This document shows positions 1 to 26,889 of a DNA stretch of 26,889 nucleotides, piece by piece (positions within the stretch are counted from its first letter, which is position 1; every line of letters starts with the position of its first letter). Both the position numbers and the translations under genes were made by a program. The notes under the pieces are model-generated. The model did not search any database and was not told the DNA's origin. It was given only the letters and a program-made list of their open reading frames with translations. The stretch is from a virus (taxonomy: Duplodnaviria > Heunggongvirae > Uroviricota > Caudoviricetes). The stretch lies in the IMG/VR virus record IMGVR_UViG_2537562020_000004; one strand, 5' to 3'.

Positions 1-7805: not shown

Positions 7806-10028
7806 TTGGCTGTTCAATTCGCTTATCCGTGGAACGTCCCACGGTCGGCAATCTCCAGCCCATACCTTACTTATGAGCAACAGCATCGCCGCGACCGTAT
7901 GTTCGCGGCTTTGCTGCATGCAAAAAAGGGGCTTTCTCTCCAGCCCGACTGCGTGCGGTTAGATGTTTATCGCACTGCTGCGGTGCTGGAACAAAATCAG
8001 GGTAGTCAACGAGCCAATGCATTTTTAATCAGCTTCTGCAAAAAGGCATTGCCGCGTCTTGAACTGGTCGCAAAAAAATCCGAATGCGCTGGTATCAACA
8101 GCAAGGTATCAACCGCTGTTTTTGGAAGTCATTTTGATACTCAGCAAATGCAATATCTGTCGTCACGCATGGTTAATATGGTCGCCCGATATAACCGTCT
8201 CCCGGACATGTCGCGCGCTGATGTTGACCTGTTGGCCGCTGATATTGCTAATTTCATTCGTGGTGAACTTGCCAACATTAATGACCACGGATTCGGCGAG
8301 CTTAAAACGCTGTACACCTGGTATATTCGTGCTGGCTTTATTTCCCTCCAATTCAACGTTATCCCACCACATTGGGAGCGGGTTGAAAAAAAATATGTCG
8401 GTGCGGATGAAATCGCACCGGCTATCGCCAAAATGTTTAACGATGGGGGGTGGCGCGGTCGTTTGCGCCGTGTAGCAGCTACGTGGCGCGAACACCTGCA
8501 AATTGCAGTCGGCAACGTCAGTAAGAAAAAAAACACTTACGCGAGTAAAAACTGCGTGACTGACTGGCGTGAACAAAAGCGCCGCACTCGTGAATTTCTC
8601 AAAGGTCTGGATCTCGAAGACGAAGACGGCAACCGTATCAGCCTAATTGAAAAATATGATGGCTCAGTTGCTAACCCTGCGATTCGCCGCTGTGAGCTCA
8701 TGACCCGCATTCGTGGGTTTGAAAACATCTGTAATGAGCTCGGTTATGTCGGTGAGTTTTACACTCTAACCGCGCCGTCAAAATATCACGCCACGACTAA
8801 AGCCGGTTACCGTAACAGCAAATGGAGCGGTGCCAGCCCGGCTGACACGCAAAACTATCTAACCGGTATCTGGGCGCGTATCCGTGCCAAACTACATCGG
8901 GAAGATGTCCGTATTTTCGGTATTCGTGTCGCCGAGCCCCATCACGACGGCACTCCACACTGGCACATGCTGATGTTCATGCTGCCGGAAGATGTTGAAT
9001 ATGTTCGCTCCATCGTCCGTAAATACGCATGGAAAGAAGACCGCCACGAACTGAAAAGCGATAAATCCCAAAAAGCACGTTTCCACGCGGAGTCCATTGA
9101 CCCGGAGAAAGGCAGCGCAACCGGCTATGTTGCTAAATACATTTCAAAAAATATCGACGGTTATGCTCTCGATGGTGAAACCGATGATGAAAGCGGTGAG
9201 CTGCTGAAAGAGACAGCCCCCGCCGTTTCAGCATGGGCTGCGCGCTGGCACATCCGTCAGTTTCAGTTTATTGGTGGTGCGCCGGTGACGGTTTACCGTG
9301 AGTTGCGTCGCCTCGCTGATACCGAAACCGCGCACGGTCTGAGCGTTGAGTTTGCCGCCGTCCATGATGCCGCCGACGCTGGTGACTGGGCTGGTTATGT
9401 TAATGCTCAGGGTGGGCCGTTTGTCCGTCGCGATGATTTACAGGTGCGCACACTGTATGAACCGCGTACCGAGCTTAATCAGTACGGTGAGGAAACGGTA
9501 TGTATTAAGGGGGTCTACGATTCCTCCATAGGTGCAGGAAGCCCGATTTTAACCCGGCTCACTCAGTGGAAGATTGTTCCGAAGCGTGCTGTTGATTTGG
9601 CCGTTGACCTTCAGGACGGCAAAGCCGTCCCTCGGAGTTCTGTCAATAACTGTACGGGAAGCGAAAGCGATCCACCGATACTGGATTTAACAAAACCACT
9701 GAGTCGGCGTGAAAGACGAGAATTGACCAACCGACTCAGGAAGCAAAAGCCAGCAGCACGGCGAAAATTCATCCACGGAACGGATGAGCAAAACGCAGCT
9801 ATAGCTAAAACTATCGATGAGATACATCTGACAACCGGCATTAATATCAGCCGGGGCGAAGCCCTGCACCTGATGGCCGGTGGTAAAAGTTGTTTTGATG
9901 GTAAATGGCTACGCGGAACGGCCAAAGGAGAAATATTTTCCGCAGCACCATCGCATGAGGCTAAAGCTCGGAAAATCCTTAATCGTGTTGCGGCGATGGC
10001 TGAAGCATCAAAACCAATACATGAGTAA
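7806..10028 (+). CDS. A: Replication initiation endonuclease A (rolling-circle HUH nuclease); TTG start
   Basis: 740 aa. HUH motif in EPHHDGTPHWHMLMF and catalytic Tyr region TGYVAKYISKNIDGYAL, as in P2 gpA. TTG 7806 is preceded by GGGGGG. The N-terminus MAV...YPWNVPR parallels P2 gpA. Confidence 0.9.
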   Translation: MAVQFAYPWNVPRSAISSPYLTYEQQHRRDRMFAALLHAKKGLSLQPDCVRLDVYRTAAVLEQNQGSQRANAFLISFCKKALPRLELVAKKSECAGINSKVSTAVFGSHFDTQQMQYLSSRMVNMVARYNRLPDMSRADVDLLAADIANFIRGELANINDHGFGELKTLYTWYIRAGFISLQFNVIPPHWERVEKKYVGADEIAPAIAKMFNDGGWRGRLRRVAATWREHLQIAVGNVSKKKNTYASKNCVTDWREQKRRTREFLKGLDLEDEDGNRISLIEKYDGSVANPAIRRCELMTRIRGFENICNELGYVGEFYTLTAPSKYHATTKAGYRNSKWSGASPADTQNYLTGIWARIRAKLHREDVRIFGIRVAEPHHDGTPHWHMLMFMLPEDVEYVRSIVRKYAWKEDRHELKSDKSQKARFHAESIDPEKGSATGYVAKYISKNIDGYALDGETDDESGELLKETAPAVSAWAARWHIRQFQFIGGAPVTVYRELRRLADTETAHGLSVEFAAVHDAADAGDWAGYVNAQGGPFVRRDDLQVRTLYEPRTELNQYGEETVCIKGVYDSSIGAGSPILTRLTQWKIVPKRAVDLAVDLQDGKAVPRSSVNNCTGSESDPPILDLTKPLSRRERRELTNRLRKQKPAARRKFIHGTDEQNAAIAKTIDEIHLTTGINISRGEALHLMAGGKSCFDGKWLRGTAKGEIFSAAPSHEAKARKILNRVAAMAEASKPIHE

Positions 10029-10102
10029 TTCATATCCATATCATGCACATACAGCAATCGCTCTATTCGTTTTTTTTCTTCCCATCTTTTGCCAATACGT
10101 GC

Positions 10103-10122
10103 TACTGTATAAATATACAGTA
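10103..10122. promoter_or_regulatory. LexA (SOS) box overlapping the promoter of the tum-like operon
   Basis: TACTGTATAAATATACAGTA matches the consensus TACTGTATATATATACAGTA at 19/20 positions. It is 20 nt upstream of the GGGAGGGA SD and ATG 10142, equivalent to 186 p95. Confidence 0.85.
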
Positions 10123-10141
10123 ACCCTGTGGGAGGGATTTC

Positions 10142-10324
10142 ATGGTTGGCGAACATTTCAGCCGAACGCAGCAAAAGTGGGCTTGTGTGCAATTTATTGC
10201 CGAGGTATCTCTGATTGCAAACTGCAAGCCATCAGACTTAAAGCTCGCGCTCACTCTCATTGCAGACCTAGCAAACAGCGAGAATAACGAAACCGAAGAT
10301 GATAATTTTTATAAGGCTGATTAG
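10142..10324 (+). CDS. SOS-controlled 60-aa ORF (candidate N-terminal part of a Tum-like antirepressor)
   Basis: Strong SD GGGAGGGA. It lies directly downstream of the LexA box. It ends at TAG 10322-10324, in the same frame as the next ORF. Confidence 0.6.
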   Translation: MVGEHFSRTQQKWACVQFIAEVSLIANCKPSDLKLALTLIADLANSENNETEDDNFYKAD

Positions 10325-10327
10325 ATT

Positions 10328-10561
10328 ATGAGAATCAATATCACGTTGGATAAAGAGCAAAAAATTAGTCAGGCAACATTGGATGCACTTGAGGCTGAAC
10401 TGTACCGCAATCTTCAACCTATTTACCCAAAGACTGCTATCCGAATTCGCAAGGGCTCCGCTAATGGCGTTGAACTAAGCGGTTTGAAACTGGACGAAGA
10501 TAAAAAACGAGTAATGGAAATCATGCAGCAGGTATGGGAGGACGATAGCTGGCTGCATTAA
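10328..10561 (+). CDS. DinI-family protein
   Basis: 77 aa. MRINITLDKEQKISQATLDALEAELYRNL...IMQQVWEDDSWL parallels DinI (MRIEVTI...AIDALAGELSRRI...ILQETWESADDW). Confidence 0.85.
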   Translation: MRINITLDKEQKISQATLDALEAELYRNLQPIYPKTAIRIRKGSANGVELSGLKLDEDKKRVMEIMQQVWEDDSWLH

Positions 10562-10563
10562 CA

Positions 10564-10632
10564 AACGCCGCCGGTGCTGAAACTTGCTTTCAGTGCTGGC
10601 GGGGTTGAACAACTCGCACCGCGAGGCGCTAG
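10564..10632 (+). repeat. 69-bp intergenic element, copy A (contains a 15-bp-arm hairpin at 10568-10602)
   Basis: 60/69 identical to 10969-11037. The hairpin CCGCCGGTGCTGAAA-CTTGC-TTTCAGTGCTGGCGG has three G-U pairs that are tolerated only in plus-strand RNA. Confidence 0.7.
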
Positions 10633-10756
10633 TTCTTCCTCTCAAAGTTTCTCGATGTTTTATTGGTTACACACCAGTGATGAATGGGACGTTACCTTAG
10701 CGGGTTTTATAGTGGCGCTGTGGCAGCGCTAAATAAAATTCATTGAGGGCGATAAT

Positions 10757-10966
10757 ATGCATCGACTACCGGGCGAAATTCCGCAGCACAAAACTAAAAG
10801 CATCAAACTGATGGCCATCGTTCATCGTCTGCAGCAGATAATGGTCAATGAGAATTTGACACCCGCCGAGCTGGTCGGGTGTGCCGAAATAGTCAGGGAT
10901 AATTACGGCAAGCTGGATAGCATCAGCAAGCCGACACATTACTCACCGCCACCACGTCGACCATAG
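10757..10966 (+). CDS. Hypothetical 69-aa protein, bracketed by the two 69-bp elements
   Basis: GAGGG lies 7 nt upstream of the ATG. No recognisable domain. Confidence 0.5.
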   Translation: MHRLPGEIPQHKTKSIKLMAIVHRLQQIMVNENLTPAELVGCAEIVRDNYGKLDSISKPTHYSPPPRRP

Positions 10967-10968
10967 AT

Positions 10969-11037
10969 AACGCCGCCGGAGCTGAAACTCGCTTTCAGGT
11001 CTGGCGGGGTTGAACAACGAGCTACGCGAGGCGTTAG
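10969..11037 (+). repeat. 69-bp intergenic element, copy B (hairpin 10973-11007)
   Basis: Offset is exactly 405 bp from copy A. One stem position shows a compensatory change (U-G in A, A-U in B) and one position is disrupted. Confidence 0.7.
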
Positions 11038-11099
11038 CCGGTCATAGCGTCGCAAATACTTCAACCGTCTGCTGGTTAAATAATTCGAGGTTTTTGGAC

Positions 11100-11294
11100 A
11101 TGCAAAATCCCCTTTCATCGAAAAATGACCCGTTTGCCGATTGGGCAAAGAATCTGACTTTAATGGCTTTAAATAACGACCTGAGCTCTCGCGAGGTGGA
11201 AAGCTACACCGCAAAAATGGTCGGGCAGGCCGGTAAAGATGAGCTATCAGTCGTTATCAAACACCTGTTAAATCACATCAGAATGCGCAAATAA
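11100..11294 (+). CDS. Hypothetical 64-aa protein
   Basis: ATG 11100 is preferred. The track start (TTG 11010) lies inside repeat copy B. GAGG lies ~10 nt upstream. Confidence 0.45.
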   Translation: MQNPLSSKNDPFADWAKNLTLMALNNDLSSREVESYTAKMVGQAGKDELSVVIKHLLNHIRMRK

Positions 11295-11310
11295 GAGGAA
11301 CTATATAAAT

Positions 11311-11412
11311 ATGTTATCTCTCGTTTATGAAAATCCGTGGACGACGATTTTTCTGATGATTGTTGCCAGCATGTGCCTCAACAGTGTTATTGGCGCATTG
11401 CGCGGCCATTAA
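11311..11412 (+). CDS. 33-aa hydrophobic peptide (MLSLVYENPWTTIFLMIVASMCLNSVIGALRGH)
   Basis: Below the track cutoff. SD AAGAGGAA lies 10 nt upstream of the ATG. It has one predicted TM helix and is followed by a strong terminator. Confidence 0.4.
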   Translation: MLSLVYENPWTTIFLMIVASMCLNSVIGALRGH

Positions 11413-11430
11413 TCGCGACAAAACCAGACT

Positions 11431-11460
11431 AAAACCGGCACCCTGAATGCCGGTTTTTTT
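11431..11460 (+). terminator. Rho-independent terminator ending the early/SOS transcription unit
   Basis: AAAACCGGCA-CCCTGAA-TGCCGGTTTT followed by a T-run (TTTTTTT). Confidence 0.8.
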
Positions 11461-11620
11461 ATGCCATTTTTCCGCGAATTTCCCGTTTTTTAGTCGTGCA
11501 TGCATCAGGTGCATGGTTTTGCATGCGTCAGTCTTGCCCGTTCTGTCCGTGCGCCGCCAGAGCTAGCGCGGATCCAGAGTTGTCATGCAACTGCATTAAA
11601 ACCGCCCCATAAAGCGGGCA

Positions 11621-11639
11621 GGCGTGGCGGGGAAAGCAT
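11621..11639. other. cos: cos: 19-nt cohesive-end sequence of the 186 type
   Basis: GGCGTGGCGGGGAAAGCAT equals my recollection of the 186 cohesive end (P2 is GGCGAGGCGGGGAAAGCAC). The location between the early region and Q is as expected. Confidence 0.8.
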
Positions 11640-11858
11640 TGCGCGCCAGCAGTGATGCGTAATAATAAAAATTATCCTCTGAGCGCGTCGTGATGGCGCT
11701 GTCGTGGTCGCTGCTGGTTCGTTGGTGGTCGAGTGTGTTCGTGCGCGTGAGACGCATCTGATGCGTGATGGTGGTGTGCATGGAAAAGCCACCAGGAGCA
11801 GCGGCTTTACAGGAGTGGCAGGATTCAAACTGCTAATTATGTTTCTACTATGATTAAA

Positions 11859-12863
11859 CTAATTTACATGTATGTAGAGTTCACCGTCGCCAGACCAATC
11901 GGGACACTCTAAAACAAGCCCAAACTGCTTGAATATTTCATCAATGATTATTGTTATCTCCCGAAAATCACCAAAACCTGTAATGTGCTGGTCATTAAAC
12001 TTCCCATAAAGATTCTGAAAAGCAATGCCTAATTCTGATAATTGATATCTTATCTTTGAGTTGGATAGTGTAAGGGATAGCTTTGGATCGTATTCTTTAA
12101 TATTGATGTTTAGAGAATGGACATAACCCATCGCATAAGCATAAGAGTTGATGATTAGCCTGATACGTTTTTTTACTTCAAGATACATGTCATTCAGAGA
12201 AATATTACCGTACTTATAACCCCAGATGAGTTTTTCAATCTCGTCAGATACTTCATTTACAACAGTGTCAAGATTCTCTAAAAATAAATCGACAGTTTCT
12301 TGAGGGGCAGACCCCGAAGACATGTAATTAGCGAGATATTCAGACCATGCACGCGTGGCTGAGATAAGAAGCGCGCTACCATACTCGTTGACTGTAAAGT
12401 TTTGGGCTAAGCATGTTAGTAAGTTTTTTTCATGTACGTGCACTAATTCATGGTGAATGCGATGGATGACTGCGAGGTATCCTTCTTCTTTCAGTTTTAA
12501 GAAGCTACCATCATTGAAAAGCTCAACAAAAAAATCAATCGATAGCACAAGGGTATATTCTTCATATAGCCCATCATTGCCAATTTTTGTTACTAACTGC
12601 CCGACGGCTGCGCCCTGTTTGCTATTGGTAAATGAACTAGGGGATTTGTGTTGGTAAGAGGATGTTACCTTTTGAAGAGCTTCACTGAAGTTATAGGAAA
12701 CAATCACGCATTTTAATTTGGAGATATCAAGATTGAGATTCTTTGTTAAAGCTCGGATAGCTTCTAGTGTGAAATTACCGATATTATTTGCTTCTTGCTC
12801 AGTAGCGAAACCTTCGAGGGTTATTTTAAAATCAGTTTCCAAAATATTAATCTCCGCGCCCAT
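11859..12863 (-). CDS. Orphan cargo protein with a zincin-type HExxH motif (putative metallopeptidase-like effector)
   Basis: 334 aa in AT-rich DNA. HELVH at residues 138-142 (nt 12438-12452, within IHRIHHELVHVHE), with Glu candidates 18 and 33 residues downstream. No signal peptide or TM. It sits between cos and Q. Confidence 0.75.
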   Translation of the reverse strand: MGAEINILETDFKITLEGFATEQEANNIGNFTLEAIRALTKNLNLDISKLKCVIVSYNFSEALQKVTSSYQHKSPSSFTNSKQGAAVGQLVTKIGNDGLYEEYTLVLSIDFFVELFNDGSFLKLKEEGYLAVIHRIHHELVHVHEKNLLTCLAQNFTVNEYGSALLISATRAWSEYLANYMSSGSAPQETVDLFLENLDTVVNEVSDEIEKLIWGYKYGNISLNDMYLEVKKRIRLIINSYAYAMGYVHSLNINIKEYDPKLSLTLSNSKIRYQLSELGIAFQNLYGKFNDQHITGFGDFREITIIIDEIFKQFGLVLECPDWSGDGELYIHVN

Positions 12864-12881
12864 TGTTTTGATATTCGATGC

Positions 12882-12910
12882 ACTATAGCTTTCGCAGATT
12901 GCATCTTCAA
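12882..12910 (-). promoter_or_regulatory. Candidate sigma-70 promoter for the HExxH cargo gene
   Basis: The minus strand reads TTGAAG (12910-12905), a 17-nt spacer, then TATAGT (12887-12882). It is ~19 nt upstream of ATG 12863. Confidence 0.4.
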
Positions 12911-12940
12911 TAATGAGCGCAGAGATTGTGGCGGCCTAAG

Positions 12941-13987
12941 TTATTCTGGGTTGTCGAGGGTGTACTCTTTGAATCTGATGACCTCCATGCCGAGCCAGTC
13001 ATTTACCTCCCTGAACCTGTCCTGTAGCGGCGACAGCTCGTTGCGCACAAATACCTTTGCCACCTTCTCAACATCACCGAGTGAACCGATATTCTCGGGC
13101 TTGCCGCCCATGAGCTGGAACGGTACGCGGTGCGCGTCCATCAGATCGGCGGCACTGGCCTTCTTGATGTTGAAAAAGTCATCCTTTGTGGCGACCTCGC
13201 TCAGTGGCACGATTTTGATGCCGTCCGGTTTTCCGCCGGGAGCGTAGAAAAACAGGTTCTTAAAGTTGCCGAGCCCTTTTGAGTTGCGCATCGCCTCGCG
13301 CAGCGATTCGACGTCGGTCGCGCTCTGCGCCGGGTCAGTCACATACATGATGTAGCCTGCGTGCGCGCCGTTCTGATAATACTTGCGGCGGAACAGCGTC
13401 GCGGATTCATTCAGCCAAGCGGAATTAAGCGCGCTGAGATATTCCGGCAGACCGTAAATCTCCTGATTAATGTCGGGCTCCAGCAGGTGAAACACGGTAT
13501 CAGGCGCGAACTCGTGCGGCTGGGGGAAGTTTTCCACAAACCAGAAAATCGAATCGTCGACTCCGCGTCGGGTGTATTTGGCTGGCGAGGCCAGCAGTTT
13601 GATTAACTGGCCGGTGACGCTGTGGCGCTGCTCAAGAAAGGCGTTACCGAACACCAGATAATCGAGCGCAAAGCGGCTGAAATCCTGACGGGATAACAAC
13701 GGGTGCGGAATGTAGGTGCTCGCGAGCACGTTACGCTTAACATAAATTGGCGAGCTGTGATGCACGGCAGAGCGCAGGCTCTTTGCCAGCCCTGAGAAGC
13801 TGACCGGCGGCTCGTACCATTTGCCGTTACTGATGCACTCGACGTAATCCAGAATGTCGCGCTTATCGAGTACCGGCACCGGCTCGCCGAAGGTGAACGC
13901 TGTCGTTTTTGGCGGTGCGCTGGCGGTCAGTTGTTGTGGTTTGCTGGCCTTTTGTGCGTTGGCTTTACGGGATTTTTGTTTACCCAT
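12941..13987 (-). CDS. Q: Portal protein (gpQ)
   Basis: 348 aa. Size, position and orientation match P2 gpQ. It is coupled to P (1-nt gap). Confidence 0.9.
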   Translation of the reverse strand: MGKQKSRKANAQKASKPQQLTASAPPKTTAFTFGEPVPVLDKRDILDYVECISNGKWYEPPVSFSGLAKSLRSAVHHSSPIYVKRNVLASTYIPHPLLSRQDFSRFALDYLVFGNAFLEQRHSVTGQLIKLLASPAKYTRRGVDDSIFWFVENFPQPHEFAPDTVFHLLEPDINQEIYGLPEYLSALNSAWLNESATLFRRKYYQNGAHAGYIMYVTDPAQSATDVESLREAMRNSKGLGNFKNLFFYAPGGKPDGIKIVPLSEVATKDDFFNIKKASAADLMDAHRVPFQLMGGKPENIGSLGDVEKVAKVFVRNELSPLQDRFREVNDWLGMEVIRFKEYTLDNPE

Positions 13988-13988
13988 T

Positions 13989-15758
13989 TTAGTTGAACTC
14001 CAGAATAGATTTAGGCTGCATGCCGCTACCGGCAGAAAGCGGTTCGTTTAACAGGGCGTGCATGGTCGCCCATGCGATATCGGCGTGGCTGGCTTCCTCG
14101 GTGCGGCTGGCCTCATAGGTGGCGCAGCGCCCGCTGCTGGTCATGGTTTTGCGGATGGACATAAACGACTGCGTGACGTCGGTTGCTCCGGCGTCGTACT
14201 CCAGACAGCCACGGCGAATGGTGTCTTTCGCCTTGAGTACCATTGCGGTTTTCATTTCAGGTGTGTAACGGATGCCGCGTGCCGCCGGGTAAAATGAGCG
14301 CACCAGCTGGAACACGCCGAGACCGAGGCCGGTTGCGTCAATGCCGATGTATTCGACGTTGTATTTCTCGGTCAGCTTGCGGATGCCCTCTGCCTGTGCT
14401 GCAAAATCCATGCCCTTCCACTGGTGGCGCTCCAGCATGCGGAACTTGCCACCAGAGACCACCGGCGGCGCGAGCACGACGCACCCGGCACTGTCGCCGG
14501 TGTGTGACGGGTCGTAGCCAATCCAGACAGGACGAGAGCCGAACGGATGGTCGGCGAACGGGGCAAAGTCCTCCCATTCCTCCATCACATCGACCATGCA
14601 GCGCTGCAGCTCCTCGAACGGGAATACCGACGCTTTATCGTCGACAAACTCGCACATAAACAGGTTCTTAAAGTCCTCATCACTGTTTTCGCGTTTGAGC
14701 TGGTCGAGGTCGAACAGGGTGCAGCCACCCGCAAGGGCGTCCTCAATGGTGACAATCTGCCGCCACTGGCCATCGTCGCAGAGCTGGCCACCGGCGAGCG
14801 CGCTGTGACTGATGTCGATTTCGATGCGGTCGGCAATCCGGCTGCGCCCCTTGTTGAACAGCTCGCCAGACCAGAAGGGGTAAGCGCCGTGCGCCAGCGT
14901 GGAAGGTGTCGAAAAATAGGTCGAGCGCAGGTGCTTTTGCGAGGCCATGCCCGAGGCGACTTTGCGCAGTTTCTGAAAATTCGGGATCCAGAATATTTCA
15001 TCGACATACAGATCGCCGTTATGGCTCTGCGCGGTGTTGGAATTGGTACCGAGAAAAATCAGTTTTGCGCCGTTGTTACCGATGACAATCGGGTCGCCAG
15101 TCAGGTCAACGTCGACCAGTCGCGCAAACTGGATGATGTATTCGCGGAACACGTAAGCCTGCGTTTTACTGGCTGATAAAAATATCTGGTTATGGCCGGT
15201 TTTGAGTGCGCGCAGCAGTGCCTCGCGGGAGAAATAGAATGTCGCGCCAATCTGGCGGGATTTGAGAATGTCACGAATACGGTGCTCCAGTCCTGCGCGG
15301 TACCACTGCAACTGGTACTCGAAAGACTGGTCGAAAAATAATTCCTCTAGTTTATCGATAGCCTCGTCGCTGAAAAAATTCTTTTTCGGCTTTTTGCGCT
15401 CCCCTTTGTTGCGGTTGGCGACGTTGGGGTTAAGGTCGGCTTCGTTGCCGGTCTGGCTGTAGCGGTTGACTCGCGCCAACCGTTCAATCTGCCGTCCGAG
15501 CAGGTCAATCTCTTTGAAATCACCCCCTGTCTTTTGCGGCTTGGCGATGAGCTGAATCAGCCTGGCCTCAAGGCTGCTTTCAACGCGGGAAATCGGCGCG
15601 ATGCCGTCCCAGCCGTCGCGCTGCTTCCAGCTCTGCACGGTCGGGCGCTTGACCTGCAGCATTTCGGCAATCTGTGGCACGGAAAAACCCTGCCAGTAAA
15701 GCAGCGATGCCTGCCGTCGCGGGTCATGCAACAAGGTTGTATCGGTGGAAATGGTCAT
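13989..15758 (-). CDS. P: Terminase large (ATPase) subunit (gpP)
   Basis: 589 aa (P2 gpP ~590). N-terminal HTH-like region and nuclease/ATPase body. Divergent from O as in P2. Confidence 0.9.
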   Translation of the reverse strand: MTISTDTTLLHDPRRQASLLYWQGFSVPQIAEMLQVKRPTVQSWKQRDGWDGIAPISRVESSLEARLIQLIAKPQKTGGDFKEIDLLGRQIERLARVNRYSQTGNEADLNPNVANRNKGERKKPKKNFFSDEAIDKLEELFFDQSFEYQLQWYRAGLEHRIRDILKSRQIGATFYFSREALLRALKTGHNQIFLSASKTQAYVFREYIIQFARLVDVDLTGDPIVIGNNGAKLIFLGTNSNTAQSHNGDLYVDEIFWIPNFQKLRKVASGMASQKHLRSTYFSTPSTLAHGAYPFWSGELFNKGRSRIADRIEIDISHSALAGGQLCDDGQWRQIVTIEDALAGGCTLFDLDQLKRENSDEDFKNLFMCEFVDDKASVFPFEELQRCMVDVMEEWEDFAPFADHPFGSRPVWIGYDPSHTGDSAGCVVLAPPVVSGGKFRMLERHQWKGMDFAAQAEGIRKLTEKYNVEYIGIDATGLGLGVFQLVRSFYPAARGIRYTPEMKTAMVLKAKDTIRRGCLEYDAGATDVTQSFMSIRKTMTSSGRCATYEASRTEEASHADIAWATMHALLNEPLSAGSGMQPKSILEFN

Positions 15759-15923
15759 TGATGCCTCGCCGTAGTGGATTCAGGGCAAGGCTACTTAATG
15801 GCCGTCAGTGATTCGCTAAGGTGCTGTTGTGTGGACGGTTGTCCAGTCGTCATTGGTGGTCTGGCGTGTCCTGAGTCTGGAAACTGGCGGTGACCAGTAA
15901 CCTCAACCTCAGGACTCCTGACA

Positions 15924-16778
15924 ATGGCAAAAAAAGTCTCAAAATTCTTTCGCATCGGCGTCGAGGGGGACACCTGCGACGGCCGCATTATCAGCGGCAA
16001 CGATATTCAGGAAATGGCCGAATCGTTTGACCCTCGCGTCTACGGTTGCCGCATTAACCTTGAGCATATTCGCGGTCTCTTTCCTGATGGCGACTTCAAA
16101 CGCTTAGGCGATGTGGTTGAACTGAAAGCTGAAATAATTGACGACGATTCTGCGCTTAACGGCAAATGGGCGTTGTTCGCCAGAATCACCCCAACCGACG
16201 ACCTGATTGCGATGAATAAAAAATTGCAGAAGGTCTACACCTCAATGGAAATTCAGCCGAATTTTGCCAATACCGGCAAATGCTACCTCGTCGGCCTTGC
16301 TGTCACCGATGACCCGGCGAGCCTCGGCACTGAATACCTCGAATTCTGCCGCAACGCGAAGCACAACCCGCTGCAGCGCTTTAAGACCAACCCTGAAAAC
16401 GTCTTTTCCGCTGCCACTCTGGCCGAGCTGGAGTTTGAAGACGTTCCCGACACGGTGCTCAACAGCCTGGCCGATAAGGTGAAAGCCATTTTCAGCCGTA
16501 AGCAGGTCAGCGACGATGCGCGCCTGAATGATGTGCATGAAGCGGTGACCACCGTCAGCGAACATGTGCAAACCAACCTGACAAAACAGGACGAGCGCCT
16601 TTCCGCTATGGAAACCGCGTTTGCCACTTTCAAACAGGAACTGACCGGCAAGGTTGAAGAAACCAGCCAGGCATTTTCCGACCTGAAAACCACCCTCGAT
16701 AAAACCGAAAGTTTCAGCCAGCCGCGACGCACGAAAGCCAGCGGCGGTGGTGGCGATGAGCTGCTGACCGACTGCTGA
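15924..16778 (+). CDS. O: Capsid scaffolding protein (gpO)
   Basis: 284 aa, identical in length to P2 gpO. N-terminus is MAKKVSKFFRIGVEGDTCDGR. Confidence 0.9.
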   Translation: MAKKVSKFFRIGVEGDTCDGRIISGNDIQEMAESFDPRVYGCRINLEHIRGLFPDGDFKRLGDVVELKAEIIDDDSALNGKWALFARITPTDDLIAMNKKLQKVYTSMEIQPNFANTGKCYLVGLAVTDDPASLGTEYLEFCRNAKHNPLQRFKTNPENVFSAATLAELEFEDVPDTVLNSLADKVKAIFSRKQVSDDARLNDVHEAVTTVSEHVQTNLTKQDERLSAMETAFATFKQELTGKVEETSQAFSDLKTTLDKTESFSQPRRTKASGGGGDELLTDC

Positions 16779-16854
16779 TAAACCGCAGACCAGAAACCGG
16801 GCGGCATCCCCGCCCGATGCAGTGACTAACCGATAAATTCAAACAGGAAATACT

Positions 16855-17922
16855 ATGCGCCCGGATACCCGTTTTAAGTTCAATGCCTATCTGACCCGCG
16901 TCGCTGAGCTAAACGGCATCAGCACTGATGACGTCAGTAAAAAATTCACCGTCGAGCCGTCCGTCACGCAAACACTGATGAACAAAGTGCAGGAGTCATC
17001 CGCGTTTCTGCAGACGATTAATATTCTGCCGGTCGCAGAAATGAAGGGTGAGAAAATCGGCGTCGGTGTGACCGGTACTATCGCCAGCACGACCGACACC
17101 TCGGGCGATGATGAGCGTAAGACCGCCGACTTCACCGCGCTTGAGTCCAACAAGTACGAGTGCGACCAAATTAATTTTGACTTCCATCTGAAATATAAAA
17201 CCCTCGACCTGTGGGCGCGTTTTCAGGACTTCCAGCGCCGCATCCGCGACGCCATTGTCAAACGTCAGGCACTGGATTTCATCATGGCCGGTTTTAACGG
17301 TACCACCCGCGCCGCCACCTCTGACCGCACCAAAAATCCGATGCTGCAGGATGTGGCCGTCGGCTGGCTGCAGAAATACCGCAATGAAGCCCCGACGCGC
17401 GTGATGAGCAACATCACCGACGCTGACGGTAAGGTCGTTTCAGCAGTGATTCGTGTAGGTCGAAACGGCGACTATGAGAACCTCGACGCGCTGGTGATGG
17501 ACGCCACCAACAACCTGATTGACGAGGTTTATCAGGATGACCCGAAACTCGTTGCCATCGTTGGCCGTAAGCTGCTGGCCGACAAATATTTCCCGCTGGT
17601 GAACAAGCCGCAGGAAAACAGCGAGGCGCTTGCGGCAGATATCATCATCAGCCAGAAGCGAATCGGCAACCTGCCTGCTGTGCGTGTGCCGTACTTCCCG
17701 GCGAATGCCGTGTTAGTGACCACGCTGGAAAACCTATCTATCTATTTCATGGATGAGAGTCACCGCCGCAGCATTGATGAAAACCCGAAAAAAGACCGCG
17801 TTGAAAACTACGAGTCGATGAATATCGACTATGTGGTCGAGGCGTATGCCGCCGGGTGCCTGCTGGAAAACATCACCCTGGGCGATTTCACCGCACCTGC
17901 AGCACCGGAAAGCGGAGCCTAA
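16855..17922 (+). CDS. N: Major capsid protein (gpN)
   Basis: 355 aa (P2 gpN 357). The position follows O, with SD AGGAAA upstream. Confidence 0.9.
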   Translation: MRPDTRFKFNAYLTRVAELNGISTDDVSKKFTVEPSVTQTLMNKVQESSAFLQTINILPVAEMKGEKIGVGVTGTIASTTDTSGDDERKTADFTALESNKYECDQINFDFHLKYKTLDLWARFQDFQRRIRDAIVKRQALDFIMAGFNGTTRAATSDRTKNPMLQDVAVGWLQKYRNEAPTRVMSNITDADGKVVSAVIRVGRNGDYENLDALVMDATNNLIDEVYQDDPKLVAIVGRKLLADKYFPLVNKPQENSEALAADIIISQKRIGNLPAVRVPYFPANAVLVTTLENLSIYFMDESHRRSIDENPKKDRVENYESMNIDYVVEAYAAGCLLENITLGDFTAPAAPESGA

Positions 17923-17925
17923 ACC

Positions 17926-18675
17926 ATGACGAGCCCCGCACAGCGTCACATGATGCGGGTCTCGGCCTCTCAAGCCGCGCAGCGGGAGCAAGCCCCGCTG
18001 CGCCATGCAACCGCCTATGAGCAGATGCTGGTTAAGCTGGCCGATGACCGCCGCACGTTAAAAAACATCCGTTCAAACGAACGTAAAGCCGAGAAAAAGC
18101 GCGAGCTGCTGCCGTTCTATGCGCCGTGGGTCGCCGGTGTGCTGGCTGATGGCCGTGGTGCGCAGGATGACATTGTCATGACCGTCATGCTGTGGCGTCT
18201 CGATGCCGGTGATATCGCTGGCGCGCTGGAAATTGCCCCGTACGCGCTGAAATACGGCCTCACCTCTGACCACCGCCGCACAACACCTTACATGCTGGTT
18301 GAGGAAGTGGCGCTTGCTGCGCAGCGCCTGCGCGATGCCGGTGAGTCTGTCGACCTTTCCTGGCTGCAGACCACTATCGACCTGACCGACGGCGCTGACG
18401 TTCCCGATATGGTGCGCGCCCGTCTGCATAAGGTGACAGGCCTGACCCTGCGTGATGCCGGTATGAATGCAGAGGCGCTGGCGCAGTTTCAGCGCGCGAT
18501 GCAGCTCGACCGCAATGCCGGTGTGCGCAAGGAGATTGAGCGACTGGAACGGGCATTGAAGCCAAAGCCAGAGGCCGCGCCCCGTAAAACGACTAAACCG
18601 CGCACGCGCAAACCTGCCAACAAACCGGCGGCAAAGCGCGGGCGTCCACCAAAGGCGGTAAAAACCGCCGGTTAA
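17926..18675 (+). CDS. M: Terminase small/endonuclease subunit (gpM)
   Basis: 249 aa (P2 gpM 247). Basic Pro/Lys-rich C-terminal tail. Confidence 0.88.
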   Translation: MTSPAQRHMMRVSASQAAQREQAPLRHATAYEQMLVKLADDRRTLKNIRSNERKAEKKRELLPFYAPWVAGVLADGRGAQDDIVMTVMLWRLDAGDIAGALEIAPYALKYGLTSDHRRTTPYMLVEEVALAAQRLRDAGESVDLSWLQTTIDLTDGADVPDMVRARLHKVTGLTLRDAGMNAEALAQFQRAMQLDRNAGVRKEIERLERALKPKPEAAPRKTTKPRTRKPANKPAAKRGRPPKAVKTAG

Positions 18676-18768
18676 CTGAACGCTCCCCGAGCCGGGCGGC
18701 ACGCCGGTCAAAGCAGGTTTTAACCCTGACGGCGACCGGCGTCCACCGCCCAACCTAATGAGGTTGTC

Positions 18769-19278
18769 ATGACGACAGTAATACTGAATCAGCCCGACGA
18801 ACCGCAGGACGTACCGGGCGTGGTGATTCCCGCACCGGAGACGGGCGACGCAGTGATTAAAAACACGTTCTTTTTCCCTGATGTGGATCCGAAGCGGGTG
18901 CGCGAACTGATGCGCCTTGAGCAGACGGTTTCCGATGCGCGCCTGCGCAACGCCATCAAGACCGGCATGGCGGAAACCAATGCGGAGCTTTACGACTACC
19001 GGCTGCGCCAGATTGCCGCAGGGTTTAAGACACTGGCCGACGTGCCTGACGCCGAGGAAATCGACGGCGAGAATGTGCGCGTTTTCCACTACCTCAGCGC
19101 CGTGACGGCGATGGCGACCGCCACCCTGTATGAGCGTTATCGCGGGGTTGAGGCCACGGGCAAGGGTGACAAAAAAGCCGACAGCGTCGAAACCACCATT
19201 GATGACCTGTGGCGGGATATGCGCTGGTCGGTCTCGCGTCTGCAGGACAAGCCGCGCTGCATCGTGGGTCAGCTCTGA
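18769..19278 (+). CDS. L: Head completion/stabilisation protein (gpL)
   Basis: 169 aa, the same length as P2 gpL. The position is conserved. Confidence 0.88.
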   Translation: MTTVILNQPDEPQDVPGVVIPAPETGDAVIKNTFFFPDVDPKRVRELMRLEQTVSDARLRNAIKTGMAETNAELYDYRLRQIAAGFKTLADVPDAEEIDGENVRVFHYLSAVTAMATATLYERYRGVEATGKGDKKADSVETTIDDLWRDMRWSVSRLQDKPRCIVGQL

Positions 19279-19481
19279 TGAAAGTCTACGCGATGCAGGG
19301 CGACACCCTCGACGCGCTTTGCGCCCGGTATTACGGGCGCACTGAGGGCGTGGTCGAGACGGTGCTGCAGGCTAATCCCGGTCTGTCTGAGCTGGGCGTC
19401 ATTCTGCCGCATGGCACGGCGATTGACCTGCCCGACGTGGCATCGTCACCCGTAACAGAAACTATCAACCTTTGGGAGTAA
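19278..19481 (+). CDS. X: Tail protein X (gpX, LysM-like)
   Basis: ATG 19278 overlaps the L stop (TGATG). 67 aa, MKVYAMQGDTLDALCARYYGRTEG..., as in P2 gpX. The longer track ORF from 19209 is not needed. Confidence 0.85.
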   Translation: MKVYAMQGDTLDALCARYYGRTEGVVETVLQANPGLSELGVILPHGTAIDLPDVASSPVTETINLWE

Positions 19482-19484
19482 ACC

Positions 19485-19781
19485 ATGACAGAAGGGGAAA
19501 AAGGCGTCCTGTCACTGTTTGTGATTGGCGTGATGATTGTTGTCGGAAAAGTGCTGGCGGGGGGTGAGCCCATTACCCCGCGCCTGTTTATCGGCCGCAT
19601 GCTGCTCGGCGGTTTTGTTTCAATGGTCGCCGGTGTTGTTCTGGTGCAGTTTCCAGATATGTCACTGCCTGCCGTTTGTGGGATTGGATCCATGCTCGGC
19701 ATTGCAGGTTATCAGGTGGTGGAAATCGCCATTCAGCGCCGCTTTAAGTCACAACAGGGGGATAGCGATGCCGATCATTAA
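19485..19781 (+). CDS. Y: Holin (gpY)
   Basis: 98 aa with multiple TM segments. LSLFVIGVMIVVGKVLAGGEPITPRLFIGRMLLGGFVSM is close to P2 gpY. Confidence 0.85.
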   Translation: MTEGEKGVLSLFVIGVMIVVGKVLAGGEPITPRLFIGRMLLGGFVSMVAGVVLVQFPDMSLPAVCGIGSMLGIAGYQVVEIAIQRRFKSQQGDSDADH

Positions 19782-20265
19782 TACTCACCAGAATATCGCC
19801 GCATTTCTGGACATGCTGGCCTATTCCGAAGGGACGGCGACGCATCCGCTGACGAAAAATCGTGGTTACGACGTCATTGTCACTGGCCTTGATGGCAAGC
19901 CGGAAATTTTCACCGACTACACCGACCACCCTTTCGCACATGGCAGACCAGCGAAAGTGTTTAATCGACGCGGCGAAAAATCCACGGCATCAGGGCGTTA
20001 CCAGCAGCTTTATCTCTACTGGCCGCACTATCAGAAACAACTCGCATTGCCTGATTTCAGCCCGTTGTCGCAGGACAAACTTGCGATTCAGTTAATCCGC
20101 GAACGCGGTGCCATTGAGGATATTAAGGCGGGGCGTATTGAGCGGGCAATTTCACGGTGCCGCAATATCTGGGCGTCGTTACCGGGTGCCGGTTACGGCC
20201 AACGTGAGCACAGCCTCGACAAACTGGTCACCGTATGGCGCACCGCTGGCGGGGTAATGGAATGA
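19768..20265 (+). CDS. K: Endolysin (gpK, lambda-R-like lytic transglycosylase family)
   Basis: ATG 19768 gives 165 aa (P2 gpK 165): MPIINTHQNIAAFLDMLAYSEGT... The track N-terminal extension from 19537 overlaps the holin and is unlikely. Confidence 0.88.
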   Translation: MPIINTHQNIAAFLDMLAYSEGTATHPLTKNRGYDVIVTGLDGKPEIFTDYTDHPFAHGRPAKVFNRRGEKSTASGRYQQLYLYWPHYQKQLALPDFSPLSQDKLAIQLIRERGAIEDIKAGRIERAISRCRNIWASLPGAGYGQREHSLDKLVTVWRTAGGVME

Positions 20266-20675
20266 AAATCCTGATTACACTTCTGGTGCTGACTGTGCTC
20301 GGGATGTTGTGGTTGCGCCATGAGAACGGCAATTTATCCCGCTCCTTTGAGACAGCAAACCGCGTCGCGAGCGAACAAAAGACGACGATTGGCATGCTGA
20401 AAAATCAGCTCAGTGTTGCCGGTCAGCTTGCCAGACGTAATGAATCTGCGCAGGTGGCACTGCGTGAACAGCTCGCAAAGGCCAGCGAGGAAGCCAGCCG
20501 CCGCGAGCAATCAATAACGAGGTTACTTAATGAAAATGAAGCCTTTCGCCGCTGGTATAACGCTGCTTTACCTGATGTTGTGCGTCGGTTGCACACCCGA
20601 CCCGCCTGCGCCAGCGCCGGTGATTGTGGTCAGCGGATGCCCGAGGGTGAGCCTTTGCCCGATGCCGGGCAGTGA
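20262..20675 (+). CDS. lysB: Rz-like i-spanin (LysB)
   Basis: ATGA overlap with the K stop. 137 aa with an N-terminal TM (MKILITLLVLTVLGMLWL) and a coiled-coil periplasmic part. Confidence 0.8.
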   Translation: MKILITLLVLTVLGMLWLRHENGNLSRSFETANRVASEQKTTIGMLKNQLSVAGQLARRNESAQVALREQLAKASEEASRREQSITRLLNENEAFRRWYNAALPDVVRRLHTRPACASAGDCGQRMPEGEPLPDAGQ

Positions 20676-20820
20676 CCCGAAAACCAATGGTGACCTGAGC
20701 GCGGATATCCGCCGTCTTGAGGGCGCGCTGACTGCCTGCGCGCTGCAGGTCAAAACCGTCAAACACTGTCAGGATGAACTCGATGCAGAAGCACAAAAGC
20801 CTGCGCAAGGCGCTGATTAA
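20530..20820 (+). CDS. lysC: Rz1-like o-spanin lipoprotein (LysC), overlapping lysB in another frame
   Basis: 96 aa. Signal sequence ending LCVGC|T (lipobox-like) and a Pro-rich mature N-terminus (TPDPPAPAP). The overlapped architecture matches P2 lysB/lysC. Confidence 0.75.
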   Translation: MKMKPFAAGITLLYLMLCVGCTPDPPAPAPVIVVSGCPRVSLCPMPGSDPKTNGDLSADIRRLEGALTACALQVKTVKHCQDELDAEAQKPAQGAD

Positions 20821-21250
20821 CGCTGTACCCCAGCTCAGAAACAACCCCGATATGCTGCGTCTTTTCGCCGACAACGGGCATATCGATTCCCGACTGGCGA
20901 GCTCGCTGTCGTTTGAAAAGGTGTACGTGCTTAACATGGTGGTGACCGACTTTACCGGCGACCTCGATTTGATATTCGTGCCAGTGCAGGCGTGGCTGCG
21001 TGAACATCAGCCGGACATTATGACCACCGACGACGGGCGGGAAAAAGGATTCACCTGGATTATTGATATCAATAACGACGATTCGCTCGATATCAGTATC
21101 AGCCTGAGGCTCACCGAGCGCACGCTCGTCAAAGAGGTCGACGGCGCGCTGCATGTCAGCTATGCCCCAGAGCCGCCGCTGCCTGAGCCGGTGACGCGCC
21201 CGGTCGAGCTGTACGTTAATGGCGAACTGGTGAGTAAGTGGGATGAGTGA
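20783..21250 (+). CDS. R: Tail completion protein R
   Basis: The second ATG (20783) is chosen: MQKHKSLRKAL... aligns with P2 gpR MLKPDSLRRAL. 155 aa. C-terminus is ELYVNGELVSKWDE. Confidence 0.85.
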   Translation: MQKHKSLRKALINAVPQLRNNPDMLRLFADNGHIDSRLASSLSFEKVYVLNMVVTDFTGDLDLIFVPVQAWLREHQPDIMTTDDGREKGFTWIIDINNDDSLDISISLRLTERTLVKEVDGALHVSYAPEPPLPEPVTRPVELYVNGELVSKWDE

Positions 21251-21698
21251 GTTAACCGCGCTACAGGAACGTCTTGCCGGTCTGATTGCCAGCCTGTCAC
21301 CGGCGGCGCGTCGGCAAATGGCGGCTGACATTGCAAAAAAACTGCGCGCCAGTCAGCAACAGCGCATTAAGCGCCAGCAGGCACCTGACGGCACCCCGTA
21401 TGCCGCCAGAAAGCGCCAGCCGGTGCGGAGCAAGAGAGGCCGTATCAGGCGCGAAATGTTCGCCAAACTGCGCAGCACTAACCGCTTTATGAAAGCCAAA
21501 GGCAGCGACAGTGCGGCAGTGGGGGAGTTTACCGACAAGGTACAGCGCATGGCGCGGGTGCATCAGTACGGCCTCAAAGACCGGCCAAACCGCAACAGCC
21601 GGGATGTGCAGTACGAGGCACGCCCGTTGTTCGGTTTCACCCGGGACGATGAACTGCTTGTTGAGAAGCTAATAATCGGAGCTATTAGAAATGGTTAA
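21243..21698 (+). CDS. S: Tail completion protein S (the last ~13 codons lie in AT-rich cargo-derived DNA)
   Basis: 151 aa (P2 gpS 150), overlapping the R stop. Composition drops sharply from ~21655. Confidence 0.85.
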   Translation: MSELTALQERLAGLIASLSPAARRQMAADIAKKLRASQQQRIKRQQAPDGTPYAARKRQPVRSKRGRIRREMFAKLRSTNRFMKAKGSDSAAVGEFTDKVQRMARVHQYGLKDRPNRNSRDVQYEARPLFGFTRDDELLVEKLIIGAIRNG

Positions 21699-21749
21699 TT
21701 AACAAAAGCATGCTAACTCTTGACAATTTGACAACTAGAGTGCACCCTA

Positions 21750-21777
21750 ACGCCAGTCAATAGAGTGCGACTGGCGT
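21750..21777. terminator. Hairpin between convergent S and the cargo gene (no clear T-tract)
   Basis: ACGCCAGTC-N10-GACTGGCGT, a 9-bp perfect stem. Confidence 0.35.
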
Positions 21778-21815
21778 CAAGGAAGATTTTAATCTTTCTT
21801 TAGTGGTTCGATTCC

Positions 21816-22691
21816 CTAGCCTCGTAAATATCGTTTAGTAAATTTCGTGTTTGGTCTGGATGATAGGATTTGTCTTTCTATTTCACTATCACAGTCTATA
21901 TAGTCTAGTGTATTAGCTTCTATAAGTTTGTTCACGTCAATATTTTTTGCATCGATTATGTTGGCATTTCTAAGGTTTGCATTGGTGTATTCCACTTTAT
22001 CCAAATCACACTCTCTGAGTACGCAACTTTTCATTTCCGCATTGGAAAAATCCCCACCATATAAATAGCAGCCTTCAAAAATAACACCGTTTAACTTTGA
22101 ATCCTGAGCTTTAATATTTTTTATTTTACACTTTATAAATTTTACGTTTTTCATTTTGCTCTTGCTAATATTTAATGCCTGGATTGTACATCCAGTGAAA
22201 GAACAGTCTCTTATGTTAGATTTTTCCATATTTAACCCAGATAGTTCTGAGGTTTTAAAGTGTAAGTATTTAATGGTAAAAAGGTCACCCAACTCCATTC
22301 TGGGTATGTCTATATTGAAGACACCTTTATTGTTGAGCTGTCTTATTATTTTTATTTTTTGTATTTTCAAATCAACATTAACGTGCTTAGCTAAGTTTCC
22401 CAAATCCTCAAGAAGTTCATTAATCGTTTCTTTGTTTTGTCTTCTGTATTCAAAGTAATAAAGGATGACACCTAATACAAAAAAATCCAAAATGGATGAA
22501 TTTGCATTTATTAGGAACCCAGACAGGAATGAATCATTGTAATTACCATAGTGTATAGAGGCAAGTGTTACGCCAAATGCATATAAAATAAAAATAATAA
22601 ACACGTGCTTCATTTTGCATAAGGATTGTATTATTGGTTTTATGGCATCAATTTTGTTCATTGCTGCAGCAGCGAAAGATTTAAAAGTCAT
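21816..22691 (-). CDS. Membrane-anchored pentapeptide-repeat protein (cargo at the S-V junction)
   Basis: 291 aa, very AT-rich. Two hydrophobic helices (~res 29-46 and 55-80), a charged linker, then ~20 consecutive pentapeptide repeats (res ~141-250: SNIRD CSFTG CTIQA LNISK ... ANLRN ANIID). Confidence 0.8.
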   Translation of the reverse strand: MTFKSFAAAAMNKIDAIKPIIQSLCKMKHVFIIFILYAFGVTLASIHYGNYNDSFLSGFLINANSSILDFFVLGVILYYFEYRRQNKETINELLEDLGNLAKHVNVDLKIQKIKIIRQLNNKGVFNIDIPRMELGDLFTIKYLHFKTSELSGLNMEKSNIRDCSFTGCTIQALNISKSKMKNVKFIKCKIKNIKAQDSKLNGVIFEGCYLYGGDFSNAEMKSCVLRECDLDKVEYTNANLRNANIIDAKNIDVNKLIEANTLDYIDCDSEIERQILSSRPNTKFTKRYLRG

Positions 22692-22729
22692 TCTATTTTT
22701 AATGCATTCAGATTAAATGGGATTGATGA

Positions 22730-22757
22730 TTTTTACGTGCCCAATGATGCGTGTCAA
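22730..22757 (-). promoter_or_regulatory. Candidate sigma-70 promoter for the pentapeptide-repeat gene
   Basis: The minus strand reads TTGACA (22757-22752), a 16-nt spacer, then TAAAAA(T) (22735-22730). It is ~35 nt upstream of ATG 22691. Confidence 0.4.
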
Positions 22758-22844
22758 TCAGATCTTTGAAAGTGTCTTGCTGTGTGAGCCCCTTTCCAAT
22801 CCCGAAGTTTTGTCTGCAATGAAAAGAAGCGGCATGCTTACATA

Positions 22845-23480
22845 ATGAATACATCAAATATCATTCAAGAGCTTGCCCGTGCAATACGCAACCTCATTCG
22901 CACAGGGGTGGTGACTGAGGTCGATACCGTGCAGGGGCTGTGCCGTGTACAAAGCGGCGGGATCCAGACTACATGGCTGAACTGGCTGACCACCCGAGCC
23001 GGTCGTTCGCGGACGTGGTGGGCTCCCTCGGTCGGTGAGCAGGTTCTGCTGCTGGCAATCGGTGGCGAGCTTGATACCGCTTTCGTGCTGCCGGGTATTT
23101 TCTCCGACGATAACCCCGCCCCGTCTGCCTCGGCGGATGCGTGGCATGTGGCTTTCCCTGATGGTGCGGTCATTGAGTACGAGCCCGAGGCCGGCGCGCT
23201 GACGGCCAGCGGTATCAAAACTGCCGACGTGACGGCATCGGAGTCCATCACTGCAACCGTACCGCTGGTACTGGTGAAAGCCTCGACCAGTATCACCCTC
23301 GACACCCCGGAGGTGATTTGCACCAATAAGCTGACGACAGCGACGCTTGAGGTACAAAAAGGCGGCAAGATGAGCGGCAATATCGAACATACCGGCGGGT
23401 CACTGTCGTCTAATGGCAAGGTACTCCACACCCATAAACACCCAGGCGACAGCGGCGGGCAAACGGGGGCACCGTTATGA
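22845..23480 (+). CDS. V: Baseplate central spike protein V
   Basis: 211 aa, the same length as P2 gpV. The position is conserved. Confidence 0.88.
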   Translation: MNTSNIIQELARAIRNLIRTGVVTEVDTVQGLCRVQSGGIQTTWLNWLTTRAGRSRTWWAPSVGEQVLLLAIGGELDTAFVLPGIFSDDNPAPSASADAWHVAFPDGAVIEYEPEAGALTASGIKTADVTASESITATVPLVLVKASTSITLDTPEVICTNKLTTATLEVQKGGKMSGNIEHTGGSLSSNGKVLHTHKHPGDSGGQTGAPL

Positions 23481-23824
23481 CGGCGCGCTATCAGGGTATG
23501 AACCGAAATACCGGCCTCGGCATCAGCGACACTGAGCACATCAGCCAGAGCATGCGCGACATACTGCTGACGCCGGTCGGCTCGCGGGTGATGCGCCGTG
23601 AATATGGCTCGCTTCTGTCGGCGCTGATTGATATGCCGCAAAACCCGGCGCTCAGGCTGCAAATTATGGTGGCGTGCTATTCGGCTATCCAGAAGTGGGA
23701 GCCGCGCATCAGGCTTACCTCCATCAACTTTGAGACCGGCGACGCTGGCGAAATGTATGTCGATATTACCGGGATGCGTACCGATACCGGTGCGTCAGTT
23801 TCAACCACTGTTTCACTGAGTTAA
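23477..23824 (+). CDS. W: Baseplate wedge protein W (GPW/gp25 family)
   Basis: 115 aa, the same length as P2 gpW, with an ATGA overlap with V. Confidence 0.88.
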   Translation: MTARYQGMNRNTGLGISDTEHISQSMRDILLTPVGSRVMRREYGSLLSALIDMPQNPALRLQIMVACYSAIQKWEPRIRLTSINFETGDAGEMYVDITGMRTDTGASVSTTVSLS

Positions 23825-23830
23825 ATCACT

Positions 23831-24739
23831 ATGGCAACCGTTGACCTGAGTCAGTTACCCGTTCCCGATGTGGTTGAGGAACTGGACTATGAAACTATCC
23901 TTGCGGAACGCATTGCGACGCTGATTTCGCTCTATCCCGAAGACCAGCAGGAGGCCATTGCCCGGACGCTCACACTTGAGTCAGAGCCGATTGTTAAGCT
24001 GCTGCAGGAAAACGCCTACCGTGAAGTTATCTGGCGTCAGCGGGTGAACGAAGCCGCGCAGGCGGTGACGCTGGCCTACTCCGCCGGTAACGACCTCGAC
24101 GTCGTAGCCGGGAACAATAATACCGAACGCCTGACCATCACCCCGGCGGATGATACCACCATCCCGCCGACACCTGCCGTTATGGAATCTGATACCGACC
24201 TGCGACTGCGCACGCAACAGGCGTTTGAGGGATTGAGCGTGGCGGGTCCGGTCGGTGCATATGAGTATCACGGCCGCAGCGCCGACGGGCGGGTCGCTGA
24301 CGTTTCGGTCGCCAGCCCGTCGCCAGCCTGCGTGACGATTACCGTGCTATCGCGTGAGGGGGACGGCACTGCCAGCCCTGAGCTACTGGCGATTGTTGAT
24401 AAAGCGCTGAACGCCGAAGATGTGCGCCCGGTAGCTGACCGGGTGACCGTCCAGTCAGCCGAGATTGTGCCGTACCAGATTGACGCGACGATCTACGTTT
24501 ACCCCGGCCCCGAATCTGAACCCATCAGGCAGGCGTCAGAGCAGAAGTTGCAGAGCTACATCAGCGCGCAGCACCGCCTCGGGCGTGATATCCGTCTGTC
24601 AGCCATTTATGCGGCGCTGCATGTTGAGGGGGTGCAGCGTGTCGAGCTGACATCACCGCAGGCCGACATAGTGCTGAGTAAGTCGCAGGCGTCGAACTGT
24701 ACCGAGTACCAGATAACTATCGGGGGCTCGGATGAATGA
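23831..24739 (+). CDS. J: Baseplate protein J
   Basis: 302 aa, the same length as P2 gpJ. Confidence 0.88.
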   Translation: MATVDLSQLPVPDVVEELDYETILAERIATLISLYPEDQQEAIARTLTLESEPIVKLLQENAYREVIWRQRVNEAAQAVTLAYSAGNDLDVVAGNNNTERLTITPADDTTIPPTPAVMESDTDLRLRTQQAFEGLSVAGPVGAYEYHGRSADGRVADVSVASPSPACVTITVLSREGDGTASPELLAIVDKALNAEDVRPVADRVTVQSAEIVPYQIDATIYVYPGPESEPIRQASEQKLQSYISAQHRLGRDIRLSAIYAALHVEGVQRVELTSPQADIVLSKSQASNCTEYQITIGGSDE

Positions 24740-25340
24740 CCGGCTATTACCCGTTGGCTCGTCGCCGCTGGAGGTTGCCGCCGCTGCCGCGCTCTCTGAG
24801 ATTCAGCGTGTGCCGGTACCGCTGCGCACTCTGTGGAACTGGCGCACCTGCCCGGTAAAACTGCTGCCGTATCTGGCGTGGGCGCTGTCGGTCGACAGGT
24901 GGGATGAGAAATGGCCGGAGGCGACAAAGCGTAGCGTCTGCGCGTCCTCGTTTTTCGTCCATCAGCACAAAGGCACCATTAGCGCATTGCGTCGGGTGGT
25001 TGAGCCGCTCGGCTTTCTGATTGAAGTGCGCGAGTGGTGGCAGCTCAACGAGGAGCCAGGCACATTCCGCCTCGTTGTCGGCGTGCTCGATAGCGGCATT
25101 ACTGACGAAATGTATCAGGAGCTTGAGCGCCTGATTGAAGACGCCAAACCGGCAAGTCGCCACCTGACCGGGCTGGCTATCAGTCTGAGCTCGACCGGCG
25201 AACTGTATGTCGGCGCGGGATGCTATCACGGCGACGCGCTGACTGTTTACCCCTACACCCCCGAGGAGATTGTCGTCGGCGGTGAATATTACCCGGCCTC
25301 GGCCATCCATTTGATTGATAACCTGAGAGTGAACGCATGA
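24732..25340 (+). CDS. I: Baseplate/tail protein I
   Basis: 202 aa. It overlaps the J 3' end and precedes H as in P2. Confidence 0.85.
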   Translation: MNDRLLPVGSSPLEVAAAAALSEIQRVPVPLRTLWNWRTCPVKLLPYLAWALSVDRWDEKWPEATKRSVCASSFFVHQHKGTISALRRVVEPLGFLIEVREWWQLNEEPGTFRLVVGVLDSGITDEMYQELERLIEDAKPASRHLTGLAISLSSTGELYVGAGCYHGDALTVYPYTPEEIVVGGEYYPASAIHLIDNLRVNA

Positions 25341-26158
25341 CCGCAAAATATTTTGCCATTCTGACCAATCAGGGCGCGGCGCGGCTGGCGAACGCGGCGG
25401 CACTCGGTACCAAACTCAACCTGACGCAGATGGCCGTCGGTGATGCGAATGGTACGTTGCCGACCCCTGACCCGGCGCAGACGAAGCTCATTAACCAGAA
25501 ACGCATCGCGCCGCTGAACCTGCTGACCGTTGACCCGGCCAATACCAGTCAGATTATCGCGGAACAGATTATTCCCGAGAATGAAGGTGGTTTCTGGATC
25601 CGCGAGATTGGTCTCTATGACGATGATGGTATTCTGATTGCCGTGGCGAACTGTCCGGAGACCTACAAGCCACAACTGCAGGAGGGAAGCGGTCGCACGC
25701 AGACCATTCGCATGATTCTGATTGTGTCGAGCACATCGGCAATCACCCTGAAAATCGACCCGGCAGTCGTGCTGGCAACGCGCCAGTATGTCGACGACAA
25801 GATTATCGAGGTGAAAGGATATGCTGATGACCTGATGAAAAAACATGTTGAGGCCGCCAATCCACACAAGCAGTACCCGTTAATCGCTAATGCTCTGAAA
25901 GAAATGGTTGACGCGGGACTGGCCGGCGACGTTCTTAAAAACCTTGGTTTGGGAGAAGGTGCTCCAGCTATTGGCGTTCCGTTCTTCTGGCCGTCCGCTG
26001 CAATGCCAAATACTGTAATCGACAGCTGGTCCAGTATGGTGTTTTTGAAGTTCAACGGGGCGAAATTTTCTGCCTCTGATTACCCTGTGCTGGCGAAAGT
26101 GTTTCCTTCACTGGTATTACCTGAAGCCCGCGGTGTGACACACGTACATAGCCAATAA
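25337..26158 (+). CDS. H: Tail fibre protein H, constant N-terminal part, terminated prematurely inside the collar-type receptor domain
   Basis: The N-terminus (...MAVGDANGTLP...GGFWIREIGLYDDDGILIAVAN...EGSGRTQTIRMILIVSS) matches the P2 gpH / Mu S N-domain. After ...LPEARG the frame runs into unrelated sequence (VTHVHSQ-stop). Confidence 0.8.
   Translation: MTAKYFAILTNQGAARLANAAALGTKLNLTQMAVGDANGTLPTPDPAQTKLINQKRIAPLNLLTVDPANTSQIIAEQIIPENEGGFWIREIGLYDDDGILIAVANCPETYKPQLQEGSGRTQTIRMILIVSSTSAITLKIDPAVVLATRQYVDDKIIEVKGYADDLMKKHVEAANPHKQYPLIANALKEMVDAGLAGDVLKNLGLGEGAPAIGVPFFWPSAAMPNTVIDSWSSMVFLKFNGAKFSASDYPVLAKVFPSLVLPEARGVTHVHSQ
25932..25957. promoter_or_regulatory. Hin/Gin/Cin/Pin-type 26-bp recombination (crossover) site 1, inside H
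   Basis: TTCTTAAAAACC TT GGTTTGGGAGAA. The half-sites are dyad-symmetric at 9/12. It is 21/26 identical to the rc of hixL (TTATCAAAAACCTTGGTTTTCAAGAA), with the core AAAAACCTTGGTTT identical. Confidence 0.7.
25944..26135 (+). repeat. 192-bp direct repeat, copy 1 (5' part of the tail-fibre variable/collar segment)
   Basis: 188/192 identical to 26229-26420 (offset 285 bp), with 4 substitutions. Confidence 0.95.
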
Positions 26159-26162
26159 GCAT
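26136..26162 (-). pseudogene. DNA invertase (Gin/Pin/Cin serine recombinase) 5' stub: first 9 codons only
   Basis: The rc is ATGCTTATTGGCTATGTACGTGTGTCA = MLIGYVRVS, the exact N-terminus of Gin/Pin/Cin including the catalytic Ser. SD GGGAGA lies 6 nt upstream. After codon 9 the frame runs into the antisense of repeat copy 1. Confidence 0.75.
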
Positions 26163-26188
26163 GGTAGATCTCCCTGACAAAAGCAGGA

Positions 26189-26686
26189 ATGATGCCATTT
26201 GCTCGTTATTTCTGCATTTTCATAAATGTTGGTTTGGGAGAAGGTGCTCCAGCTATTGGCGTTCCGTTCTTCTGGCCGTCCGCTGCAATGCCAAATACTG
26301 TAATCGACAGCTGGTCCAGTATGGTGTTTTTGAAGTTCAACGGCGCGAAATTCTCTGCCACTGATTATCCTGTGCTGGCGAAAGTGTTTCCTTCACTGGT
26401 ATTACCTGAAGCCCGCGGTGATTTCATTCGTATCTGGGATGACGGGCGAGGTGCCGATGGTGGTCGCGAATTATTAAGCTGGCAGGAAGCTACAAACTTT
26501 TCTCAGTTTGCCGGGAATATAGGCGGAGGTGCGGGACACGCAATTAACTTTCATGATGGCATCGCCGGAAATCAGCCAGGATTTTCACGATTTAATTTCA
26601 CCAGTAACTCTGTGGGTGATGGTGTGAATTTTGTTGCTGTCAGACCGCGAAATATTGCATTTAACTTTCTGGTGAGGGCTAAATAA
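26189..26686 (+). CDS. Detached tail-fibre C-terminal (tail-collar type) segment. The fortuitous ATG lies in the spacer and homology starts at 26229
   Basis: GLGEGAPAIGVPFFWPSAAMPN...FNGAKFSATDYPVLAKVF...LPEARGDFIRIWDDGRG resembles the phage tail-collar domain pattern. There is no SD at 26189. It ends 1 nt into the tfa start. Confidence 0.6.
   Translation: MMPFARYFCIFINVGLGEGAPAIGVPFFWPSAAMPNTVIDSWSSMVFLKFNGAKFSATDYPVLAKVFPSLVLPEARGDFIRIWDDGRGADGGRELLSWQEATNFSQFAGNIGGGAGHAINFHDGIAGNQPGFSRFNFTSNSVGDGVNFVAVRPRNIAFNFLVRAK
26217..26242. promoter_or_regulatory. Crossover site 2 (more degenerate left half), 54 bp upstream of the invertase stub
   Basis: TTTTCATAAATG TT GGTTTGGGAGAA. The right half and central TT are identical to site 1. 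The left half matches the hix half-site TTATCAAAAACC at 8/12. Confidence 0.55.
26229..26420 (+). repeat. 192-bp direct repeat, copy 2
   Basis: See copy 1. This copy continues into the complete C-terminal domain. Confidence 0.95.
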
Positions 26687-26889
26687 TGAAACCTGTTTTT
26701 GATGAAAATGGGCTGGCTACAGTGCCGGGCGATATGCGTTGTTTTTATTATGATGCTGAAACATCTGAGTATACGGGCTGGTCTGATGAATATATTAATA
26801 CTGGCGTAAGTATGCCCGCCTGTTCCACTGGTATTGACCCTGGCGAAAACATTCCGGGAAGAGTGGCAGTATTTACAGGTAAGGGATGG
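26686..26889 (+). CDS. Tail fibre assembly (chaperone) protein, N-terminal 68 codons (runs off the window)
   Basis: ATG 26686 overlaps the preceding TAA (TAATG). MKPVFDENGLATVPGDMRCFYYDAETSEYTGWSDEYINTGVSMPA... is typical of the Tfa / Mu U / P2 G family N-terminus. The frame stays open to the window end. Confidence 0.8.
   Translation, partial: MKPVFDENGLATVPGDMRCFYYDAETSEYTGWSDEYINTGVSMPACSTGIDPGENIPGRVAVFTGKGW

Follow-up and report, generated by a model that had tools for sequence, protein, structure and literature searches.

Between the replication gene A and the downstream genes of an Escherichia coli prophage lie two short open reading frames, encoding 60 and 77 amino acids, which share one reading frame and are separated only by a TAG and a single further codon, ATT. 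The question that this locus raises is whether the TAG is the natural end of a first cistron, or an amber mutation in what was once a continuous antirepressor gene like tum of phage 186. The initial annotation had read both ORFs, their common frame and the interval between them correctly, and had put forward both answers. The window analysed here is the whole stretch of DNA of 26,889 nucleotides in which the locus is found; the coordinates of the relevant features are collected in Table 1. I conclude that the operon very probably serves the SOS induction (p95-type) of a prophage of the PSP3/186 type (Eganvirus) in E. coli which looks intact, and that it consists of two naturally separate cistrons.

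Table 1. Features of the tumA-tumB operon and of related genes in the window
Feature	Position	Strand	Remarks
cI, 286-aa immunity repressor, presumed TumA target	4883..5743	-	PF07022 twice and PF16452; 98% identity to PSP3 CI
Replication gene A (P2 A-like)	7806..10028	+	Directly upstream of the tumA-tumB operon; synteny shared with PSP3 and 186
-35 hexamer TTCCCA of the p95-like SOS promoter	10079..10084	+	Aligned to the annotated 186 p95 -35 (TTCACA); by homology
-10 hexamer TACTGT	10103..10108	+	First 6 nt of the LexA box; layout as in the annotated 186 p95 -10/LexA site
Predicted LexA (SOS) box TACTGTATAAATATACAGTA	10103..10122	+	1 mismatch to the 20-bp consensus; palindrome
tumA Shine-Dalgarno GGGAGGG	10130..10136	+	Read from the sequence; kept in relatives
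tumA, 60-aa antirepressor gene (predicted), TAG stop	10142..10324	+	98% identity to PSP3 TumA; phrog_1993, E=1e-31
TAG-ATT-ATG junction: tumA stop, 3-nt spacer, tumB start	10322..10330	+	Same frame for both ORFs
tumB, 77-aa DinI-like protein	10328..10561	+	PF06183, E=7e-24; phrog_189 'RecA filament binding protein DinI'; TAA stop at 10559-10561
GC-rich hairpin	10564..10606	+	Directly 3' of tumB; position of the 186 partial terminator t95a; conserved

The type of the prophage, P2/186-like, follows from its gene order: integrase, CI repressor, an unannotated ORF at the apl position with a weak Cox-like match, a CII-like gene and gene A, with the portal and terminase genes located downstream of the operon. 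The A protein is 84% identical to that of 186 and 91% identical to gp36 of PSP3. Over 23 kb the window shares 97% identity with Escherichia phage vB_EcoM-613R3, and its identity to the Salmonella phages SEN1 and PSP3 is about 89-90%. For the 600 bp around the operon, E. coli JKHS016 is 100% identical, and PSP3 reaches 95.2% DNA identity across 600 bp of this region. A search against Rfam gave no family match anywhere in the window, a search of the prophage end for a tRNA was negative, and PADLOC returned no match for TumA, TumB or the adjoining small ORFs.

The control region places the operon under probable SOS control. It had been proposed that a near-perfect LexA box lies just upstream of a strong Shine-Dalgarno sequence and the ATG at 10142, in an arrangement like the LexA-repressed p95-tum region of 186, and both statements stand up to closer analysis: the box deviates from the consensus at one of 20 positions, the Shine-Dalgarno sequence is GGGAGGG, and the box overlaps the -10 hexamer when the region is aligned with p95 of 186. 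Within the 26.9-kb window this box is the sole match at up to three mismatches and also the only CTGT-N8-ACAG site, and none of 100 dinucleotide-preserving shuffles contained a match. Since a generic sigma-70 consensus scan of positions 9950-11900 called no promoter, the promoter position was derived from the alignment to the p95 annotation of 186. Box and promoter align base-for-base with the annotated p95/LexA site of that phage, the spacer between the -35 and -10 hexamers is 18 bp in both, and the 60 bp on the 5' side of the box are almost identical to 186. These elements are widely kept: among 28 loci compared, the CTG-N10-CAG box is present in all, and TTC(C/A)CA at the -35 spacing in most. 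In PSP3, 186 and all 22 species-representative loci the box stands 37-42 nt (48 in one locus) ahead of the tumA start; in three phages of the Fels-2 type the distance is 61-67 nt. LexA would be expected to bind the predicted box of the window.

The closest described counterpart is PSP3 (AY135486 / NC_005340; Eganvirus PsP3), in which gene A, the LexA box, tumA, TAG-ATT-ATG, tumB, the hairpin and the gp37 homologue follow each other in the same order. PSP3 has a Salmonella host and the window an E. coli host, but the two loci show point differences only, with a single changed residue in each protein, N55I for TumA and P31A for TumB (99% identity). In the GenBank record of PSP3 the upstream gene carries the note "similar to 5' end 186 tum; UV induction of prophage", and the downstream gene the note "similar to dinI and 3' end of 186 tum". 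The feature in the window is thus already known, being near-identical to tumA/tumB of PSP3, and it is widespread; the split pair has been on record for PSP3 since its annotation in 2002, and publications of 2002 and 2011 discuss it. The first of the two answers proposed for the TAG, a natural two-cistron organisation, is in this way documented for PSP3 (GenBank record; Lemire et al. 2011, PMC3121763). Lavigne et al. 2009 (PMC2771037) attribute the UV inducibility of phages 186, PSP3, Fels-2 and SopEPhi to tum. The UV inducibility of PSP3, as well as the antirepressor activities of 186 Tum and of the upstream gene of PSP3, are taken here from literature and annotation.

The second answer is a recent amber mutation: the TAG would have arisen in a once-continuous tum of 139 codons, inactivating or weakening the antirepressor and uncoupling prophage induction from the SOS response except in supE hosts. 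Its appeal is easily seen, as the two ORFs are in frame with merely the TAG and one codon between them, and 186 Tum is a continuous protein of 146 aa, of a fused type that is common (at least 120 clusters). The lengths quoted in the initial annotation, about 139 aa for the read-through product and 146 aa for 186 Tum, are both right. However, a comparison of the same locus in related prophages, which had been suggested as the way to decide, gives a stop throughout and never a sense codon. I analysed the junctions of 22 species-representative genome loci that encode TumA relatives at 59-98% identity. In 21 of these the TumA stop falls at one common position; the remaining locus (L029) has a short version of 37 aa with an early TGA. 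All three stop codons are used, TAG in 13 loci, TAA in six and TGA in three. The complete TAG-ATT-ATG is identical in PSP3, in E. coli EC12 and in two of the four closest species loci, and in the other two (L010, L011) the in-frame TAG, the 3-nt spacer and the ATG are kept while the adjoining bases have changed. In other lineages the junctions have TAA or TGA, spacers of 2, 11-13 or 17 nt, and other frames.

A second gene to fuse with is moreover often missing. Only seven of the 22 loci have a DinI-like ORF within 700 nt downstream of tumA, separated from it by 3 nt (in frame) or by 2, 13 or 17 nt (out of frame), and 15 have none. In E. coli 1190, the downstream hairpin directly follows tumA, without tumB. 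The bicistronic layout recurs in Fels-2, SEN8 (TAA, 11 nt), MLG42 (TAG, 12 nt) and 500465-1 (TGA). A protein search with the 60-aa product retrieved 208 clusters of TumA relatives, essentially all of them stand-alone proteins of 60-61 aa. Conversely, with the 139-aa read-through product as query, no fused TumA-TumB protein of the PSP3 type was found among 5.8 billion sequences, the best match being TumB alone (156 bits, 55% coverage). PSP3 itself, with the identical TAG-ATT-ATG, is among the phages reported as UV-inducible (PMC2771037), and its upstream gene alone was reported to carry antirepressor activity (G. E. Christie, personal communication, via Bunny et al. 2002; PMC3121763). Homologous phages uniformly carry the stop, the outcome that had been named beforehand as refuting the amber idea, and I regard a recent mutation as having practically no probability left. 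Because of the uniform protein lengths, the species loci, the other lineages and the lack of a fused form in the search above, the stop between tumA and tumB is, as far as comparative sequence evidence goes, ancestral and conserved and not a mutation.

Each of the two ORFs is the likely counterpart of one half of 186 Tum. An alignment of the read-through product with 186 Tum had been proposed, and it matches both ORFs: in a tblastn comparison 186 Tum aligns to read-through residues 16-137 at 36.6% identity. The start of tumB coincides exactly with the GTG start of Tum95.5, the DinI-like product that 186 makes in addition from an internal ribosome-binding site (AAGGAGG). For the upstream half the similarity is faint. 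BLASTP of TumA against the N-terminal half of 186 Tum gave nothing, and hhalign, run with profiles of 27 TumA sequences and 19 Tum proteins of the 186 type, gave a weak match of TumA residues 16-47 to 186 Tum residues 14-45 (32 columns, E=9e-5, probability 59%, 34% identity). This match, together with the colinear and syntenic position, suggests that TumA is likely homologous to the N-terminal half of 186 Tum, although the support is weak. The loci are otherwise alike in their position after gene A, in the near-identical promoter and LexA region, in combining an antirepressor module on the N-terminal side with a DinI-like one on the C-terminal side, and in the family of their CI. They differ in that the antirepressor and DinI-like parts of 186 form one polypeptide in a continuous frame whereas the window has the TAG between them, in the 186 CI with its single HTH, which is 32% identical to the CI of the window, and in what follows: the SOS operon of 186 is p95-tum-orf97, while ORFs of the PSP3 gp37 type are located downstream of tumB in the window.

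Lemire et al. 2011 (PMC3121763) describe 186 Tum as having the appearance of a fusion between an antirepressor and DinI. The retained internal ribosome-binding site in 186 tum, and rare proteins of 135-144 aa of the Fels-2 type that are TumA-TumB frameshift fusions, suggest that the antirepressor and DinI modules have been joined and separated more than once. I infer that 186 Tum may be a fixed, derived fusion of an ancestral bicistron, and that loci of the PSP3 type would not be broken copies of it.

These fusions also give some substance to the thought that the in-frame UAG is leaky by design, such that read-through or supE suppression yields a TumA-TumB fusion as the real or an additional effector, much as 186 makes both a fusion and an internal DinI-like product. 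An in-frame TAG, 3-nt spacer and ATG are present in the whole closest clade (the window, PSP3, the loci L008-L011 and EC12), even where the adjoining bases differ. Yet beyond this clade tumA and tumB stand in different frames or 13-17 nt apart, or there is no tumB; TAG also ends stand-alone TumA, so that common descent accounts for its conservation; a read-through signal is not evident; and the upstream gene of PSP3 is by the same personal communication (PMC3121763) sufficient on its own. A leaky stop as the basis of induction is accordingly an improbable reading, and since frame and spacer vary outside the closest clade, a read-through fusion in the prophage of the window is unlikely. There is an equally slim chance that the UAG-AUU-AUG of the PSP3 clade gives a minor amount of the 139-aa fusion by low-level read-through or supE suppression. 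If it did, this fusion would tether the antirepressor to RecA filaments and alter the dynamics of induction.

With the two cistrons taken as separate, their products can be considered one by one. The clusters of TumA relatives span Escherichia, Salmonella, Klebsiella, Citrobacter, Cronobacter, Enterobacter, Kosakonia, Yokenella and others, and several bear the UniRef name TumA. TumA has no Pfam or NCBIfam model, however common it is, and its RefSeq label is "hypothetical protein". AlphaFold predicts, with moderate confidence (pLDDT 68), a hairpin of two helices (H4-25, H30-53) and an acidic tail that is disordered, and a search for relatives in the PDB found none.

TumB matches PF06183 with 84.3 bits (cut-off 24.2) over profile positions 2-63 of 63, and its alignment to 1GHH, the structure of E. 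coli DinI, takes in residues 1-77 with the acidic helix at the C-terminus. Against NCBIfam NF007893, the equivalog of chromosomal DinI, it scores 52.3 bits, below the cut-off of 111, which identifies it as a phage DinI-like paralogue and not as the host dinI. By its family, TumB would act on RecA filaments and modulate their co-protease activity. The tumB ATG has only a weak AAGG 11 nt upstream and starts 3 nt past the tumA stop, and its translation is therefore probably coupled to that of tumA; lineages with longer spacers have their own GAGG before tumB. The hairpin behind tumB folds with -39.4 kcal/mol (z=-4.8) and has a 15-bp core stem without a U tract. Both of its arms are changed in EC12, with complementarity seemingly kept as judged by eye, and in a locus without tumB (L007) it directly follows tumA. 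Its function may be the same as at the t95a position of 186.

Since TumB alone can be assigned to a curated family and has RecA as a known biochemical partner, one could suppose that TumB is the actual effector of induction, by stabilising or redirecting RecA filaments, with TumA as an accessory; the annotation of 186 even states that truncated DinI-like products 'modulate SOS induction'. The repressor does not fit this supposition. A domain search of CI found no autocleavage domain and no peptidase S24 match, only the 186-type domains PF07022 and PF16452, which leaves TumB without a RecA-sensitive cleavage domain to work through. In addition, the 15 of 22 LexA-controlled tumA loci mentioned above do without TumB, and in Gifsy prophages induction was not significantly affected by non-polar deletions of the dinI homologues (PMC3121763).

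The distribution of the two proteins among phages points the same way. TumA comprises three classes without mutual BLASTP similarity, namely those of PSP3, of Fels-2 and of the 186 Tum N-terminal half, and each comes with its own CI, of 286 aa (PSP3), 210 aa (Fels-2) and 192 aa (186), with 31-36% identity between the classes. The pairing does not depend on the neighbouring gene: the A proteins of the window and 186 are 84% identical, yet their CI proteins are only 32% identical and their TumA classes differ. TumB, on the other hand, keeps 79-92% identity across the PSP3 and Fels-2 groups, where the A proteins share only 35%. E. coli EC12 and phage 613R3 have a tumA of the window type and the same TAG-ATT-ATG, followed by a 186-like tumB. 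In the genomes compared, the TumA class thus follows the CI class, and TumB is by all appearances exchanged freely between lineages, also among phages with unlike repressors. It is this comparison between classes that is informative; within the PSP3 class the co-variation of TumA and CI percent identities is not decisive, because everything there follows overall divergence. Such a pattern is as expected if TumA is a repressor-specific antirepressor and TumB a generic, dispensable passenger, and TumB as the main effector is a reading to which I give very little credence.

Comparable systems exist in other phages. The split tum loci of Fels-2, SEN8, MLG42 and E. coli HS (Felsduovirus, Elveevirus) have, as here, a LexA-controlled small ORF and a separate DinI-like ORF after gene A. 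Their TumA differs from that of the window: it has 62 aa, shows no BLASTP similarity to it and is paired with the CI of 210 aa, and the junctions have spacers of 10-12 nt, stops of TAA, TAG or TGA, and a varying frame. This Fels-2-type split arrangement was found in 1083 of 5426 complete E. coli genomes. E. coli HS is one of its carriers, and mitomycin C induction of the HS prophage needs tum and a cleavable LexA, although which ORF was deleted as 'tum' is not stated (PMC12055606). The dinI-gfoA/gftA operons of Gifsy-1, -2 and -3 and AntC of N15 follow the same logic, in which a small LexA-repressed antirepressor of a non-cleavable repressor is accompanied by a DinI homologue (PMC3121763). These elements are of the lambdoid kind, and in them the order is reversed, dinI coming first.

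From these analogies a mechanism can be proposed. In the lysogen, LexA would sit on the near-consensus box overlapping the -10 hexamer and keep the operon silent. DNA damage would activate RecA, LexA would cleave itself, and the p95-like promoter would fire; from the strong ribosome-binding site the 60-aa, helical TumA would then be made. RecA would have no direct way of inactivating CI, which carries no domain for self-cleavage. TumA would instead bind the 186-family CI and hold it off its operators, such that the early lytic promoter is turned on; this contact between TumA and CI is suggested by 186 Tum, for which the GenBank note reads "inhibits CI DNA binding" (see also PMC7708051). TumB, probably made by translation coupled to that of tumA, may be an optional accessory that tunes the SOS signal at RecA filaments, and antirepression would not need it.

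What the locus adds to the known PSP3 pair is mainly a matter of the upstream gene. Its role as antirepressor was previously backed only by a personal communication, and the observations that TumA tracks the CI class whereas TumB is optional and exchangeable now provide in-silico support for it. The gap in the annotation of TumA hides an SOS-induction switch in about 2% of complete E. coli genomes for the type described here, and in about 20% for the Fels-2 type.

In rare Fels-2-type proteins of 135-144 aa (P0263, P0299, P0300, P0318 and P0338), the reading frame shifts shortly before TumA ends, by which the spacer is translated and reading goes on into TumB; these are spontaneous TumA-TumB fusions of the 186 kind. 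In phage 186 itself, a full internal ribosome-binding site, AAGGAGG, lies within tum, and 6 nt further on is the GTG with which Tum95.5, the internal DinI-like product, begins. As this site has been retained, and as the Tum95.5 start occupies the same position as the start of TumB, the 186 Tum protein is consistent with a fused bicistron. TumB may also be extended at its other end: in P0241, a 134-aa variant known from one short contig, the stop codon is changed to a sense codon (Glu), and the frame reads on into the downstream sequence.

E. coli EC12 and phage vB_EcoM-613R3 have tumA and the TAG-ATT-ATG junction as in the window, followed by a TumB that is 186-like and has 47% identity to the window TumB. 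Both loci are thus mosaic, with the breakpoint where tumA meets tumB, and they show recombination inside the first ~12 codons of tumB.

Immediately 3' of tumB lies a strong, conserved hairpin, which has no U tract. In E. coli EC12 both of its arms carry changes, and the arms are apparently complementary nonetheless, while in E. coli 1190, which has no tumB, the hairpin is found directly 3' of tumA. It may act as a partial terminator like t95a of 186, or alternatively as an RNA-stability element.

Of 5426 complete E. coli genomes, 110 carry PSP3-type tumA and 1083 carry the Fels-2-type split locus. Neither Pfam nor NCBIfam has a model for TumA, and its RefSeq label is therefore 'hypothetical protein'.

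Positions of the features discussed, in the window unless another locus is named
Feature	Position	Strand	Remarks
CHASE8 + GGDEF diguanylate cyclase	370-1596		left flank
160-aa ORF	1612-2094		left flank
integrase	3473-4513
DUF2511 protein gene	4536-4946	(-)	phrog_2950; PSP3 gp28 homologue; between integrase and cI
cI repressor	4883-5743	(-)	286 aa; PF07022 twice + CI C-terminal domain
tumA	10142-10324	(+)
conserved hairpin	10564-10606	(+)	15-bp core, -39.4 kcal/mol, z=-4.8
334-aa ORF	11859-12863	(-)	between tum operon side and portal gene (12941-13987)
mosaic tumA + 186-like tumB	L006 (E. coli EC12) 1003-1419		
mosaic tumA + 186-like tumB	L035 (phage vB_EcoM-613R3) 703-1119		
internal ribosome-binding site of 186 tum	L033 (phage 186) 7775-7800		

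The stretch from gene A to the portal gene is a site of variable accessory or defence genes in P2-like phages. The sole match of the 334-aa ORF was phrog_11743, a family of no assigned function, and searches of Pfam, NCBIfam and PADLOC gave no match. At the other end, the left flank (370-3400) looks like host DNA. No tRNA gene was found in the whole window, and therefore the attachment site beside the integrase gene is not a tRNA detectable here.

The CI repressor of the window contains two tandem 186-type HTH domains, with ~50% identity between the PF07022 copies, and equals the PSP3 CI in length (286 aa), whereas the 186 CI has a single HTH and 192 aa. Among 16 loci with a PSP3-type TumA, the second HTH is kept at 67-93% identity, the first HTH is absent from three, and identity in the C-terminal domain drops as low as 25-40%. 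Because the second HTH is conserved, the first sometimes missing and the C-terminal domain diverged, the second HTH may be the part of CI that TumA contacts.

Follow-up and report, generated by a model that had tools for sequence, protein, structure and literature searches.

A zincin-like protein encoded between the portal gene and cos of a 186/P2-like prophage, a candidate phage-exclusion protease

The portal-side insert and its expression signals

The window, i.e., the whole analysed stretch of 26,889 nucleotides to which all coordinates and strands refer, contains a 186/P2-like prophage integrated beside yfiB/dgcN, as seen from the RefSeq annotation of a 100%-identical genome. On its minus strand, the terminase gene gpP (13989-15758) precedes the portal gene gpQ (W in phage 186; 12941-13987), which lies directly upstream of an inserted ORF (11859-12863, minus strand, stop codon included) that encodes 334 aa from the ATG at 12863 and is separated from the portal gene by a 77-nt spacer. 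Downstream of this gene for a zincin-like protein is a homolog of the 186 late-operon terminator tW (11785-11808, minus strand), a 9-bp hairpin followed by UUUUCC; tW is annotated in 186 at nt 164-187, and its window homolog was aligned, folded and also caught by a terminator scan. The cohesive-end site cos (11621-11639, plus strand) is an exact match to that of 186, with GGCGTGGCGGGGAAAGCA at 11621-11638 and no matches in 100 shuffles. Homology to phage 186 extends from 11621 to ~11808 (nt 1 to ~190 of 186, tW included) and picks up again exactly at 12941, the portal stop codon; therefore, ~1.13 kb (~11809-12940) stands in place of 8 bp of 186. The insert thus directly adjoins the portal stop codon on one side and tW on the other, with cos 188 bp away. 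Its GC content is 0.379 (0.376 in the ORF, with GC3 of 0.364), compared with 0.556 in the portal gene (GC3 of 0.705) and 0.571 in the terminase gene. The first-pass annotation had described a 334-aa, low-GC, single-gene cargo between cos and the portal gene; the ORF, its composition and the alignment to 186 all bear this out, except that the insert, put there at one-third GC, is nearer 38%.

The true start of the gene is probably an in-frame TTG at 12842, giving a product of 327 aa. The ATG at 12863 has no Shine-Dalgarno sequence, whereas a GGAG is located 9 nt before the TTG (GGAG at 12855-12852 and TTG at 12842-12840, together 12840-12855 on the minus strand). Both elements are kept in all eight aligned upstream regions, including that of a divergent Yersinia phage, which is otherwise unrelated in this region yet retains GGAG and TTG. 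The TTG position is also the start of most homologs, and RefSeq annotates a 327-aa hypothetical protein. Among prophage orthologs dN/dS is 0.1-0.3, and the inserted gene is under purifying selection.

A sigma-70-like candidate promoter, TTGAAG-N17-TATAGT (12882-12910, minus strand; -35 hexamer at 12910-12905 and -10 hexamer at 12887-12882), had been proposed directly upstream of the gene. It is present and its hexamers are conserved, but as a 9/12 match it is no rarer than chance in the region (five such matches in a regional scan against 3.7 +/- 1.7 expected), and what supports it is conservation. Across seven contexts with proteins of 79-99% identity, the hexamers do not differ, and none of the 20 variable positions among the 77 intergenic ones falls within them (hypergeometric P=0.019, which is generous because the compared sequences are related). 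This conservation is suggestive only. A transcription start near 12875 would leave a ~33-nt leader to the GGAG/TTG start, and we infer that the gene is expressed in the lysogen.

The terminator scan found no terminator between the portal gene and the inserted gene. Given this and the position of the gene upstream of tW, it should also be co-transcribed with the late P-Q operon, as expected from how 186 and P2 are known to be organised, so that its own promoter would not be the sole source of its transcripts. A strict Ogr box (TGT-N12-ACA) is absent upstream of the terminase gene. The late-operon placement would also fit a protease that benefits the phage.

A family of zincin-like proteins

The HELVH motif previously read at residues 138-142 was confirmed (codons of H138, E139 and H142 within 12438-12452, minus strand) and falls on a predicted helix formed by residues 126-148. 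It is invariant in an alignment of 31 sequences, and in a broader set of 79 members, reaching down to 16-25% identity, only H138, E139, H142, E175 and G246 are invariant. The E175 residue (codon 12339-12341, minus strand), located 33 residues downstream of HELVH, belongs to the WSEYLAN block (residues 173-179; 12327-12347, minus strand) on a predicted helix of residues 160-185. Within and near this block, W173 is conserved in 92%, Y/F176 in 99% and A178 in 96% of the 79 sequences, and S182 is nearly invariant. Being the sole other invariant residue of a metal-binding type besides those of HExxH, E175 is the candidate third metal ligand. Two glutamates, at +18 and +33, had initially been considered for this role; E160 (+18) is ruled out because it is not conserved, in contrast to the invariant E175. 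Among 122 full-length representatives, 115 have an intact HExxH together with [W/F/Y]xE[Y/F/H] 33-41 residues downstream, and ~3 have lost HExxH.

The only family matched by the protein is PHROG 11743 (function unknown; full-length match, E=2.5e-157). Pfam, NCBIfam and PADLOC searches with the protein, as well as Pfam and PADLOC searches with the 79 members, assigned no family; specifically, the PADLOC v2 models gave zero families for the protein and scattered single weak matches among the members. The PADLOC check advised by the first-pass annotation thus returned no model, in agreement with its statement that the protein resembles neither Old, Tin nor other described systems. Sequence and profile searches of PDB with the protein and the family profiles produced noise only, and nothing relevant was found in the literature on zincin, HExxH or metallopeptidase anti-phage systems, or on the accession. 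The family is previously undescribed.

The protein is not an orphan, as it had been called. A word-indexed search retrieved 78 clusters in Enterobacterales, Shewanella and Psychromonas, and an exhaustive profile search extended the family to 355 or more representative clusters from several phyla. E-values are below 1e-10 for 127 of these clusters, and nearly all members are single-domain proteins of 305-340 aa. Locus searches added members from Vibrio, Pseudoalteromonas, Colwellia, Gilliamella, Bacillus, and a Campylobacterota and an Acidobacteriota MAG, and distant copies reside on plasmids of Paenibacillus, Brevibacillus, Pseudomonas and Bradyrhizobium. The window protein is acidic (pI 5.0) and has a mass of ~37 kDa. 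Its maximal KD19 hydropathy is 1.19 and its N-terminus is acidic, so no transmembrane segment or signal peptide is apparent, as had been noted.

The AlphaFold2 model of the protein (pLDDT 90.6, pTM 0.89) runs from a beta-sheet through a backing helix and the HExxH helix to the Glu helix. Three features of gluzincins are found here: HExxH on an alpha-helix (residues 126-148 as predicted) that is kept across the family of 79 sequences; the third-ligand glutamate on the next helix, at the level of sequence and predicted secondary structure; and, in the model, a zincin fold composed of a mixed beta-sheet, the active-site helix and the Glu helix. Foldseek searches against PDB and BFVD gave no match at E<=0.001, and a sub-profile of the two active-site helices yielded only non-significant zincin matches in PDB that cover the HExxH helix. 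Of the two outcomes that had been sought from a structure search, a candidate third ligand emerged from the alignment (E175), whereas a zincin match by Foldseek did not. Since neither Foldseek nor the family profiles detected a significant relative, the relationship to known zincins is remote. The zincin reading is nevertheless well supported by the motif and the predicted fold, and we conclude with high confidence that the product is functional, cytoplasmic and metallopeptidase-like, of the gluzincin type, and that it belongs to an undescribed family; it would presumably bind zinc and possess peptidase activity.

Carriage in P2-like prophages and in other mobile elements

The distance from the portal stop codon to the gene is invariably 77 nt in the 186-like prophages of E. 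coli, Salmonella, Citrobacter, Klebsiella and Pectobacterium, and cos follows ~225 bp past the gene in 12 related viral contigs. A second P2-like lineage has the order portal, ogr, zincin-like gene (51-58% identical) and gpA, so the portal-proximal position is common to two lineages with portals that are only ~35% identical. The location on the portal (Q-proximal) side of cos, initially judged unusual, is indeed so for cargo in general, as cargo occupies the interval between portal and cos in just one of 38 186-like phage records (vB_EcoM-613R3), but it is the rule for this family (14 of 14 viral contigs). The cargo between cos and gpA varies from phage to phage, while the portal-side gene keeps its position.

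Among 5,426 complete E. coli genomes, a P2-family portal was found in 1,189, a 186-type portal (>=90% identity) in 67 and the insert in 25. The Salmonella ortholog is very common: ~2,000 blocks of the searched collection contain it, with an intact frame in each block checked. In some contigs, a portal of 99% identity adjoins a zincin-like gene of only 88-91% identity, which suggests that alleles may be exchanged at this gene independently of its flanks.

The interval between gpA and gpQ in P2-like prophages is a hotspot of anti-phage genes (PMC9122126, PMC9519451, PMC13586616). The first-pass annotation cited this hotspot correctly as established; as published, it comprises the whole gpA-gpQ interval, portal side included (PMC9122126). 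Like other hotspot cargo (Rousset 2022; Vassallo 2022), the zincin-like gene lies between gpA and gpQ, is variably present and has a foreign composition. The protein is not among the constructs assayed in PMC9122126. However, the catalogue of Rousset contains a 'hypothetical' protein, WP_001622301, with the same neighbours as the flanks of the gene in strain 222, which probably represents the zincin-like protein by an older accession and was listed there but not assayed.

Outside P2-like phages, the gene travels as a lone mobile gene and is associated with defence genes. It is the terminal cargo of a CTX-like filamentous prophage, located just after zot, and in Enterobacter and Serratia it adjoins a resolvase within islands bounded by integrases. 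In a Colwellia island, a TIR protein is encoded directly upstream, together with Shedu SduA (E=1e-152) and a RecD-like helicase; a Psychromonas island carries HsdR, an Xre/ParS antitoxin, a nuclease and VspR; and an island of Alteromonadaceae contains an integrase, a DpdF-like protein and a helicase. Neighbours of other kinds include the YafO toxin and Tlde1 in Kosakonia and Hcp/DUF4225 in Serratia, and several non-P2 contexts are uninformative. It should be noted that defence neighbours are clear in only ~3-4 of ~15 independent non-P2 contexts, a raw count unscaled to background. Strong AbiO/Nhi matches were also obtained among the neighbours, without assignment to a locus. Neighbour matches to the PADLOC models RTasSbcB, RTasRmuC and RT were discarded as housekeeping proteins (e.g., SbcB and RmuC) or group II intron look-alikes. 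An all-versus-all comparison of 266 neighbouring ORFs detected no conserved partner such as an antitoxin or an immunity gene, and the sole recurring neighbour was the resolvase in two islands.

In two distant relatives, the whole zincin module is fused to an N-terminal DUF2971 domain, which matches the PADLOC candidate PDC-S31 over its full length (E=3e-38). One of these fusions retains the zincin ligands and the other has the H138R and E175A replacements; the loss of two ligands in the latter means that catalysis is not a universal property of the module. As for DUF2971, this ADP-ribosyltransferase-like domain (PMC12522546) makes up Aristaios, a validated single-gene abortive-infection system (PMC11381338).

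Proposed function and comparison with known systems

The best explanation of these observations, to which we give a probability of roughly 0.5 as a whole, is that the insert represents a single-gene 'moron', acquired by horizontal transfer, that encodes a metallopeptidase acting as a stand-alone phage-exclusion or abortive-infection effector by analogy with Lit. Lit of the e14 prophage (Peptidase_U49) brings about abortive infection by cleaving EF-Tu once the late proteins of T4 appear. The defence part of this explanation is plausible at about even odds, its basis being the location, the neighbourhood and one domain fusion; specifically, the site within the gpA-gpQ hotspot, the mobility as a lone gene, the defence-island neighbours and the DUF2971 fusion all speak for it. 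A search for a published phenotype of any family member returned none, and the anti-phage role is thus one that we infer.

In the proposed mechanism, the product would be a soluble, acidic, cytoplasmic gluzincin-type metallopeptidase, in which H138, H142 and E175 would bind the metal and E139 would serve as the catalytic base, with a predicted C-terminal helical bundle after the metallopeptidase part. The fixed site of the gene, 77 nt past the portal stop codon and upstream of tW and cos, makes two modes of transcription possible: in the lysogen from its own conserved sigma-70 promoter, and by read-through from the late P-Q operon. The protease would remain latent in cells carrying the prophage or island and, following the logic of Lit, might respond to infection by a competing phage with the cleavage of an essential host or phage protein. 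More tentatively, and with the odds somewhat against it, the gene may represent the founding prophage-borne member of a large family, spanning several phyla, of zincin immune effectors that act alone. The protein would then be Lit-like yet evolutionarily independent and would sense infection via the C-terminal helical domain, and its gene would occupy a cargo slot not recognised before, on the portal side of cos within the late operon.

The presence of toxin-antitoxin and type VI items in the Kosakonia (YafO, Tlde1) and Serratia (Hcp/DUF4225) contexts, the location in the filamentous prophage at the position of the CTX toxin genes, and the fact that mobile-element cargo is often other than defence genes would all suit an accessory metalloprotease unrelated to defence, for instance one involved in lysogenic conversion or stress, in ImmA/IrrE-like regulatory cleavage of a repressor or antitoxin, or in competition as a toxin. 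We consider such a function unlikely, as a signal peptide or secretion-associated domain, a conserved HTH, antitoxin or immunity partner, and a match to Peptidase_M78 or any other family are all lacking, and defence is the function suggested by both the DUF2971 fusion and the neighbours in islands.

It is improbable that the gene serves lytic growth of its own phage, as a counter-defence or host-remodelling protease produced mainly by late P-Q read-through. Its orientation on the late-gene strand a short distance past the portal stop, with no intervening terminator and before tW, its retention at this position in two P2-like lineages with widely diverged portals, and its occurrence in a filamentous prophage are what one would expect of such a protease. 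On the other hand, family members reside in chromosomal islands free of phage genes, beside genes for Shedu, TIR and restriction functions; a conserved candidate promoter of its own precedes the gene; the gene is dispensable, being absent from 37 of 38 related phage records; and late expression would be poor timing for counter-defence. Quite improbable, too, is a zincin-like scaffold devoid of peptidase activity, such as another metal-dependent hydrolase, a sensor or a regulatory module, as HExxH and one downstream glutamate form a gluzincin peptidase signature that is invariant in 79 distant members, and HExxH is very rarely lost among the full-length representatives. Finally, a chance ORF or a decaying, functionless remnant, for which only the 'hypothetical protein' annotation speaks, is effectively refuted by the full-length homologs in many genera, the low dN/dS, the confident structure model and the abundance of the Salmonella ortholog with its frame intact.

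To our knowledge, protease-based abortive infection by a lone zincin is essentially represented by Lit only. Should the family described here have a Lit-like role, this strategy would be widespread, with at least 355 clusters in Gammaproteobacteria, Campylobacterota, Acidobacteriota and Firmicutes, and the E. coli and Salmonella prophages would offer a tractable single-gene system for studying how a protease senses phage infection. The interval from the portal stop to tW is a distinct cargo site of P2/186-like phages that holds a single gene family, beside a gpA-side hotspot with changing content. If defence is not its function, the gene still encodes a metalloprotease that is as yet uncharacterised and very common among Salmonella prophages. 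The hotspots of P2-like phages are already rich in unassayed 'hypothetical' candidates, so the zincin-like gene is one more of them, though a well-characterised one; the large new zincin family, the fixed portal-side slot in the late operon and the link by fusion to a validated abortive-infection domain make it an above-average candidate.

Among the known systems, Lit shares several traits with the zincin-like protein: each is the product of a single gene on a prophage, is cytoplasmic, measures ~300 aa and contains an HExxH zincin motif, and the mode of action proposed for the zincin-like protein is the same as that of Lit. The two differ in the third-ligand block and the C-terminal domain. 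Homology between them was rejected, as there is no Peptidase_U49 match at E<=10 and an hhalign comparison with Lit of e14 gave a probability of 16% over 19 columns around HExxH. With respect to the gluzincins of clan MA(E) (M1, M4 thermolysin, M9 collagenase and M30 lugdulysin), no sequence-level match was obtained in Pfam or PDB. The spacing from the second histidine to the glutamate is 33 residues here and 36-38 in most of the family, versus 18-19 in M1 and M4, and the zincin-like protein differs from these enzymes in being a small, stand-alone, cytoplasmic cargo of mobile elements. A relationship to Peptidase_Mx1 (PF15890)/SusCD-associated zinc metallohydrolases was also discarded: only two of the 79 members give a Pfam match, at E=0.0025 and below threshold, and the sub-profile aligns to PDB 9urd and 4l7a at E=0.15-0.72 over the HExxH helix only.

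The ImmA/IrrE (M78) proteins, here exemplified by PD-lambda-2B, CapP and 'Peptidase + TM' of Rousset's construct pFR104, are likewise HExxH peptidases encoded in the P2 hotspot or beside defence operons (PMC9519451; supplement of PMC9122126). In contrast to the partnerless zincin-like protein of 327-334 aa, they are domains of ~160 aa that act with an HTH or another partner. None of the 79 members matches Peptidase_M78, and no neighbour is conserved across the loci; identity with 'Peptidase + TM' of pFR104, which Rousset et al. assayed from this hotspot, was also rejected, the latter being an unrelated ImmA-type protein of 161 aa. The relation to Aristaios/PDC-S31 is one of domain fusion in relatives rather than homology, since the full-length DUF2971 occurs in the two distant relatives and the window protein has none. 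Finally, the zincin-like gene resembles Old, Tin and other gpA-gpQ cargo in being a low-GC, variably present, cos-proximal gene of P2-like prophages, but the other cargo lies on the gpA side, whereas the zincin-like gene lies on the portal side, within the late transcription unit.

Allelic variation of the zincin gene beside the portal gene

Contig comparison identified three loci (L040, L041 and L043) in which the portal and terminase genes are 99% identical to those of the window, whereas the zincin gene itself, located at positions 8001-9002 next to the portal gene (6877-7920), shares only 88-91% identity. Because such a divergent gene stands beside nearly identical late genes, these sequences suggest that zincin-gene alleles have been swapped independently of the flanking late genes.

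Other low-GC genes and the cos-tW interval of the window prophage

A gene annotated in RefSeq as encoding a pentapeptide-repeat protein of 291 aa (21816-22691, minus strand; GC 0.316) looks like a second low-GC moron of the window prophage. It lies between the virion-morphogenesis gene and the baseplate gene V, on the strand opposite to theirs. Additional cargo at the prophage end may be represented by a hypothetical gene with a GC content of 0.319 between yfiB and the prophage integrase (2547-3356, plus strand) and by a DUF2511 gene (4536-4874, minus strand) flanked by the genes for integrase and CI repressor. The 61-aa 'hypothetical protein' annotated at 11596-11781 (minus strand) both in RefSeq and in the vB_EcoM-613R3 record is probably a spurious gene call; this open reading frame overlaps the conserved stretch from cos to the late-operon terminator homolog tW.

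Domain fusions and neighboring defense genes

Two distant protein relatives, P0137 (597 aa) and P0203 (591 aa), combine a DUF2971 / PDC-S31 domain, which is ADP-ribosyltransferase-like, with the entire zincin module. P0203 retains the HHELAH and WDEY motifs, and P0137 carries the substitutions H138R and E175A, so that its protease site is, judging by these ligand positions, inactivated.

In Colwellia, the homolog adjoins a defense island (L021, 1587-9802), whose gene for a TIR-domain protein (PDC-S35/PycTIR-like) stands directly upstream of the homolog and which also encodes Shedu SduA (E=1e-152) and a RecD-like helicase (PDC-S68/S53-like). A batch scan with PADLOC also produced strong matches to AbiO/Nhi (E=7e-185 and 5e-175) in genes at most 7 kb from a homolog, at one of the loci L016-L019 or L021-L025. 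A Pectobacterium prophage (L033) with the same zincin gene additionally possesses a three-gene conflict-type system, AAA_23 + MC5 + CTD9, on the gpA side of cos (7378-10362).

Homologs on other mobile elements

In the Enterobacter (L008) and Serratia (L011) islands, a gene in divergent orientation for a resolvase/invertase of ~190 aa (7119-7685 and 7045-7614, respectively; 72% identity between the two proteins) is located 300-390 bp upstream of the homolog, and each such pair may constitute a small mobile or invertible unit. At another locus (L016, 5727-9734), the homolog (8354-9343) is situated between a 644-aa DpdF-like open reading frame and a 108-aa one; since the latter demonstrates 70% identity to part of the former, the arrangement suggests an insertion in which the target gene was partly duplicated. 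Finally, an integrated CTX-like filamentous prophage encoding Rep_trans, RstB and Zot has as its terminal cargo a homolog with 42% identity (L049, 8001-8972), which is placed right behind zot and ahead of an integrase gene, the slot that is occupied by the toxin genes in CTX phage.

Follow-up and report, generated by a model that had tools for sequence, protein, structure and literature searches.

A pentapeptide-repeat membrane protein and a predicted convergent tRNA-like RNA as a linked mobile module at the S-V junction of P2-like prophages

The virus record IMGVR_UViG_2537562020_000004, a member of the Caudoviricetes of which a stretch of 26,889 nucleotides was analysed (the window), carries AT-rich DNA between the tail genes S and V. 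This raises the question of what the DNA encodes and what function it might have. The original prediction saw in it a single gene, on the opposite strand, for a membrane-anchored pentapeptide-repeat protein and a candidate exclusion or defence factor. The gap, estimated at ~1.15 kb, measures 1,146 bp, and its GC content is 0.29-0.36 over 21700-22800 compared with 0.55-0.63 in the flanks. The junction is composed as follows.

21243-21698: tail gene S (PF05069)
21655..21698, plus strand: 3' end of S, AT-shifted and allele-specific, the left recombination junction (alignment with Midge and vB_EcoM-613R3)
22778..22844, plus strand: right junction, where homology to insert-less phages restarts (sequence alignment)
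22845-23480: tail gene V (PF04717/PF18715)

On the right the insert ends at about 22778, just 5' of a conserved TGTGTGAG box (22781-88) which precedes V, and the P2 record has an activator-binding site for the late promoter of the V operon (pV) annotated at the equivalent position. On the left, the suggestion that the insertion supplies the C-terminus of S is true in so far as this C-terminus differs by allele; the final ~15 codons, however, although divergent, can still be aligned with insert-less relatives. The ~1.08 kb insert is missing from most PSP3/186-like relatives and the allele of the window, which lysogens such as E. coli JKHS016, N21 and E1535 carry, occurs in only 3 of 5,426 complete E. 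coli genomes, which supports, at the level of sequence comparison, the view that it is accessory cargo and variable, as had been supposed. The notion of exchangeable content covers only part of the picture, since the same protein family sits at the junction in several genera. P2 itself has at this junction, as expected, the opposite-strand Orf30 (NP_046770), an unrelated protein of 261 aa. The site can no longer be called a new and little-studied third cargo site, since the orf30 region has already been published as variable, being counted, next to TO and Z/fun, among the three places where foreign genes are found in P2-like phages (PMC3091744; PMC6823313).

The protein gene of the insert and its features are the following.

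21816..22691, minus strand: 291-aa ORF for a predicted inner-membrane protein with two helices and, on the cytoplasmic side, a beta-helix of pentapeptide repeats (Pfam, phrog, homologues, AlphaFold2)
21816-21818, minus strand: stop codon TAG of the ORF
21942..22274, minus strand: right-handed beta-helix, residues ~140-250, ~22 pentapeptide repeats, net charge +6
22446..22529, minus strand: TM2, residues 55-82 (invariant columns; AlphaFold2 helix 53-100)
22548..22610, minus strand: TM1, residues 28-48 (Kyte-Doolittle hydropathy and charge; AlphaFold2 helix 28-48)
22611-22613, minus strand: M27, the start position kept across homologues (homologue alignment)
22729..22757, minus strand: sigma-70-like promoter of the protein gene, TTGACA, 17-nt spacer, AAAAAT (10/12 matches)

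The predicted ORF is real. It passes the Pfam gathering cutoff for tandem pentapeptides of the A(D/N)LXX type (PF00805 / PF13599; E=3.9e-19 for Pentapeptide_4 and E=9e-13 for Pentapeptide) and matches phrog_12514 over its full length (E=1e-159), and database searches returned 27 close homologues. The two hydrophobic helices and the beta-helix of ~20 repeats, for which structure prediction had been proposed as a check, are recovered both by the hydropathy profile, with peaks at residues 32-40 and 67-69, and by an AlphaFold2 monomer model (pLDDT 91.8, pTM 0.80), which was good in the membrane part with a 48-sequence alignment and poor there with the 27 close sequences. In this model the second helix runs on into the cytoplasm as far as residue 100, and because the N-terminus carries a net charge of +3 an N-in topology is predicted. 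TM2 shows the family signature FL(V/I)NANSSILDFxxLGVILYYFE; in the family alignment D or E at position 69 (D69 here) and F55 are present in 48 of 48 sequences and G74 in 43 of 48. The soluble, cytoplasmic part is basic (net +8, pI 9.1; family median +7). Searches with Pfam and NCBIfam found no nuclease domain in the protein, a PDB search with residues 1-145 alone returned only chance matches (serotonin transporters, E>2), and no known or candidate defence family of PADLOC-DB v2 matches it at E<=1. The near-consensus promoter expected upstream is also present (TTGACA-17-AAAAAT, 22757-22729), with a spacer count differing by one base from the earlier one, and its arrangement is the same in the nearest alleles, L012 and L046.

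The assumption that this is the only gene of the insert did not hold. On the plus strand, at 21757-21828, lies in addition a putative gene for a tRNA-like RNA.

21720..21748, plus strand: RNA promoter, -35 TTGACA (21720-25), 17-nt spacer, weak -10 CACCCT (21743-48) that keeps A2 and T6
21750..21777, plus strand: inverted repeat ACGCCAGTC-N10-GACTGGCGT (read directly from the sequence)
21757..21828, plus strand: predicted tRNA-like small RNA gene, 72 nt, facing the ORF, with an overlap of 13 nt at the ORF's end (covariance model R1, 65.6 bits, E~1e-15)
21763-21768 (5' strand) with 21819-23, plus strand: acceptor-like helix
21769-78, plus strand: D-arm-like hairpin GAC-UGGC-GUC
21779-21800, plus strand: central hairpin of 9 bp with loop UUUA, replacing the anticodon arm
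21801-21818, plus strand: T-arm with loop UUCGAUU

Transcription of the RNA is predicted to start near 21755, and the two genes face each other, the RNA overlapping the stop codon of the ORF. Features of the tRNA type are a canonical T-arm (GGUUCGAUUCC), GG in the D-loop and an acceptor of 4-5 bp; the loop of the central hairpin has 3-6 nt across the variants, no anticodon loop is present, and a CCA end is not encoded. Among the variants the T-loop is invariant except for one G-to-A exchange (UUCAAUU in L058), and the D-arm covaries from GAC/GUC to GGA/UCC. The inverted repeat pairs the start region of the RNA with the D-arm and dominates the single-sequence fold; analogous leader pairings are found in other alleles, and the repeat could constitute an alternative structure or a terminator for transcripts reading through from S. 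The copy in the window belongs to a weaker RNA subtype, with the -10 element CACCCT, a bulged T-stem and a single-sequence fold of z=-0.9. As this fold is thermodynamically ordinary, the case for the RNA rests on the comparison between sequences.

In an alignment of 17 sequences, 81.6% of the cells were paired compared with 46-55% in slid controls, the covariation score was 0.366 compared with 0.09-0.14, and 13 of the 19 base pairs had both partners changed. In a test with 500 shuffles, not one attained the paired fraction, covariation score or number of double-change cells of the real alignment, and 3 attained its count of pairs with double changes. RNAalifold independently found the D-arm and the central hairpin, i.e. 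two of the four proposed helices; it favours a different register for the 3' part of the RNA, and the acceptor helix shows little double-sided covariation. The strand of the RNA could be assigned from the excess of G-U over A-C pairs (22 versus 7). A promoter of the form TTGAC[TA]-17-nAnnnT precedes the element in 16 of 16 variants checked and also in L057 and L058, at a distance that is constant within each group, 7-9 nt for the close and 1-2 nt for the distant one. The model R1 also matches genuine tRNA-Gly genes, with 21-32 bits. ARAGORN, run on the window and on 11 further loci with the element, called neither a tRNA nor a tmRNA; the only Rfam matches for 21600-22900 at E<=10 were due to chance (for example rseX and TCV_H4), with none for the tRNA model, and the element is absent from the RefSeq annotation. 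An interpretation of the GGTTCGATTCC motif as the fossil 3' end of a tRNA, i.e. an attachment site, was dropped after an acceptor strand on the 5' side, a D-arm, a promoter and covariation had come to light.

In 19 sequence variants the RNA is found together with the protein, whose identity falls as low as ~26%. With R1 each of these loci yields a single element, in every case on the other strand from the gene, and there is no tandem array, with the exception of a 14-nt triplication in L019 and L050. The 3' end of the RNA ranges from 17 nt beyond the ORF stop codon to 52 nt inside the ORF; L053 is the one variant in which it stops short, by 17 nt, of the ORF end, which it reaches or overlaps in the other 18. 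Scans of IMG/VR and of metagenomes used two sequence motifs of the close group. Both motifs, scanned independently, returned only gene-carrying contigs from IMG/VR, and the metagenomes yielded four true elements, three with the family ORF adjoining and the fourth (L030) cut at the locus edge, where it continues antisense to the C-terminal codons of the ORF. In E. coli the element lies under or adjoins a pentapeptide-repeat CDS in 14 of 14 genomes. It is not a property of the S-V junction as such: the P2 orf30 locus and the insert-less junction of Midge lack it, and it adjoins the gene in elements other than P2-like phages.

The module is found at P2-like S-V junctions of several genera, at the end of a lambdoid prophage, in an ICE-like ArdC/TraI/integrase region and on small RM/TA-rich plasmids; Psychrobacter plasmid pA42P5 and A. 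pittii plasmid pTCM-2 are two plasmids that carry it. The S-V junctions include those of prophages from Klebsiella, Salmonella, Yersinia, Edwardsiella and Enterobacter (source names), among others, with 29-66% identity across the whole protein, suggesting that the association with this junction is a long-standing one. Beside two Gram-positive homologues (Paenibacillus L010, Bacillus plasmid L062) and at the proteobacterial-type locus L054 the RNA is absent, hence the protein can exist without this partner. In a scan of one genome per species only two distant relatives, from Paenibacillus and Umezakia, were found, and the family is rare among species representatives. Judged by these sequence comparisons, protein and RNA are a linked two-gene module that is mobile on phages, plasmids and an ICE-like element.

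What might such a module do? A defence or exclusion role, as originally proposed for the protein, remains the most sensible class of function. We tentatively favour, at somewhat less than an even chance, a mobile toxin-antitoxin or abortive-infection unit in which the RNA restrains a membrane effector. The protein would be the toxin, perturbing the membrane or conducting ions, and the tRNA-like RNA its cis-encoded antitoxin, transcribed towards the protein gene from its own promoter of the constitutive type. Control at the level of the mRNA, in the manner of type I systems, is favoured because the 3' ends of the two transcripts must be complementary; the tRNA fold may provide stability and defined ends and possibly a sensing role. 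The supply of RNA could fail when a phage shuts off transcription, when RNA is degraded or when the plasmid or prophage is lost; the effector would then act on the membrane and infection would be aborted or segregants killed, so that the prophage would gain an exclusion or addiction cargo. Several observations do not fit well. The 291-aa protein is far bigger than known type I toxins, simple antisense action needs no tRNA-like fold, and the homologues at L010, L062 and L054 have no RNA. In addition, the window carries the weaker RNA subtype, covariation of the acceptor is slight and PADLOC gave no match.

Alternatively, the RNA may act as a ligand. According to this reading, which we consider unlikely, the tRNA-shaped RNA is bound by the basic repeat domain and keeps an oligomeric channel closed, similar to Hailong, until phage degradation, sequestration or modification of tRNA-like RNAs, or host transcription shut-off, opens it and depolarises the cell; the overlap between RNA and ORF would then merely be a consequence of tight linkage. 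The basic cytoplasmic domain and the invariant acidic residue in TM2 (D69) would suit it, being compatible with an oligomeric channel closed by nucleic acid in the manner of HalA but no evidence for one. The conserved T-loop and the GG of the D-loop imply a folded, L-shaped RNA and not a linear antisense one, and HalA unites a domain of the pentapeptide-repeat type, a membrane channel and an inhibitory nucleic-acid ligand. However, the similarity to HalA is limited to the repeat domain (42 bits for NF051894 against a cutoff of 250; Foldseek E=1e-2), and the constant convergence and overlap of the RNA with the ORF end are left without explanation.

Slightly less probable again is that no toxin-antitoxin pair exists and that the protein alone is a membrane superinfection-exclusion factor, which for example blocks DNA ejection or entry. 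The RNA element would in this case be a processing signal, terminator or insulator, separating the late O operon, which ends in S, from antisense transcription of the cargo, or tuning cargo expression. The location of the module, flanked by two late operons and lying on the other strand, the hairpins overlapping the RNA start, a terminator annotated at the equivalent place in the P2 record and the homologues without RNA are all in line with such a role. On plasmids, the ICE-like element and the lambdoid prophage end, however, no late operon needs insulating and the element nevertheless retains its promoter and tRNA features; moreover, no U-tract follows the structure.

That the tRNA-like sequence is a functionless relic, left from a tRNA gene that has decayed or from an attachment site of tRNA origin carried along with the cassette, appears very improbable. 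Its resemblance to tRNA, the matches of R1 to real tRNA-Gly genes and its location at one edge of the module would agree with this origin, but even next to homologues with 26-31% identity it has been retained, showing compensatory changes and a promoter that is conserved too, and it varies less than the C-terminal ORF codons that it overlaps, whose reading changes freely (RG*, RGQGIEPNSVGKPT, EVRESNPTQ). Least credible of all is the originally suggested analogy with Qnr and MfpA, i.e. a membrane-tethered DNA mimic acting on gyrase or incoming DNA: although structure searches place the repeat fold nearest to Qnr, AlbG and MfpA, the domain is basic and not acidic and hence not a mimic of this type, the NCBIfam models score far below their cutoffs (38.3 bits against 240 for the best Qnr model, 28.5 against 360 for MfpA, and 28-38 against 240-500 overall) and the conserved RNA partner would have no role.

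If the RNA does restrain the membrane protein, as in the toxin-antitoxin explanation that we prefer, the module would represent an undescribed toxin-antitoxin or abortive-infection architecture, composed of a large pentapeptide-repeat membrane effector and a tRNA-mimic RNA and found across Gammaproteobacteria on small plasmids, an ICE-like element and prophages of the P2 family and, in one case, of the lambdoid type. The pentapeptide-repeat superfamily, large and for the most part enigmatic, would gain a function outside DNA mimicry; the variable orf30 locus of P2-like phages, known for long without an explanation, would be given a function as well; and a class of tRNA-like RNAs overlooked by Rfam, tRNA finders and RefSeq annotation would be added. 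Should the RNA gate a channel, the module would be the RNA equivalent of Hailong, a guard gated by DNA, and no defence system before it would have used a tRNA mimic as bait. Even if the functional idea is wrong, a covarying RNA strictly linked to one protein family would still be a solid new annotation, and with a size of ~1.1 kb the module is experimentally tractable.

Among known bacterial RNAs, tRNA-like non-coding RNAs include the tRNA-like domain of tmRNA and the Y-RNA-like YrlA RNAs. The element resembles these in its acceptor-like stem, canonical T-arm, GG in the D-loop and lack of a decoding anticodon arm, but it is much smaller, occurs on mobile elements in linkage with a single protein family and has no Rfam match. 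A tRNA gene proper was rejected, as there is no 7-nt anticodon loop and ARAGORN and the Rfam tRNA model return nothing. P2 Orf30 shares with the insert protein the locus, the opposite strand, the AT-rich composition and, from a reading of its translation, hydrophobic stretches suggesting a membrane protein; its locus differs in having no tRNA-like element, and homology was rejected (BLASTP E=5.1).

Qnr, MfpA and AlbG are soluble, acidic DNA mimics of ~180-220 aa, whereas the insert protein is membrane-anchored, basic and paired with an RNA gene. A parallel in organisation is Hailong, which, according to the summary of Tan et al. 2025 in PMC13434031, consists of the ion-channel effector HalA and the nucleotidyltransferase HalB, a constitutive nucleic acid (template-free oligo-dA) keeping the membrane effector off. 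HalA is the best NCBIfam match of the insert protein and the sole membrane-channel defence effector returned by PDB searches, and both are membrane effectors, putatively in the case of the insert protein, with a cytoplasmic domain of the pentapeptide-repeat type. Membership in the HalA family was nevertheless rejected, given the low NF051894 score, the confinement of the matches to the repeat domain, the Foldseek value and the missing HalB; the insert has no second protein gene, and the surroundings of the homologues hold none of the HalB type in any context. The match covers residues 82-154 of 371 in HalA (9nyi_A), whose domain order is inferred from match positions alone, whereas in the insert protein the two membrane helices are N-terminal and a long beta-helix makes up the C-terminal part. 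The ligands would also differ, being template-free oligo-dA in Hailong and a genome-encoded tRNA-like RNA as the candidate here.

A type III toxin-antitoxin system of the ToxIN kind was rejected as well, there being neither a tandem-repeat RNA array nor a nuclease domain in the protein. Type I systems with convergent antisense RNAs overlapping at the 3' end are exemplified by TxpA/RatA and BsrG/SR4 of Bacillus prophages. Their toxins are typically hydrophobic peptides of <60 aa, in contrast to the 291 aa with a folded cytoplasmic domain of ~200 aa found here, and the tertiary-structure signature of a tRNA is not needed for type I antisense action. The likeness to these systems lies in the pairing of a membrane protein gene with a convergent small RNA that overlaps it at the 3' end, in separate promoters of the sigma-70 type and in the carriage on prophages and plasmids; by its gene arrangement, and with transcription as predicted, the module would have a cis-encoded antisense RNA that overlaps the transcript of the putative toxin.

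The window belongs to a PSP3/186-like member of the P2 family (Peduoviridae), and its R-S-V-W block is 90–95% identical to Midge, EtG, PSP3 and many Yersinia phages. As originally predicted, the tail genes S and V are parted by about 1.15 kb of AT-rich DNA (1,146 bp), the GC content being 0.29–0.36 in this island vs 0.55–0.63 in both flanks. The claim that the insert encodes a single ORF holds for long ORFs, but a gene for a tRNA-like RNA is present as well.

21243-21698, tail gene S (Pfam)
21720-21748, plus strand, promoter of the RNA gene
21757-21828, plus strand, tRNA-like RNA gene
21816-22691, minus strand, sole long ORF of the island, 291 aa
22757-22729, minus strand, promoter of the protein gene, TTGACA-17-AAAAAT
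22845-23480, tail gene V (Pfam)

In most relatives S is joined directly to the promoter region of V, the insert being ~1.08 kb of extra DNA. Its left junction falls within S, whose last ~15 codons (not ~13, as first estimated) are diverged and AT-shifted compared to Midge. In vB_EcoM-613R3, the one phage with a homologous insert, the C-terminus of S is different again. Indeed, the C-terminal ~15 residues of this tail-completion protein differ per cargo allele (window 21655-21698 vs the compared loci L001 and L056); as each allele has its own version, the end of S tolerates replacement and the recombination points lie inside the gene. On the right, homology is regained at ~22778, at the TGTGTGAG box upstream of V.

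P2 carries Orf30 at this junction, as had been stated (261 aa, opposite strand, 1440-2225 in the P2 locus L055). Orf30 was rejected as a relative of the 291-aa protein (E=5.1). Its translation contains several long hydrophobic stretches, suggesting a membrane protein, and cargo on the opposite strand may recur at the S-V locus. The notion of a third, little-studied cargo site has to be given up, as the orf30 region has been described as one of three foreign-gene regions in P2-like phages, beside TO and Z/fun (PMC3091744), and other cargo there has already been reported (PMC6823313). The antiviral-hotspot study of Rousset et al. covers the cos-adjacent locus, and none of the terms orf30, gpS, gpV or baseplate turned up when its text was searched (PMC9122126).

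Other AT-rich genes of the window lie among the following features:

370-1596, host GGDEF/CHASE8 gene
2511-3356, plus strand, 281-aa ORF (32% GC) between the host gene and the integrase
3473-4513, minus strand, prophage integrase
11859-12863, minus strand, 334-aa ORF (37% GC), adjoining the next
12941-13987, minus strand, 348-aa ORF, taken as the portal gene by gene order alone

The 281-aa ORF, for which no Pfam match was found, shows a weak PADLOC match to the HEPN-type model RTasHEPN (E=1.3e-4) and may be a further defence-type cargo gene at the prophage edge. The 334-aa ORF has no Pfam or PADLOC match and, with its neighbour taken as the portal gene, would sit at the cos-adjacent hotspot of Rousset et al.

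Judged by its sequence matches, the ORF at 21816-22691 is a real gene, because the protein matches Pentapeptide_4 (Pfam, E=3.9e-19), phrog_12514 spans its entire length (E=1e-159) and the first homology search returned 27 homologues at 47–96% identity. The predicted near-consensus promoter is present too. Hydropathy and an AlphaFold2 model (48-sequence alignment, pLDDT 91.8, pTM 0.80) concur on the following layout, bearing out the two hydrophobic helices and pentapeptide repeats initially proposed:

start of the protein, N-terminal helix
residues 28-48, TM1
residues 53-100, long helix, the first part of which is TM2
residues 106-121, second linker helix
residues ~140-250, beta-helix
after the beta-helix, short C-terminal helices

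From the charge distribution an N-in, C-in topology is predicted, which would place the beta-helix in the cytoplasm. The cytoplasmic part is basic (+8, pI 9.1; family median +7, pI 9.0). Position 69 in TM2 is D or E in 48/48 family members, and F55 and G74 are conserved in addition. An invariant acidic residue within a membrane helix typically marks proteins that conduct ions or are ion-coupled, and residue 69 would tie the protein to this type.

The tRNA T-arm motif GGTTCGATTCC was spotted on the opposite strand at the 3' end of the ORF, and the C-terminal peptides of several homologues are translated tRNA antisense (e.g. GIEPNSVG, RESNP). Comparison of the loci revealed a conserved element of ~72 nt on the strand opposite to the protein gene. 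Its promoter consists of a TTGAC[TA] box, a spacer of 17 nt (16 nt in locus L058) and a -10 hexamer in which A2 and T6 are kept in every case, with the predicted start 7–8 nt past the hexamer. The RNA comprises:

first part, acceptor-like strand, pairing with the 3'-terminal complementary acceptor strand
D-arm-like hairpin, 3 bp, loop UGGU
anticodon-arm position, variable hairpin of 5–9 bp, loop of 3–6 nt
T-arm, canonical, loop UUCGAUU

In the window, the RNA gene shares 13 nt with the ORF, the stop codon among them. The window and the nearest alleles, L012 and L046, form a subtype with a weak -10 box and a bulged T-stem. The -35 box of the window is duplicated (TTGACAATTTGACAA, 21720-21734), and the 17-nt distance to the conserved -10 is kept by the first copy alone. 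Inverted repeats dominate single-sequence folds; in the window they read ACGCCAGTC-N10-GACTGGCGT (21750-21777), and here as well as upstream of the elements in loci L002, L006, L029 and L046 they couple the predicted RNA start region with the acceptor 5' strand or the D-arm. These repeats could be operators, terminators of read-through from S, or an alternative fold. In addition, the Enterobacter-type allele (L019 4922-4960, L050 5020-5060) carries three tandem copies of the 14-nt unit CGAGGTTAGGGAAT, which covers the 3' acceptor strand and a portion of the T-arm, at the RNA 3' end/ORF end; this suggests slippage or recombination there.

The RNA component of the module is well supported and unannotated. 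A covariance model built from 15 variants detected precisely one copy at each locus, in every case convergent with the protein gene. It scored 84.8–32.5 bits in 17 variants (65.6 bits for the window), and next to plasmid homologues of 27–31% identity the scores were 23.5 and 19.6 bits. In a 17-sequence alignment, which was fitted to the model and hence favours the structure, 81.6% of pair cells held standard pairs vs 46–55% with partners slid by 1–3 columns, and the covariation score was 0.366 vs 0.09–0.14 in these controls. Double-sided changes occurred in 13/19 pairs, including 6/6 in the central hairpin and 3/3 in the D-arm. In 500 shuffles the paired fraction, covariation score and double-change cell number of the real alignment were never attained, and its tally of doubly changed pairs was attained three times. 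A MAFFT-only alignment gave similar values, and RNAalifold on it independently predicted the D-arm and central hairpin; as its register for the 3' part is another one, support for the T-arm and acceptor comes from the tRNA-guided reading, the invariant T-loop and limited covariation. G-U pairs exceed A-C pairs (22 vs 7), which places the RNA on the strand opposite to the ORF. By single-sequence folding, the window copy alone is thermodynamically unremarkable (z=-0.9).

IMG/VR was scanned with two non-overlapping motifs of the element (a 3' 20-mer and a 19-mer of the 5' half), and both returned only contigs carrying the protein gene, a test of linkage that applies to the close Enterobacterales group from which the motifs derive. 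A metagenome scan yielded four true elements, three of them adjoining a family ORF; the fourth, in L030, is truncated by the edge of the locus and runs on into the antisense of ORF C-terminal codons. The remaining matches were unrelated sequences sharing the 20-mer alone. As the element was found neither at the P2 orf30 locus nor at an insert-less junction, it belongs to the protein gene and not to the junction. The C-terminal codons within the overlap vary freely at the protein level and the tail is low in model confidence, so that nucleotide conservation there serves the RNA.

The window's allele occurs in 3/5,426 complete E. coli genomes, and a second allele (vB_EcoM-613R3 type) provides the element in 14 further ones, with a pentapeptide-repeat CDS in 14/14; RefSeq labels these sites only as 'pentapeptide repeat-containing protein'. 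At the S-V junction the same gene family occurs in P2-like prophages of several genera, with homologues at 48–66% identity (source names Klebsiella, Salmonella, Yersinia, Edwardsiella and Enterobacter) and, in more distant prophages, at 29–36% over the whole protein. Further homologues are located terminally in a lambdoid prophage (source name Citrobacter), in an ICE-like region where ardC flanks on one side and a TraI_2 relaxase and integrase on the other, and on small Psychrobacter and Acinetobacter pittii plasmids whose remaining genes serve replication and mobilisation or belong to restriction-modification and toxin-antitoxin systems. Few proteins share the N-terminal membrane module, which is matched by only 36 clusters (50% identity) among 1.84 billion representatives; most of these proteins have 230–340 aa, and the architecture was the same in 26/26 whose sequence was read.

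Our analysis has shown a two-gene module, conserved over several kinds of mobile elements, whose RNA folds like a tRNA and is under a promoter of its own. Regarding its function, we tentatively favour, at somewhat less than even confidence, the class of RNA antitoxin and membrane toxin, in which the RNA would restrain the membrane protein and the module would act in abortive infection, exclusion or addiction. The company of restriction-modification and toxin-antitoxin genes, the prophage moron loci, the 3'-3' complementarity of the transcripts and the membrane effector fit such a pair. Within this class control would preferably act on the mRNA, because the convergent overlap is taken as universal. 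Direct gating of the membrane effector by the RNA would account better than mRNA-level control for the tRNA fold and the basic domain, and we regard it as doubtful rather than negligible. It is unlikely that the protein alone acts as an exclusion factor, with the RNA element being regulatory or insulating. Here, the homologues of the same two-helix and pentapeptide architecture beside which no element was found have to be considered, namely those of Paenibacillus whitsoniae (L010), Bacillus mycoides plasmid pl11 (L062) and one metagenomic locus (L054), which would mean that they use a different partner or that the protein is not harmful in itself. A relic tRNA is very improbable. The covariance model also matches genuine tRNA-Gly genes at 21–32 bits (L044 697-790, 32.5 bits; L038 4309-4370, 21.6 bits), a hint at a possible tRNA-Gly-like origin of the element, and ARAGORN and Rfam made no call at the element itself.

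The module is probably a variant of RNA-controlled toxin or defence modules not yet described; a literature search, whose limited coverage makes it no proof, found no description of the protein family, the RNA or their pairing. The anatomy given in the original prediction stands and its interpretation is only partly supported, and the two-part module, with its unannotated RNA, is more interesting than what was first proposed. Among known systems, the best NCBIfam match of the protein is HalA, the Hailong ion-channel effector, but membership in this family was rejected at 42 bits vs a cutoff of 250 and with no HalB gene beside the protein gene in any context examined. Finally, the idea of a membrane-tethered gyrase mimic is hardly tenable, since DNA mimics of the Qnr/MfpA type are acidic whereas the cytoplasmic part of the 291-aa protein is basic.

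Follow-up and report, generated by a model that had tools for sequence, protein, structure and literature searches.

The split tail-fibre gene H at the right-hand end of the sequence studied here is most likely an assembly error and at most a change private to the strain. The window, by which we mean the whole 26,889-nt stretch that was analysed, is the complete draft contig AQCZ01000071.1 of the diarrhoeal Escherichia coli strain BCE019_MS-13. Judging from sequence comparison, we consider the split H to be a contig-end chimera of two paralogous loci and the 285-bp rearrangement to be probably absent from the genome (probability roughly 0.6). The pieces come from two loci, their alleles form a mosaic, the joint between them is unique, and the contig ends at a fork between the loci. 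The joint was presumably made by the assembler, and the true H of the strain would be the intact 354-aa form.

As it stands in the contig, H is composed of the constant part of the fibre, the first 64 codons of its variable part, 7 residues read from the antisense strand of a pin gene stub, and a stop codon (Table 1). Pfam domain PF12571 (Phage_tail_fib) covers the N-terminal residues 1–150 and was the only match, no collar domain being found in the variable part by the Pfam search; the original prediction had H stop after 273 aa within a truncated collar domain, and of this claim the length was confirmed but the domain was not. The in-frame receptor-binding end of H lies detached downstream, as that prediction had recognized, in an ORF of 164 aa that adjoins pin genes in many genomes. 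Deletion of 285 bp from the window recreates an intact H of 354 aa (about 355 aa had been anticipated), which is the normal allele in many contigs and in the closest complete genome, that of E. coli E1535. The four sequence statements on which the original prediction was built, on site 1, on site 2, on the direct repeat and on the spacer with its invertase stub, were all correct, coordinates included. The repeat measures 192 bp and has 4 mismatches (188/192 identical; positions 26059, 26068, 26075 and 26083). The 93-bp spacer between its copies (26136–26228) comprises, on the minus strand, the region upstream of pin plus the codons for MLIGYVRVS, and is identical at 93 of 93 positions to the pinE flank in E. 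coli 2014EL-1346-6 and in E1535. Codons 1–9 are all that the window contains of a serine recombinase, and the 5′ region in which Din-type recombinase genes have a Fis-dependent enhancer lies outside it; full-length pinE neighbours match PF00239 (Resolvase) and PF02796 (HTH_7).

Both sites are 26 bp long and imperfectly symmetric, with TT at the centre (AA when read from the opposite strand), as is characteristic of Din-type crossover sites. They share the right half-site GGTTTGGGAGAA, and the 14-mer TTGGTTTGGGAGAA common to both occurs exactly twice in the window, against 0 copies expected from 100 shuffles. When aligned with published site sequences (Table 3 of PMC3241671), site 1 matched the reverse complement of hixL at 21 of 26 positions, as had been proposed, and pixL more closely, at 23 of 26; site 2 matched pixR of e14 at 25 of 26. 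Both read in the same direction on the plus strand, at a distance of 285 bp, and thus do not form the inverted pair of a Din switch. By contrast, the same prophage in E1535 (L001) has a normal inverted pair 1.8 kb apart, at 5633 on the plus strand, where the site is the same as site 1, and at 7439 on the minus strand. Only two convincing sites were present in the 26.9-kb window, the other candidates (up to 2 mismatches) being without a plausible left half-site, and this is below the at least three sites of a shufflon or Min-type system.

Table 1. Features at the right-hand end of the window.
Feature	Position	Strand	Remarks
Tail-fibre gene H as in the contig	25337–26158	+	273 aa
Site 1, constant/variable boundary of H	25932–25957	+	TTCTTAAAAACC-TT-GGTTTGGGAGAA
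Repeat copy 1	25944–26135	+	First 192 bp of SvA; prophage (P) alleles, identical to E1535 prophage
Novel blunt joint	26135–26136		SvA position 204 to pin codon 9; parents share no bases there
pinE-type serine invertase, codons 1–9 (MLIGYVRVS)	26136–26162	−	Identical to the start of the orphan cassette's 172-aa pinE
Upstream (promoter-side) region of pinE	26163–26216	−	Identical in E1535 and 2014EL-1346-6
164-aa ORF (gene finders)	26192–26686	+	From 26229, in-frame receptor-binding end of H (SvA)
Site 2, pixR-type	26217–26242	+	TTTTCATAAATG-TT-GGTTTGGGAGAA; direct orientation relative to site 1
Repeat copy 2	26229–26420	+	Orphan (E) alleles at 26344, 26353, 26360 and 26368; prophage allele at 26395
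Allele switch-back interval, orphan to prophage	26369–26394		26 bp
tfaA (tail-fibre assembly/chaperone), 5′ part	26686–26889	+	PF28596 (Caudo_TAP_N); cut by contig end

The pieces were traced to two loci by comparison with complete genomes. E1535 carries the same P2-like prophage with H intact at 354 aa. It differs from the window at 11 positions over 1–26135, none of them after 21523, and at 0 positions over 26421–26889; with 11 SNPs in 26 kb it is a close, not a clonal, relative of the strain. Its H plus 285 extra bases gives the arrangement seen in the window. In the prophage, the constant part is followed by a 26-bp Pin-type site, SvA, tfaA, an inverted tfaB–SvB, another site, which is inverted, and the remains of an invertase gene; the contig stops 204 bp into tfaA, and it is E1535 that shows SvA–tfaA with the inverted tfaB–SvB behind it. 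The invertase gene of the E1535 prophage is a frameshifted remnant with a codon 1 of its own as its start (MFIGYVRVS...); between the flank of this remnant and the stub region, identity is just 74%. The other locus is an orphan, an invertible SvA–tfaA/tfaB–SvB cassette that lies between two pinE genes (the name given by PGAP), has no constant fibre part and, unlike the prophage, retains intact pinE. E1535 possesses this cassette as well, at 331–334 kb, 2.5 Mb from the prophage. SvA–tfaA is ~98–99% identical between the prophage and orphan loci, and SvB had nothing in common with SvA beyond the site in the relatives examined.

Over 26136–26394, the window and the orphan cassette of 2014EL-1346-6 agree at every base, among them a rare T at 26227, within site 2, that is common to the pin172-side flank of the cassette in 2014EL-1346-6 and E1535. 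Prophage alleles resume from 26395 (26395, 26455, 26458, 26487 and 26526), and only a dense cluster of 4 SNPs keeps the orphan alleles. After 26526, the next difference between prophage and orphan is at 26890, the first base beyond the contig end; the 363 bp of 26527–26889 are identical in the two copies, and the final base of the contig is the last of that stretch. The orphan pin flank adjoins SvB in E1535 and SvA in 2014EL-1346-6. The orphan segments of these genomes show 0 mismatches in 1,570 positions yet have opposite orientations, while the half-sites of the flanks keep their place in both and the exchange falls between 26228 and 26236. Because of the opposite orientations we conclude that the orphan cassette flips; both orientations, the mark of a Din switch, were observed for this cassette only. 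Such a system, in which a P2-like prophage bears a Pin-type inversion switch and is accompanied by an e14-like orphan cassette, is already well known.

The anomaly is confined to the last 754 bp of the draft contig, which has a repeat-bounded end in collapsed-repeat territory. No paper describing the assembly of BCE019_MS-13 by name was found in the literature. Sahl et al. 2017 (PMC5469772), who name sister BCE strains, obtained Bangladesh ETEC genomes from HiSeq 100-bp reads with Celera Assembler; BCE019_MS-13 presumably belongs to that set, in which case its contigs would also stem from 100-bp reads and Celera Assembler. The left end of the contig lies inside IS1, a repeat, and the right end on the paralogue fork (26889/26890), as expected of a chimera. 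The sequences to the left and right of the joint match separate loci of a close complete genome, and the joint itself was absent elsewhere: a 33-mer across 26135/26136 occurred neither in GTDB representative genomes nor in IMG/VR, and among 5,426 complete E. coli genomes none gave a contiguous match to a 120-bp junction query. The mixed haplotype of 26330–26540 had no 100% match in the same 5,426 genomes, and a third locus carrying it was therefore discarded as an explanation. The 273-aa H protein was present on 1 contig only, and 354-aa forms on more than 100 contigs.

On the reading that we favour, the strain carries the two related tail-fibre loci, the P2-like prophage and the orphan invertible cassette, and the assembly would have followed the prophage path up to 26135 and then joined it head to tail to a second assembly unit. 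This unit would start about one read length inside the orphan pin flank, in the pin172–SvA orientation, would cross the collapsed SvA–tfaA repeat and would halt where the two loci diverge, and the join would duplicate 192 bp and insert the 93-bp pin flank. A possible route is a forced abutment, by Celera Assembler, of units that its consensus step cannot align; we found no paper documenting forced unitig abutment. An allele mosaic is the expected majority consensus over a collapsed repeat, and the end of the contig falls exactly at the prophage/orphan fork. The foreign piece begins at 26136, exactly 100 nt, or one read length, to the left of 26236, which is the first base separating SvA from SvB beside the orphan pin flank. 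Because the orphan cassette flips, the culture may have held a minority of reads across the pin172–SvA junction. The uniqueness of the joint and the restriction of the 273-aa protein to a single contig also argue for a chimera. On the other hand, an overlap-layout assembler normally requires reads or an overlap across a joint, and a blunt joint without shared bases therefore calls for real junction molecules, repeated chimeric reads or forced abutment. The end of the left unit at 26135 is unexplained and fits no simple 100-nt-read rule. Moreover, the read-length coincidence is off by one, fitting 101-nt and not 100-nt reads, and emerged after several other offsets had been tried; the mosaic and the contig end at the fork would also follow from a real 285-bp insertion into the prophage; and the comparator, E1535, is close but not clonal. 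Other accounts of the joint were rejected. A false de Bruijn edge was excluded, since at that point the parental sequences have not a single base in common. Position 26135 lies 52 nt past the SNP at 26083 and 25 nt past that at 26110, and no k compatible with the E/P mosaic follows from either offset. Position 26136 does not mark the point at which the pin paralogues part, as differences between the two copies fall at 26118 and 26139.

A real, strain-private net insertion of 285 bp from the orphan cassette, inactivating the prophage H in a potentially revertible manner, is possible but rather unlikely. The copied piece would measure 233–259 bp and comprise pin codons 9–1, the pin upstream region, site 2 and the beginning of SvA. 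Its right end would have arisen by homologous recombination within 26369–26394 and its left end, at 26135/26136, by illegitimate, homology-free joining, making the event a homology-anchored illegitimate recombination or a gene-conversion accident. The prophage–orphan–prophage order of alleles has the look of an insertion from the orphan locus, donor and recipient loci both exist in the lineage, exact removal of the repeat yields an allele known to be functional, and a contiguous consensus from an overlap assembler would usually imply that some reads span the joint. Such an insertion, however, demands a rare joining event with zero microhomology as well as a crossover within 26 bp of identity despite 363 bp of perfect identity further right. 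Its sole occurrence would be at the extreme end of a single draft contig; the insert starts one read length away from a paralogue fork, and a different fork marks the place where the contig breaks off. Integration of a 285-bp orphan circle by a Campbell-type crossover was rejected: with the crossover in either position, a G of the orphan type would remain at 26110 or at 26395, and the window has A at both. An exchange by Pin between the prophage and orphan sites was dismissed as the sole event, being conservative, taking place at the site and creating no duplication.

According to the original prediction, the arrangement resulted from an aberrant inversion whose endpoints lay 204 bp inside a variable segment and at the ninth codon of the prophage's own invertase gene, and which would have flipped the segment, killed the switch and left the invertase, from codon 10, downstream and joined to an inverted remainder. 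The visible topology (constant part, site, 204 bp, inverted pin stub, site, SvA, tfaA) is as such an inversion would leave it, and two P2-like relatives (L012 and L013) have a full 197-aa invertase in the flipped pin–site–SvA state. The stub and spacer, however, match the pin flank of the orphan cassette throughout (93/93), which contradicts an origin from the prophage invertase; the resident remnant in E1535 retains its own codons 1–9, and its flank is the one that diverges from the stub. The inversion also called for another variable segment with the same initial 204 bp, and none was found in the relatives examined, SvB being unlike SvA; the return of prophage alleles after 26394 is a further misfit for a simple inversion joint. 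On these comparisons, the inversion appears to be largely refuted by proxy, and we regard it as very improbable. It is scarcely credible that the direct sites form a working multi-site switch of the Min or shufflon kind, or that the layout is a normal two-gene fibre. Two good sites are present, with nothing further to speak for such a function, and these two are the only ones in 26.9 kb, which leaves the multi-site alternative of the original prediction unsupported. The arrangement is absent from every related prophage and no other genome shows the split-H layout, the first ORF terminates in antisense-derived residues, and the two sites have the same orientation at a spacing of 285 bp, whereas Hin/Gin-family invertases use inverted sites.

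If the split H is an assembly artefact, as we favour, multi-copy fibre cassettes that flip in culture can lead short-read assemblers to write plausible "rearranged switches" at contig ends, and the deposited truncated protein EMV40224.1 should not count as biology. If it is real, H would be truncated and virions would be without the receptor-binding tip; the locus would then hold a private loss-of-function mutation of the prophage fibre, a fibre-less "off" allele with an easy route back, as H could be restored by a RecA-dependent exchange between the two direct 192-bp copies. It would also attest to physical cross-talk that links the host-range genes of prophages with orphan invertible cassettes, and would be of modest interest for the decay and exchange of prophage host-range modules.

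The sequences at the contig end resemble those of the Pin switch in the e14 P segment of E. coli K-12 in their sites (25/26 to pixR and 23/26 to pixL), in the stub, which reads as the Pin N-terminus from parent genes that PGAP names pinE, and in the alternative fibre ends and tfa chaperone genes held in opposite orientation. Unlike in that system, the window has direct sites 285 bp apart with 9 recombinase codons only, and the donor is not e14 but an orphan cassette that has pin genes on both sides and lacks the constant part of a fibre. The Gin/G and Cin/C switches of phages Mu and P1, which change host range (S/U versus S′/U′), likewise combine a constant N-terminal fibre part and a 26-bp site with two alternative C-terminal parts, each accompanied by a separate assembly gene, and with a serine invertase gene just outside the segment, reading away from it, a layout seen in E1535. 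They differ in that the host of the switch here is a P2-like prophage whose own invertase gene is a frameshifted remnant, and a split H is not part of their normal cycle. Recombination at quasi-sites is a known route by which invertases make abnormal joints near a switch, and Iida and colleagues reportedly described such recombination at secondary ("quasi") crossover sites for the Cin/Gin family; by contrast, 26135/26136 is not site-like, has no shared central dinucleotide and is flanked by dissimilar half-sites. Although the joint is blunt, whereas ordinary graph or overlap errors need at least one chimeric read or a forced join to produce one, the last 754 bp resemble the collapsed-repeat or chimeric ends of short-read contigs in drawing on two paralogous loci, in their mosaic consensus, and in belonging to a contig that starts in IS1 and ends on a paralogue fork.

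Direct reading of the window confirmed the predicted anatomy of the split tail-fibre gene H, as the two crossover sites, the direct repeat, the spacer and the invertase stub were all present. The 192-bp repeat copies differ at 4 clustered positions, and the 93 bp separating them correspond, on the minus strand, to codons 1-9 (MLIGYVRVS) of a pin-type invertase together with its upstream region. H halts at 273 aa because this stub and spacer are interposed between the copies. When scored against the Din-family table of published sites in PMC3241671, site 2 matched pixR at 25/26 positions, while site 1 matched pixL at 23/26 and hixL at 21/26; a chance match was excluded for the 14-mer common to both sites. 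Position 26227, in the pin-side half-site, is T in the window and C in published pixR and the other pin-adjacent loci examined, which alters the G that is conserved in the opposite-strand GTTT motif; the same T occurs in strain 2014EL-1346-6 and in the flank of the 172-aa pin gene of strain E1535.

Coordinates of the split H region (window numbering) and of the orphan cassette
Feature	Coordinates	Strand	Description
Gene H	start 25337	+	stops at 273 aa
Site 1	25932-25957	+	26 bp; TTCTTAAAAACC-TT-GGTTTGGGAGAA
Site 2	26217-26242	+, as site 1	TTTTCATAAATG-TT-GGTTTGGGAGAA
Direct repeat	25944-26135 and 26229-26420		192 bp rightward of each site
Orphan cassette, 2014EL-1346-6	L015 5509-8462 = NZ_CP024232.1 1020307-1023260		pinE(172 aa)<-site-SvA-tfaA-<tfaB-<SvB-site->pinE(184 aa); between GIY-YIG gene and avs2
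Orphan cassette, E1535	L024 26117-29070 = NZ_CM180510.1 331117-334070		

Exact matching of the 273-aa protein sequence returned a single contig, AQCZ01000071.1 of E. coli BCE019_MS-13, a CS3-positive ETEC (diarrhoea-causing E. coli) from Bangladesh, and the window is that entire 26,889-bp contig. Its left end (window 1-277) falls within an IS1 that disrupts yfiR, immediately upstream of dgcN (yfiN), and the whole anomaly is confined to the final 754 bp. The P2-like prophage of the window is also present, at an identical chromosomal position, in the complete genome of ETEC E1535. E1535 shares the yfiR IS1 as well, which the other prophage carriers lack; without YfiR, the diguanylate cyclase DgcN could be de-repressed. 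Across window 1-26135 there are 11 differences from E1535, all of them at or before 21523, and across 26421-26889 there are none. H of E1535 is intact (354 aa), and the window amounts to E1535 plus 285 bp. Removing one repeat unit in silico yielded exactly the 354-aa intact H, P0004, which was present in 36 collection blocks (24 contigs read), and retaining the other copy instead yielded P0008, likewise a natural allele. Downstream of H, E1535 has tfaA, the chaperone gene of the variable fibre end SvA, then the alternative pair tfaB and SvB in inverted orientation, a site that is likewise inverted (TTTTCTAAAAGG-TT-GGTTTGGGGGAA) and finally an invertase gene with a frameshift, beginning at its own codon 1 (MFIGYVRVS). 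In a related P2-like prophage, represented by NZ_CP027587.1 (L002 5038-6321) and by some dozen comparable complete genomes, the 197-aa invertase is intact; there, PGAP splits H into two pseudogene fragments ('missing C-terminus', 'missing N-terminus') though SvA is single-copy. All close relatives of the window's prophage conserve a 291-aa pentapeptide-repeat protein gene (window 21816-22691, minus strand), which is inserted between the tail gene S and the baseplate gene V in opposite orientation and looks like moron-type cargo.

The flank of the invertase resident in the prophage matches the stub region at only 74% identity, indicating that the stub is foreign to the prophage. Window 26136-26394, including the T at 26227, matches an orphan cassette of ETEC O6:H16 strain 2014EL-1346-6 at 100% identity. 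This cassette has pinE at both ends (172 and 184 aa) without a constant fibre part, beside the Avs2 defence gene and near paoABCD; E1535 carries it at 331-334 kb, 2.5 Mb away from the prophage. Between the two strains the segment has the same sequence but lies in opposite orientations; the flank half-sites have not moved, and the exchange point falls between 26228 and 26236 (window numbering), at the sites' central TT, from which we conclude that the cassette still flips. A culture can yield a minority of junction reads, which extend no further into the flank than one read length. In E1535, an SvA fibre fragment beside pinE (L024 26734-27195) is labelled a partial 'integrase' by PGAP, a probable mis-annotation.

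From 26395 on, the window departs from the orphan cassette and shows prophage alleles at 26395, 26455, 26458, 26487 and 26526. Orphan alleles are kept solely in a dense four-SNP cluster, each isolated SNP to its right being the prophage allele; such a mosaic is what a majority consensus would yield if a two-copy repeat had been collapsed. The mixed haplotype was not matched exactly by any of 5,426 complete E. coli genomes, and the 26135/26136 junction was not found in GTDB representatives, IMG/VR or all complete E. coli genomes. The prophage and orphan copies of SvA-tfaA in E1535 are identical over 26527-26889 and next differ at 26890, the first base past the contig. The contig thus ends exactly on the fork between the two loci, showing as well that BCE019_MS-13 has a second SvA-tfaA copy diverging there, presumably the orphan cassette. 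Among the loci compared (window 26229-26889; L001, L002, L005, L016-L022), SvA-tfaA has two haplotypes, 'P' (prophage) and 'E' (orphan), differing at ~12 positions. Each was seen both fused to P2-like H and beside pin genes of Mu-like or e14-like remnants, so the cassette has been exchanged between unrelated elements.

We favor, at a probability of roughly 0.6, that the split H is an assembly artefact, a contig-end chimera of two paralogous loci. Its location at a contig end that coincides with the paralogue fork, its completely unique arrangement, and the allele switch within a 26-bp identical stretch despite 363 identical bp further right all argue for this. The orphan piece also starts (26136) exactly 100 nt left of 26236, the first base beside that pin flank at which SvA and SvB can be told apart, although this match to one read length was noticed post hoc and suits 101-nt, not 100-nt, reads. 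Sahl et al. 2017 (PMC5469772), who list sister BCE strains, sequenced their Bangladesh genomes with HiSeq 2000 100-bp reads and used Celera Assembler. We infer that BCE019_MS-13 belongs among them; no description of its assembly by name was found in the literature. One possible route to the joint is that the consensus step of Celera Assembler may force-abut units that fail alignment, which would produce just such a blunt head-to-tail duplication; a literature search found no documentation of such forced abutment.

Against an artefact, an overlap assembler normally requires something spanning a joint, and the end of the left unit at 26135 fits no explanation found. A private, real insertion into H derived from the orphan cassette is the next candidate, though we consider it rather unlikely; the blunt joint at 26135|26136, where the parental sequences share 0 bases, is an abnormality that artefact and real event require alike. 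The aberrant inversion within one element that was originally proposed accounts poorly for a foreign stub, and we regard it as highly improbable. The multi-site (Min/shufflon-like) system offered as its alternative deserves almost no credence as a functional arrangement, the window having two sites only. The remaining probability was assigned to no particular reading.

The underlying biology is the classical Pin/Gin/Cin host-range switch, in which a 26-bp site marks the junction of a constant fibre part with alternative ends and their chaperones, and nothing here is new in kind. Two defining features of such a switch, sites in inverted orientation and an intact recombinase gene beside them, are missing from the window itself, as would be anticipated for an arrangement that does not exist in the genome. 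Here the carrier is a P2-like prophage with a decayed invertase of its own, accompanied by an e14-like orphan cassette that is still inverting.
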